Positions 1 through 64,000 of a DNA stretch of 64,000 nucleotides are shown here, piece after piece. The stretch's first letter is position 1. Each line of letters begins with the position of its first letter. The stretch is from Escherichia coli (GTDB taxonomy: Bacteria > Pseudomonadota > Gammaproteobacteria > Enterobacterales > Enterobacteriaceae), in the NCBI RefSeq assembly GCF_024502345.1, contig NZ_JALDNN010000001.1, one strand, 5' to 3'. The notes beneath the pieces are model-generated. The model made no database searches and was not told the origin of the DNA. It worked only from the letters and a program-made list of their open reading frames with translations. Both the position numbers and the translations under genes were made by a program.

Positions 1-54
1 TGGCTGGCCGATTCTCGCCATGTGGAACTAATACGTTCGCCAAACGCTGAATAA
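1..54 (+). CDS. citT: 3' end of upstream gene, probably citrate/succinate antiporter CitT (partial; frame ends ...SPNAE-stop at 52-54)
   Basis: Open frame running off the window start, ending TAA at 52-54; citT precedes rna in K-12 gene order (from memory). Identity not verifiable from 17 codons. Confidence 0.35.
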   Translation, partial: WLADSRHVELIRSPNAE

Positions 55-61
55 ATCATCA

Positions 62-96
62 CGCCCGCCAGGTAAGCCCACCTGGCGGGCTTTTTT
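62..96 (+). terminator. Rho-independent terminator (GC hairpin cgcccgccagg/cctggcgggc followed by TTTTTT)
   Basis: Perfect inverted repeat 62-72 and 81-90 followed by T6 at 91-96, directly after the upstream stop codon. Confidence 0.7.
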
Positions 97-144
97 ATGA
101 TTTAATAGATAGTATTCAGTGTATGTATGAGTTCCACACCCATT

Positions 145-951
145 ATGAAAGCATTCTGGCGTAACGCCGCGTTGCTCGCGGTTTCTCTGCTTCCCTTCTC
201 TTCTGCCAACGCCTTAGCGTTGCAGGCAAAACAGTATGGCGATTTTGATCGCTATGTCCTGGCTCTCTCCTGGCAAACCGGATTTTGCCAGAGTCAACAC
301 GATCGAAATCGTAACGAACGAGATGAATGTCGCCTGCAAACCGAAACGACCAACAAAGCTGATTTTCTGACCGTACATGGTCTGTGGCCAGGATTACCTA
401 AATCGGTCGCTGCCCGTGGTGTTGATGAACGCCGCTGGATGCGCTTCGGTTGCGCTACTCGCCCAATCCCGAATCTACCAGAAGCGCGCGCCAGCCGGAT
501 GTGTTCATCGCCGGAAACCGGATTATCACTGGAAACGGCCGCTAAACTAAGTGAAGTCATGCCAGGAGCTGGCGGACGTTCCTGCCTGGAACGCTACGAA
601 TATGCCAAACACGGTGCCTGCTTTGGTTTTGATCCGGACGCATACTTCGGTACGATGGTACGCCTGAATCAAGAAATTAAAGAGAGCGAAGCCGGAAAAT
701 TCCTTGCGGATAATTACGGTAAAACAGTGAGCCGCCGTGACTTTGACGCCGCCTTTGCCAAAAGCTGGGGAAAAGAGAACGTGAAAGCAGTTAAGCTAAC
801 GTGCCAGGGTAACCCTGCGTATTTGACTGAAATTCAGATCTCGATCAAAGCTGACGCCATCAACGCTCCGCTTTCTGCAAACTCATTCTTGCCACAACCT
901 CACCCAGGTAACTGTGGCAAAACCTTTGTGATTGATAAAGCGGGTTATTAA
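145..951 (+). CDS. rna: Ribonuclease I (periplasmic RNase T2 family), 268 aa
   Basis: ORF 127..951; translation from MKAFWRNAALLAVSLLPFSSANA (signal peptide) matches RNase I; start refined to the ATG at 145. Confidence 0.93.
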   Translation: MKAFWRNAALLAVSLLPFSSANALALQAKQYGDFDRYVLALSWQTGFCQSQHDRNRNERDECRLQTETTNKADFLTVHGLWPGLPKSVAARGVDERRWMRFGCATRPIPNLPEARASRMCSSPETGLSLETAAKLSEVMPGAGGRSCLERYEYAKHGACFGFDPDAYFGTMVRLNQEIKESEAGKFLADNYGKTVSRRDFDAAFAKSWGKENVKAVKLTCQGNPAYLTEIQISIKADAINAPLSANSFLPQPHPGNCGKTFVIDKAGY

Positions 952-1096
952 TCCTCTGATTTACAAAACACGCTAATTCGTCTTCCATAATCATGACGAT
1001 TAAGAATTATACATAATGCGCTGCATTGAGGAATTCCCTGAATGTGACGCAAATCACTTCAAAGAGTGAGCAACAGTCAGTATCATCATGTGAGTT

Positions 1097-1130
1097 AAAC
1101 CCTCGCCGCCTGACGGTGAGGGTTTTCTTT
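1097..1130 (+). terminator. Possible terminator hairpin in the rna-rnk intergenic region (ccctcgccg...cggtgaggg then TTTTCTTTT)
   Basis: Imperfect inverted repeat followed by a T-rich run; one mismatch in the stem. Confidence 0.35.
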
Positions 1131-1179
1131 TGGGTATGTTTATCTGCGACACTCGCAGTACCGACGACATGGAGTAAAA

Positions 1180-1590
1180 ATGTCCAGACCAACTATCATC
1201 ATTAACGACCTGGATGCCGAACGCATCGATATTCTGCTGGAGCAACCCGCCTATGCTGGTTTGCCAATCGCCGACGCGTTAAACGCAGAGTTGGATCGCG
1301 CCCAAATGTGTTCGCCAGAAGAGATGCCACACGACGTGGTGACAATGAACAGCCGGGTTAAATTCCGCAATCTTAGCGATGGCGAAGTGCGTGTGCGCAC
1401 GCTGGTGTATCCGGCAAAAATGACCGATAGCAATACTCAGCTTTCCGTTATGGCTCCGGTAGGTGCCGCACTGCTGGGACTGCGCGTTGGCGATTCCATT
1501 CACTGGGAACTTCCGGGCGGCGTTGCAACCCACCTTGAAGTGCTGGAACTCGAATACCAGCCAGAAGCTGCTGGCGACTACCTGCTTTAA
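1180..1590 (+). CDS. rnk: Regulator of nucleoside diphosphate kinase Rnk (GreA/GreB-like C-terminal domain), 136 aa
   Basis: ORF 1180..1590; [20 protein letters not shown]... matches Rnk. Confidence 0.92.
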
Positions 1591-1727
1591 TCCCATCTGC
1601 ACAAGCGATAACTCGCTTTGCCCAGAGGATGCACTCGCATCCTCTTTACGCAAAATCAGCAATTTTTCCTGGTTCTCACTGTTCACTTTTGCTGCAAAAT
1701 TATTCCGTTTCGTTTGTGGGAATAACC

Positions 1728-1817
1728 ATGGCAGAAGCATTTTACATCCTGATAGGATTTCTGATTATGGCGGCGATTATCGTCATGGCTGTCCTTTACC
1801 TCGAAAACCACTCCTGA
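1728..1817 (+). CDS. yldA: Small hydrophobic protein, 29 aa (MAEAFYILIGFLIMAAIIVMAVLYLENHS), YldA-like
   Basis: ATG at 1728 inside ORF 1629..1817; single predicted transmembrane helix; position between rnk and ybdR matches the K-12 small protein YldA as I recall it. Confidence 0.5.
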   Translation: MAEAFYILIGFLIMAAIIVMAVLYLENHS

Positions 1818-1820
1818 CGA

Positions 1821-2666
1821 TCATATTGTTCCCCCCGGCATCGCATTCACCAGACCTGAAACCGCCTTCTGCGCCGCCTCTGCGCTTTGTGCACCGGGTA
1901 CCAGAATCACCTTACGGCACTCCTCTTCACGTTTTTCGAAAATCTCATATCCCCGGGCGGCCTCTTCAAACGGCATATAGTGGGTAACAATTTCTTCTGG
2001 TTTCAGTAATCCTTTCTCAATTAACGGTAATAATTCTCCCAGCCATGCGTGAACGTGGGTCTGTCCCATTTTAAACGTCAACCCTTTATCAAAGGCGTCG
2101 CCAAACAGGAAACCGTGAATAAATCCAGCGTAGACGCCCGGTACGCTAACAATGCCGCCACGCCTGACCGCCCCAATACACTGACGCAACGCTTTACCGC
2201 TGCTGCCCTCCAGTTTCAGGTTAGTCAGCACCGTTTCCGTGGTGCTGCCTTTCGCTTCAAAACCGACGGCGTCTATTACTGCATCCACGCCCCGGTGACC
2301 TGCCGTTTGTTCAATAATTGACTGTGCCGGATCGCTATCTTCATCGAAATTAATCGGGATCGCGCCGTAGCGGTCGGCGGCGAAACGCAAGCGGTAGGGA
2401 TGATGATCAACAACAAAAATCTGTTCCGCACCGAGCAACCGTGCACAGGCGATTGTCAACAATCCCACAGGACCAGCACCATAGACTGCAACGCTTGAAC
2501 CTTGTTGGATCTGCGCATTTTTTGCTGCCTGCCATGCCGTTGGCAGAATATCAGAAAGGAAAAGCGCTTTATCATCTGCAAGCAAAGGCGGTACTTTAAA
2601 CGGCCCCACATTCCCTCTAGGGACGCGGACATATTCCGCCTGCCCACCATGTTCAGTGAGAATATA
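1821..2666 (-). pseudogene. ybdR: 5'-truncated Zn-dependent MDR-family dehydrogenase YbdR; only about the C-terminal 280 codons present
   Basis: ORF 1821..2609 carries the Rossmann GAGPVG motif near its own N-terminus; homology continues in frame 16 codons further ([14 protein letters not shown]) to a TAA at 2667-2669. The N-terminal catalytic domain (about 130 aa) is absent and there is no room for it before uspG at 2773. Confidence 0.6.
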
Positions 2667-2772
2667 TTAATCACAGAAACCGTTTGTAAGGAAAAAGAAC
2701 CAGACAAATATCAGGGATAAATATTATAATCATGGTGAATGATTTGTTCATGATTAACAGGGAGAAAGGGTT

Positions 2773-3201
2773 ATGTATAAGACAATCATTATGCCAGTTG
2801 ATGTATTTGAAATGGAATTGAGCGACAAAGCTGTTCGCCACGCTGAATTCCTCGCCCAGGATGACGGAGTTATTCATCTACTTCACGTACTACCCGGGTC
2901 AGCCAGCCTGAGCCTGCACCGTTTTGCCGCTGATGTGCGTCGTTTTGAAGAGCATCTGCAACATGAAGCAGAAGAACGTCTGCAAACGATGGTCAGCCAC
3001 TTCACCATCGATCCTTCCCGCATTAAACAACATGTCCGTTTTGGTAGCGTGCGGGATGAAGTCAATGAGTTGGCAGAAGAACTGGGGGCTGATGTTGTAG
3101 TTATTGGTTCTCGCAACCCATCGATTTCGACCCATCTGTTAGGTTCTAACGCCTCGAGCGTGATCCGCCACGCCAATCTGCCTGTACTGGTCGTTCGCTA
3201 A
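2773..3201 (+). CDS. uspG: Universal stress protein G, 142 aa
   Basis: ORF 2773..3201; [42 protein letters not shown]... matches UspG (YbdQ). Confidence 0.92.
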
Positions 3202-3220
3202 CAGATAAAAGTATTTATGC

Positions 3221-3253
3221 CGCCCTGCCTGGAACATCCCGGCAGGGCTTTTT
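3221..3253 (+). terminator. Rho-independent terminator of uspG (gccctgcctgg...cccggcagggc then TTTTT)
   Basis: Inverted repeat followed by a T-run just after the uspG stop. Confidence 0.65.
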
Positions 3254-3261
3254 AATGCCAT

Positions 3262-3296
3262 AAAAAAGCCGCCAGGTTTGACCCCGGCGGCTAAGC
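3262..3296 (-). terminator. Rho-independent terminator of ahpCF (minus strand: gccgccgggg...cctggcggc then TTTTTT)
   Basis: Inverted repeat plus T-run on the minus strand, just downstream of the ahpF stop at 3322. Confidence 0.65.
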
Positions 3297-3321
3297 AATT
3301 GCAGGTGAATCTTACTTCTTC

Positions 3322-4887
3322 TTATGCAGTTTTGGTGCGAATCAGGTAGTCAAAAGCACTCAGAGAGGCTTTGGCACCTTCGCCAGTGGCGATGATGATC
3401 TGCTTGTACGGAACCGTCGTACAGTCACCCGCTGCGAACACGCCTTTGACGTTGGTTTCGCATTTCGCATCAATGATAATCTCGCCCATGCGGTTACGTT
3501 CGACTGCGCCTTCCAGCCAGTTGGTGTTCGGCAGCAGACCAATCTGGACGAAAATACCGGCCAGTTCGATGTTGTGAATATCGCCGCTGACACGATCTCG
3601 ATATTCCAGACCAACGACTTTGCTGCCGTCGCCTTTCACTTCCGTGGTTTGCGCATTCAGAATAATGTCGACGTTTTTCAGGCTGCGCAGTTTGTCCTGC
3701 AGCACCTGGTCGGCTTTCATTTCTGGCGCAAATTCCAGCAGCGTTACGTGCTCAACGATACCCGCCAGGTCGATTGCCGCTTCCACGCCGGAGTTACCGC
3801 CGCCGATAACCGCTACGCGTTTGCCTTTAAACAGCGGGCCGTCGCAGTGCGGGCAGTAGGTCACGCCTTTGGTGCGATACTGATCTTCGCCCGGAACGTT
3901 CATGTTGCGCCATTTTGCTCCGGTCGCCACGATAATGCTGCGTGCTTTCAGTACCGCGCCAGAAGCTGTTTCAATCTGATGCAGACCACCTTCAACTGCT
4001 GCTGGGATCAGTTTGCTGGCGCTCTGGCTGTCGATCACATCAACGTCGTATTCATCAACGTGAACTTTCAGTGCGCCTGCCAACTTCTGCCCTTCAGTCT
4101 TCGGTACAGAAATGTAGTTTTCGATATCAACGGTATCGAGGATCTGACCACCAAAACGTTCGCCCATCAGACCGGTACGGATGCCTTTACGTGCGGAGTA
4201 AATTGCTGCCGCTGCACCCGCCGGGCCGGAACCAACGATTAATACGTCATAAGCATCACGCTTGTTCAGCTCTTCTGCCGCACGTTTTTCCGCGCCAGTA
4301 TCAATTTTGGCAACGATTTCAGTCAACGTCATGCGGCCCTGACCAAACTCTTTCCCGTTTACGAACACTGCCGGAACGCCCATCACGTTACGATCGGTGA
4401 TTTCGTTCTGGAAGGTGCCGCCATCAATTGCAGTGTGCTTGATGCGCGGGTTCAGTACGCTCATCAGGTTCAGCGCCTGCACCACGTCCGGGCAGTTGTG
4501 GCAAGAGAGCGAGTAATAGGTTTCGAATTCAAAATCACCGTCAATATGGCGAATCTGCTCCAGCAGAGACTGCGCTTCTTTCGACGGATGACCACCGGTC
4601 CACAGCAACGCCAGTACCAGCGAGGTGAACTCATGGCCCAGCGGGGAGCCTGCAAAACGTGGCCCCTGGTTGGAACCTGGGTTGGTGATCAGGAAAGACG
4701 GCTTACGCACTGGCAAGCTGTTATCTTCTTTAAAGGTGACTTTGTCTGACAGTTCTGCGATTTCAGCCAACAGTTCCTTGATTTCTGCCGATTTAGCGCT
4801 GTCATCCAGCGTGGCAATTAACTCAACAGGCTTGGTCAATTTCTCAAGGTAAGCCTTGAGTTGAGTTTTCATATTTGTGTCGAGCAT
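3322..4887 (-). CDS. ahpF: Alkyl hydroperoxide reductase subunit F (NADH-dependent peroxiredoxin reductase), 521 aa
   Basis: ORF 3322..4917; start refined to [17 protein letters not shown]; CxxC redox motif (CPHCDGP) and FAD/NAD-binding glycine motifs present. Confidence 0.93.
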
Positions 4888-5043
4888 GTTTATCTCCTGG
4901 GCTTTAAACATCATCATGCAAGCGGCCTCTACGGCTACCTGGATGCAGCTTGCATCATGGTGCGGGGAAGAAAATCGGGTGCCGCAGCACCCGAAGAATT
5001 AGGTGAATTTCCGAAGTATTTCGCGTCAGAGCAAGGCGGCTAG

Positions 5044-5128
5044 CCTGTGAATCCCCGGGAGCTTACACAAGTAAGTGACCGGGGTGAGCGGGCGACGCCA
5101 ACGCCGCTATGGCGTGAAAGACGAAGGA
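5044..5128. repeat. ERIC/IRU-type intergenic repeat (core gtgaatccccgggagcttacacaagtaagtgaccggggtgagcg)
   Basis: Match to the ERIC consensus core with its internal inverted repeat, in the ahpC-ahpF intergenic region. Confidence 0.7.
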
Positions 5129-5131
5129 AAT

Positions 5132-5695
5132 TTAGATTTTACCAACCAGGTCCAGAGACGGAGCCAGAGTTGCTTCACCTTCTTTCCATTTAGCCGGGCA
5201 AACTTCACCTGGGTGAGAAGCTACGTACTGTGCTGCTTTGATTTTACGCAGCAGGTCAGACGCGTCACGGCCAATGCCTTCAGCGGTAACTTCGATTGCC
5301 TGGATGATACCCTGCGGGTCAACAACGAAGGTCGCACGGTCAGCCAGACCTTCATCTTCACGCATGTTGTCGAAGTTACGGGTCAGGGCGCCAGTCGGGT
5401 CGCCGATCATCGCATATTTGATTTTAGCGATGGTTTCAGAGCTGCTGTGCCATGCTTTGTGGGTGAAGTGAGTATCGGTAGATACTGCGTATACGTCTAC
5501 GCCCAGTTTCTGCAGTTCTTCGTAGTGGTCAGCAACGTCACCCAGTTCGGTCGGGCATACGAAAGTAAAGTCAGCCGGGTAGAAGAAGAAGACGCTCCAG
5601 CGGCCTTCGGTATCTTTTTCGGTGATTTCGATGAATTCGCCGTTTTTGAATGCCTGGTTTTTAAAAGGTTTAATTTTGGTGTTAATCAAGGACAT
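5132..5695 (-). CDS. ahpC: Alkyl hydroperoxide reductase subunit C (2-Cys peroxiredoxin), 187 aa
   Basis: ORF 5132..5695; [51 protein letters not shown]... matches AhpC. Confidence 0.95.
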
Positions 5696-6066
5696 CTATA
5701 CTTCCTCCGTGTTTTCGATGAGATGTAAGGTAACCAATTTTTACCGATTCGGCTAATGCGTTTCCATTATCAAATCGATAAGTTTTACCTTACAACCTTC
5801 GTAAGACAACTTTGTGAACTTTGCACCGCCAGCGGCGATAAAAAGTAAAATGGCCCCCTTTCCAGGTGACCGTGTAATCTGAACTACCCTTTGGTATCTT
5901 CAGCGCCTGCCTGCAGGCTGAGGTGTTGCCCTTACAAATGCAACAACGACATGGATTACAACACCCTCATAAACAAAGGGCAATCACCTGATCTAAGCTC
6001 TTACCTATGACAGTGATAGGTTATGCCTTTTACTCGACTTTTGCACTGACTGAAAAGGACAAATTA

Positions 6067-6813
6067 ATGTTAAAAAAGATACTTTTACTGGCTCTGCTTC
6101 CTGCAATCGCCATCGCAGAGGAACTTCCTGCTCCAGTAAAAGCGATTGAAAAACAGGGCATTACAATCATCAAAACGTTCGATGCCCCCGGAGGAATGAA
6201 AGGTTATCTCGGAAAGTATCAGGATATGGGCGTCACCATCTACCTGACTCCAGATGGTAAGCACGCTATCTCTGGTTATATGTACAACGAGAAAGGTGAA
6301 AACCTGAGTAACACACTTATCGAAAAAGAAATTTACGCACCAGCCGGACGCGAAATGTGGCAACGGATGGAACAATCCCACTGGCTCCTCGACGGTAAAA
6401 AAGACGCGCCGGTCATTGTCTACGTCTTCGCCGATCCGTTCTGCCCATATTGTAAACAGTTCTGGCAGCAGGCGCGCCCGAGGGTAGATTCTGGCAAAGT
6501 GCAATTAAGAACATTGTTGGTTGGGGTTATCAAGCCAGAAAGCCCGGCGACAGCAGCGGCAATTCTTGCCTCCAAAGATCCCGCAAAAACCTGGCAACAA
6601 TATGAAGCCTCTGGTGGCAAGCTTAAGCTAAACGTGCCTGCAAACGTAAGTACAGAGCAAATGAAAGTGTTAAGTGACAATGAGAAACTGATGGACGATC
6701 TGGGGGCAAATGTCACGCCGGCTATCTATTACATGAGTAAGGAAAATACGCTACAACAGGCCGTGGGGTTGCCCGATCAGAAAACGCTTAATATCATTAT
6801 GGGGAATAAATAA
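6067..6813 (+). CDS. dsbG: Periplasmic thiol:disulfide interchange protein DsbG, 248 aa
   Basis: ORF 6007..6813; start refined to [15 protein letters not shown] (signal peptide); CPYC active site present. Confidence 0.9.
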
Positions 6814-7021
6814 AAGGTAATTCATGGATGGTTGAACTATATCTCTGCTTTTCAACCATCCTAAAAAAGCATGAATTGCTCGCTCTGCCCTAAGTGGCTG
6901 TGCTATTTTAGAAAAACTTAATCCTGAGTTAAGCAAAAAAACATAATCAATAAAAATATATACGCAAAAAACATTGATTAAGTGAATATATCATGGAAGA
7001 AAAATATAACCGGAGTAGTGT

Positions 7022-7924
7022 ATGGCCAATCTCTACGACTTGAAAAAGTTCGACTTAAATCTTCTTGTCATATTTGAGTGTATTTACCAGCATTTAAGCA
7101 TTAGCAAAGCTGCTGAATCACTATATATCACCCCATCAGCCGTGAGCCAGTCGTTACAACGCTTACGTGCGCAATTTAATGACCCTTTATTCATTCGCTC
7201 AGGAAAAGGTATCGCGCCGACGACAACAGGGTTGAATCTGCATCACCATCTTGAGAAAAATCTCAGAGGCCTTGAACAAACAATTAATATAGTCAATAAG
7301 TCCGAACTAAAGAAAAACTTTATTATCTACGGCCCTCAGCTCATTTCTTGCTCTAATAATAGTATGCTGATCCGCTGCCTACGGCAAGATGCCTCTGTCG
7401 AGATTGAGTGCCATGATATCCTCATGTCAGCAGAGAATGCTGAAGAACTGTTGGTTCACCGCAAAGCCGATCTGGTGATCACCCAAATGCCAGTGATCAG
7501 CCGTTCCGTCATTTGCATGCCATTGCATACGATTCGCAATACTCTCATTTGTAGTAATAGGCATCCACGAATTACTGACAATAGCACTTATGAACAAATT
7601 ATGGCAGAAGAGTTCACCCAATTAATATCTAAATCAGCAGGGGTTGATGATATTCAAATGGAAATAGACGAGAGATTTATGAATCGCAAAATTTCATTTC
7701 GTGGTTCCTCTTTGCTGACAATCATTAATAGCATTGCAGTTACAGATTTACTGGGAATAGTCCCCTATGAACTTTATAACTCCCACCGTGACTCTCTTAA
7801 TTTAAAAGAGATAAAACTAGAACATCCGTTACCTTCAATAAAGCCTTACATTTCCTATAATAAATCTTCTTTAAACAATCTGGTGTTCTCACGATTTATT
7901 GACCGTCTAAATGAGTGTTTTTGA
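7022..7924 (+). CDS. ybdO: LysR-family transcriptional regulator YbdO, 300 aa
   Basis: ORF 7022..7924; N-terminal helix-turn-helix (ISKAAESLYITPSAVSQSLQRLR) typical of LysR regulators; AT-rich, low-GC gene. Confidence 0.85.
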   Translation: MANLYDLKKFDLNLLVIFECIYQHLSISKAAESLYITPSAVSQSLQRLRAQFNDPLFIRSGKGIAPTTTGLNLHHHLEKNLRGLEQTINIVNKSELKKNFIIYGPQLISCSNNSMLIRCLRQDASVEIECHDILMSAENAEELLVHRKADLVITQMPVISRSVICMPLHTIRNTLICSNRHPRITDNSTYEQIMAEEFTQLISKSAGVDDIQMEIDERFMNRKISFRGSSLLTIINSIAVTDLLGIVPYELYNSHRDSLNLKEIKLEHPLPSIKPYISYNKSSLNNLVFSRFIDRLNECF

Positions 7925-8185
7925 TATATAACCTCAGACAGCTACTATAACTTTCACCTATTTATTCACAGCGCGAATGAAAAATAAAACACTCTGCTTT
8001 TCAGTGTTTACTTTATAATTAACAGTCTTATCTCACTGATCACCCTGTAACGTTCAGAGAGCGTCTTCAGATGTCTATTTATAAAATTCCTCTTCCGCTC
8101 AATATTCTGGAAGCTGCACGAGAGCGTATTACCTGGACACTCAACACCCTACCCCGCGTTTGTGTCTCATTTTCTGGCGGCAAAG

Positions 8186-9242
8186 GGCTTTGTTGAATAA
8201 ATCGAACTTTTGCTGAGTTGAAGGATCAGATCACGTATCTTCCCGACAACGCAGACCGTTCCGTGGCAAAGCAAAAGTTCAAAATCACCAACTGGCCCAC
8301 CTACAATAAAGCCCTCATCAACCGTGGCTCCATAACTTTCTGGCTGGATGATGAAGCTATTCAGGCCTGGTATGAGTCAGCAACACCTTCTTCACGAGGC
8401 AGACCTCAGCGCTATTCTGACCTTGCCATCACGACTGTGCTGGTCATTAAACGCGTATTCAGGCTGACCCTGCGCGCTGCGCAGGGCTTTATTGATTCCA
8501 TTTTTTCTCTGATGAACGTTCCGCTACGCTGCCCGGATTACAGCTGTGTCAGCAGGCGGGCAAAGTCGGTTAATGTCAGTTTCAAAACGCCCACCCGGGG
8601 TGAAATCGCACACCTGGTAATTGATTCCACCGGGCTGAAGGTCTTCGGTGAAGGCGAGTGGAAAGTCAAAAAGCATGGCCAGGAACGCCGCCGTATCTGG
8701 CGTAAGCTGCATCTCGCCGTTGACAGTAAAACACATGAAATCATCTGCGCTGACCTGTCGCTGAACAACGTTACGGACTCAGAGGCCTTCCCCGGGTTAA
8801 TCCGGCAAACCCACCGGAAAATCAGGTCAGCCGCCGCCGATGGCGCTTACGATACCCGGCTATGTCACGATGAACTGCGGCGTAAGAAAATCAGCGCGCT
8901 TATCCCTCCCCGAAAAGGTGCGGGTTACTGGCCCGGTGAATATGCAGACCGTAACCGTGCAGTGGCTAATCAGCGAATGACCGGGAGTAATGCGCGGTGG
9001 AAATGGACAACAGATTACAACCGTCGCTCGATAGCGGAAACGGCGATGTACCGGGTAAAACAGCTGTTCGGGGGTTCACTGACACTGCGTGACTACGATG
9101 GTCAGGTTGCAGAGGCTATGGCCCTGGTACGAGCGCTGAACAAAATGACGAAAGCAGGTATGCCTGAAAGCGTGCGTATTGCCTGAAAACACAACCCGCT
9201 ACGGGGGAGACTTACCCGAAATCTGATTTATTCAACAAAGCC
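8186..9242 (+). mobile_element. IS903-type insertion sequence (IS5 family), 1057 bp, with 18-bp terminal inverted repeats ggctttgttgaataaatc; 9-bp target duplication gcggcaaag at 8177-8185 and 9243-9251
   Basis: Terminal inverted repeats at 8186-8203 and 9225-9242; identical 9-bp direct repeats flank the element; one transposase ORF inside. Confidence 0.9.
8263..9186 (+). CDS. IS903 transposase (DDE, IS5 family); likely GTG start giving 307 aa (ORF track starts at TTG 8218)
   Basis: ORF 8218..9186; [38 protein letters not shown]... matches IS903/IS102 transposase. Confidence 0.85.
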   Translation: MAKQKFKITNWPTYNKALINRGSITFWLDDEAIQAWYESATPSSRGRPQRYSDLAITTVLVIKRVFRLTLRAAQGFIDSIFSLMNVPLRCPDYSCVSRRAKSVNVSFKTPTRGEIAHLVIDSTGLKVFGEGEWKVKKHGQERRRIWRKLHLAVDSKTHEIICADLSLNNVTDSEAFPGLIRQTHRKIRSAAADGAYDTRLCHDELRRKKISALIPPRKGAGYWPGEYADRNRAVANQRMTGSNARWKWTTDYNRRSIAETAMYRVKQLFGGSLTLRDYDGQVAEAMALVRALNKMTKAGMPESVRIA

Positions 9243-10329
9243 GCGGCAAAGACTCTGGTTTAATGCTGCATCTGACAGCCGAACTTGCCCGACAAATGGG
9301 CAAAAAAATCTGCGTTTTGTTTATCGACTGGGAGGCGCAATTCTCTTGCACCATTAACTATGTTCAGTCCCTGCGCGAGTTGTACACCGATGTCATCGAA
9401 GAGTTTTACTGGGTTGCGCTCCCGCTTACGACGCAAAATTCCCTTTCACAATACCAACCCGAATGGCAGTGCTGGGAACCTGATGTCGAATGGGTGCGTC
9501 AGCCCCCGCAAGATGCGATAACCGATCCTGACTTTTTCTGCTTTTACCAGCCAGGCATGACCTTCGAACAATTTGTACGTGAGTTTGCCGAATGGTTTTC
9601 ACAAAAACGTCCGGCGGCGATGATGATCGGCATCCGTGCGGATGAGTCCTACAACCGTTTTGTCGCCATCGCCAGTTTAAATAAACAACGTTTTGCCGAC
9701 GATAAACCCTGGACTACGGCCGCACCAGGCGGTCATAGCTGGTACATTTATCCCATTTACGACTGGAAAGTGGCTGATATCTGGACCTGGTATGCAAATC
9801 ATCAAAGTCTCTGCAACCCACTGTATAACCTAATGTATCAGGCAGGCGTTCCTCTGCGTCATATGCGAATTTGCGAACCTTTTGGCCCGGAGCAACGACA
9901 AGGATTATGGCTCTATCACGTTATCGAACCGGATCGCTGGGCTGCTATGTGCGCACGAGTCAGCGGGGTAAAAAGTGGCGGCATTTACGCCGGACATGAC
10001 AATCATTTCTATGGGCATCGGAAAATCCTCAAGCCAGAACATTTAGACTGGCAAGAATATGCATTATTGCTGCTCAATAGCATGCCGGAAAAAACAGCTG
10101 AGCATTACCGCAATAAAATCGCCATTTATTTGCACTGGTATCAGAAAAAAGGCATCGAGGTTCCACAAACCCAGCAAGGGGACATTGGCGCGAAAGATAT
10201 CCCCTCCTGGCGGCGGATATGCAAAGTTTTACTCAATAACGATTACTGGTGTCGGGCATTATCATTTAGTCCTACGAAAGCGAAGAACTATCAGCGTTAT
10301 AACAAACGGATAAAAGGAAAACGTCAGGA

Positions 10330-10959
10330 ATGGGGGATACTATGCAACAACGATTAACGCAGGATTTAACGCAATTTCTCGCCAGCTTGCCGGAAGATGA
10401 TCGCATCAAAGCGATTAATGAAATCCGCATGGCGATCCATCAGGTTAGCCCCTTTCGTGAAGAGCCAGTGGATTGCGTTCTGTGGGTTAAAAACAGCCAA
10501 CTTATGCCTAATGATTACAACCCAAACAACGTGGCACCACCCGAAAAAAAACTGCTGAAAAAATCCATTGAAATAGATGGTTTTACCCAACCCATTGTGG
10601 TCACGCATACGGATAAAAATGCCCTGGAAATCGTGGATGGTTTTCACCGCCATGAAATTGGTAAAGGCTCATCATCATTAAAATTACGCTTAAAAGGTTA
10701 TTTGCCGGTGACCTGTCTGGAAGGTACGCGTAATCAACGCATCGCCGCGACTATTCGTCATAATCGCGCTCGTGGACGCCATCAAATCACCGCCATGTCG
10801 GAAATCGTCCGTGAACTTAGCCAGTTGGGATGGGACGATAATAAAATTGGCAAAGAGCTGGGAATGGACAGCGACGAAGTGCTGCGCCTGAAGCAAATTA
10901 ACGGCCTGCAAGAGTTGTTTGCCGACCGTCAATATTCCCGCGCCTGGACGGTTAAATAG
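10330..10959 (+). CDS. ybdM: ParB/sulfiredoxin-like nuclease-domain protein YbdM, 209 aa
   Basis: ORF 10330..10959; overlaps the ybdN 3' end; ParB-like domain family. Confidence 0.85.
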   Translation: MGDTMQQRLTQDLTQFLASLPEDDRIKAINEIRMAIHQVSPFREEPVDCVLWVKNSQLMPNDYNPNNVAPPEKKLLKKSIEIDGFTQPIVVTHTDKNALEIVDGFHRHEIGKGSSSLKLRLKGYLPVTCLEGTRNQRIAATIRHNRARGRHQITAMSEIVRELSQLGWDDNKIGKELGMDSDEVLRLKQINGLQELFADRQYSRAWTVK

Positions 10960-12120
10960 CTAAAGCTGGCGCAGGCGTTCAGCGGCTGCCAGCAACGTCG
11001 ATTCCTTCTTGGCAAAACAGAGACGAATCAGTTTATGAGGGAAGGGATCGGCGCAAAACACCGATAGCGGAATCGCCGCTACGCCGTGCTCCTGCGTCAG
11101 CCACTGGCAAAACTCAACATCATCCAGGGTAGATACGGCGCTGTAATCCACCAGCAAAAAGTATGTACCTTCACACGGTAAAATCTCCAGCCGGCTTTCA
11201 TTTAAAGCATTCACCAGAATATCGCGCTTCTGGCGATAAAAGTCCGGTAACGCAAGATAATGCTCAGGTTCTGCACGTAGCATATCCGCAATTGCCAGCT
11301 GTGCCGGGGTATTTACCGAAAATGTCAGATACTGATGTACCTTGCGAATTTCGGCACTGATGGGCGCTGGCGCTATGCAATAACCCACTTTCCAGCCGGT
11401 CATATGATAGGTCTTGCCAAACGATGACACCGCCACTGCCCGCTCACGCAGCTGCGGATGCGCCAGCACACTGGCATGGCCCTGTTGTGAAAAGTTGATG
11501 TGCTCGTAGACTTCATCGCTAATGACAAAAATCTCGTGCCCGGCGATCGCCTGCCACAAAGCGGCGAAATCAGCCTGCTGCCAGACAGTTGCACTGGGAT
11601 TATGCGGAGTGTTGAGGATCACCAGTCTGGTGCGCTCGCTTAACAATGCGGCAAATTCCTGCCAGTCAACGCGAAAATGCGGTGGTTGCAGTGCCATACG
11701 CTTCACTATTCCCCCAGAAAGCGCGATAGCGGGAGCGTAACTGTCATAGCTGGGATCAAAACAAATCACTTCATCGCCATTGCGCACCAGTGCGGTAATC
11801 GCCGCGTATAACGCTTCCGTCGCCCCTGCCGTTACGGTGATATCGCTATCGGCATCTGGTTGATAGCCATACAAACGTTCCGTTTTCTGAGCAATCGCCT
11901 CGCGCAAGGCCTGCACGCCGGTCATGGGCGCGTATTGGTTTGCCCCCTGGGCAACGTGGTACGCCAGCCGCTCCTGTAAATAGCGCGGACCATCAAAATC
12001 AGGAAAGCCTTGCGACAGGTTAATCGCCTGGTGTTGCTGCGCCAGCGCGCTCATCTGGGTGAAAATAGTGGTGCCAAGTTGTGGAAGTTTGCTTTGTGGA
12101 ATCAGAGGGTTATTTGTCAT
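10960..12120 (-). CDS. ybdL: Methionine aminotransferase YbdL (PLP-dependent, class I aminotransferase), 386 aa
   Basis: ORF 10960..12120; MTNNPLIPQSKLPQLGTTIFTQMSALAQQHQAINLSQGFPDFDGP... matches YbdL. Confidence 0.92.
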   Translation of the reverse strand: MTNNPLIPQSKLPQLGTTIFTQMSALAQQHQAINLSQGFPDFDGPRYLQERLAYHVAQGANQYAPMTGVQALREAIAQKTERLYGYQPDADSDITVTAGATEALYAAITALVRNGDEVICFDPSYDSYAPAIALSGGIVKRMALQPPHFRVDWQEFAALLSERTRLVILNTPHNPSATVWQQADFAALWQAIAGHEIFVISDEVYEHINFSQQGHASVLAHPQLRERAVAVSSFGKTYHMTGWKVGYCIAPAPISAEIRKVHQYLTFSVNTPAQLAIADMLRAEPEHYLALPDFYRQKRDILVNALNESRLEILPCEGTYFLLVDYSAVSTLDDVEFCQWLTQEHGVAAIPLSVFCADPFPHKLIRLCFAKKESTLLAAAERLRQL

Positions 12121-12228
12121 TTTTATTGTACCTGACGAAGTTGCGTGTTGAAGGCACTATAACACGATGCTAGTATTTGGCAATCAAGACGTTTAGATGT
12201 CTAAATAAAACAATAAGGACAACACAAC

Positions 12229-13317
12229 ATGCCTCACAATCCTATCCGCGTGGTCGTCGGCCCGGCTAACTACTTTTCACATCCAGGAAGTTTCAATCAC
12301 CTGCACGATTTTTTCACTGATGAACAACTTTCTCGCGCGGTGTGGATCTACGGCGAACGCGCCATTGCTGCGGCGCAAACCAAACTTCCGCCAGCGTTTG
12401 GACTTCCAGGGGCAAAGCATATTTTGTTTCGTGGTCATTGCAGCGAAAGCGATGTACAGCAACTGGCGGCTGAGTCCGGTGACGATCGCAGCGTGGTGAT
12501 TGGCGTCGGCGGCGGCGCACTACTCGACACCGCGAAAGCCCTCGCCCGCCGTCTCGGTCTGCCATTTGTTGCCGCTCCAACGATCGCCGCCACCTGCGCC
12601 GCCTGGACACCGCTCTCCGTCTGGTATAACGATGCCGGACAGGCGCTGCATTATGAGATTTTCGACGACGCCAATTTTATGGTGCTGGTGGAACCAGAGA
12701 TTATCCTCAATGCGCCGCAACAATATCTGCTGGCGGGGATCGGTGACACGCTGGCGAAATGGTATGAAGCGGTGGTGCTGGCTCCGCAACCAGAAACGTT
12801 GCCGCTAACCGTGCGACTGGGGATCAATAATGCGAAGGCCATTCGCGACGTCTTGTTAAACAGTAGCGAACAGGCGCTGAGCGATCAGCAAAATCAACAG
12901 TTAACGCAATCATTTTGCGATGTGGTGGATGCCATTATCGCCGGAGGTGGAATGGTCGGTGGTTTGGGCGATCGTTTTACGCGTGTGGCGGCGGCTCATG
13001 CCGTGCATAACGGTCTGACCGTGCTGCCGCAAACCGAGAAGTTTCTTCACGGCACCAAAGTCGCCTACGGAATTCTGGTGCAAAGCGCCTTGCTGGGTCA
13101 GGATGATGTTCTGGCGCAATTAACCGGGGCGTATCAGCGTTTTCATCTGCCGACTACGCTGGCGGAGCTGGAAGTGGATATCAATAATCAGGCGGAGATC
13201 GACAAAGTGATTGCCCACACCTTGCGCCCGGTGGAGTCCATTCATTACCTGCCAGTCACGCTGACACCAGATACGTTGCGTGCAGCGTTCGAAAAAGTGG
13301 AATCGTTTAAAGCCTGA
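12229..13317 (+). CDS. ybdH: Iron-containing alcohol/hydroxycarboxylate dehydrogenase YbdH (glycerol-dehydrogenase-like), 362 aa
   Basis: ORF 12229..13317; GVGGGALLDTAKA motif of iron-type alcohol dehydrogenases. Confidence 0.9.
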   Translation: MPHNPIRVVVGPANYFSHPGSFNHLHDFFTDEQLSRAVWIYGERAIAAAQTKLPPAFGLPGAKHILFRGHCSESDVQQLAAESGDDRSVVIGVGGGALLDTAKALARRLGLPFVAAPTIAATCAAWTPLSVWYNDAGQALHYEIFDDANFMVLVEPEIILNAPQQYLLAGIGDTLAKWYEAVVLAPQPETLPLTVRLGINNAKAIRDVLLNSSEQALSDQQNQQLTQSFCDVVDAIIAGGGMVGGLGDRFTRVAAAHAVHNGLTVLPQTEKFLHGTKVAYGILVQSALLGQDDVLAQLTGAYQRFHLPTTLAELEVDINNQAEIDKVIAHTLRPVESIHYLPVTLTPDTLRAAFEKVESFKA

Positions 13318-13326
13318 CGTGCAAAT

Positions 13327-13524
13327 TTAGCAGCAGCGCGCGCCGCCTTTTCCACCGTAGCGCGCGTCCTGCCGCTCACGGAAAAACTCCTCGTAGGTCA
13401 TCGGCGTTTGATCGGGATGGTTAACCCGCATATGTTCGACATAGTTGTCGTAATCAGGCATACCAATCATCAGCTTCGCCGCCTGACCTAAATATTTTCC
13501 GGCTTTTGCCAGTGAATCAAACAT
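13327..13524 (-). CDS. ybdD: Small DUF466-family protein YbdD, 65 aa, downstream partner of cstA
   Basis: ORF 13327..13524; [58 protein letters not shown]... Confidence 0.85.
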
Positions 13525-13557
13525 CTTGGCCTCCGCTAACCATGTTGCTGAAAGAGT

Positions 13558-13592
13558 GCCGGATGCGGCGTGAACGCTTTATCCGGCCTACA
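13558..13592. repeat. REP (palindromic unit) element gccggatgcggcgtgaacgctttatccggcctaca
   Basis: Match to the REP consensus in the cstA-ybdD intergenic region. Confidence 0.8.
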
Positions 13593-13616
13593 AATGCTAT
13601 CAACGCACTCGGTCAG

Positions 13617-13654
13617 TCCCCTCGCCCCACCGGGGAGAGGGTTAGGGTGAGGGG
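13617..13654. repeat. GC-rich dispersed repeat (cccctcgccccaccggggagagggttagggtgaggggg); a second copy lies inverted at 21091..21127
   Basis: About 38 bp shared between two intergenic sites in this window; possibly a box C-type element (family name uncertain). Confidence 0.5.
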
Positions 13655-13705
13655 GAACCCTCGGCGCCATGCCAACATTCGCCAACATTCTCCCTCACTC
13701 TGACT

Positions 13706-15811
13706 TTAGTGCGCGCCTTTCGCCTGCGCCACGATCTCCTCGACATTTTCCGGCATCGGCTCATACGGCGTTTCTTTCGCCGTTGGCTTCGGATCTTTCA
13801 ATGCCGCAAGTGCCGTCTTAATCGAGAACAGTGCCAGAACCACCACGACCACCATAAAGAAGATGGTTAACCCAGCATCCAGACGGTTGTTGAACACCAG
13901 TTGCGCCAGTTGTGACTCAGTATACTGCGACGGAATATTGCCGCTGTCGATCATTGCCTGGAACTTGTTAGCAATCGCCAGGAAGCCGACTTTCGCATCC
14001 GGGCTAAACGCTTTCTGCCAGCCTGCGGTCAGGGTACAAATCAGCAGCCAGGCCGTTGGTACCAGCGCCACCCAAGCGTAACGTTGACGTTTCATCTTGA
14101 ACAACACCACGGCACAGAGCATCAGCGCCATCCCTGCCAGCATCTGGTTGGCAATACCAAACAGCGGCCACAGAGTGTTAATACCGCCCAGCGGATCGAC
14201 CACACCCTGATGGAGGAAGTAGCCCCACGCCAGCACGCACAGCGCTGTTGCCAACAGGTTAGCAGGCAGTGAATCGGTCCGTTTCAGGCCCGGAGAAACC
14301 ACGCCCAGCAGATCCTGCAACATAAAGCGCGCAGCACGCGTACCTGCATCCACCGCTGTCAGAATAAACAGTGCTTCAAACAGAATGGCGAAGTGATACC
14401 AGAACGCTACATCCATCATACCACCCAGCGCACCGTGCAGGATGTAAGCCATCCCCACCGCCAACGTCGGCGCACCGCCCGCACGGGAAATGATCGACTG
14501 TTCACCCACTTCGCTGGCAATCTGGTTGAGCGTATCCGGAGTAATCGCAAAGCCCCAGCTACTCACCACTTGCGCGGCAGAAGCGACCACATCCGCCGTC
14601 CCTGCCGGAGCCAGCACCGCCATCGGGCTGTTCATGGCGAAGTAAACGCCCGGATCGATGATACAGGCGGAAACCAGCGCCATAATCGCCACGAAGGATT
14701 CCATTAACATTCCACCGTAGCCGATAAAACAAGCCTGCCCTTCGTTCGCCAGCATCTTCGGCGTGGTGCCGGAAGAGATCAGCGCATGGAAGCCTGACAC
14801 CGCGCCACAGGCGATGGTGATAAACAGGAACGGGAACAGATTACCGGTCCATACCGGGCCAGTGCCATCGACAAATTTGGTCAGCGCAGGCATGGTCAGC
14901 GTCGGACGCATAATCAAAATGCCTACCGCCAGACCGACGATAGTCCCGATTTTCAGGAAGGTAGAGAGGTAGTCACGCGGGGCCAGCAGTAACCACACCG
15001 GCAGCACCGCCGCCACAAAACCGTAGCCCACCAGCATCCAGGTCAGCTGCACGCCGGTAAAGTCAAAGTACGGTGCCCAGGTCGGGCTTTCTGCCACCCA
15101 GCCGCCAGAGATAATGGCGAAAATCAGGAATACCAGACCGATGACCGACACTTCACCAATACGCCCCGGACGCAGATAGCGCAGGTAGATTCCCATAAAA
15201 ATCGCCAGCGGAATGGTGAACGCAACGGTATACGTTCCCCACGGGCTATGAGTCAGGGCTTTCACCACGATCATCGCCAGTACTGCAAGGATAATGACCA
15301 TGATCATAAAGCAGGCCACCAGCGCTATCACCCCGGCGGTTGGCCCCATCTCTTCTTTGACCAGCTCACCCAGCGAACGACCGTCACGGCGCGTAGAAAC
15401 AAACAGCACCATAAAATCCTGCACCGCACCGGCGAGAACCACCCCGGCGAGCAGCCAGATCATCCCCGGCAGGTAACCCATTTGCGCCGCCAGTACCGGA
15501 CCCACCAACGGACCTGCTCCGGCAATGGCCGCAAAATGGTGACCGAACAGCACTTTCTTGTCCGTCGGCACATAGTCCAGCCCGTCGTTATGGCGCACCG
15601 CTGGCGTCATACGCGTCGGGTCAACCGCCAGCACATTTTTGGCGATATACAACCCATAAAAACGGTAAGCGATCAGATAGATACAGACCGACGCCACCAC
15701 AATCCACAGCGCGTTGATCTGTTCCCCACGATTTAAAGCAATGTATCCCAGAGCAAATGCTCCCATTACAGAGAGCACTGTCCAGACGAGGTATTTCCCT
15801 GATTTGTTCAT
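13706..15811 (-). CDS. cstA: Carbon starvation protein A (peptide/pyruvate transporter), 701 aa
   Basis: ORF 13706..15811; polytopic membrane protein; MNKSGKYLVWTVLSVMGAFALGYIALNRGEQINALWIVVASVCIYLIAYRFYG... Confidence 0.93.
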   Translation of the reverse strand: MNKSGKYLVWTVLSVMGAFALGYIALNRGEQINALWIVVASVCIYLIAYRFYGLYIAKNVLAVDPTRMTPAVRHNDGLDYVPTDKKVLFGHHFAAIAGAGPLVGPVLAAQMGYLPGMIWLLAGVVLAGAVQDFMVLFVSTRRDGRSLGELVKEEMGPTAGVIALVACFMIMVIILAVLAMIVVKALTHSPWGTYTVAFTIPLAIFMGIYLRYLRPGRIGEVSVIGLVFLIFAIISGGWVAESPTWAPYFDFTGVQLTWMLVGYGFVAAVLPVWLLLAPRDYLSTFLKIGTIVGLAVGILIMRPTLTMPALTKFVDGTGPVWTGNLFPFLFITIACGAVSGFHALISSGTTPKMLANEGQACFIGYGGMLMESFVAIMALVSACIIDPGVYFAMNSPMAVLAPAGTADVVASAAQVVSSWGFAITPDTLNQIASEVGEQSIISRAGGAPTLAVGMAYILHGALGGMMDVAFWYHFAILFEALFILTAVDAGTRAARFMLQDLLGVVSPGLKRTDSLPANLLATALCVLAWGYFLHQGVVDPLGGINTLWPLFGIANQMLAGMALMLCAVVLFKMKRQRYAWVALVPTAWLLICTLTAGWQKAFSPDAKVGFLAIANKFQAMIDSGNIPSQYTESQLAQLVFNNRLDAGLTIFFMVVVVVLALFSIKTALAALKDPKPTAKETPYEPMPENVEEIVAQAKGAH

Positions 15812-15991
15812 AGTTGTTATCCGTGTGCGTGTCCATAGAGATGTTACATTTTGTTTCTATAACATCTTTGTACAATTTAACAACACGGCAACCATGTAAA
15901 TCGGAGTTGAAACCAATATTTAACTTAACAATGTTAACTCGATCACTCCGTTAACCGAGTTTTCCTGCAATCTCATTTAATTCTGTCGGGC

Positions 15992-17153
<1,162 letters not shown>

Positions 17154-17154
<1 letters not shown>

Positions 17155-18011
17155 TATTTCACCTCGCGGGAGAGTAGCTTCCACCAGGCGTCGATGGTCG
17201 GGTTTTTCGCCAGCATGACAAAGTCGATATCACCATGCACTTTGCGCCAGCGCGCCGCCAGCGCCATCATGCGCACCGAATCCAGACCGTAGTCGATCAG
17301 GTTGTCGTCATCGAACGGTTCATCGGACTCGTCCAGCAACGGCAGGATAACCTCACGCAGCGCCGCTTTGCTGGCGGGGACAGGTGCTGGCAGTAATTCT
17401 TCAGTCATCACCACCCGGCCAGACCGCCCGGCCACATATTTCAGCGACATCAAATGCTCGTCACGGCTGAAATCGGCCAGCGCATCCGCCACCATAAACG
17501 GTTTAATATCGCGCATAAATGCGTCGGTTGCGGTGGTCATACAGCCAATGTGGGCATATACCCCGGTAATAATCAGCTGGTTACGTCCACTCTCTTTGAG
17601 CATTTGCTCCAGCGGAGAACGATGAAACGCGCTGTAGCGCCACTTCACCAGCACCGTGTCGTCGGCATCTGGCGTCAGGCGATCCACCACCTTTTGCTGT
17701 TCCGGCGAACGGGTCAGGCCCGGCCCCCACATATCATTCAACAGCGCCCGATCTTCATCGCTCTGCTCTTTCGGCTGGGCGGTGTAATAAACCGGGATAT
17801 TGTGCTGTTTGCAGTAGTCGCGCAGCGCAGCAATATTCGCGATCACCTGCTCCATCATCGGGCAGTTCTCGCCCCAGAAGCTGACAAAATAGTCCTGCAT
17901 ATCATGGATTAACAACGCGGCACGTTGCGGTTCAAAGGCCCAGTCAACTTTATTCTGCGGAATATCGTGAGACTCCGGCAGTGCGTAAGCCTGTAATTTT
18001 GGAATAGCCAT
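17154..18011 (-). CDS. entB: Isochorismatase / aryl carrier protein EntB, 285 aa
   Basis: ORF 17154..18011; MAIPKLQAYALPESHDIPQNKVDWAFEPQRAALLIHDMQDYF...; carrier-protein serine motif (GLDSV) in the C-terminal domain. Confidence 0.95.
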
Positions 18012-18024
18012 CGTGTTCTCTCCT

Positions 18025-19635
18025 TCAGGCTGATGCGCGTAACGCCAGCCACTGACGTAATTGTTTTTTATCGACTTTCCCGACCGCCGTCAGCGGAAGT
18101 GAATCCACACACTCCACGCGATCCGGTAATTTAAATTCGGCAATACCCTGTTCACGCAGGAAACGACGCACCTGCACCGCGCGCAGCGGCTCTTTTACCA
18201 CCAGATAAGCACAGCTTTTTTCGCCCATCAGCTCATCTTCCATGCTCACCAGTGCGGCATAGATCACCGCCGGATGGCGCAGCAGCAGGTTTTCGATCTC
18301 TTCGGCAGCGATCTTCTCGCCGCCACGGTTGATCTGATCTTTCTCGCGCCCCTGCACGGTGATGTAACCCTCTGGATCAATAGAGATCAGATCGCCGGAA
18401 CAGTAAAAACCGTTGGCATCAAAGGCACTGGCATTGTGCTGCGGACTTTTGTAATAACCGCGGAAGGTGTACGGCCCGCGCGTCATCAGGCGTCCAACTT
18501 CCCCTTGCGGCAGTGGATTTCCTTCAGCATCAGCAACCCATACTTCATCGTCCGGACACATTGGGTAACCCTGGGTATGGATAATTTTCTCCGCGCTATC
18601 ATCAAGTCGGGTGTAGTTCACCAGCCCTTCCGCCATGCCAAACACCTGCTGCAACAGGCAGCCAATCTCAGCGGGAATACGCGCCGCAAGGGTGGCTGAA
18701 AGACGTGCGCCGCCGACCTGTAACAGTTTCAGCGAGGCAAGCTGCGCCCGGCTTTCACCTTCGGTCAGCGCCTGCAACCACAGGCTGACTGCCGGTGGCA
18801 CCAGCGCGGTGACGTTCACCTGATGTTTTTCAATCAATGGGAAGCAAAGCGTGGCGCTGGGATCGGCCGCCAGAACAACCGTTCCTCCGGCAAGAAAGAC
18901 GCCCAGCGATCCCGGCGAACTCATGGCGTAGTTATGAGCCGCCGGGATCGCGCACAGGTAGCGTGTCTGTTGTGTGAACTGACAAATCTCGACGCTACGA
19001 CGCACGCTGTAGTAGTAGTCGTTATGAGTGCGCGGGATCAGTTTCGGTGTGCCGGTGGTGCCGCCGGAAAGCTGGAAATAGGCCACTTCATCAGCAGGTG
19101 ATGGCGTGGCAGTAAAATCCTCAGCCGGATGGTTAATCGCATCCTGCAAGTTATGCTCACCGCTGTCGTTGTGCAGTTGCACCACGCGAATGGAGGAATG
19201 TTCTGTGACGAAAGTATTGAGGAAATCATCCCCGCTAAACAGCGCATGTTGGCGATCGGCAATCAGCAATGCGGGTTCAATCTGGCTGGCATAGGCGTTC
19301 AGTTCACTACGCTGATGGCTGAACAGCGCCAGCACCGGCGCAACGCCCAGTTTCAGCAGCGCGAAAAAGGTAATATACAATTCAGCGACGTTACCCAGTT
19401 GTACCAGCGCGGTTTCACCAGGTTTAATGCCCTGACGGCGTAAACTACACGCGAGGTTATCCGCCGCCTGATTCAGCTCCCGGTAACTCAACTGTCGCTC
19501 GCCGTCGATAACCGCGATGCTGTCACTCGCAGCGTGGCGAGTCAGAATGTCGGTCAGCGGCAAATCCTGCCAGTAGCCTTTTTCCCGATAGCGACGGGCA
19601 AACTCTTCCGGCCAGCGGGTGAATGGAATGCTCAT
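18025..19635 (-). CDS. entE: 2,3-dihydroxybenzoate-AMP ligase EntE (adenylation enzyme), 536 aa
   Basis: ORF 18025..19635; adenylate-forming enzyme motifs (SGGTTGTPK). Confidence 0.95.
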
Positions 19636-19644
19636 CCTCGCTCC

Positions 19645-20820
19645 TTAATGCAATCCAAAAACGTTCAACATGGTAGAAAGTTTGACGCCTGTTTCGCGCC
19701 ACTCACCCAACGGTGACGACGCAGGCACAATCCCCGCTCCGGCAAACAGACGCACCTGATTTTCCCGCAGCTTCGCGCAGCGGATGGTCACCACCCATTC
19801 GCCGTTACCTTCGCTGTCACACCAACCCACAATGCCGCCAAACAGTTCGCGGTCGAATGGCTCCAGTTCAGCAATAACCTGGGTCGCGGCCTGATGCGGG
19901 AAACCGCTCAGCGCGGGGGTTGGATGCAGCAGACAGGCCAGAGTCAGTGCGTTTTCTTGCGAATTCGCTTTACCTTCAAAGGGAGTTGCGAGATGCCACA
20001 GCGTCGGCGTGGTAATCAATTGTGGAGAGGAGGGAACGTGTAACTCACTACTGCGTTCGCGCAGTACCTCTTTCATCGCCTGAGTCACCAGTTCATGTTC
20101 ATGGCGATCTTTTTCTGACGCCAGCAGACGATTACCCGCTTCGCGATCGAGCACTTCATCCGGCTGACGACGCGCGGAACCGGCTAACGGAATGGAGCTA
20201 AAACGCTCGCCGTCTTTACGTAGCAGCAGTTCCGGGCTGGCCCCCAGCAGGACGCCACCATCAGCCAGCGGGACATGGAAGTTGTAACTAACCGGGTTTT
20301 GCGCAATCAACCGTTCCAGCAATACGCCACTATCAATGGCGGCGTCAGTGGTGATATCAATCAATCGTGACAACACCACTTTGTCGACCTGCGGCGTGGC
20401 GGTAAGTGCGGCGGCGCGGGCAACCATCTGTTCAAACGTGGTTTGTTCAGGAATTGCCTGGCGTTCCACCACGTTCAGCGACTGGCTGCGGGTAAAACGG
20501 CGGGCTGAGGTCTGTTTTTCCTGGCGGGAGAACGACTGCCAGGATTCGGGAATATACAGCGACGAAGGCTGACGTGGATCGAAGGGAATCGCCCCGACCA
20601 TCACCGGATTTTTGATGCCCTGCGCTTTGGCATCGGCAAACAGCGCGGCGAGTTTTTGCTGGAAGGGACTGTCGGGCGAATCCCCGTTCACAGCCGGTTC
20701 ATCGAAGCGGGCGAAACATCCTGACGTCGTAAAACTGCGGTACGGCGACATAAAGAAAAAGCGATTGGGCGCAAGTGTTGCCATGGTCTGCTGTACTTCC
20801 TCAGCCAGTGACGTATCCAT
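19645..20820 (-). CDS. entC: Isochorismate synthase EntC, 391 aa
   Basis: ORF 19645..20832; start refined to [30 protein letters not shown]... Confidence 0.93.
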
Positions 20821-20831
20821 ATCATCCTCCA

Positions 20832-20872
20832 CAAAATGATAAAGGCTTTAATAATGATTATCATTTATATTT
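20832..20872. promoter_or_regulatory. Fur box in the entC / fepB divergent promoter region (taataatgattatcatttatat)
   Basis: Close match to the Fur consensus GATAATGATAATCATTATC, immediately upstream of entC. Confidence 0.7.
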
Positions 20873-21025
20873 TCGGTCGCTAACCTAAAAGCAAACGCGC
20901 ACTATGTCAACTCTTGAGGTAACGCAATCTGCAACTCGGGGTTGCATCTGGTTGTGGTTACAATGAAAATGAGAAGCATTATTGATGGATTCGCATAAGC
21001 GCAATGTGATGTCCTGCGCCGTTCT

Positions 21026-21127
21026 GCCCCCTCTCCCTTCCAGGGTGAGGGCTGGGGTGAGGGTTAATGTTCGCACCAGTGCTGGCTGTTCCCCTCACCC
21101 TAACCCTCTCCCCAAAGGGGCGAGGGG
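21026..21127. repeat. Long GC-rich imperfect inverted repeat in the fepB 5' leader; contains a copy of the GC-rich repeat seen at 13617..13654
   Basis: ccctctcccttccagggtgagggctggggtgaggg ... ccctcaccctaaccctctccccaaaggggcgaggg can pair as a long stem-loop. Confidence 0.55.
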
Positions 21128-21194
21128 ACGGATTGTGCGCTTTGTCGAATTTGTCATTACGCCCTTAACCTTATTAATAACAGGAAGCTGATTT

Positions 21195-22151
21195 GTGAGA
21201 CTCGCCCCGCTCTACCGCAACGCCCTTCTAGTAACAGGACTTTTGCTTTCAGGAATAGCCGCAGTTCAGGCCGCTGACTGGCCGCGTCAGATTACTGACA
21301 GCCGTGGCACACATACACTGGAAAGCCAGCCGCAGCGTATTGTTTCCACCAGCGTCACCCTGACCGGCTCACTGCTGGCGATTGATGCTCCGGTGATCGC
21401 CAGCGGCGCGACCACGCCGAATAACCGCGTCGCGGATGACCAGGGCTTTTTACGCCAGTGGAGCAAGGTGGCGAAAGAACGCAAACTGCAACGGCTCTAT
21501 ATCGGCGAACCGAGCGCCGAAGCCGTTGCCGCGCAAATGCCGGATCTGATTTTAATTAGCGCAACCAGCGGGGATTCGGCGCTGGCACTGTATGATCAGC
21601 TTTCCACCATCGCCCCGACATTAATCATCAATTACGACGACAAAAGCTGGCAGTCGCTGTTAACGCAGCTTGGCGAAATTACCGGGCATGAGAAACAAGC
21701 GGCAGAGCGGATTGCACAGTTTGATAAGCAACTGGCAGCGGCGAAAGAGCAAATCAAATTACCGCCGCAGCCGGTCACTGCCATTGTCTATACCGCCGCT
21801 GCACACAGTGCCAATCTCTGGACGCCGGAATCAGCACAAGGGCAGATGCTGGAACAACTCGGCTTTACGCTGGCGAAGTTGCCCGCAGGGTTAAACGCCA
21901 GCCAAAGCCAGGGCAAACGCCATGACATCATTCAGCTTGGTGGGGAAAATCTGGCTGCGGGGTTAAACGGTGAATCGCTATTCCTGTTCGCTGGTGATCA
22001 GAAAGATGCCGATGCGATTTATGCCAATCCACTGCTCGCGCACCTTCCCGCAGTACAAAACAAGCAGGTTTATGCGCTGGGAACCGAGACGTTCCGTCTG
22101 GATTACTACAGCGCCACGCAAGTGCTGGAACGACTTAAGGCGCTGTTTTAA
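21195..22151 (+). CDS. fepB: Ferric enterobactin periplasmic binding protein FepB, 318 aa (non-ATG start)
   Basis: ORF 21195..22151; [38 protein letters not shown]... Confidence 0.93.
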
Positions 22152-22154
22152 GCA

Positions 22155-23405
22155 TTAACTGTCAGACGCTGTCACCTGCGGCGGCGTCTGGCGAAAACGT
22201 CGCAACTCCACCAGCACCAGCAATAACAACACGCCGATAATCAACAAACCAAAACCGCTCGCGCTTGCGGAAGCAACCGGTGTCATCATCGCGCCCAAAC
22301 CACCCAGCAGCGCCGCGCCTATGGCATCGCCCGTCACGTTCTGCGCCGTCCACAAACCGTTAATCCGCCCTAACATCGCTTCCGGGGTTTGCGTTTGCAG
22401 CATTGTATATTGCAGCAACGAACTAACCGCGCTCAGCCAGCCGAACAGCGCCAGACAAACCACGCCTAAAATCCACATCGGCATCAGGCCAAACAGACCA
22501 ATGGCGAGGAACGATCCCAGCGTGGAGAGCAGCATCAATAACCCTGGTCGCGCACTATGTGCCAGCTTCCCGCTGGTTAACGCACCAATAGCCGCGCCGA
22601 GCGGGATCGCCGCGTAGAGAAAACCAATCTGTGCCGCTGACATCTGCCAGTTGTCAGCCAGCGCCGGATACAGTACCCGCACCGCGCTCGCCATCGTCAA
22701 TAAACCACCCAGCAGCGCAATCCCGCCCACCAGCGGGCTGGCAAGCAGAAAACGAAATCCTGCCAGTAATGATTTCAACGGATGCTCACGCGGCTGCGGT
22801 GGCGGTGGCAACGCCGGAAGGCTTAACAACGGTAGCAAGGTAATAAACGTGCCCGCCGCCGCCAGCCCGTAGTTCCAGGCTACGCCACCGGTCGCCAGCA
22901 ATAAACCGCCAATCATGGGCGAAATCACCGACCCCAGACGCACGGTCAACATGGTGATCGCCCCGGCCTGCATTAAGTTTTCACGCCCTACCAGTGCTGG
23001 TGTCGCCGCCAATAGCGCCGTAACGCCAAGCGATGCGAAAAAACCATCCCATAAACCAAGTAAATAGATTGCCAGCAATGACGGCTCCGGCAGCAGTGCA
23101 TTAAGGCACAGTCCAATGAAGCCAATGCCACAGGTGCCGCGCGCCAGCAAAATCACTTTTTTGCGCTCATAGCGATCCGCCAGCACACCGCCAACCATCA
23201 GGCCAACAAACATCGCGCCGCCGGTCAGCGTCACCGAAAGCCCCACCTGCCAGGTAGAATGCGTCATCATCTGGATCTGCACCGGCACCGCGACGCCGAG
23301 CAAACCCAGAGACACAATTGAGATAAAACGAGCGAGGAATACTGCGCGAAACGCCGGGTGCGTTTTCAACAGGCTGAGGTTAAGCAGCCAGGATTGTTTA
23401 TTCAT
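22155..23405 (-). CDS. entS: Enterobactin exporter EntS (MFS transporter), 416 aa
   Basis: ORF 22155..23405; 12-TM major facilitator family protein; [48 protein letters not shown]... Confidence 0.93.
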
Positions 23406-23469
23406 TACAATGCCTTGCCATCAAATATTTTAAATACCTATTCTTAGGCTGCACATGCTAACATATCCA

Positions 23470-23503
23470 AATAATATCGATAACGATAATTAATTTTATT
23501 ATC
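23470..23503. promoter_or_regulatory. Fur box in the entS / fepD divergent promoter region (gataacgataattaattttattatc)
   Basis: Match to the Fur consensus between two divergent iron-regulated genes. Confidence 0.7.
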
Positions 23504-23515
23504 ATGGAAGTTCGT

Positions 23516-24520
23516 ATGTCTGGTTCTGTTGCCGTGACACGCGCCATTGCCGTGCCCGGATTGCTGTTATTACTGATTATCGCGACGGCATTAAGCCTGC
23601 TCATTGGGGCAAAATCACTCCCCGCTTCCGTAGTGCTGGAGGCCCTCTCCGGCACCTGCCAGAGCGCCGACTGCACCATCGTGCTCGACGCGCGACTGCC
23701 GCGCACCCTTGCCGGTTTACTTGCAGGCGGCGCGCTTGGCCTTGCCGGGGCGTTGATGCAAACCCTCACCCGAAATCCACTTGCCGACCCCGGCTTGCTT
23801 GGCGTGAATGCCGGAGCCAGCTTTGCCATTGTGCTGGGTGCGGCGCTGTTTGGTTACTCATCCGCGCAGGAACAACTGGCGATGGCCTTCGCCGGGGCGC
23901 TGGTGGCCTCATTGATTGTTGCCTTTACCGGCAGTCAGGGCGGCGGGCAGTTAAGTCCGGTGCGTTTAACCCTGGCGGGCGTGGCGCTGGCGGCGGTGCT
24001 GGAAGGACTGACCAGCGGCATCGCCCTGCTTAATCCTGACGTCTACGATCAACTGCGTTTCTGGCAAGCCGGTTCGCTGGATATTCGCAATCTACATACC
24101 TTAAAAGTGGTGCTGATCCCGGTGCTGATCGCCGGAGCAACCGCGCTATTACTGAGCCGCGCGCTGAACAGTTTGAGCCTCGGCAGTGACACCGCGACGG
24201 CGCTGGGCAGTCGCGTGGCGCGCACACAGTTGATTGGTCTGCTGGCGATTACCGTGCTTTGTGGTAGTGCGACGGCGGTAGTTGGCCCGATTGCCTTTAT
24301 TGGCCTGATGATGCCGCATATGGCGCGTTGGCTGGTGGGTGCCGATCATCGCTGGTCGCTGCCCGTCACGCTACTTGCTACCCCTGCCCTGCTGCTGTTT
24401 GCCGATATCATCGGGCGGGTGATTGTGCCCGGTGAACTGCGCGTTTCTGTGGTCAGTGCGTTTATTGGTGCACCGGTGCTGATCTTCCTCGTGCGACGTA
24501 AAACGCGAGGTGGTGCATGA
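23516..24520 (+). CDS. fepD: Ferric enterobactin ABC transporter permease FepD, 334 aa
   Basis: ORF 23504..24520 trimmed to MSGSVAVTRAIAVPGLLLLLIIATALSLLIGAKSLPASV... Confidence 0.92.
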   Translation: MSGSVAVTRAIAVPGLLLLLIIATALSLLIGAKSLPASVVLEALSGTCQSADCTIVLDARLPRTLAGLLAGGALGLAGALMQTLTRNPLADPGLLGVNAGASFAIVLGAALFGYSSAQEQLAMAFAGALVASLIVAFTGSQGGGQLSPVRLTLAGVALAAVLEGLTSGIALLNPDVYDQLRFWQAGSLDIRNLHTLKVVLIPVLIAGATALLLSRALNSLSLGSDTATALGSRVARTQLIGLLAITVLCGSATAVVGPIAFIGLMMPHMARWLVGADHRWSLPVTLLATPALLLFADIIGRVIVPGELRVSVVSAFIGAPVLIFLVRRKTRGGA

Positions 24521-25509
24521 TTTACGTCTCTCGCCGATTACTAATCACCTGTTTGCTGCTGATTTCCGCCTGTGTGGTTGCAGGTATCTGGGGATTACGC
24601 AGCGGTGCCGTCACGCTGGAAACCTCGCAGGTATTCGCCGCGCTGATGGGCGATGCGCCGCGCAGTATGACGATGGTGGTCACCGAATGGCGTTTACCAC
24701 GCGTGCTGATGGCGCTGTTGATTGGCGCAGCACTGGGCGTCAGTGGCGCGATTTTTCAGTCGCTGATGCGTAACCCGCTCGGCAGCCCTGACGTAATGGG
24801 TTTTAACACCGGGGCGTGGAGCGGCGTGCTGGTGGCGATGGTGCTGTTTGGTCAGGACCTGACGGCTATCGCGCTGGCAGCAATGGTGGGCGGCATTATC
24901 ACTTCGCTGTTGGTCTGGCTGCTCGCCTGGCGTAACGGTATCGACACCTTTCGGTTGATTATTATCGGTATCGGCGTTCGCGCCATGCTGGTGGCCTTTA
25001 ATACCTGGCTGTTGCTGAAAGCGTCTTTAGAAACGGCGCTAACAGCAGGTTTGTGGAATGCCGGATCGCTCAACGGCCTGACGTGGGCAAAAACCTCGCC
25101 TTCCGCACCCATCATTATATTGATGCTAATTGCCGCCGCCTTACTGGTACGCCGGATGCGCTTGCTGGAAATGGGCGATGATACCGCGTGTGCGCTGGGC
25201 GTCAGCGTCGAACGTTCGCGTCTGTTAATGATGCTGGTTGCAGTGGTGCTTACCGCTGCGGCAACAGCGCTTGCCGGGCCGATTTCCTTTATTGCTTTAG
25301 TCGCGCCGCACATTGCCCGACGCATTAGCGGCACCGCTCGCTGGGGGCTAACCCAGGCGGCGCTATGCGGGGCGCTGTTACTGCTGGCGGCCGATCTCTG
25401 CGCCCAACAACTGTTTATGCCGTATCAACTTCCGGTTGGCGTCGTTACCGTCAGCCTCGGCGGTATTTACCTTATCGTCTTGTTAATTCAGGAGTCTCGC
25501 AAAAAATGA
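24517..25509 (+). CDS. fepG: Ferric enterobactin ABC transporter permease FepG, 330 aa
   Basis: ORF 24517..25509; ATGA overlap with the fepD stop. Confidence 0.93.
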   Translation: MIYVSRRLLITCLLLISACVVAGIWGLRSGAVTLETSQVFAALMGDAPRSMTMVVTEWRLPRVLMALLIGAALGVSGAIFQSLMRNPLGSPDVMGFNTGAWSGVLVAMVLFGQDLTAIALAAMVGGIITSLLVWLLAWRNGIDTFRLIIIGIGVRAMLVAFNTWLLLKASLETALTAGLWNAGSLNGLTWAKTSPSAPIIILMLIAAALLVRRMRLLEMGDDTACALGVSVERSRLLMMLVAVVLTAAATALAGPISFIALVAPHIARRISGTARWGLTQAALCGALLLLAADLCAQQLFMPYQLPVGVVTVSLGGIYLIVLLIQESRKK

Positions 25510-26321
25510 CCGAATCAGTAGCCCGTTTGCGCGGCGAACAGTTAACCCTGGGATATGGCAAATATACCGTTGCGGAGAATCTGACAGTAGAAATACCTGA
25601 TGGTCACTTCACGGCAATTATCGGGCCAAATGGCTGCGGTAAATCCACTTTACTGCGTACCTTAAGCCGCCTGATGACGCCTGCTCACGGGCATGTCTGG
25701 CTGGATGGCGAGCACATCCAACATTACGCCAGTAAAGAGGTTGCACGCCGGATTGGTCTGTTGGCGCAAAATGCTACCACGCCGGGCGATATCACCGTGC
25801 AGGAGCTGGTGGCGCGTGGGCGTTACCCGCATCAACCGCTGTTTACCCGCTGGCGCAAAGAAGATGAAGAAGCGGTAACGAAAGCGATGCAGGCCACGGG
25901 AATAACTCATCTGGCGGATCAAAGCGTGGATACCCTTTCTGGCGGACAACGCCAGCGCGCGTGGATCGCGATGGTGCTGGCCCAGGAAACGGCAATTATG
26001 CTGCTCGACGAACCCACGACCTGGCTGGATATCAGTCATCAGATTGATCTACTGGAACTGTTAAGCGAACTGAACCGCGAGAAAGGCTATACCCTGGCGG
26101 CGGTGCTGCACGATCTTAATCAGGCCTGTCGTTACGCCAGCCATTTGATTGCATTGCGGGAAGGGAAAATTGTTGCTCAGGGAGCGCCGAAGGAGATTGT
26201 CACTGCTGAACTGATTGAGCGCATTTATGGTCTGCGATGCATGATCATTGACGATCCGGTAGCCGGAACGCCGCTTGTGGTGCCGCTCGGACGAACGGCA
26301 CCTTCAACCGCAAATAGTTAA
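25506..26321 (+). CDS. fepC: Ferric enterobactin ABC transporter ATP-binding protein FepC, 271 aa
   Basis: ORF 25365..26321 trimmed to MTESVARLRGEQLTLGYGK...; Walker A (GPNGCGKST) and ABC signature (LSGGQRQR); start overlaps the fepG stop. Confidence 0.93.
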   Translation: MTESVARLRGEQLTLGYGKYTVAENLTVEIPDGHFTAIIGPNGCGKSTLLRTLSRLMTPAHGHVWLDGEHIQHYASKEVARRIGLLAQNATTPGDITVQELVARGRYPHQPLFTRWRKEDEEAVTKAMQATGITHLADQSVDTLSGGQRQRAWIAMVLAQETAIMLLDEPTTWLDISHQIDLLELLSELNREKGYTLAAVLHDLNQACRYASHLIALREGKIVAQGAPKEIVTAELIERIYGLRCMIIDDPVAGTPLVVPLGRTAPSTANS

Positions 26322-27451
26322 ACTAAGTGGTCTGCCATCATGGCATCCTGTTTTCTGGATGCCATCGCATAGCGCAATAACACGCTACCACAAGCCACCA
26401 TCCCGCCGATCAGCGCGGAAAGGATCACAATAATCGCCTTACCCGGACCGTCTTTTTTCACTGGCAATGACGGGCTTAACTGATATTTAAACGGCGTAAA
26501 ATTCACATCGTTGATATTTGCTTTTGTTAACTGCTCAACAAGATACTGACGATTACGTAATTCACCGTTCAGTTCCGCAACGTCAGTGACCGCTTTTTCA
26601 ATTTCCAGTTTGCGTTCAATACCGTCTGCGCCGAGAGAAATAGAGAAATCGGGGTCATCTTTAACGGCCTGACCATTACTGTAAACGGGCTTTTTAATTC
26701 CTGCCGCGTTGGCAATGTCGAGTGAATAATTGAGGCGCTGAATGTTTGCATCAAGTTGATTTTTCATTTTAATGCGGTCCTGAGCCAGTTTTTCTTTTTC
26801 AAACTGGGTTTTGATCTCCAGTTTATAACGGACGTTTTCTATCGACTCTTTCACCACCAACGCAGAGATATAATCGATATACCCGCTCAAAACGGTCTGC
26901 GCCTCTTCACTGGTTGGCGCGGTAAAACTTAGCGTCCAGGAAGTATACAGTGACGGTTCATCTTTTTTCTTACTGGCATTGTCATCAACCGCTTTCATTT
27001 TTTCGCTCAATGCGACAATTGCGCGATGCAAATCCAGTTCGTCGATTTTCGCCTCTTTTAATTGGTCCATCACATAAGGTGATGAACGCAGGTACTCTTC
27101 CAGCAAGCTAACCGACTGAAACTTCTTGATAAACAGATTAAATACACCGCCACGGTCGATATTAACATCGAGATCAAGAACGCGGAGTTTGGTAAAGGTT
27201 TTCTCCAGGTCCTGCCACTGAATGGCTTCAGCGGGAGTAATGACGGCTGAGCTGGTCCATTTTTGCGGCAGGATGAAAGAGATCAGCAAGCCTGCGCAGG
27301 CAAACGCAAAAACGACCGCCATGACCGTTTTTTTGGCCCGCCATAAAACTGAGATTAGATTAAGTAAATCAATTTCATTATTACTGGGCGACGCCAGAGG
27401 ATAATCGGGAAAATGAGCGTCACTTCCCTGTTTAATATTCAGTGATGACAT
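26318..27451 (-). CDS. fepE: FepE, polysaccharide co-polymerase (Wzz-like, O-antigen chain length) protein, 377 aa
   Basis: ORF 26318..27451; MSSLNIKQGSDAHFPDYPLASPSNNEIDLLNLISVLWRAKKTVMAVVFAFACAGLLISFIL... Confidence 0.92.
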   Translation of the reverse strand: MSSLNIKQGSDAHFPDYPLASPSNNEIDLLNLISVLWRAKKTVMAVVFAFACAGLLISFILPQKWTSSAVITPAEAIQWQDLEKTFTKLRVLDLDVNIDRGGVFNLFIKKFQSVSLLEEYLRSSPYVMDQLKEAKIDELDLHRAIVALSEKMKAVDDNASKKKDEPSLYTSWTLSFTAPTSEEAQTVLSGYIDYISALVVKESIENVRYKLEIKTQFEKEKLAQDRIKMKNQLDANIQRLNYSLDIANAAGIKKPVYSNGQAVKDDPDFSISLGADGIERKLEIEKAVTDVAELNGELRNRQYLVEQLTKANINDVNFTPFKYQLSPSLPVKKDGPGKAIIVILSALIGGMVACGSVLLRYAMASRKQDAMMADHLV

Positions 27452-27620
27452 GGGGTATAACCTGAAAATGAGTCCAATAGGGGGAAATCTCCACGGCGCT
27501 CACTTTACCAGTTGGTGAGAATTATCCGAAGCTGAAGTTTGTAAATTCATTCCACTGAATGCAACATTCACTCTATTTAAGAAAAATAACCAGCAAACTT
27601 ATAAATTAAATAAATGATAA

Positions 27621-27660
27621 ACCCATAATTATTTCCTGCAATTATGGGTTTATAGATAAT
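27621..27660 (-). terminator. Rho-independent terminator downstream of entF (minus-strand hairpin aaacccataatt...aattatgggttt followed by a T-rich tract)
   Basis: Perfect 12-bp stem with a U-rich tail on the minus strand, directly after the entF stop. Confidence 0.6.
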
Positions 27661-27666
27661 GTTAAT

Positions 27667-30600
27667 TTATCTGTTTAGCGTTGCGCGAATAATCGGCCCA
27701 ATTTTTTCAAATGCCCCTGGAGAGATAATATCCACATGCGCACAATCCTGACGATAGATATCCAGCTCCGCAATCCACGGCGACCAGGCGCGTTCAGGAC
27801 TCATACCTTCCTGAAGCGTGCGTTCAGCAACAAACAACGTCGCTTTACCGTCAAACGGTACGCTATGAGCAGTCGTCAGCAGGCGCACAGCATCAGCGTA
27901 GTTGCCTTCAATGGTGGTAAACAACTCCGTTGAAGTACTTCCCTGCTGTGCCGCCAGGAAGGCCTCGCGCTCGCGGTTAATCTCCGCCAGCACTTCCGGG
28001 TCCAGACCATTAGCTTCTTTTTCCTGCCAGTTTTGCGTTTCTGGCGGCCAGGTATCCAGCAAGCCAAGAAATGCCACCTGTTCGCCACGGGCACGCAGCC
28101 GCGCCGCAATACCCTGCGCCAGCGTACCGCCAAGGGAATACCCCAGCAGGTAATAAGGGCCGTGCGGTTGTTGTTCAAGTAACGTTGCCAGATGCGCTTC
28201 ACAGACTTCATCCAGATTTGCCGCGGTATGCATGGGGCCATTGGGGCGCGGCGACTGAATGCCGATAATCGACCATTGTGGATCGATATAACGCGAGAGC
28301 ACGCTAAACTGCCAGGCAAAACCGGATGCCGGATGGAAACAATACAGCGTCGGGCCATTACCTTCACGCAACGGCAGAATGGTTTCGAATCCCATGCGCC
28401 GGGAGCTGTCCTCTTCACCATCAATAATCGTTGCCAGTTTGGCGACGGTTGACGCAACCATCACCTGCCCCGGCGTCACCTGACGGGCAAACTGCCGACT
28501 TAACTGCGCTGCCAGTTTCATTGCCAGTAGCGAATGACCGCCAAGCGCGAAGAAATCAGCATCGGCATCCTGCACGTCACAACCCAGTAACGACGAGAAT
28601 GCCGCGGCGATAATCGTTTCACTGCCCGCTTTCGGCGCACGCCCTGGCGCTTGTGCCTTTAGTTCAGGCAACGGTAAGGCTTTGCGATCCAGCTTGCCGT
28701 TGGCGCTAAGTGGTAACTGTGGAAGTTGCAGCAGAACCACCGGTACCATATGTGGTGGCAATGTTTCACGAAGCTGCGCCTGCAATGCGCTGGTATCCAA
28801 CGGCAGGCCCGATTGCGACACCAGATAGCCCACCAACTGACGCGCATCACCACCGGTGGCTGCCGCCTGGTTAATCACACAGGCGTGGGTAACGGCCTGT
28901 TCGACATCCGGCAGCGCCTGCATCACGCGATCGATTTCGCCCAGTTCGATACGCTGCCCGCGAATTTTTAGCTGATCGTCACTGCGCCCGAGGTACTCCA
29001 CCGCGCCGTTATCCAGCCAGCGGGCAACGTCTCCGGTACGGTACATCCGTTCGCCAGGAGCAAAAGGATCGGCAATAAAGCGGCTGGCGGTCAGATCGGG
29101 TCGTCCAAGATACCCCTGCGCCAGTTGAATACCGGTGAGATAGAGATCACCCGCCACACCCGGCGGCACCGGATGCATCATCGCATCAAGAATACGCAGA
29201 CCCGTATTCCATACCGGATACCCAATAGGCACACTGCTGCCGCGCACCTGTGCCAGTTCCTCGCCAAAAGCCGGATACCAGCTCACATCTACCGCCGCTT
29301 CCGTCGGGCCATATAGATTATGCAACGGCGCGCCCGTTAACTGTTGCCATTCGCGGCATAAATCAGCCGGTAAGGCCTCACCACTACAGAAAACCTGTTT
29401 CAACGTCGCGCAATTCTGGCGAGCGGTTTCGGGCGTCAGCGATGCAACAAATGCCGCCAGCATCGACGGCACAAAGTGCGTGGTCGTTACGCCATATTCG
29501 GCAAAGAATTGCTGCATAGCGAGCGGGTCGCGGTGCGCTTCCGGTTCAGCCATCACCAGTTTAGCCCCGGCAATAAACGGCCAGAAAAACTCCCACACCG
29601 AGACATCAAAACTGCACGGCGTTTTTTGGGCAACGACATCTTCGCCTGTAAGCGGGTAGTGGTTTTGCATCCACAGCAGGCGGTTGACGATAGCCGTCTG
29701 CCCGACCATTACCCCTTTCGGCCTGCCGGTGGAGCCAGAGGTAAAGATGATATAAGCCGTGTGATGCGGTTGTGAAAATTGCAGCGGCGCACTGCCCTGC
29801 GGTGTAAGCGGGGCGTTATAGCAAAGGTTGGTTAAATCTGGAACATCGGCAAAGCGCGGCAGTTGATCGTCGGTGGTGATTAACAGCGACGGACGCGCAT
29901 CTTCCAGCATCATTTTCAGGCGATCGTCCGGATAGCCGGTATCCAGCGGTAACCAGGCCGCACCAGCTTCAACTATCGCATGTAGCGCCAGAGTCAAAAA
30001 GACCGAGCGCGGTAGCGCCACCGCTACGCTGTCCCCTGGTTTAACGCCGCGCTCACGCAGCAGATTCGCCAGCGCCACCACCTGCTCGCGCATTTCCCGA
30101 TAGCTGAACTGGTAACGCGCATCTGCCAGCGCCGGAGCATCCGGTGTTTTTGCCGCTTGTTCTGCCACCAGCGCGCTAAGCGTGGTTTCTGGAATCTCAA
30201 CCTGAGTGGCGTTGATCTGCGCCAGCTGCGCATACTCACCTGGCAGCATAATATCGACATCGCCGCACAACAGCGCCGGATCCGCAGCGAACTGGGCAAT
30301 CAGCATTTTCAGGCGTTCAGCATGCTGGATTAACGTTGGCTCATCGTAACGCTGTTTATTGGCGAGGATCTCAATACTCAAATCACCGTGTTCATCCGGG
30401 AACAGGGCCAGTTCAAGGTCATTAACCGGACCGGTTGCCAGGGTATGGGTTTGCGCCTGAACATCAGGAATGTCCAGTTGGTAATCAAATACCTTGATAT
30501 TGAGTACCGGACCAAACAGCGGTTCATCACCTGCCGCTCGCCCACTGTCACGGACAATTTGTTCGGCATCGTAACGTTGATGGCGACGCATTTTTTTCAG

Positions 30601-31548
30601 TTGTGCTGCCAGTCGGGTTGCCAGTTCCGGCAGCGTTTCTTGCGCCGCAATGTGAATACCCAACGGTAAAACGTTGAGCACGGGTCCGGTAGCCGTCAGC
30701 GCCGCCGAGCCCAGTCGACGCATAAAGATAAATCCGGCGGCGTAGTCCATGCGATTGCACAATCGCCCCAGCCACAAGGCTGCCAGCGCAAGGGCTAAAT
30801 CGGTACGCTGCACACCTGAAAGTTGCGTAGCCAGCTGGCGGAATTCCCCGTCGGTAAATTCCAGTTTCAGGCGCAGAATATCTGCCGAGGCGCTGCGCCC
30901 CGCTAAAGGTGCCGGAGAAAGTGACGCGGGCGGCGGCAGTTGACGACGCTGTTCTACCCAGAATGCCGCATCACGCTGCCAGGCTTCGCTTTCGCGGTAT
31001 TGCTGGTACTCTTCCACTACATCAGCGAAAGGCGTAAACGGCGAAGCAGGCGTTGGTTCGCCACGCAGCAATGCGCAGTAAATGTTGGCGATCTGGCGGG
31101 TAATGACCGGGAAACTGAAGCCATCGACCAGCAAATGGTGATAACGCTGATACCAGTACCAGCGGTTATCCGCAACATGTATCAGCTGATGAAAGACCAG
31201 TGGTTTACCGCTATCGACGCGCAAATCTTGTTGCAAATCCGCCTGCATTAATGCCTGCGCAGTACCGTGCGGATCAATATTGGTTCGCAGGTCGATAATT
31301 TCTGGCAGTTCGAATATCAGCGCATCATCGACCCATTGCCAGACTTCGCCGTTATCTTCCGTAAAACGCATCCGCAACGTATCTGCTTGCGCTAATCCGA
31401 CAACCACCGCGCGGGCCAGTAATGGCGCATCAACCTCTCCGGTTAACTCAACGTAATGCGCCACGCTCCAGGCGGAGGGTAAATCCGACAGTTTTTCTGC
31501 CATCCAGATGCCGGGCTGTGCGGCGACCAAAGGTAAATGCTGGCTCAT
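27667..31548 (-). CDS. entF: Enterobactin synthase component F (NRPS: condensation-adenylation(Ser)-PCP-thioesterase), 1293 aa
   Basis: ORF 27667..31548; adenylation core motifs (FTSGSTGRPKG), PCP serine motif (GGHSL), C-terminal thioesterase GYSLGG. Confidence 0.96.
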   Translation of the reverse strand: MSQHLPLVAAQPGIWMAEKLSDLPSAWSVAHYVELTGEVDAPLLARAVVVGLAQADTLRMRFTEDNGEVWQWVDDALIFELPEIIDLRTNIDPHGTAQALMQADLQQDLRVDSGKPLVFHQLIHVADNRWYWYQRYHHLLVDGFSFPVITRQIANIYCALLRGEPTPASPFTPFADVVEEYQQYRESEAWQRDAAFWVEQRRQLPPPASLSPAPLAGRSASADILRLKLEFTDGEFRQLATQLSGVQRTDLALALAALWLGRLCNRMDYAAGFIFMRRLGSAALTATGPVLNVLPLGIHIAAQETLPELATRLAAQLKKMRRHQRYDAEQIVRDSGRAAGDEPLFGPVLNIKVFDYQLDIPDVQAQTHTLATGPVNDLELALFPDEHGDLSIEILANKQRYDEPTLIQHAERLKMLIAQFAADPALLCGDVDIMLPGEYAQLAQINATQVEIPETTLSALVAEQAAKTPDAPALADARYQFSYREMREQVVALANLLRERGVKPGDSVAVALPRSVFLTLALHAIVEAGAAWLPLDTGYPDDRLKMMLEDARPSLLITTDDQLPRFADVPDLTNLCYNAPLTPQGSAPLQFSQPHHTAYIIFTSGSTGRPKGVMVGQTAIVNRLLWMQNHYPLTGEDVVAQKTPCSFDVSVWEFFWPFIAGAKLVMAEPEAHRDPLAMQQFFAEYGVTTTHFVPSMLAAFVASLTPETARQNCATLKQVFCSGEALPADLCREWQQLTGAPLHNLYGPTEAAVDVSWYPAFGEELAQVRGSSVPIGYPVWNTGLRILDAMMHPVPPGVAGDLYLTGIQLAQGYLGRPDLTASRFIADPFAPGERMYRTGDVARWLDNGAVEYLGRSDDQLKIRGQRIELGEIDRVMQALPDVEQAVTHACVINQAAATGGDARQLVGYLVSQSGLPLDTSALQAQLRETLPPHMVPVVLLQLPQLPLSANGKLDRKALPLPELKAQAPGRAPKAGSETIIAAAFSSLLGCDVQDADADFFALGGHSLLAMKLAAQLSRQFARQVTPGQVMVASTVAKLATIIDGEEDSSRRMGFETILPLREGNGPTLYCFHPASGFAWQFSVLSRYIDPQWSIIGIQSPRPNGPMHTAANLDEVCEAHLATLLEQQPHGPYYLLGYSLGGTLAQGIAARLRARGEQVAFLGLLDTWPPETQNWQEKEANGLDPEVLAEINREREAFLAAQQGSTSTELFTTIEGNYADAVRLLTTAHSVPFDGKATLFVAERTLQEGMSPERAWSPWIAELDIYRQDCAHVDIISPGAFEKIGPIIRATLNR

Positions 31549-31763
31549 TGTGCCTCCTGCAACTGGGTGAAATTCGCCGGTGTCAGAGTACGCCAGTGGG
31601 CTTCAAGCCACTGCTGGCAGGACTCTTGTGACTGCGGCTGACACACAATGTCCCAGCCTGCCGGTAAGGCGCATTGTTGCGGCCACAGACTGAATTGCCC
31701 CTGCGCATTGCGCAAAATGTAAAACGCTCCCTGCGGATCATCGAAGGGATTACTGAATGCCAT
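31545..31763 (-). CDS. ybdZ: MbtH-like protein YbdZ, 72 aa
   Basis: ORF 31545..31769 trimmed to MAFSNPFDDPQGAFYILRNAQGQFSLWPQQCALPAGWDIV...; stop overlaps the entF start. Confidence 0.88.
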   Translation of the reverse strand: MAFSNPFDDPQGAFYILRNAQGQFSLWPQQCALPAGWDIVCQPQSQESCQQWLEAHWRTLTPANFTQLQEAQ

Positions 31764-31765
31764 AT

Positions 31766-32968
31766 TCAACTCCTGTCATGGAAAAGTGGTTGCCAGAGGT
31801 CGATTAGCCCCTCCATCAAGCCACCGCGCCAACAAAGCGCATCATGTCCGCCGTCAACCTGACGCCAGAAAATGGATTCTTTTATAGGGTGCAATTGCGC
31901 ATACAGCGCCTGATTGGCCCGCATGATCATCGGCTCGCGAATACCCGCTTCCAGCACAATGCGCAGACCTTCGGCGCTAACTTCACCAGCTTTTAGCTTT
32001 TCAAGTAACACGCCCTCTTGCTGCCCGCCCCGATGCGGCCACCAGTACGATCCTGACTGGCTTAATACACAGCCAAAGCGTTCAGGCCAGTGCAGTCCTG
32101 CATACAGCGCGGAAAGTCCACCAAAACTCTGCCCGGCGACCACGGTGCGATCGGCGCGATCGCTAAAAGGGGCAATAGCTTTCACCAGGGGTAATAACTC
32201 TTGCTGTACTGCGAGCCAGAAATCCGCATTACACGGCAGTTCGTGGGCGCGGTGCGTGGTGTCGATAGCGTCGATCAACACATATACGGCGGGAGGAAGT
32301 TGCTGACGATGGGTCAGCGAAGTCAGCACAGGCCAGACGGGCATACTTTGCGCCCAAAATTCGCCATCGAGCAAAACTGCCAGCGGGCGTTCTTCTGCTG
32401 TTACATCGCCGGTGGTAAAAATCCATACACGACGTGAATTTTTCAACCGTTCACTTTTCCAGATAATTTCTTTGGCTGGTATTTCTGGCGCTTGCGGACA
32501 ATCCCATCCCGGTTGCAGAGGCGCTTGCGGCATTTCGAGTGCAGAAACAGCGTGCCCTCGCCCGCCTTTCCAGCTTTGTGGATTCAGCGGATCGGCTATT
32601 GCCTGGGGTAATAGTTTTCGCCAGCCTTCACGTAATTCGAGGCGATCGGGGGATGGTGCAGAAAAAATGTCATCGCGTTCGGTGGGAATAAAGCAGTAGC
32701 TGCCGCGCCAGTTGGCATTGAGTTGTGTCGTCCACTGCCAGACATCAGTACCTGCAATTCGCTGCATCGACTGGGGCTGGCTGTTCTGATGATGATCGGT
32801 CACACCAGTGATGTAGACCCATACACGCTTTATCGTCGAGTATTCTTCAGAACCTTGGGGATCACGCCACCAGAAAGTGACCTCAAACATTTCGTCATTC
32901 AGACGCTGCCATTCCGGGCCATGTTTCGACTGCCACCAGCTCTCACTTCCTACTTTTAACGCCGTCAC
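31766..32968 (-). CDS. fes: Enterochelin (ferric enterobactin) esterase Fes, 400 aa as an ORF (a shorter annotated start is possible)
   Basis: ORF 31766..32968; esterase motif GQSFGG; MTALKVGSESWWQSKHGPEWQRLNDEMFEVTFWWRDPQG... Confidence 0.9.
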   Translation of the reverse strand: MTALKVGSESWWQSKHGPEWQRLNDEMFEVTFWWRDPQGSEEYSTIKRVWVYITGVTDHHQNSQPQSMQRIAGTDVWQWTTQLNANWRGSYCFIPTERDDIFSAPSPDRLELREGWRKLLPQAIADPLNPQSWKGGRGHAVSALEMPQAPLQPGWDCPQAPEIPAKEIIWKSERLKNSRRVWIFTTGDVTAEERPLAVLLDGEFWAQSMPVWPVLTSLTHRQQLPPAVYVLIDAIDTTHRAHELPCNADFWLAVQQELLPLVKAIAPFSDRADRTVVAGQSFGGLSALYAGLHWPERFGCVLSQSGSYWWPHRGGQQEGVLLEKLKAGEVSAEGLRIVLEAGIREPMIMRANQALYAQLHPIKESIFWRQVDGGHDALCWRGGLMEGLIDLWQPLFHDRS

Positions 32969-33010
32969 ACCATAACCCCATGTTTACTGTGCAATTTTTC
33001 ATTGATTGCA

Positions 33011-33045
33011 GAAATATATTGATAATATTATTGATAACTATTTAC
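33011..33045. promoter_or_regulatory. Fur box(es) in the fes / fepA bidirectional promoter (attgataatattattgataactattt)
   Basis: Tandem GATAAT / ATTATC hexamers matching the Fur consensus, between two divergent iron-regulated genes. Confidence 0.75.
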
Positions 33046-33210
33046 ATTTGCAATAGCGTAATGGCGCGCCGTGGGAAGCGCGGACATTAATTAACCAACT
33101 GCACTGCGTGTCTTTCAGGATCAAAGGTTTTCGCGGTAGCGGGATGCGTCGTGTTGATGACGACCATGCCCGACAGTTGCAATTCGTGGCAAAAATGCAG
33201 GAATAAAACA

Positions 33211-35451
33211 ATGAACAAGAAGATTCATTCCCTGGCCTTGTTGGTCAATCTGGGGATTTATGGGGTAGCGCAGGCACAAGAGCCGACCGATACTCCTGTT
33301 TCACATGACGATACTATTGTCGTTACCGCCGCCGAGCAGAACTTACAGGCGCCTGGCGTTTCGACCATCACCGCAGATGAAATCCGCAAAAACCCCGTTG
33401 CCCGCGATGTGTCGGAGATCATCCGTACCATGCCAGGCGTTAACCTGACCGGTAACTCCACCAGTGGTCAGCGTGGGAATAACCGACAGATTGATATTCG
33501 CGGTATGGGTCCGGAAAACACGCTGATTTTGATTGACGGCAAGCCGGTAAGCAGCCGTAACTCGGTGCGTCAGGGCTGGCGTGGCGAGCGCGATACCCGT
33601 GGTGATACCTCCTGGGTGCCACCTGAAATGATTGAACGTATTGAAGTTCTGCGTGGTCCGGCAGCTGCGCGTTATGGCAACGGCGCGGCGGGCGGCGTGG
33701 TTAACATCATTACCAAAAAAGGCAGCGGCGAGTGGCACGGCTCCTGGGACGCATATTTCAATGCGCCAGAACATAAAGAGGAAGGTGCCACCAAACGCAC
33801 TAACTTTAGCCTGACCGGTCCGCTGGGCGACGAATTCAGCTTCCGCTTGTATGGCAACCTCGACAAAACCCAGGCTGACGCGTGGGATATCAACCAGGGT
33901 CATCAGTCCGCGCGTGCCGGAACGTATGCCACGACGTTACCAGCCGGGCGCGAAGGGGTGATCAACAAAGATATTAATGGCGTGGTGCGCTGGGACTTCG
34001 CACCATTGCAATCGCTGGAACTGGAAGCGGGTTACAGCCGCCAGGGTAACCTGTATGCGGGCGATACCCAGAACACCAACTCTGACGCTTACACTCGCTC
34101 GAAATATGGCGATGAAACCAACCGTCTGTATCGCCAGAACTACTCGCTGACCTGGAACGGCGGCTGGGATAACGGCGTGACCACCAGCAACTGGGTGCAG
34201 TACGAACACACCCGTAACTCGCGTATTCCGGAAGGTCTGGCGGGCGGTACCGAAGGGAAATTTAACGAAAAAGCGACACAGGATTTCGTCGATATCGATC
34301 TTGATGACGTGATGCTGCACAGCGAAGTTAACCTGCCGATTGATTTCCTCGTTAACCAAACGCTGACGCTGGGTACGGAGTGGAATCAGCAACGGATGAA
34401 GGACTTAAGTTCCAACACCCAGGCACTGACCGGAACGAATACCGGTGGCGCTATTGATGGCGTGAGTGCCACCGATCGTAGCCCGTATTCAAAAGCAGAA
34501 ATTTTCTCGCTGTTTGCCGAAAACAACATGGAGCTGACTGACAGCACCATCGTAACGCCGGGGCTGCGTTTCGATCATCACAGTATTGTCGGCAATAACT
34601 GGAGCCCGGCGCTGAACATATCGCAAGGTTTAGGCGATGACTTCACGCTCAAAATGGGCATTGCCCGTGCTTATAAAGCGCCGAGCCTGTACCAGACTAA
34701 CCCTAACTATATCCTCTATAGTAAAGGCCAGGGCTGCTATGCCAGCGCGGGCGGCTGCTATCTGCAAGGTAACGATGACCTGAAAGCAGAAACCAGCATC
34801 AACAAGGAGATTGGTCTGGAGTTCAAACGCGACGGTTGGCTGGCGGGTGTGACCTGGTTCCGCAACGATTATCGCAATAAGATTGAAGCAGGCTATGTTG
34901 CTGTAGGGCAAAACGCAGTCGGCACCGATCTCTATCAGTGGGATAACGTGCCGAAAGCGGTGGTTGAAGGTCTGGAAGGATCGTTAAACGTACCGGTTAG
35001 CGAAACGGTGATGTGGACTAATAACATCACTTATATGCTGAAGAGTGAAAACAAAACCACGGGCGACCGTTTGTCGATCATCCCGGAGTATACGTTGAAC
35101 TCAACGCTGAGCTGGCAGGCACGAGAAGATTTGTCGATGCAAACGACCTTCACCTGGTACGGTAAGCAGCAGCCGAAGAAGTACAACTATAAAGGTCAGC
35201 CAGCGGTTGGACCGGAAACCAAAGAAATTAGTCCTTACAGCATTGTTGGGCTGAGCGCGACGTGGGATGTGACGAAGAATGTCAGTCTGACCGGCGGCGT
35301 GGACAATCTGTTCGACAAACGTTTGTGGCGTGCGGGTAATGCCCAGACCACGGGCGATTTGGCAGGGGCCAACTATATCGCCGGTGCCGGGGCGTATACC
35401 TATAACGAGCCGGGACGTACGTGGTATATGAGCGTAAACACTCACTTCTGA
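33211..35451 (+). CDS. fepA: Ferric enterobactin outer membrane TonB-dependent receptor FepA, 746 aa
   Basis: ORF 33151..35451 trimmed to MNKKIHSLALLVNLGIYGVAQA (signal peptide); TonB box DTIVVTA; C-terminal ...YMSVNTHF. Confidence 0.95.
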   Translation: MNKKIHSLALLVNLGIYGVAQAQEPTDTPVSHDDTIVVTAAEQNLQAPGVSTITADEIRKNPVARDVSEIIRTMPGVNLTGNSTSGQRGNNRQIDIRGMGPENTLILIDGKPVSSRNSVRQGWRGERDTRGDTSWVPPEMIERIEVLRGPAAARYGNGAAGGVVNIITKKGSGEWHGSWDAYFNAPEHKEEGATKRTNFSLTGPLGDEFSFRLYGNLDKTQADAWDINQGHQSARAGTYATTLPAGREGVINKDINGVVRWDFAPLQSLELEAGYSRQGNLYAGDTQNTNSDAYTRSKYGDETNRLYRQNYSLTWNGGWDNGVTTSNWVQYEHTRNSRIPEGLAGGTEGKFNEKATQDFVDIDLDDVMLHSEVNLPIDFLVNQTLTLGTEWNQQRMKDLSSNTQALTGTNTGGAIDGVSATDRSPYSKAEIFSLFAENNMELTDSTIVTPGLRFDHHSIVGNNWSPALNISQGLGDDFTLKMGIARAYKAPSLYQTNPNYILYSKGQGCYASAGGCYLQGNDDLKAETSINKEIGLEFKRDGWLAGVTWFRNDYRNKIEAGYVAVGQNAVGTDLYQWDNVPKAVVEGLEGSLNVPVSETVMWTNNITYMLKSENKTTGDRLSIIPEYTLNSTLSWQAREDLSMQTTFTWYGKQQPKKYNYKGQPAVGPETKEISPYSIVGLSATWDVTKNVSLTGGVDNLFDKRLWRAGNAQTTGDLAGANYIAGAGAYTYNEPGRTWYMSVNTHF

Positions 35452-35490
35452 TGCTAACGTCAGATTGTTGACAAAGTGCGCGTCGTTCAT

Positions 35491-35590
35491 GCCGGATGCG
35501 GCGTGAACGCCTTATCCGGCCTACAAAAATCTTGCCAATTCAATATATTGCAGGACCATGTAGGCCTGATAAGCGTAGCGCATCAGGCAG
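35491..35590. repeat. BIME (pair of inverted REP elements) between fepA and entD
   Basis: gccggatgcggcgtgaacgccttatccggcctaca and the inverted tgtaggcctgataagcgtagcgcatcaggc. Confidence 0.8.
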
Positions 35591-35616
35591 TTTTGCGTTT
35601 GTCATCAGTCTCGAAT

Positions 35617-36246
35617 ATGGTCGATATGAAAACTACGCATACCTCCCTCCCCTTTGCCGGACATACGCTGCATTTTGTTGAGTTCGATCCGGCGAATTTT
35701 TGTGAGCAGGATTTACTCTGGCTGCCGCACTACGCACAACTGCAACACGCTGGACGTAAACGTAAAACAGAGCATTTAGCCGGACGGATCGCTGCTGTTT
35801 ATGCCTTGCGGGAATATGGCTATAAATGTGTGCCCGCAATCGGCGAGCTACGCCAACCGGTGTGGCCTGCGGAGGTATACGGCAGTATTAGCCACTGCGG
35901 GGCTACGGCATTGGCCGTGGTTTCCCGTCAACCGATTGGCGTTGATATCGAAGAAATTTTTTCTGCGCAAACAGCGACCGAATTGACAGACAACATTATT
36001 ACACCAGCAGAACACGAGCGACTCGCAGACTGCGGTTTAGCCTTTTCTCTGGCGCTGACACTGGCATTTTCCGCCAAAGAGAGCGCATTTAAGGCAAGTG
36101 AGATCCAAACTGATGCAGGTTTTCTGGACTATCAGATAATTAGCTGGAATAAACAGCAGGTCATCATTCATCGTGAGAATGAGATGTTTGCTGTGCACTG
36201 GCAGATAAAAGAAAAAATAGTCATAACTCTGTGCCAACACGATTAA
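35617..36246 (+). CDS. entD: Enterobactin synthase phosphopantetheinyl transferase EntD, 209 aa
   Basis: ORF 35476..36246 (which runs through the REP) trimmed to MVDMKTTHTSLPFAGHTLHFVEFDPANF... Confidence 0.88.
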   Translation: MVDMKTTHTSLPFAGHTLHFVEFDPANFCEQDLLWLPHYAQLQHAGRKRKTEHLAGRIAAVYALREYGYKCVPAIGELRQPVWPAEVYGSISHCGATALAVVSRQPIGVDIEEIFSAQTATELTDNIITPAEHERLADCGLAFSLALTLAFSAKESAFKASEIQTDAGFLDYQIISWNKQQVIIHRENEMFAVHWQIKEKIVITLCQHD

Positions 36247-36270
36247 TTGACAACATCTGGTACGATTCGC

Positions 36271-36735
36271 CCGCAGCCATCACTGACTGCGGGCGAAAGT
36301 GTAAAGCAGGTGCCTTACCACTCTGACCTGACAACCGGATATGCGGGGATTGCTCCCCGCACAACGGCTACTTCTTCGGTTCGTAAGCGAGAACAGCCTT
36401 AAACTCAATATTACGTTCCTTTACGGTGAACTCACACAGCGAGTCTCCGACCAGAAGCGTAAATCCCAGCACCGTCAAACACAGCACTATGACTGCCACA
36501 AGGGCATATTTCGTCAGCATGTTTATATTGCCTCCATGCGAAGAAGGGACTACCATCCGAGTTGTTCAGGTTCGGAGTGGCAGCCCCAGGATTGATAGAA
36601 ATATCTCCTGGGGCTTCATCTTTCCAAACCTCAGAGTTAACCTGAAACCGGAAAGCTTCAGGCACCCGCCGTTATCTTACCCTTCCTTAGCAAAATAGCT
36701 GTTTATTTATACAGTGAATCCTGTTTCGGACTTCT
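36271..36735 (-). other. Intact hok/sok-type type I toxin-antitoxin locus (copy 1), about 93% identical to the IS186-associated copy at 36769..36859 plus 38199..38588
   Basis: About 465-bp unit containing the mok/hok overlapping reading frames and flanking conserved leader and 3' sequences; repeated with point differences around IS186. Confidence 0.6.
36368..36520 (-). CDS. Hok-family small membrane toxin, 50 aa ([50 protein letters not shown]), with overlapping mok frame 36368..36556
   Basis: ORF 36368..36556; the last 50 codons are a canonical Hok toxin; differs by K to R at one position from the copy at 38220..38372. Confidence 0.75.
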
Positions 36736-36859
36736 GTCGGCAAAACTCATCATTGCTCTTAAAACGAAACCGCCCGCAGCCATCACTGACCGCGGGCGAA
36801 AGTGTAAAGCAGGTGCCTTACCATCCTGACCTGACAACCGGATATGCGGGGATTACTCC

Positions 36860-38198
36860 CATAAGCGCTAACTTAAGGGTTGAACCATCTGAAGAATGCG
36901 ACGCCTCGGTGCCTCGTTAAGACGATGCCTCGCGTTCTTCAATTGCGTTTTGTAGGCTGTCAGGGATACTGTCCCACGAATGGCCACCTGTAAGCTCCAG
37001 ATGACCATTTTTGTTATTCTCCACAACGAGTTAGTTCTTCTTTTCGGATCCGGCACTTCTGGGGGGGAAATCCAGCGATGGCTGGATTATGTCGTCAATT
37101 AAAAATGCGGCGAGTAGATTAGCAAATATCCACGCTTTCGCGAGTTCAGGTTCCTTTGCACGCAAAGCATCCAGGTGCAGCAAACTTTTGAGCCGCTTAA
37201 AAGCCAGTTCAATTTGCCATCGCAGACGGTAACAATCAGCCACTTGCTCTGCTGAATATTCATCTTCCGGTAATGATGTTAGCAATAGCACATGGCCCGC
37301 TGCTTCCAGCGTTTCCGCCTGAACTACTCGTCCTTTTCGACGATTCTCGCTGAGCAGTCGGGTTTTACTGATTAATGCTTTTTCGGGAGGAAGTGATACG
37401 GCAATGAGACGTGCCGGAAAGGGAGCTCCGGCTTTTTTATTACCTGAATTGCCTATCATTACAGTGGTTTCACCGTTCTTACCGCAATCCAGCCCGCGCA
37501 GAAAACCCATCATGTCAAAGCGCATTCCTTCTGCAGTTAACCAGCGCAATCCTCGCCAGTGAACCCGGACGATATAATCAGCTTCTCCAAAAGCAAGTGA
37601 GCGGATACATTCGGGACGCGAACCGAATCCCCGGTCAGCAATGCGTATCTCGTCTGCCGTTTGCGCAAATCGGTCCAGCCGTTCAGCGTCTCTGCTGTCG
37701 GTTAGCTCAAAATCAGTGAACTGACAGGTATGAGGATCATATCCCATATGTAGTCGCCATTCAGCGCTGCCGCCCCCGGGCGCACTGATTGCTGTTCCAT
37801 CGACAAGACGCAATCTCTTTCCGCTTGTACAACCCGTAACTGCGGCGCGCACAGCAAGTGTTTGTGCGGCAAGTATGCCAAACCAGTCGGCGGCATTCCG
37901 CAGCCGCTTCAGGAGAGCCACGTCAGATAATGTTGCAACGTCATGGAGCTGAGCCCATGCAGTGACTTCACGTAATGACATCCCCCCGGGGCCGTAAGCC
38001 AGCCCCAGACGTAGCAGAGTTGCAGCATCACGAATTTCGCGGCGGCGGGTTAGAGCCCCGGCATTACGTGCCGAAGTATCCAGTTCTTCGGGCTTACCAA
38101 TATGGGCCAGAATTGCTGACCAGTTATCGTGAGAGTAATTCATCGGCACGTTAAATCATATCAGGCGTAATACCACAACCCTTAAGTTAGCGCTTATG
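36860..38198 (-). mobile_element. IS186 (IS4 family), about 1339 bp, terminal inverted repeats cataagcgctaacttaagggttg; 10-bp target duplication ggattactcc at 36850-36859 and 38199-38208
   Basis: Inverted repeats at both ends, flanking direct repeat, and an InsL transposase ORF inside. Confidence 0.88.
37031..38143 (-). CDS. insL: IS186 transposase InsL, 370 aa
   Basis: ORF 37031..38149; (MP)MNYSHDNWSAILAHIGKPEELDTSARNAGALTRRREIRDAATLLRLGLAYG... matches IS186 transposase. Confidence 0.9.
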   Translation of the reverse strand: MNYSHDNWSAILAHIGKPEELDTSARNAGALTRRREIRDAATLLRLGLAYGPGGMSLREVTAWAQLHDVATLSDVALLKRLRNAADWFGILAAQTLAVRAAVTGCTSGKRLRLVDGTAISAPGGGSAEWRLHMGYDPHTCQFTDFELTDSRDAERLDRFAQTADEIRIADRGFGSRPECIRSLAFGEADYIVRVHWRGLRWLTAEGMRFDMMGFLRGLDCGKNGETTVMIGNSGNKKAGAPFPARLIAVSLPPEKALISKTRLLSENRRKGRVVQAETLEAAGHVLLLTSLPEDEYSAEQVADCYRLRWQIELAFKRLKSLLHLDALRAKEPELAKAWIFANLLAAFLIDDIIQPSLDFPPRSAGSEKKN

Positions 38199-38219
38199 GG
38201 ATTACTCCCCGCACAACGG

Positions 38220-38372
38220 CTACTTCTTCGGTTCGTAAGCGAGAACAGCCCTGAACTCAATATTACGTTCCTTCACCGTAAACTCACACAGCGAGTCTCC
38301 GACCAGAAGCGTAAATCCCAGTACCGTCAAACACAGCACTATGACTGCCACAAGGGCATATTTCGTCAGCAT
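38220..38372 (-). CDS. hokE: Hok-family toxin HokE, 50 aa; IS186 lies about 21 bp downstream of its stop codon
   Basis: ORF 38220..38516; the last 50 codons [50 protein letters not shown]. Confidence 0.75.
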
Positions 38373-38812
38373 GTTTATATTGCCTCCATGCGAAGAAGGA
38401 ACTACCATCCAAATTGTCTGGTTTGGAGTGGCAGCCCCAGGGTTGATAGAAATATCTCCTGGGGCTTCATCTTTCCAGACCTCAGAGTAAACCTGAAACC
38501 GGAAAGCTTCAGGCACCCGCCGTTATCTTACCCTTCCTCAACAAAATAGCTGTTTATTTATACAGTAAATCCTGTTTCGGACTTCTCACTCCTCATTTAA
38601 TCAACTGAAGCTGAGCCCGTTTTTTCTGCATGCCTCAATCGTCAAAATTCTTCGCCACCAGCCAGCCGTGCCATAACTTGTCACATTGCAAAAGTAGCCA
38701 AATTGCTTCAGGCACCATCAGTTCACCATCACCAAAAAAAGAAACATTCCAGAACTTCCGCATCTCGCCCAGCCGCTCCGACTTCTATACTGAATAGAAA
38801 ACGCCAACATAA

Positions 38813-39940
<1,128 letters not shown>

Positions 39941-40005
39941 GCCTGGAATTGCCTTACAGAAGAATATCCCTGACAATGGTGTTTTAACTTACATTTAACA
40001 ATGTT

Positions 40006-40254
40006 ATGAAACACCCTTTAGAAACCTTGACCACCGCAGCAGGCATTTTGCTGATGGCTTTCCTCTCTTGCCTGCTGCTTCCCGCCCCCGCACTGGGGCT
40101 GACGCTGGCACAAAAACTGGTGACCACGTTCCATCTGATGGATCTTAGTCAGCTTTACACTTTATTGTTTTGTCTGTGGTTTTTAGTGCTGGGCGCTATT
40201 GAGTATTTTGTTCTGCGCTTTATCTGGCGACGCTGGTTCTCGCTGGCGGATTAA
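40006..40254 (+). CDS. ybdJ: Small inner-membrane protein YbdJ, 82 aa
   Basis: ORF 40006..40254; two predicted transmembrane segments. Confidence 0.8.
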
Positions 40255-40318
40255 ACGTCGATTATCGCCGTACTTCGCGGCATACTTTGCTTATTCTCCT
40301 TCGCCTAAAGGAACGTTT

Positions 40319-40687
40319 ATGGATAAGCAATCACTGCACGAAACGGCGAAACGCCTGGCCCTTGAGTTACCCTTTGTCGAGCTTTGCTGGCCTTTTGGCC
40401 CGGAGTTCGATGTTTTTAAAATTGGCGGCAAGATTTTTATGCTGTCGTCGGAGCTACGCGGCGTCCCCTTTATCAATCTGAAGTCCGATCCACAAAAATC
40501 CCTGTTAAATCAGCAAATATACCCAAGCATTAAGCCAGGGTATCACATGAATAAAAAGCACTGGATTTCGGTGTATCCCGGCGAGGAAATCTCCGAAGCG
40601 TTACTTCGCGATCTGATCAACGATTCGTGGAATCTGGTGGTTGATGGTCTGGCTAAACGCGATCAAAAAAGAGTGCGTCCAGGCTAA
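40319..40687 (+). CDS. ybdF: YbdF (DUF419 family), 122 aa
   Basis: ORF 40199..40687 trimmed to [42 protein letters not shown]... Confidence 0.85.
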
Positions 40688-40780
40688 AGCGGAAATCTAT
40701 AGCGCATTTTTCTCGCTTACCATTTCTCGTTGAACCTTGTAATCTGCTGGCACGCAAAATTACTTTCACATGGAGTCTTT

Positions 40781-41434
40781 ATGGATATCATTTCTGTCGC
40801 CTTAAAGCGTCATTCCACTAAGGCATTTGATGCCAGCAAAAAACTTACCCCTGAACAGGCCGAGCAGATCAAAACTCTCCTGCAATACAGCCCATCCAGC
40901 ACCAACTCCCAGCCGTGGCATTTTATTGTTGCCAGCACGGAAGAAGGTAAAGCGCGTGTTGCCAAATCCGCTGCCGGTAATTATGTGTTCAACGAACGTA
41001 AAATACTTGATGCCTCGCACGTCGTGGTGTTCTGTGCAAAAACCGCGATGGACGATGCCTGGCTGAAGCTGGTTGTTGACCAGGAAGATGCTGATGGCCG
41101 CTTTGCCACGCCGGAAGCGAAAGCCGCGAACGATAAAGGTCGCAAGTTCTTCGCTGATATGCACCGTAAAGATCTGCATGATGATGCAGAGTGGATGGCA
41201 AAACAGGTTTATCTCAACGTCGGTAACTTCCTGCTCGGCGTGGCGGCTCTGGGTCTGGACGCGGTACCCATCGAAGGTTTTGACGCCGCCGTCCTCGATG
41301 CAGAATTTGGTCTGAAAGAGAAAGGCTACACCAGTCTGGTGGTTGTTCCGGTAGGTCATCACAGCGTTGAAGATTTTAACGCTACGCTGCCGAAATCTCG
41401 TCTGCCGCAAAACATCACCTTAACCGAAGTGTAA
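40781..41434 (+). CDS. nfsB: Oxygen-insensitive NAD(P)H nitroreductase NfsB, 217 aa
   Basis: ORF 40730..41434 (TTG-extended) trimmed to [52 protein letters not shown]... Confidence 0.93.
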
Positions 41435-41495
41435 TTCTCCTGACAGCCGGGCCCCCATCCCGGCTCAGATTGCTGACAAAGTGCGCTTTGTTTAT

Positions 41496-41580
41496 GCCGG
41501 ATGCGGCGTGACCGCCTTATCCTGCCTACAAGTTCGTGCCAATTCATTCAGGTAGGCATGATAAGCGTAGCGCATCAGGC
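41496..41580. repeat. BIME (inverted REP pair) between nfsB and ybdG
   Basis: gccggatgcggcgtgaccgccttatcctgcctaca plus inverted aggtaggcatgataagcgtagcgcatcaggc; the upstream flanking motif cagattgctgacaaagtgcgc is shared with the fepA-entD BIME. Confidence 0.75.
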
Positions 41581-41643
41581 AATTTTGTATTTGCCATCAG
41601 CCCTCGCAGGAAATCCCCCCTCAGATTCTCCTGATTTGCATAA

Positions 41644-42939
<1,296 letters not shown>

Positions 42940-42947
42940 TTAAAAAA

Positions 42948-42980
42948 ACCGCTCTCATCGAATGGATGAGAGCGGACATC
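42948..42980. terminator. Bidirectional terminator hairpin between convergent ybdG and pheP (ccgctctcatc...gatgagagcgg), followed by a REP-like element
   Basis: Perfect 11-bp inverted repeat immediately after the ybdG stop with flanking A/T runs. Confidence 0.55.
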
Positions 42981-43006
42981 GTTTTGTCGGATGTAGCGTG
43001 AATGCC

Positions 43007-44383
43007 TTATTTCCGACGCAGCGTTTTAAATGCCACAAACAGGAATACAATCCACACCGGCAGCAGGATCGCTGACAAGCGCATATCATCCATCGTGCAC
43101 ATCAGCAGCAAAATCATGCCGAGGAAGGCAATGCAGAGATAGTTTCCGAACGGATAGAGCAGCGCCTTAAACTGTGTTTCACGCCCCTGACGTCGCATCG
43201 CTGCACGAAAACGCAGATGCGCCAGACAGATCATAATCCAGTTCAACAGCAGCGTTGCTACCACCAGCGCCATCAGCAGACCAAACGCTTTTTGCGGCAG
43301 CAGATAGTTGATTAACACCACCAGCGAAGTGATCGCTCCGGAAAGCATCAGCGAGTTAATCGGCACACCGCGACGGCTGACGCGAGTCAAAAACTTCGGC
43401 GCATTACCCTGCACAGAAAGGCCAAACAGCATGCGGCTGTTAGAGTAAACCCCGCTGTTATACACTGACAGCGATGCTACTAGTATGACGAAGTTCAGCG
43501 CAGAAGCTACCACGTTGCTGTCGAGATTATGGAAAATCATCACAAACGGGCTACTGTTGGATTTCACTTCCACCCACGGATAGAGCGCCAGTAAAACCAC
43601 CAGTGAACCGATGTAAAACAGCAGGATGCGATACACCACCTGATTTACCGCTTTTGGAATGCTTTTTTCCGGATCGCGCGCTTCAGCGGCAGTAATCCCA
43701 ATCAGCTCCAGACCGCCGAAGGAGAACATAATTACCGCCAGCGACAAAATCAGCCCATTCCAGCCGGTGGCGAAGAAACCACCGTAGCGCCAGAGGTTGT
43801 CGATACTGGCTTTCTCGCCGCCGTGACCAGAAAACAGCAGCCACAGGCCAAAGCCGATCATACCGATGATTGCCAGCACTTTAATCAGCGCAAACCAGAA
43901 CTCGGTTTCGCCATATAAGCGCACGTTCACCAGGTTAACGGCGTTGATGATAATAAAGAAGGCGGCAGCCCAAATCCACGTTGGAACATCCGGGAACCAG
44001 TACTGCATATAGATGCCCGCAGCGGTCAGCTCTGCCATTCCCACCAGCACGAACATCACCCAGTAGTTCCAGCCGGAGAGGAACCCGGCGAACGGTCCCC
44101 AGTATTTATAGGCAAAGTGGGCAAATGAACCGGATACCGGCTCCTCAACCACCATTTCGCCAAGCTGGCGCATAATCAGGAAAGCGATGATCCCGGCGAC
44201 GCCGTAGCCCAGCAATACAGCCGGACCCGCCATCTGAATCGCCGGGCCAATGCCAAGAAACAGACCAGTACCAATTGCGCCACCCAGCGCAATCAGTTGA
44301 ATATGACGGTTATGTAATCCGCGATGAAGCGTCGGCTCTTGATTCGACGCAGTATCTTCCGATACGGTTGACGCGTTTTTCAC
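43007..44383 (-). CDS. pheP: Phenylalanine:H+ symporter PheP (APC family), 458 aa, GTG start
   Basis: ORF 43007..44419; start refined to (GTG)KNASTVSEDTASNQEPTLHRGLHNRHIQLIALGGAIGTGLF... Confidence 0.92.
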   Translation of the reverse strand: MKNASTVSEDTASNQEPTLHRGLHNRHIQLIALGGAIGTGLFLGIGPAIQMAGPAVLLGYGVAGIIAFLIMRQLGEMVVEEPVSGSFAHFAYKYWGPFAGFLSGWNYWVMFVLVGMAELTAAGIYMQYWFPDVPTWIWAAAFFIIINAVNLVNVRLYGETEFWFALIKVLAIIGMIGFGLWLLFSGHGGEKASIDNLWRYGGFFATGWNGLILSLAVIMFSFGGLELIGITAAEARDPEKSIPKAVNQVVYRILLFYIGSLVVLLALYPWVEVKSNSSPFVMIFHNLDSNVVASALNFVILVASLSVYNSGVYSNSRMLFGLSVQGNAPKFLTRVSRRGVPINSLMLSGAITSLVVLINYLLPQKAFGLLMALVVATLLLNWIMICLAHLRFRAAMRRQGRETQFKALLYPFGNYLCIAFLGMILLLMCTMDDMRLSAILLPVWIVFLFVAFKTLRRK

Positions 44384-44484
44384 GCCTTTCCCCTGTGTGT
44401 CTTTTTTGTTGAGGGGCACCTTTTAACATTTAGTGCCCATCGTCGCAAGACACAATCCACACGGTTAAACGGGGTATCCTGCTT

Positions 44485-55276: not shown

Positions 55277-58235
55277 CCTTAATCGCGTCATCGGATGGTC
55301 TGGTTTACTGCTGACGTCTTTATTGAGTACCAGCGCACTCGCAGACAATATCGGCACCAGCGCAGAAGAGCTGGGGCTGAGCGATTATCGCCATTTTGTT
55401 ATTTATCCCCGTCTCGATAAGGCGCTGAAGGCACAGAAAAATAACGACGAAGCAACCGCCATCCGCGAATTTGAATATATACACCAGCAGGTGCCGGATA
55501 ATATTCCGCTGACTTTATACCTTGCGGAAGCCTATCGCCATTTTGGTCATGATGACCGGGCGCGGCTGTTGCTTGAGGATCAACTGAAACGTCACCCAGG
55601 AGATGCCCGACTTGAGCGCAGTCTGGCGGCTATTCCGGTTGAAGTGAAAAGCGTTACAACTGTTGAAGAACTGCTTGCCCAGCAAAAAGCGTGCGATGCT
55701 GCGCCGACCCTGCGTTGTCGCAGTGAAGTCGGGCAGAATGCCCTGCGGCTTGCACAGTTACCTGTCGCCAGAGCGCAACTGAACGATGCGACGTTTGCTG
55801 CATCGCCGGAAGGAAAAACGCTGCGAACCGATCTGCTGCAACGGGCAATCTACCTGAAACAATGGTCCCAGGCAGATACGCTATACAATGAAGCACGCCA
55901 GCAGAACACATTAAGCGCGGCAGAACGCCGTCAGTGGTTTGACGTGCTTCTTGCCGGGCAGCTGGACGATCGGATCCTGGCACTGCAATCACAGGGGATC
56001 TTCACCGATCCTCAGTCATATATTACTTACGCGACCGCGCTGGCTTATCGTGGCGAAAAAGCACGCCTCCAGCATTATCTCATTGAAAATAAGCCGCTGT
56101 TTACCACGGACGCACAAGAGAAAAGTTGGCTCTATCTGTTATCTAAATACAGCGCCAACCCCGTTCAGGCATTGGCGAATTATACGGTGCAGTTTGCCGA
56201 TAACCGCCAGTATGTTGTTGGCGCGACGCTACCGGTGCTGTTAAAAGAAGGTCAGTACGACGCAGCGCAAAAACTGCTCGCCACCCTCCCCGCCAATGAA
56301 ATGCTTGAGGAGCGTTATGCTGTCAGCGTGGCGACCCGTAACAAGGCTGAAGCTCTGCGTCTGGCACGATTGCTGTATCAGCAAGAACCGGCAAATCTTA
56401 CCCGCCTGGATCAACTGACCTGGCAACTGATGCAGAACGAGCAGTCACGCGAAGCTGCCGATTTATTGCTGCAACGCTATCCTTTCCAGGGCGATGCGCG
56501 TGTCAGCCAGACTTTAATGGCGCGACTGGCGTCTCTGCTGGAAAGTCATCCTTACCTGGCAACGCCGGCGAAGGTGGCGATTTTATCGAAACCCTTACCG
56601 CTGGCGGAGCAACGTCAGTGGCAAAGTCAGTTGCCGGGTATTGCAGATAATTGCCCGGCAATAGTTCGCTTGCTGGGCGATATGTCGCCTTCCTACGATG
56701 CTGCCGCCTGGAACCGTCTGGCAAAGTGTTATCGGGACACGCTACCCGGTGTGGCGCTGTATGCATGGCTTCAGGCCGAACAACGACAACCGAACGCCTG
56801 GCAACATCGTGCGGTAGCCTATCAGGCGTATCAGGTTGAGGACTACGCCACCGCACTGGCGGCCTGGCAGAAAATCAGTCTTCACGACATGAGCAATGAG
56901 GATCTGCTTGCTGCTGCCAATACCGCCCAGGCGGCAGGAAATGGTGCAGCTCGCGATCGCTGGCTACAACAGGCAGAACAACGTGGACTGGGAAACAATG
57001 CCCTCTACTGGTGGCTGCATGCGCAACGTTACATTCCTGGTCAGCCGGAACTCGCACTGAGCGATCTCACGCGCTCAATCAATATTGCGCCTTCTGCCAA
57101 CGCTTACGTTGCGCGGGCGACAATTTATCGCCAACGTCATAATGTCCCGGCGGCGGTGAGTGATTTGCGCGCCGCGCTGGAACTGGAACCGAATAATAGC
57201 AACATCCAGGCAGCGCTTGGTTACGCCTTGTGGGATAGCGGTGATATCGCACAGTCGCGGGAAATGCTCGAACAGGCGCATAAAGGGCTACCGGACGATC
57301 CGGCACTGATCCGACAACTGGCCTATGTGAACCAGCGTCTGGATGACATGCCTGCGACGCAGCACTACGCCCGGCTGGTGATTGATGACATTGATAATCA
57401 GGCGCTGATAACCCCACTGACCCCAGAGCAAAATCAGCAACGCTTCAATTTCCGCCGTTTGCATGAGGAGGTCGGTCGCCGCTGGACGTTCAGTTTCGAT
57501 TCTTCCATCGGCTTGCGTTCCGGCGCAATGAGTACCGCTAACAATAATGTCGGCGGCGCAGCGCCAGGGAAAAGCTATCGTAGCTACGGACAACTGGAAG
57601 CCGAGTACCGCATCGGACGCAATATGCTGCTGGAAGGCGACCTGCTCTCAGTTTATAGCCGCGTCTTTGCCGATACCGGAGAAAACGGGGTGATGATGCC
57701 GGTGAAAAATCCGATGTCCGGCACCGGTCTGCGCTGGAAGCCGCTGCGCGATCAGATCTTTTTCCTCGCCGTCGAACAGCAGTTGCCGCTGAACGGGCAA
57801 AATGGCGCATCCGATACCATGCTGCGCGCCAGCGCCTCATTCTTTAATGGCGGCAAATACAGCGACGAATGGCACCCGAACGGTTCAGGCTGGTTTGCCC
57901 AAAACCTGTACCTCGATGCGGCGCAATATATCCGCCAGGATATTCAGGCGTGGACGGCAGATTATCGCGTCAGCTGGCATCTGAAGGTAGCTAACGGACA
58001 GACTATTGAGCCTTACGCTCACGTTCAGGACAACGGCTATCGTGATAAAGGCACTCAGGGCGCGCAGCTTGGCGGAGTCGGGGTCCGCTGGAATATCTGG
58101 ACCGGCGAGACGCACTACGACGCCTGGCCGCACAAAGTCAGTCTCGGCGTCGAGTATCAACATACCTTTAAGGCGATTAATCAACGTAACGGAGAGCGCA
58201 ACAACGCGTTTCTCACCATTGGAGTGCACTGGTAA
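55263..58235 (+). CDS. nfrA: NfrA (phage N4 adsorption protein A; outer-membrane TPR-containing protein), 990 aa
   Basis: ORF 55242..58235 trimmed to MKENNLNRVIGWSGLLLTSLLSTSALA (signal peptide); overlaps the nfrB 3' end. Confidence 0.93.
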   Translation: MKENNLNRVIGWSGLLLTSLLSTSALADNIGTSAEELGLSDYRHFVIYPRLDKALKAQKNNDEATAIREFEYIHQQVPDNIPLTLYLAEAYRHFGHDDRARLLLEDQLKRHPGDARLERSLAAIPVEVKSVTTVEELLAQQKACDAAPTLRCRSEVGQNALRLAQLPVARAQLNDATFAASPEGKTLRTDLLQRAIYLKQWSQADTLYNEARQQNTLSAAERRQWFDVLLAGQLDDRILALQSQGIFTDPQSYITYATALAYRGEKARLQHYLIENKPLFTTDAQEKSWLYLLSKYSANPVQALANYTVQFADNRQYVVGATLPVLLKEGQYDAAQKLLATLPANEMLEERYAVSVATRNKAEALRLARLLYQQEPANLTRLDQLTWQLMQNEQSREAADLLLQRYPFQGDARVSQTLMARLASLLESHPYLATPAKVAILSKPLPLAEQRQWQSQLPGIADNCPAIVRLLGDMSPSYDAAAWNRLAKCYRDTLPGVALYAWLQAEQRQPNAWQHRAVAYQAYQVEDYATALAAWQKISLHDMSNEDLLAAANTAQAAGNGAARDRWLQQAEQRGLGNNALYWWLHAQRYIPGQPELALSDLTRSINIAPSANAYVARATIYRQRHNVPAAVSDLRAALELEPNNSNIQAALGYALWDSGDIAQSREMLEQAHKGLPDDPALIRQLAYVNQRLDDMPATQHYARLVIDDIDNQALITPLTPEQNQQRFNFRRLHEEVGRRWTFSFDSSIGLRSGAMSTANNNVGGAAPGKSYRSYGQLEAEYRIGRNMLLEGDLLSVYSRVFADTGENGVMMPVKNPMSGTGLRWKPLRDQIFFLAVEQQLPLNGQNGASDTMLRASASFFNGGKYSDEWHPNGSGWFAQNLYLDAAQYIRQDIQAWTADYRVSWHLKVANGQTIEPYAHVQDNGYRDKGTQGAQLGGVGVRWNIWTGETHYDAWPHKVSLGVEYQHTFKAINQRNGERNNAFLTIGVHW

Positions 58236-59126
58236 ATGCGTAAGTTCATTTTCGTATTGCTGACACTGCTTTTGGTCAGCCCTTTTTCCTTTGCGATGAA
58301 AGGTATTATCTGGCAACCACAAAACCGTGATAGTCAGGTTACCGATACCCAGTGGCAGGGGCTGATGAGTCAGTTACGTTTGCAAGGCTTCGATACCTTG
58401 GTTTTGCAATGGACCCGTTACGGCGATGCATTCACCCAGCCAGAACAGCGCGCGTTATTGTTTAAGCGTGCCGCAGCTGCGCAACAGGCTGGCCTGAAGC
58501 TGATTGTCGGGCTGAACGCCGATCCGGAATTTTTTATGCACCAGAAACAGTCGTCCGCAGCGCTGGAAAGCTATCTTAATCGCCTGCTGGCTGCCGATCT
58601 CCAGCAAGCCAGATTATGGAGCGCCGCGCCTGGCATAACGCCGGATGGCTGGTACATCAGCGCGGAAATTGACGACCTGAACTGGCGCAGCGAAGCTGCC
58701 CGTCAGCCTTTGCTAACATGGTTAAACAACGCGCAGCGGCTGATTAGCGATGTTTCAGCAAAACCGGTTTATATCAGTAGTTTTTTCGCCGGAAACATGT
58801 CGCCCGATGGCTATCGCCAACTGCTGGAACACGTTAAAGCAACCGGCGTTAATGTTTGGGTACAGGATGGCAGCGGCGTGGATAAACTGACCGCTGAACA
58901 GCGTGAACGTTATCTACAGGCCAGCGCCGATTGCCAAAGTTCCGCCCCAGCAAGCGGCATTGTTTATGAACTGTTTGTCGCCGGCAAAGGCAAAACCTTT
59001 ACAGCGAAACCGAAACCGGACGCAGAAATTGCCTCGCTGTTAGCGAAACGTTCCTCTTGCGGTAAAGACACGCTCTATTTCTCTCTGCGCTATTTGCCCG
59101 TCGCGCACGGCATTCTCGAGTATTAA
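58236..59126 (+). CDS. ybcH: YbcH (DUF4434 family, secreted), 296 aa
   Basis: ORF 58236..59126; starts 1 nt after the nfrA stop, so likely co-transcribed. Confidence 0.85.
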   Translation: MRKFIFVLLTLLLVSPFSFAMKGIIWQPQNRDSQVTDTQWQGLMSQLRLQGFDTLVLQWTRYGDAFTQPEQRALLFKRAAAAQQAGLKLIVGLNADPEFFMHQKQSSAALESYLNRLLAADLQQARLWSAAPGITPDGWYISAEIDDLNWRSEAARQPLLTWLNNAQRLISDVSAKPVYISSFFAGNMSPDGYRQLLEHVKATGVNVWVQDGSGVDKLTAEQRERYLQASADCQSSAPASGIVYELFVAGKGKTFTAKPKPDAEIASLLAKRSSCGKDTLYFSLRYLPVAHGILEY

Positions 59127-59308
59127 ATCTCCTCCAGGTAAGTCGGGTACGACCTGGCTTACCTCTTTCGCTCTCGTCAGAATTCCATCAAGATTAATTG
59201 CTAAAAAGCATGCTAAAGAAAGAAGATCGTTATCGGCGAACGGGCCGATCACTCATGCAGGAAGCATAGATCCTTTGAGCGGAGTTTCTGATATCTGAGG
59301 AGTGCGAA

Positions 59309-60070
59309 ATGCAATTGAGCAGCAGTGAACCTTGCGTGGTGATCCTGACCGAAAAAGAGGTAGAGGTAAGCGTCAATAACCATGCTACGTTTACCCTTCC
59401 GAAAAACTACCTGGCCGCCTTCGCGTGCAACAATAACGTCATTGAACTCTCAACGTTAAATCACGTATTAATCACCCACATCAACCGTAACATCATCAAC
59501 GATTATCTGTTGTTTTTAAATAAGAACTTAACCTGTGTAAAGCCCTGGTCGCGGCTGGCTACCCCGGTTATCGCTTGTCATAGCCGTACACCGGAAGTGT
59601 TCCGGCTAGCCGCCAACCACAGCAAGCAGCAACCCAGCAAACCCTGCGAAGCGGAGTTGACGCGCGCATTGCTTTTTACCGTATTGTCTAACTTTCTTGA
59701 GCAATCGCGGTTTATTGCCCTACTGATGTATATCTTACGCAGCAGCGTCCGCGACAGCGTCTGCCGCATTATTCAAAGCGATATTCAGCACTACTGGAAT
59801 CTGCGAATTGTCGCCAGTTCGCTATGTTTAAGCCCCAGCCTGCTCAAAAAGAAATTAAAAAACGAAAATACCAGCTATAGCCAGATTGTCACAGAGTGTC
59901 GTATGCGTTACGCCGTACAGATGTTATTGATGGATAACAAAAATATCACTCAGGTGGCGCAATTATGTGGCTATAGCAGCACGTCGTACTTTATCTCTGT
60001 TTTTAAGGCGTTTTACGGCCTGACACCGTTGAATTATCTCGCCAAACAGCGACAAAAAGTGATGTGGTGA
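59309..60070 (+). CDS. envY: AraC-family transcriptional regulator EnvY, 253 aa
   Basis: ORF 59309..60070; C-terminal AraC-type helix-turn-helix (...NITQVAQLCGYSSTSYFISVFKAFYGLTPLNYL). Confidence 0.88.
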   Translation: MQLSSSEPCVVILTEKEVEVSVNNHATFTLPKNYLAAFACNNNVIELSTLNHVLITHINRNIINDYLLFLNKNLTCVKPWSRLATPVIACHSRTPEVFRLAANHSKQQPSKPCEAELTRALLFTVLSNFLEQSRFIALLMYILRSSVRDSVCRIIQSDIQHYWNLRIVASSLCLSPSLLKKKLKNENTSYSQIVTECRMRYAVQMLLMDNKNITQVAQLCGYSSTSYFISVFKAFYGLTPLNYLAKQRQKVMW

Positions 60071-60114
60071 AGAGCAAAGCGGAACGGATAAGACGGGGTT
60101 AAATGAAGAAGAAA

Positions 60115-60159
60115 TGGCGCGCCCTGCAGGATTCGAACCTGCGGCCCACGACTTAGAAG
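60115..60159 (-). pseudogene. pauD: 3' fragment of a tRNA-Arg(UCU) gene (argU-like attachment-site remnant, pauD-like); acceptor/T-arm through the anticodon region only
   Basis: tggcgcgccctgcaggattcgaacctgcggcccacgacttagaag is the reverse complement of the 3' 45 nt of tRNA-Arg(UCU); the 5' half is absent. Confidence 0.7.
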
Positions 60160-60581
60160 TTCCTAGAACGACATTTTAAGTCAACAAATTACCGCGCCAT
60201 CTCTGCGCTCATACGTCCCACTACCTCAAAACATGTAAAGCCTTGCAAGCCATTGTGAGGCCTTATGTGTCTCAGTTTTGTCCCTCTTTTTTGTACTAAA
60301 AAACATAGCAATTGAGGATAAACCTCATGCTATTTTCGCTTATATGCCTTTAAAGGCATGGCGCTTAAATAGATAAAAACACCACAAAATCATAAAAAAC
60401 CACACAGTAAAACCGCAACATAAAACAATAACAGATAATTAAACCAAAAACAGATAGCGCATTGTGATAATCATTCAATACTAAACAAAATATAAACAGT
60501 GGAGCAATATGTGATTGACTCATTAAGTTAGATATAAAAAATACATATTCAATCATTAAAACGATTGAATGGAGAACTTTT

Positions 60582-60832
60582 ATGCGGGCGAAACTTCTGG
60601 GAATAGTTCTGACAACCCCTATTGCGATCAGCTCTTTTGCTTCTACCGAGACTATATCGTTTACTCCTGACAACATAAATGCGGACATTAGTCTTGGAAC
60701 TCTGAGCGGAAAAACAAAAGAGCGCGTTTATCTAGCTGAAGAAGGAGGCCGAAAAGTCAGTCAACTCGACTGGAAATTCAATAACGCTGCAATTATTAAA
60801 GGTGCAATTAATTGGGATTTGATGCCCCAGAT
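60582..60832 (+). pseudogene. ompT: Outer membrane protease OmpT, truncated after about codon 84 by IS903 (only the signal peptide and first about 60 mature residues remain)
   Basis: ORF 60582..60863; MRAKLLGIVLTTPIAISSFASTETISFTPDNINADISLGTLSGKTKERVYLAEEGGRKVSQLDWKFNNAAIIKGAINWDLMPQ then reads into the IS903 inverted repeat. Confidence 0.85.
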
Positions 60833-61889
60833 GGCTTTGTTGAATAAATCGAACTTTTGCTGAGTTGAAGGATCAGATCACGTATCTTCCCGACAACGCA
60901 GACCGTTCCGTGGCAAAGCAAAAGTTCAAAATCACCAACTGGCCCACCTACAATAAAGCCCTCATCAACCGTGGCTCCATAACTTTCTGGCTGGATGATG
61001 AAGCTATTCAGGCCTGGTATGAGTCAGCAACACCTTCTTCACGAGGCAGACCTCAGCGCTATTCTGACCTTGCCATCACGACTGTGCTGGTCATTAAACG
61101 CGTATTCAGGCTGACCCTGCGCGCTGCGCAGGGCTTTATTGATTCCATTTTTTCTCTGATGAACGTTCCGCTACGCTGCCCGGATTACAGCTGTGTCAGC
61201 AGGCGGGCAAAGTCGGTTAATGTCAGTTTCAAAACGCCCACCCGGGGTGAAATCGCACACCTGGTAATTGATTCCACCGGGCTGAAGGTCTTCGGTGAAG
61301 GCGAGTGGAAAGTCAAAAAGCATGGCCAGGAACGCCGCCGTATCTGGCGTAAGCTGCATCTCGCCGTTGACAGTAAAACACATGAAATCATCTGCGCTGA
61401 CCTGTCGCTGAACAACGTTACGGACTCAGAGGCCTTCCCCGGGTTAATCCGGCAAACCCACCGGAAAATCAGGTCAGCCGCCGCCGATGGCGCTTACGAT
61501 ACCCGGCTATGTCACGATGAACTGCGGCGTAAGAAAATCAGCGCGCTTATCCCTCCCCGAAAAGGTGCGGGTTACTGGCCCGGTGAATATGCAGACCGTA
61601 ACCGTGCAGTGGCTAATCAGCGAATGACCGGGAGTAATGCGCGGTGGAAATGGACAACAGATTACAACCGTCGCTCGATAGCGGAAACGGCGATGTACCG
61701 GGTAAAACAGCTGTTCGGGGGTTCACTGACACTGCGTGACTACGATGGTCAGGTTGCAGAGGCTATGGCCCTGGTACGAGCGCTGAACAAAATGACGAAA
61801 GCAGGTATGCCTGAAAGCGTGCGTATTGCCTGAAAACACAACCCGCTACGGGGGAGACTTACCCGAAATCTGATTTATTCAACAAAGCC
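60833..61889 (+). mobile_element. Second IS903-type element, 1057 bp, same orientation as the copy at 8186..9242 and apparently identical; no target-site duplication (flanks gccccagat / tcgctgaaa)
   Basis: Same 18-bp terminal inverted repeats at 60833-60850 and 61872-61889; left flank is ompT, right flank is the interior of an IS3-family element. Confidence 0.88.
60910..61833 (+). CDS. IS903 transposase (copy 2), 307 aa from GTG (ORF track 60865..61833)
   Basis: Translation identical to the transposase at 8263..9186. Confidence 0.85.
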
Positions 61890-62080
61890 TCGCTGAAAGT
61901 GGAATGTATCCATGGAGAACACTTTATCAGCCGGGAAATAATGCGGGCAACGGTGTTTAATTATATCGAATGTGATTACAATCGGTGGCGGCGGCACAGT
62001 TGGTGTGGCGGCCTCAGTCCGGAACAATTTGAAAACCAGAACCTCGCTTAGGCCTGTGTCCATATTACGTGGGTAGGATC
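61890..62080 (+). mobile_element. 3' remnant (about 190 bp) of an IS3-family element: last about 50 codons of the OrfB transposase (...[28 protein letters not shown]) plus right inverted repeat ending ...ggtaggatca
   Basis: Open frame from the IS903 junction to a TAG at 62047-62049, followed by an IS3-group-like terminal repeat ending CA. Confidence 0.6.
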
Positions 62081-62331
62081 ACACCTTCTTCCACACTTTC
62101 TGGAACATTTAGGTAACAACCATCTGGATATTGGTGTTGGAACTGGGTTTTACCTTACTCACGTACCTGAGAGTAGTCTGATATCTTTAATGGATTTGAA
62201 CGAAGCTAGCCTGAACGCGGCATCTACAAGGGCTGGGGAATCAAAAATTAAACATAAAATTAACCATTGATGTAGCCCCCTGAAACACCGGACAGTAGCT
62301 GTATCTCCAGATAAGAGATAGGCTTGAATAT

Positions 62332-62727
62332 ATGTCTAACACTAACGCCAATTTTGAGATGACCGGGATCCTGTTAGGGCAAGAAGTCCGTAAACGTAAA
62401 ACTCCTCAGGAGAAGATCGCCATTATCCAGCAGACGATGGAGCCGGGTATGAATGTCTCCCATGTCGCCCGCCTGCATGGTATCCAGCCCAGCCTGCTGT
62501 TTAAGTGGAAGAAGCAATATCAGGAAGGCAGCCTCACCGCCGTTGCGGCTGGAGAGGAAGTCGTTCCTGCTTCTGAGCTTACTGCTGCTCTGAAGCAGGT
62601 CCGGGAGCTTCAGCGCCTTCTGGGCAAGAAAACGATGGAAGTTGAGATCCTGAAAGAAGCCGTGGAGTACGGTCAGTCGCGAAAATGGATAGCGCACGCG
62701 CCCTTGTTGCCAAAGGACGGGGAATAG
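62332..62727 (+). CDS. IS2-group transposase OrfA (helix-turn-helix DNA-binding subunit), 131 aa
   Basis: ORF 62332..62727; clearly related to, but not identical with, IS2 InsC as I recall it (shared blocks [46 protein letters not shown]...LKEAVEYG). Confidence 0.8.
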
Positions 62728-63566
62728 CCATGGTCAGCCGGACCATGGGCGTGTCGCGTGCGCAACTGTCACTGCGGATTAACCGTTCTGCCGACTGGCA
62801 GGACAGGCGCTGTAACCGGCGTAATGAAGAAGCAGACGCAGAAATACTGTCGGCTATCCTCAACATTATCAGCGATATGCCGAGTTATGGTTATCGACGC
62901 GTGTGGGGCATCCTGCGCAAGCAACGTCGCACAGAGGGACAGCCACCTGTGAATGCCAAACGGCTTTACAGGATAATGAGCGAGCATAACCTGTTGTTGT
63001 TGCATCACAAACCAGAGCGACCGAAGCGTGAACATAAGGGCAAGATAGCGGTGGCAGAAAGCGATATGCGCTGGTGTTCAGATGGCTTCGAGTTCGGCTG
63101 CGACAACGGCGAAAAACTGCGGGTAACGTTCGCGCTGGACTGCTGCGACCGTGAGGCCATAGACTGGGCAGCAAGCACGGGAGGCTATGACAGTTCGACC
63201 GTGCAGGATGTGATGCTGAGGTCGGTGGAAAAGCGCTTCGGCGACAGGTTGCCCGACACAGCGGTGCAGTGGCTGACGGATAACGGTTCAGCGTATACCG
63301 CGTATGAAACGCGGAGGTTCGCGAGAGAGCTGAATCTGGAGCCCTGCACAACAGCGGTGAGCAGCCCGCAGAGTAATGGCATGGCCGAACGGTTCGTGAA
63401 AACGATGAAAGAAGACTATATCGCGTTCATGCCAAAACCGGATGTGAGAACAGCACTGCGAAACCTTGCAGTAGCGTTCACGCATTACAATGAAAACCAC
63501 CCGCACAGCGCGCTGGGATATCACTCCCCGAGGGAATACCGGCGGCAGCGGACATCGTTAACTTAA
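62685..63566 (+). CDS. IS2-group transposase OrfB (DDE integrase domain), 293 aa as an ORF; probably expressed as an OrfAB fusion by -1 frameshifting
   Basis: ORF 62685..63566 in the -1 frame relative to orfA with a 43-nt overlap; conserved [42 protein letters not shown] blocks. Confidence 0.8.
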
Positions 63567-63672
63567 GATACAAAAGCTGTTCGGAGATGGAGGGTCAAGA
63601 TCACATAAAATTAACCATGATGTTTTTGAACCTTATCCCGCGGCGTTACATGGTCAATTTGATTCCATTTCC

Positions 63673-63972
63673 ATGTTTTACCTTCTTCACTGCCTGCCTG
63701 GAAATATATCTACAAAAAGCTGTGTAATACGCAATGCGGCGCAGGCCTTAACTGACGATGGAACTCTATACGGAGCCACAATTCTTGGCGATGGAGTTGT
63801 GCACAATAGCTTCGGTCAAAAACTGATGCGCATTTACAATCAGAAAGGCATCTTTTCAAACACAAAAGATTCCGAAGAAGGCTTAACACATATACTCTCA
63901 GAGCATTTCGAGAATGTTAAAACCAAGGTTCAAGGTACTGTAGTAATGTTTTCCGCTTCAGGGAAAAAATAG
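63673..63972 (+). CDS. Hypothetical protein, 99 aa, no recognisable family
   Basis: ORF 63673..63972 just beyond the IS2-group element; identity unknown; could be a spurious ORF. Confidence 0.25.
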   Translation: MFYLLHCLPGNISTKSCVIRNAAQALTDDGTLYGATILGDGVVHNSFGQKLMRIYNQKGIFSNTKDSEEGLTHILSEHFENVKTKVQGTVVMFSASGKK

Positions 63973-64000
63973 CATCCAACCGCAGCACGTTCTTGCATAA

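Follow-up and report, generated by a model that had tools for sequence, protein, structure and literature searches.

The locus raises the question of why an insertion sequence of the IS3 family should be bordered by an exact direct repeat of 15 bp. Elements of this family usually duplicate 3-5 bp, and the length of the target-site duplication is treated as a fixed family signature in setting element boundaries, in IS classification and in automatic insertion calls. The window (the whole 64,000-nucleotide stretch of Escherichia coli DNA that was analysed, from contig NZ_JALDNN010000001.1) carries such an element within a methyltransferase gene. The initial annotation, which regarded the repeat abutting the element as anomalous for the family, offered three causes for it: insertion into a pre-existing repeat, partial duplication of an end of the element, or misplaced boundaries. 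The repeat was confirmed as exact at 62253-62267 and 63604-63618, and the anomaly is borne out, the 15 bp at this locus lying well outside the short duplication of 3-5 bp that is typical of the IS3 family, though not strictly defining. The features of the locus are as follows.

62081..62267, plus strand: 5' part of a methyltransferase gene (class I SAM-dependent), aligning with positions 601-792 of locus L014, which holds the intact gene WP_000239874.1
62253..62267, no strand: left copy of the target-site duplication, CATAAAATTAACCAT, 15 bp, an exact repeat that is single-copy in the empty site
62268..63603, plus strand: complete insertion sequence of the IS3 family, IS2 group, 1,336 bp, TGATGTAGCC...CAAGATCA, with termini constant across sites
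62268..62306, plus strand: left inverted repeat (IRL), about 39 bp, tip 5'-TG, from a gapped alignment with the reverse-complemented right end and with the IRL of IS2
62332..62727, plus strand: orfA, 131 aa, IS2 TnpA-like DNA-binding/regulatory protein (NCBIfam NF006928 'IS2 repressor TnpA', E = 5e-60, below the cut-off)
62685..63566, plus strand: orfB, 293 aa, DDE integrase-core part of the OrfAB transposase, overlapping orfA in the -1 frame
63566..63603, plus strand: right inverted repeat (IRR), about 38 bp, tip CA-3', from the same alignment, with termini kept in all copies
63604..63618, no strand: right copy of the target-site duplication, CATAAAATTAACCAT, 15 bp, an exact repeat that is single-copy in the empty site
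63604..63972, plus strand: 3' part of the methyltransferase gene, to the stop codon, aligning with L014 772-1169 at 100% (ORF 63673-63972)

The empty site was rebuilt by joining both flanks with one copy of the 15-mer (569 bp in all) and was searched against E. coli. At a coverage of at least 80% it matched 3,807 E. coli records, the best of them 100% identical, and more than 3,200 genomes carry the single-copy target at 100% identity over the 569 bp. The matches sit in the intact methyltransferase gene WP_000239874.1, in a prophage-like neighbourhood. A base-by-base check found the 15-mer once in the intact gene, where it encodes HKINH, and the insertion doubled exactly those 15 bp; the entire 15-mer is the duplication, with no short duplication generated elsewhere. 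No further copy of CATAAAATTAACCAT is present in the 64-kb window on either strand, and for two fixed junctions to share an exact 15-mer by chance has a probability of 4^-15, approximately 9e-10. A repeat search returns 16 nt (62252-62267 and 63603-63618), the base to the left of the 15-mer (A) being the same as the terminal A of the element, but the repeat is 15 rather than 16 nt because other copies place the extra A inside the element. The 15-bp repeat is therefore a genuine footprint of insertion, a target-site duplication made of target sequence.

The target gene is mildly repetitive at this point: a 12-bp near-tandem repeat (AAAATTAAACAT AAAATTAACCAT, encoding KIKH KINH) at 62244-62267 overlaps the 15-mer, and it belongs to the intact gene and was not produced by the insertion. 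This local repetitiveness is what could be said for the view that the target already held two 15-mers and that the element made an ordinary short duplication, but the intact gene contains the 15-mer exactly once, the rebuilt single-copy target agreeing at 100% with the more than 3,200 genomes counted above, and duplications of the same length recur at 23 other unrelated sites, so that the chance of this view being right is practically negligible. The insertion of the window was found in none of 5,426 complete E. coli genomes and is, on that account, particular to a single strain or lineage.

To the left of the target gene lies a patchwork of mobile DNA. An IS903-type element of the IS5 family (60833-61889, inverted repeats GGCTTTGTTGAATAAATC, transposase scoring 357 bits against NF033579) comes first and has no 9-bp duplication around it; next to it, 191 bp remain from the 3' part of an IS3 (61890-62080, ending ...GGTAGGATCA), a remnant that adjoins the methyltransferase gene, cutting it at approximately codon 44. 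Since the first 128 bp of the gene and the DNA upstream of it are missing from the window, the patchwork indicates a putative IS-mediated deletion or rearrangement.

The element itself starts with TGATGTAGCC... at 62268 and stops with ...CAAGATCA at 63603 (first bases TGATGTAGCCCCC, last bases GGGTCAAGATCA in the window sequence), and the 15-mer adjoins both termini directly. Its ends are those of the IS3 family, imperfect inverted repeats of the form 5'-TG...CA-3', and the gapped alignment places a core, GCCCCCTGAA..CC(G/A)GACA, in both of its inverted repeats and in the IRL of IS2. Its coding region has the family layout of two overlapping frames in -1 register, and in RefSeq identical copies carry a joined CDS marked as having a programmed frameshift (WP_089617520.1, 'IS3 family transposase'). 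OrfB alone passes the model NF033516 'IS3 family transposase' (199 bits, cut-off 160). The best NCBIfam models are those of IS2, TnpA for orfA and NF006918 'IS2 transposase TnpB' for OrfB (E = 7e-125), each below its cut-off (201 < 229 and 416 < 597 bits, respectively). As the initial annotation had proposed, the transposase is related to that of IS2 and yet diverged enough for a distinct member, OrfB being 62% identical to that of an IS2 copy.

Placement in the IS2 group is supported by these sub-cut-off models and by the position of its clade among IS2-type lineages, but the element departs from the group in two respects: it does not make a 5-bp duplication, and it does not have the asymmetric tips of IS2 (a donor-inactive IRL beginning TA and an IRR ending CA), its IRL beginning TG. 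A Dam site (GATC) is located 1 nt from the right terminus (IRR tip ...AAGATCA, 63598-63603), with none at the left end. On Klebsiella IncFIB plasmids, a methylome study reports a consistently unmethylated GATC immediately 3' of an IS2-group tnpB (PMC7985491), and this may be the right-end GATC of the element, shielded by a bound protein.

Copies of the element elsewhere bear on the two remaining proposals. At least 17 E. coli records have full-length copies (nt 1-1336) that are 100% identical and lie at unrelated sites, and a copy 98.4-98.5% identical is found on approximately 1,500 Klebsiella plasmids. In the flanks of 13 identical copies the termini are invariant, the homology between copies ending exactly at TGATG... 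and ...GATCA, and the repeat sequence is different at each site, which disposes of misplaced boundaries. A related view holds that the 15-mer is part of the element, either as direct repeats at its termini or as a partly duplicated end, and that the real duplication is short; beyond the unusual length, nothing further favours it, and it is hardly credible given that copies identical over 1,336 bp carry wholly different 15-16-mers from site to site. The repeat consists of target sequence, not of element sequence.

Among the 13 identical copies, the duplication is 15 or 16 bp at nine independent sites, namely ydeE, the ydfJ-ydfI spacer, the genes of an integrase and of a phage terminase, a DUF262 gene and several genes on plasmids. 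The empty sites of ydeE and the ydfJ-ydfI spacer each matched more than 5,300 genomes with 100% identity, and single-copy empty sites were confirmed at four targets in total (the methyltransferase gene, ydeE, the ydfJ-ydfI spacer and ISEcp1).

Relatives were collected by an OrfB scan of one genome per species, which gave 80 loci. Elements with 90-95% nucleotide identity and repeats of 15 or 16 bp are present in Enterobacter asburiae, Yersinia artesiana, Pantoea stewartii and Candidatus Sodalis endolongispinus, the last of which has two further copies with slightly decayed long repeats; a Leclercia plasmid copy has a 16-bp duplication. ISEc48, a more distant relative, made duplications of 15 bp at four sites and 16 bp at two (six independent sites). 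The element of the window falls within this ISEc48-type clade, with a length of 1,336 bp, an OrfB at least about 77% identical to that of ISEc48, and duplications of 15-16 bp. When the window's element, its 90-98% relatives (Enterobacter, Yersinia, Pantoea, Leclercia, Klebsiella and Sodalis) and ISEc48 are taken together, 25 independent insertions with intact repeats comprise 15 duplications of 15 bp, nine of 16 bp and one of 5 bp, with none of 6-14 bp, so that 24 of the 25 are within 1 bp of one another.

The sole exception is a copy 100% identical to that of the window, inside ISEcp1 on the E. coli plasmid pCO_Eco4457-1, flanked by TCAGA. The target rebuilt with one TCAGA matches intact ISEcp1 in one piece on more than 3,000 plasmids, with all 295 bp aligned at 100%, so that the 5-bp duplication here is genuine and comes from the same element. 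Copies that have no repeat at all (approximately 25 of about 40 in Sodalis, as well as loci L003, L012, L015, L096 and L100) are expected from recombination between copies. The three causes first proposed having failed, 15-16 bp stands as the intrinsic, normal target-site duplication length of the element and its clade, an alternative that the initial annotation did not consider.

Two side observations concern copies within the clade. Candidatus Sodalis endolongispinus has approximately 40 copies of a relative of about 91% identity in one 2.7-Mb contig, many of them internally deleted, an IS bloom followed by recombination, as is characteristic of symbionts that have recently become restricted to a host. 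In a 409-bp derivative carried by K. pneumoniae pINF019_1 and nine other plasmids, an internal deletion has brought IS nt 1-271 next to 1196-1336; this derivative has both ends intact and a 15-bp repeat (AGGGCGGGGATAACG), and is possibly a non-autonomous, MITE-like form.

The long repeat was sought among IS2-type relatives from the same OrfB scan, whose OrfB proteins are 61-69% identical to that of the window and whose ends are TAGAYTGGCCCC... and ...GGGGCAAATCCA, in Klebsiella, Aeromonas, Enterobacter, Serratia, Lonsdalea and Symbiopectobacterium as well as, more distantly, Burkholderia and Pseudomonas. It was found at none of the 30 scorable loci, of which 16 have 5 bp, one has 4 bp and the others 0-2 bp. 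In a neighbour-joining tree (midpoint-rooted, without bootstrap support), the long-repeat clade, consisting of the window's element and its close relatives, a Rahnella element (L047, unscored for duplication on a contig without flanks) and ISEc48, is monophyletic and nested inside the 5-bp lineages, with the 5-bp elements of Burkholderia and Pseudomonas outermost. By parsimony, a 5-bp duplication would be ancestral and the 15-16-bp duplication would have arisen once. The OrfB proteins of the two types are colinear (293 versus 291-301 aa), and all 14 alignment columns that discriminate the clade are located at residues 10-116, ahead of the catalytic core, with none in the DDE core; two of the changes are indels, with 2 residues inserted at 49-50 and 1 residue deleted near 108.

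It is conceivable that the target, through bent or AT-rich DNA or similarity to the element ends, and not the transposase, dictates the length. The duplicated segments are slightly richer in A+T than their flanks (61% versus 57-59%), and the target at the window continues GATGT, resembling the tip of the IRL. The similarity that the initial annotation saw extending beyond the repeat (tgatgt / gatgtt) is of this kind, a match of the first bases of the IRL to the target after the duplication, and a shuffle test marks it as coincidence: GATGT-like motifs in several duplications had made likeness to the element ends a candidate, which was rejected across 18 sites (p = 0.37 for the IRL and 0.43 for the IRR). 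Apart from the slight AT-richness, no target consensus or symmetry was evident across 19 sites. Dictation by the target is thus very unlikely, there being no positional consensus and no excess similarity to the ends, and the IS2-type relatives in comparable genomes giving 5 bp and never a long repeat; the length tracks the lineage of the element.

There is a high probability that an intact IS2-group copy transposed into the prophage methyltransferase gene and left the 15-bp repeat as its normal duplication, by a mechanism along the following lines. According to the published model for circle-forming IS3-family elements (PMC3299598), the length of the direct repeat is the distance between the two catalytic centres. 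IS2 has a catalytic-centre distance of 5 bp, a circle-junction spacer of 1 bp, rarely of 2 bp, and functionally asymmetric ends; IS3, IS150 and IS911 have 2-4 bp for the junction spacer as well as for the direct repeat (PMC3299598). The element of the window would move by the copy-out-paste-in route of the IS3 family, through a circle whose ends are abutted 1 bp apart, and the circle-forming step would retain an IS2-like geometry. At insertion, the transposase joins the ends of the element to target phosphates that lie 15 or 16 bp apart on the two strands, or in rare cases 5 bp apart, and gap repair then duplicates the bases between.

In the insertion complex the attacking 3'-OH ends would be held one helical turn further apart than in IS2, judging solely by the lengths: 5 bp plus approximately 10.5 bp gives 15-16 bp and would leave the two scissile phosphates facing the same side of the double helix. 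Such a stagger, one turn longer, would account for the alternation of 15 and 16 bp, the missing intermediate lengths and the occasional 5-bp event. Its cause would probably be an altered geometry of the non-catalytic N-terminal part of OrfB, not an altered chemistry, this segment being one that would position or multimerise the catalytic domains.

A different account would uncouple the two joining reactions, so that the first end joins and the second-strand break or second-end joining follows at a loosely measured distance, possibly with host factors. The ends of IS2 are already functionally asymmetric, as noted above, and the length is not unique (15, 16 and once 5 bp). However, a loosely measured distance predicts a spread of lengths, which is not what the 25 insertions display, clustered as they are within 1 bp but for one exception of exactly the ancestral 5 bp, and uncoupled integration is therefore improbable, if less so than the other alternatives. 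The staggered joining by a reshaped transposase complex described above is preferred.

Abutted ends of the kind that a circle would contain were found in a metagenome contig (OJTV01001662.1; L103 1900-2152), in which the element's own ends are arranged as IRR-G-IRL (nt 313-1336, G, nt 1-171), the first 956 bp of the contig being unrelated low-GC DNA. This junction is consistent with a circle, and could also be a tandem dimer, an insertion beside an end or a chimeric assembly. The homologous 1-bp junction, like the 5-bp duplication, is a single observation; no homologous abutted-end junction was present in E. coli genomes, and plasmids gave only heterologous junctions or the deletion derivative. 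The equivalents of the -35 and -10 elements at the junction appear, by eye only, poorer in the window's element than in the Pjunc promoter of IS2.

The heterologous junctions, between IS2 and members of the long-repeat clade, occur in both directions in five records (L099 1640-1780; L100 1660-1800; L109, L110 and L111, each 1560-1700), always as IRR-(1-2 bp)-IRL, for example ...GGGGCAAATCCA-C-TGATGTAGCC and ...GGGTCAAGATCA-C-TAGACTGGCC. One such abutment is the copy on approximately 1,500 Klebsiella plasmids, and another is found in at least seven E. coli chromosomes. Their recurrence suggests that IS2 and the long-duplication clade recognise, or direct insertion to, each other's ends. In one record (L109 1607-1640), an ISEc48-like copy (95%) situated 1 bp from an IS2 right end has the left tip TAGAC, as in IS2, and not TGAGC, and may possess a hybrid end derived from recombination or end exchange.

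Of the known systems compared, ISEc48 resembles the element in length (1,336 bp), in OrfB and nucleotide sequence (77% and 78% identity, respectively), in its clade in the tree and in its 15- and 16-bp duplications, but ISEc48 has different terminal sequences (TGAGCTGGCC...GCAAGAACA) and is a distinct lineage. RefSeq uses the name ISEc48 in its annotation 'IS3-like element ISEc48 family transposase', and gives the window's element no label beyond 'IS3 family transposase'. IS2 is similar in size (1,331 versus 1,336 bp), in its orfA/orfB layout with a -1 frameshift, in its colinear OrfB, in the inverted-repeat core (GCCCCCTGAA..CCAGACA) and in being the source of the best NCBIfam models, and the 1-bp spacer at the one homologous junction, possibly that of a circle, would be as published for the IS2 minicircle (PMC3299598). 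It differs in its OrfB (62% identity, with the clade-specific substitutions and two small indels at residues 10-116), in its duplication (5 bp versus 15-16 bp) and in its tips, the IRL of IS2 beginning TA and IS2-type loci TAGA, unlike the TG...CA of the window's element. IS911, IS3 and IS150 share the family architecture and presumably the pathway via an abutted-end circle, but their spacer equals their repeat at 2-4 bp, whereas the window's element apparently has a spacer of 1 bp and a repeat of 15-16 bp, and it appears to have the largest mismatch of spacer and repeat among the IS3-family elements compared.

Three further IS2-group names, ISEc36, ISEae2 and ISEcl2, come from plasmids of Enterobacter, Klebsiella and E. 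coli that carry blaIMI, mcr-10 or qnrS1, and are likened to the window's element by milieu, not by sequence; the element and its 98% variant are abundant on plasmids of those hosts. ISEc36 is assigned to the IS2 group of the IS3 family (PMC12816380), and the pGA45 coordinates given for it (PMC4764695) fell in tra genes of the deposited record. In its qnrS1 plasmid context the element had no qnrS1 gene beside it, and identity with ISEcl2 is no more than a possibility. The papers on ISEc36, ISEcl2, ISEae2 and ISEc48 do not state the length of the direct repeat, and no duplication of 15-16 bp was found for any IS3-family element in the searchable literature, although ISfinder entries may record such a value.

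Taken jointly, the propositions that a single IS2-group lineage changed from 5 bp to 5 bp plus a helical turn, that it still occasionally uses the ancestral 5-bp register, that the determinants lie in the N-terminal third of OrfB, that the 1-bp junction spacing is unchanged and that all of this is undescribed in the primary literature are advanced tentatively, as a combination somewhat short of probable.

The element thus belongs to a known family and group, within which its subclade has acquired a target-site duplication roughly three times as long. Approximately 5% of complete E. coli genomes contain the element, and so do about 2,000 plasmids of enterobacteria, many with resistance genes; tools or curators that expect 3-5 bp will misplace the boundaries or miss the true duplication of this widespread element. 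A clade with a near-colinear transposase has tripled its duplication length in one discrete jump, contradicting the usual 3-5-bp rule of the IS3 family. If this is true, IS2 and ISEc48 or the window's element would constitute a natural, nearly isogenic pair for the study of how DDE transposases measure duplication length, and the contrast of 5 bp with 15-16 bp, the lone 5-bp event and the confinement of the discriminating changes to residues 10-116 would make the determinant of the stagger directly testable.
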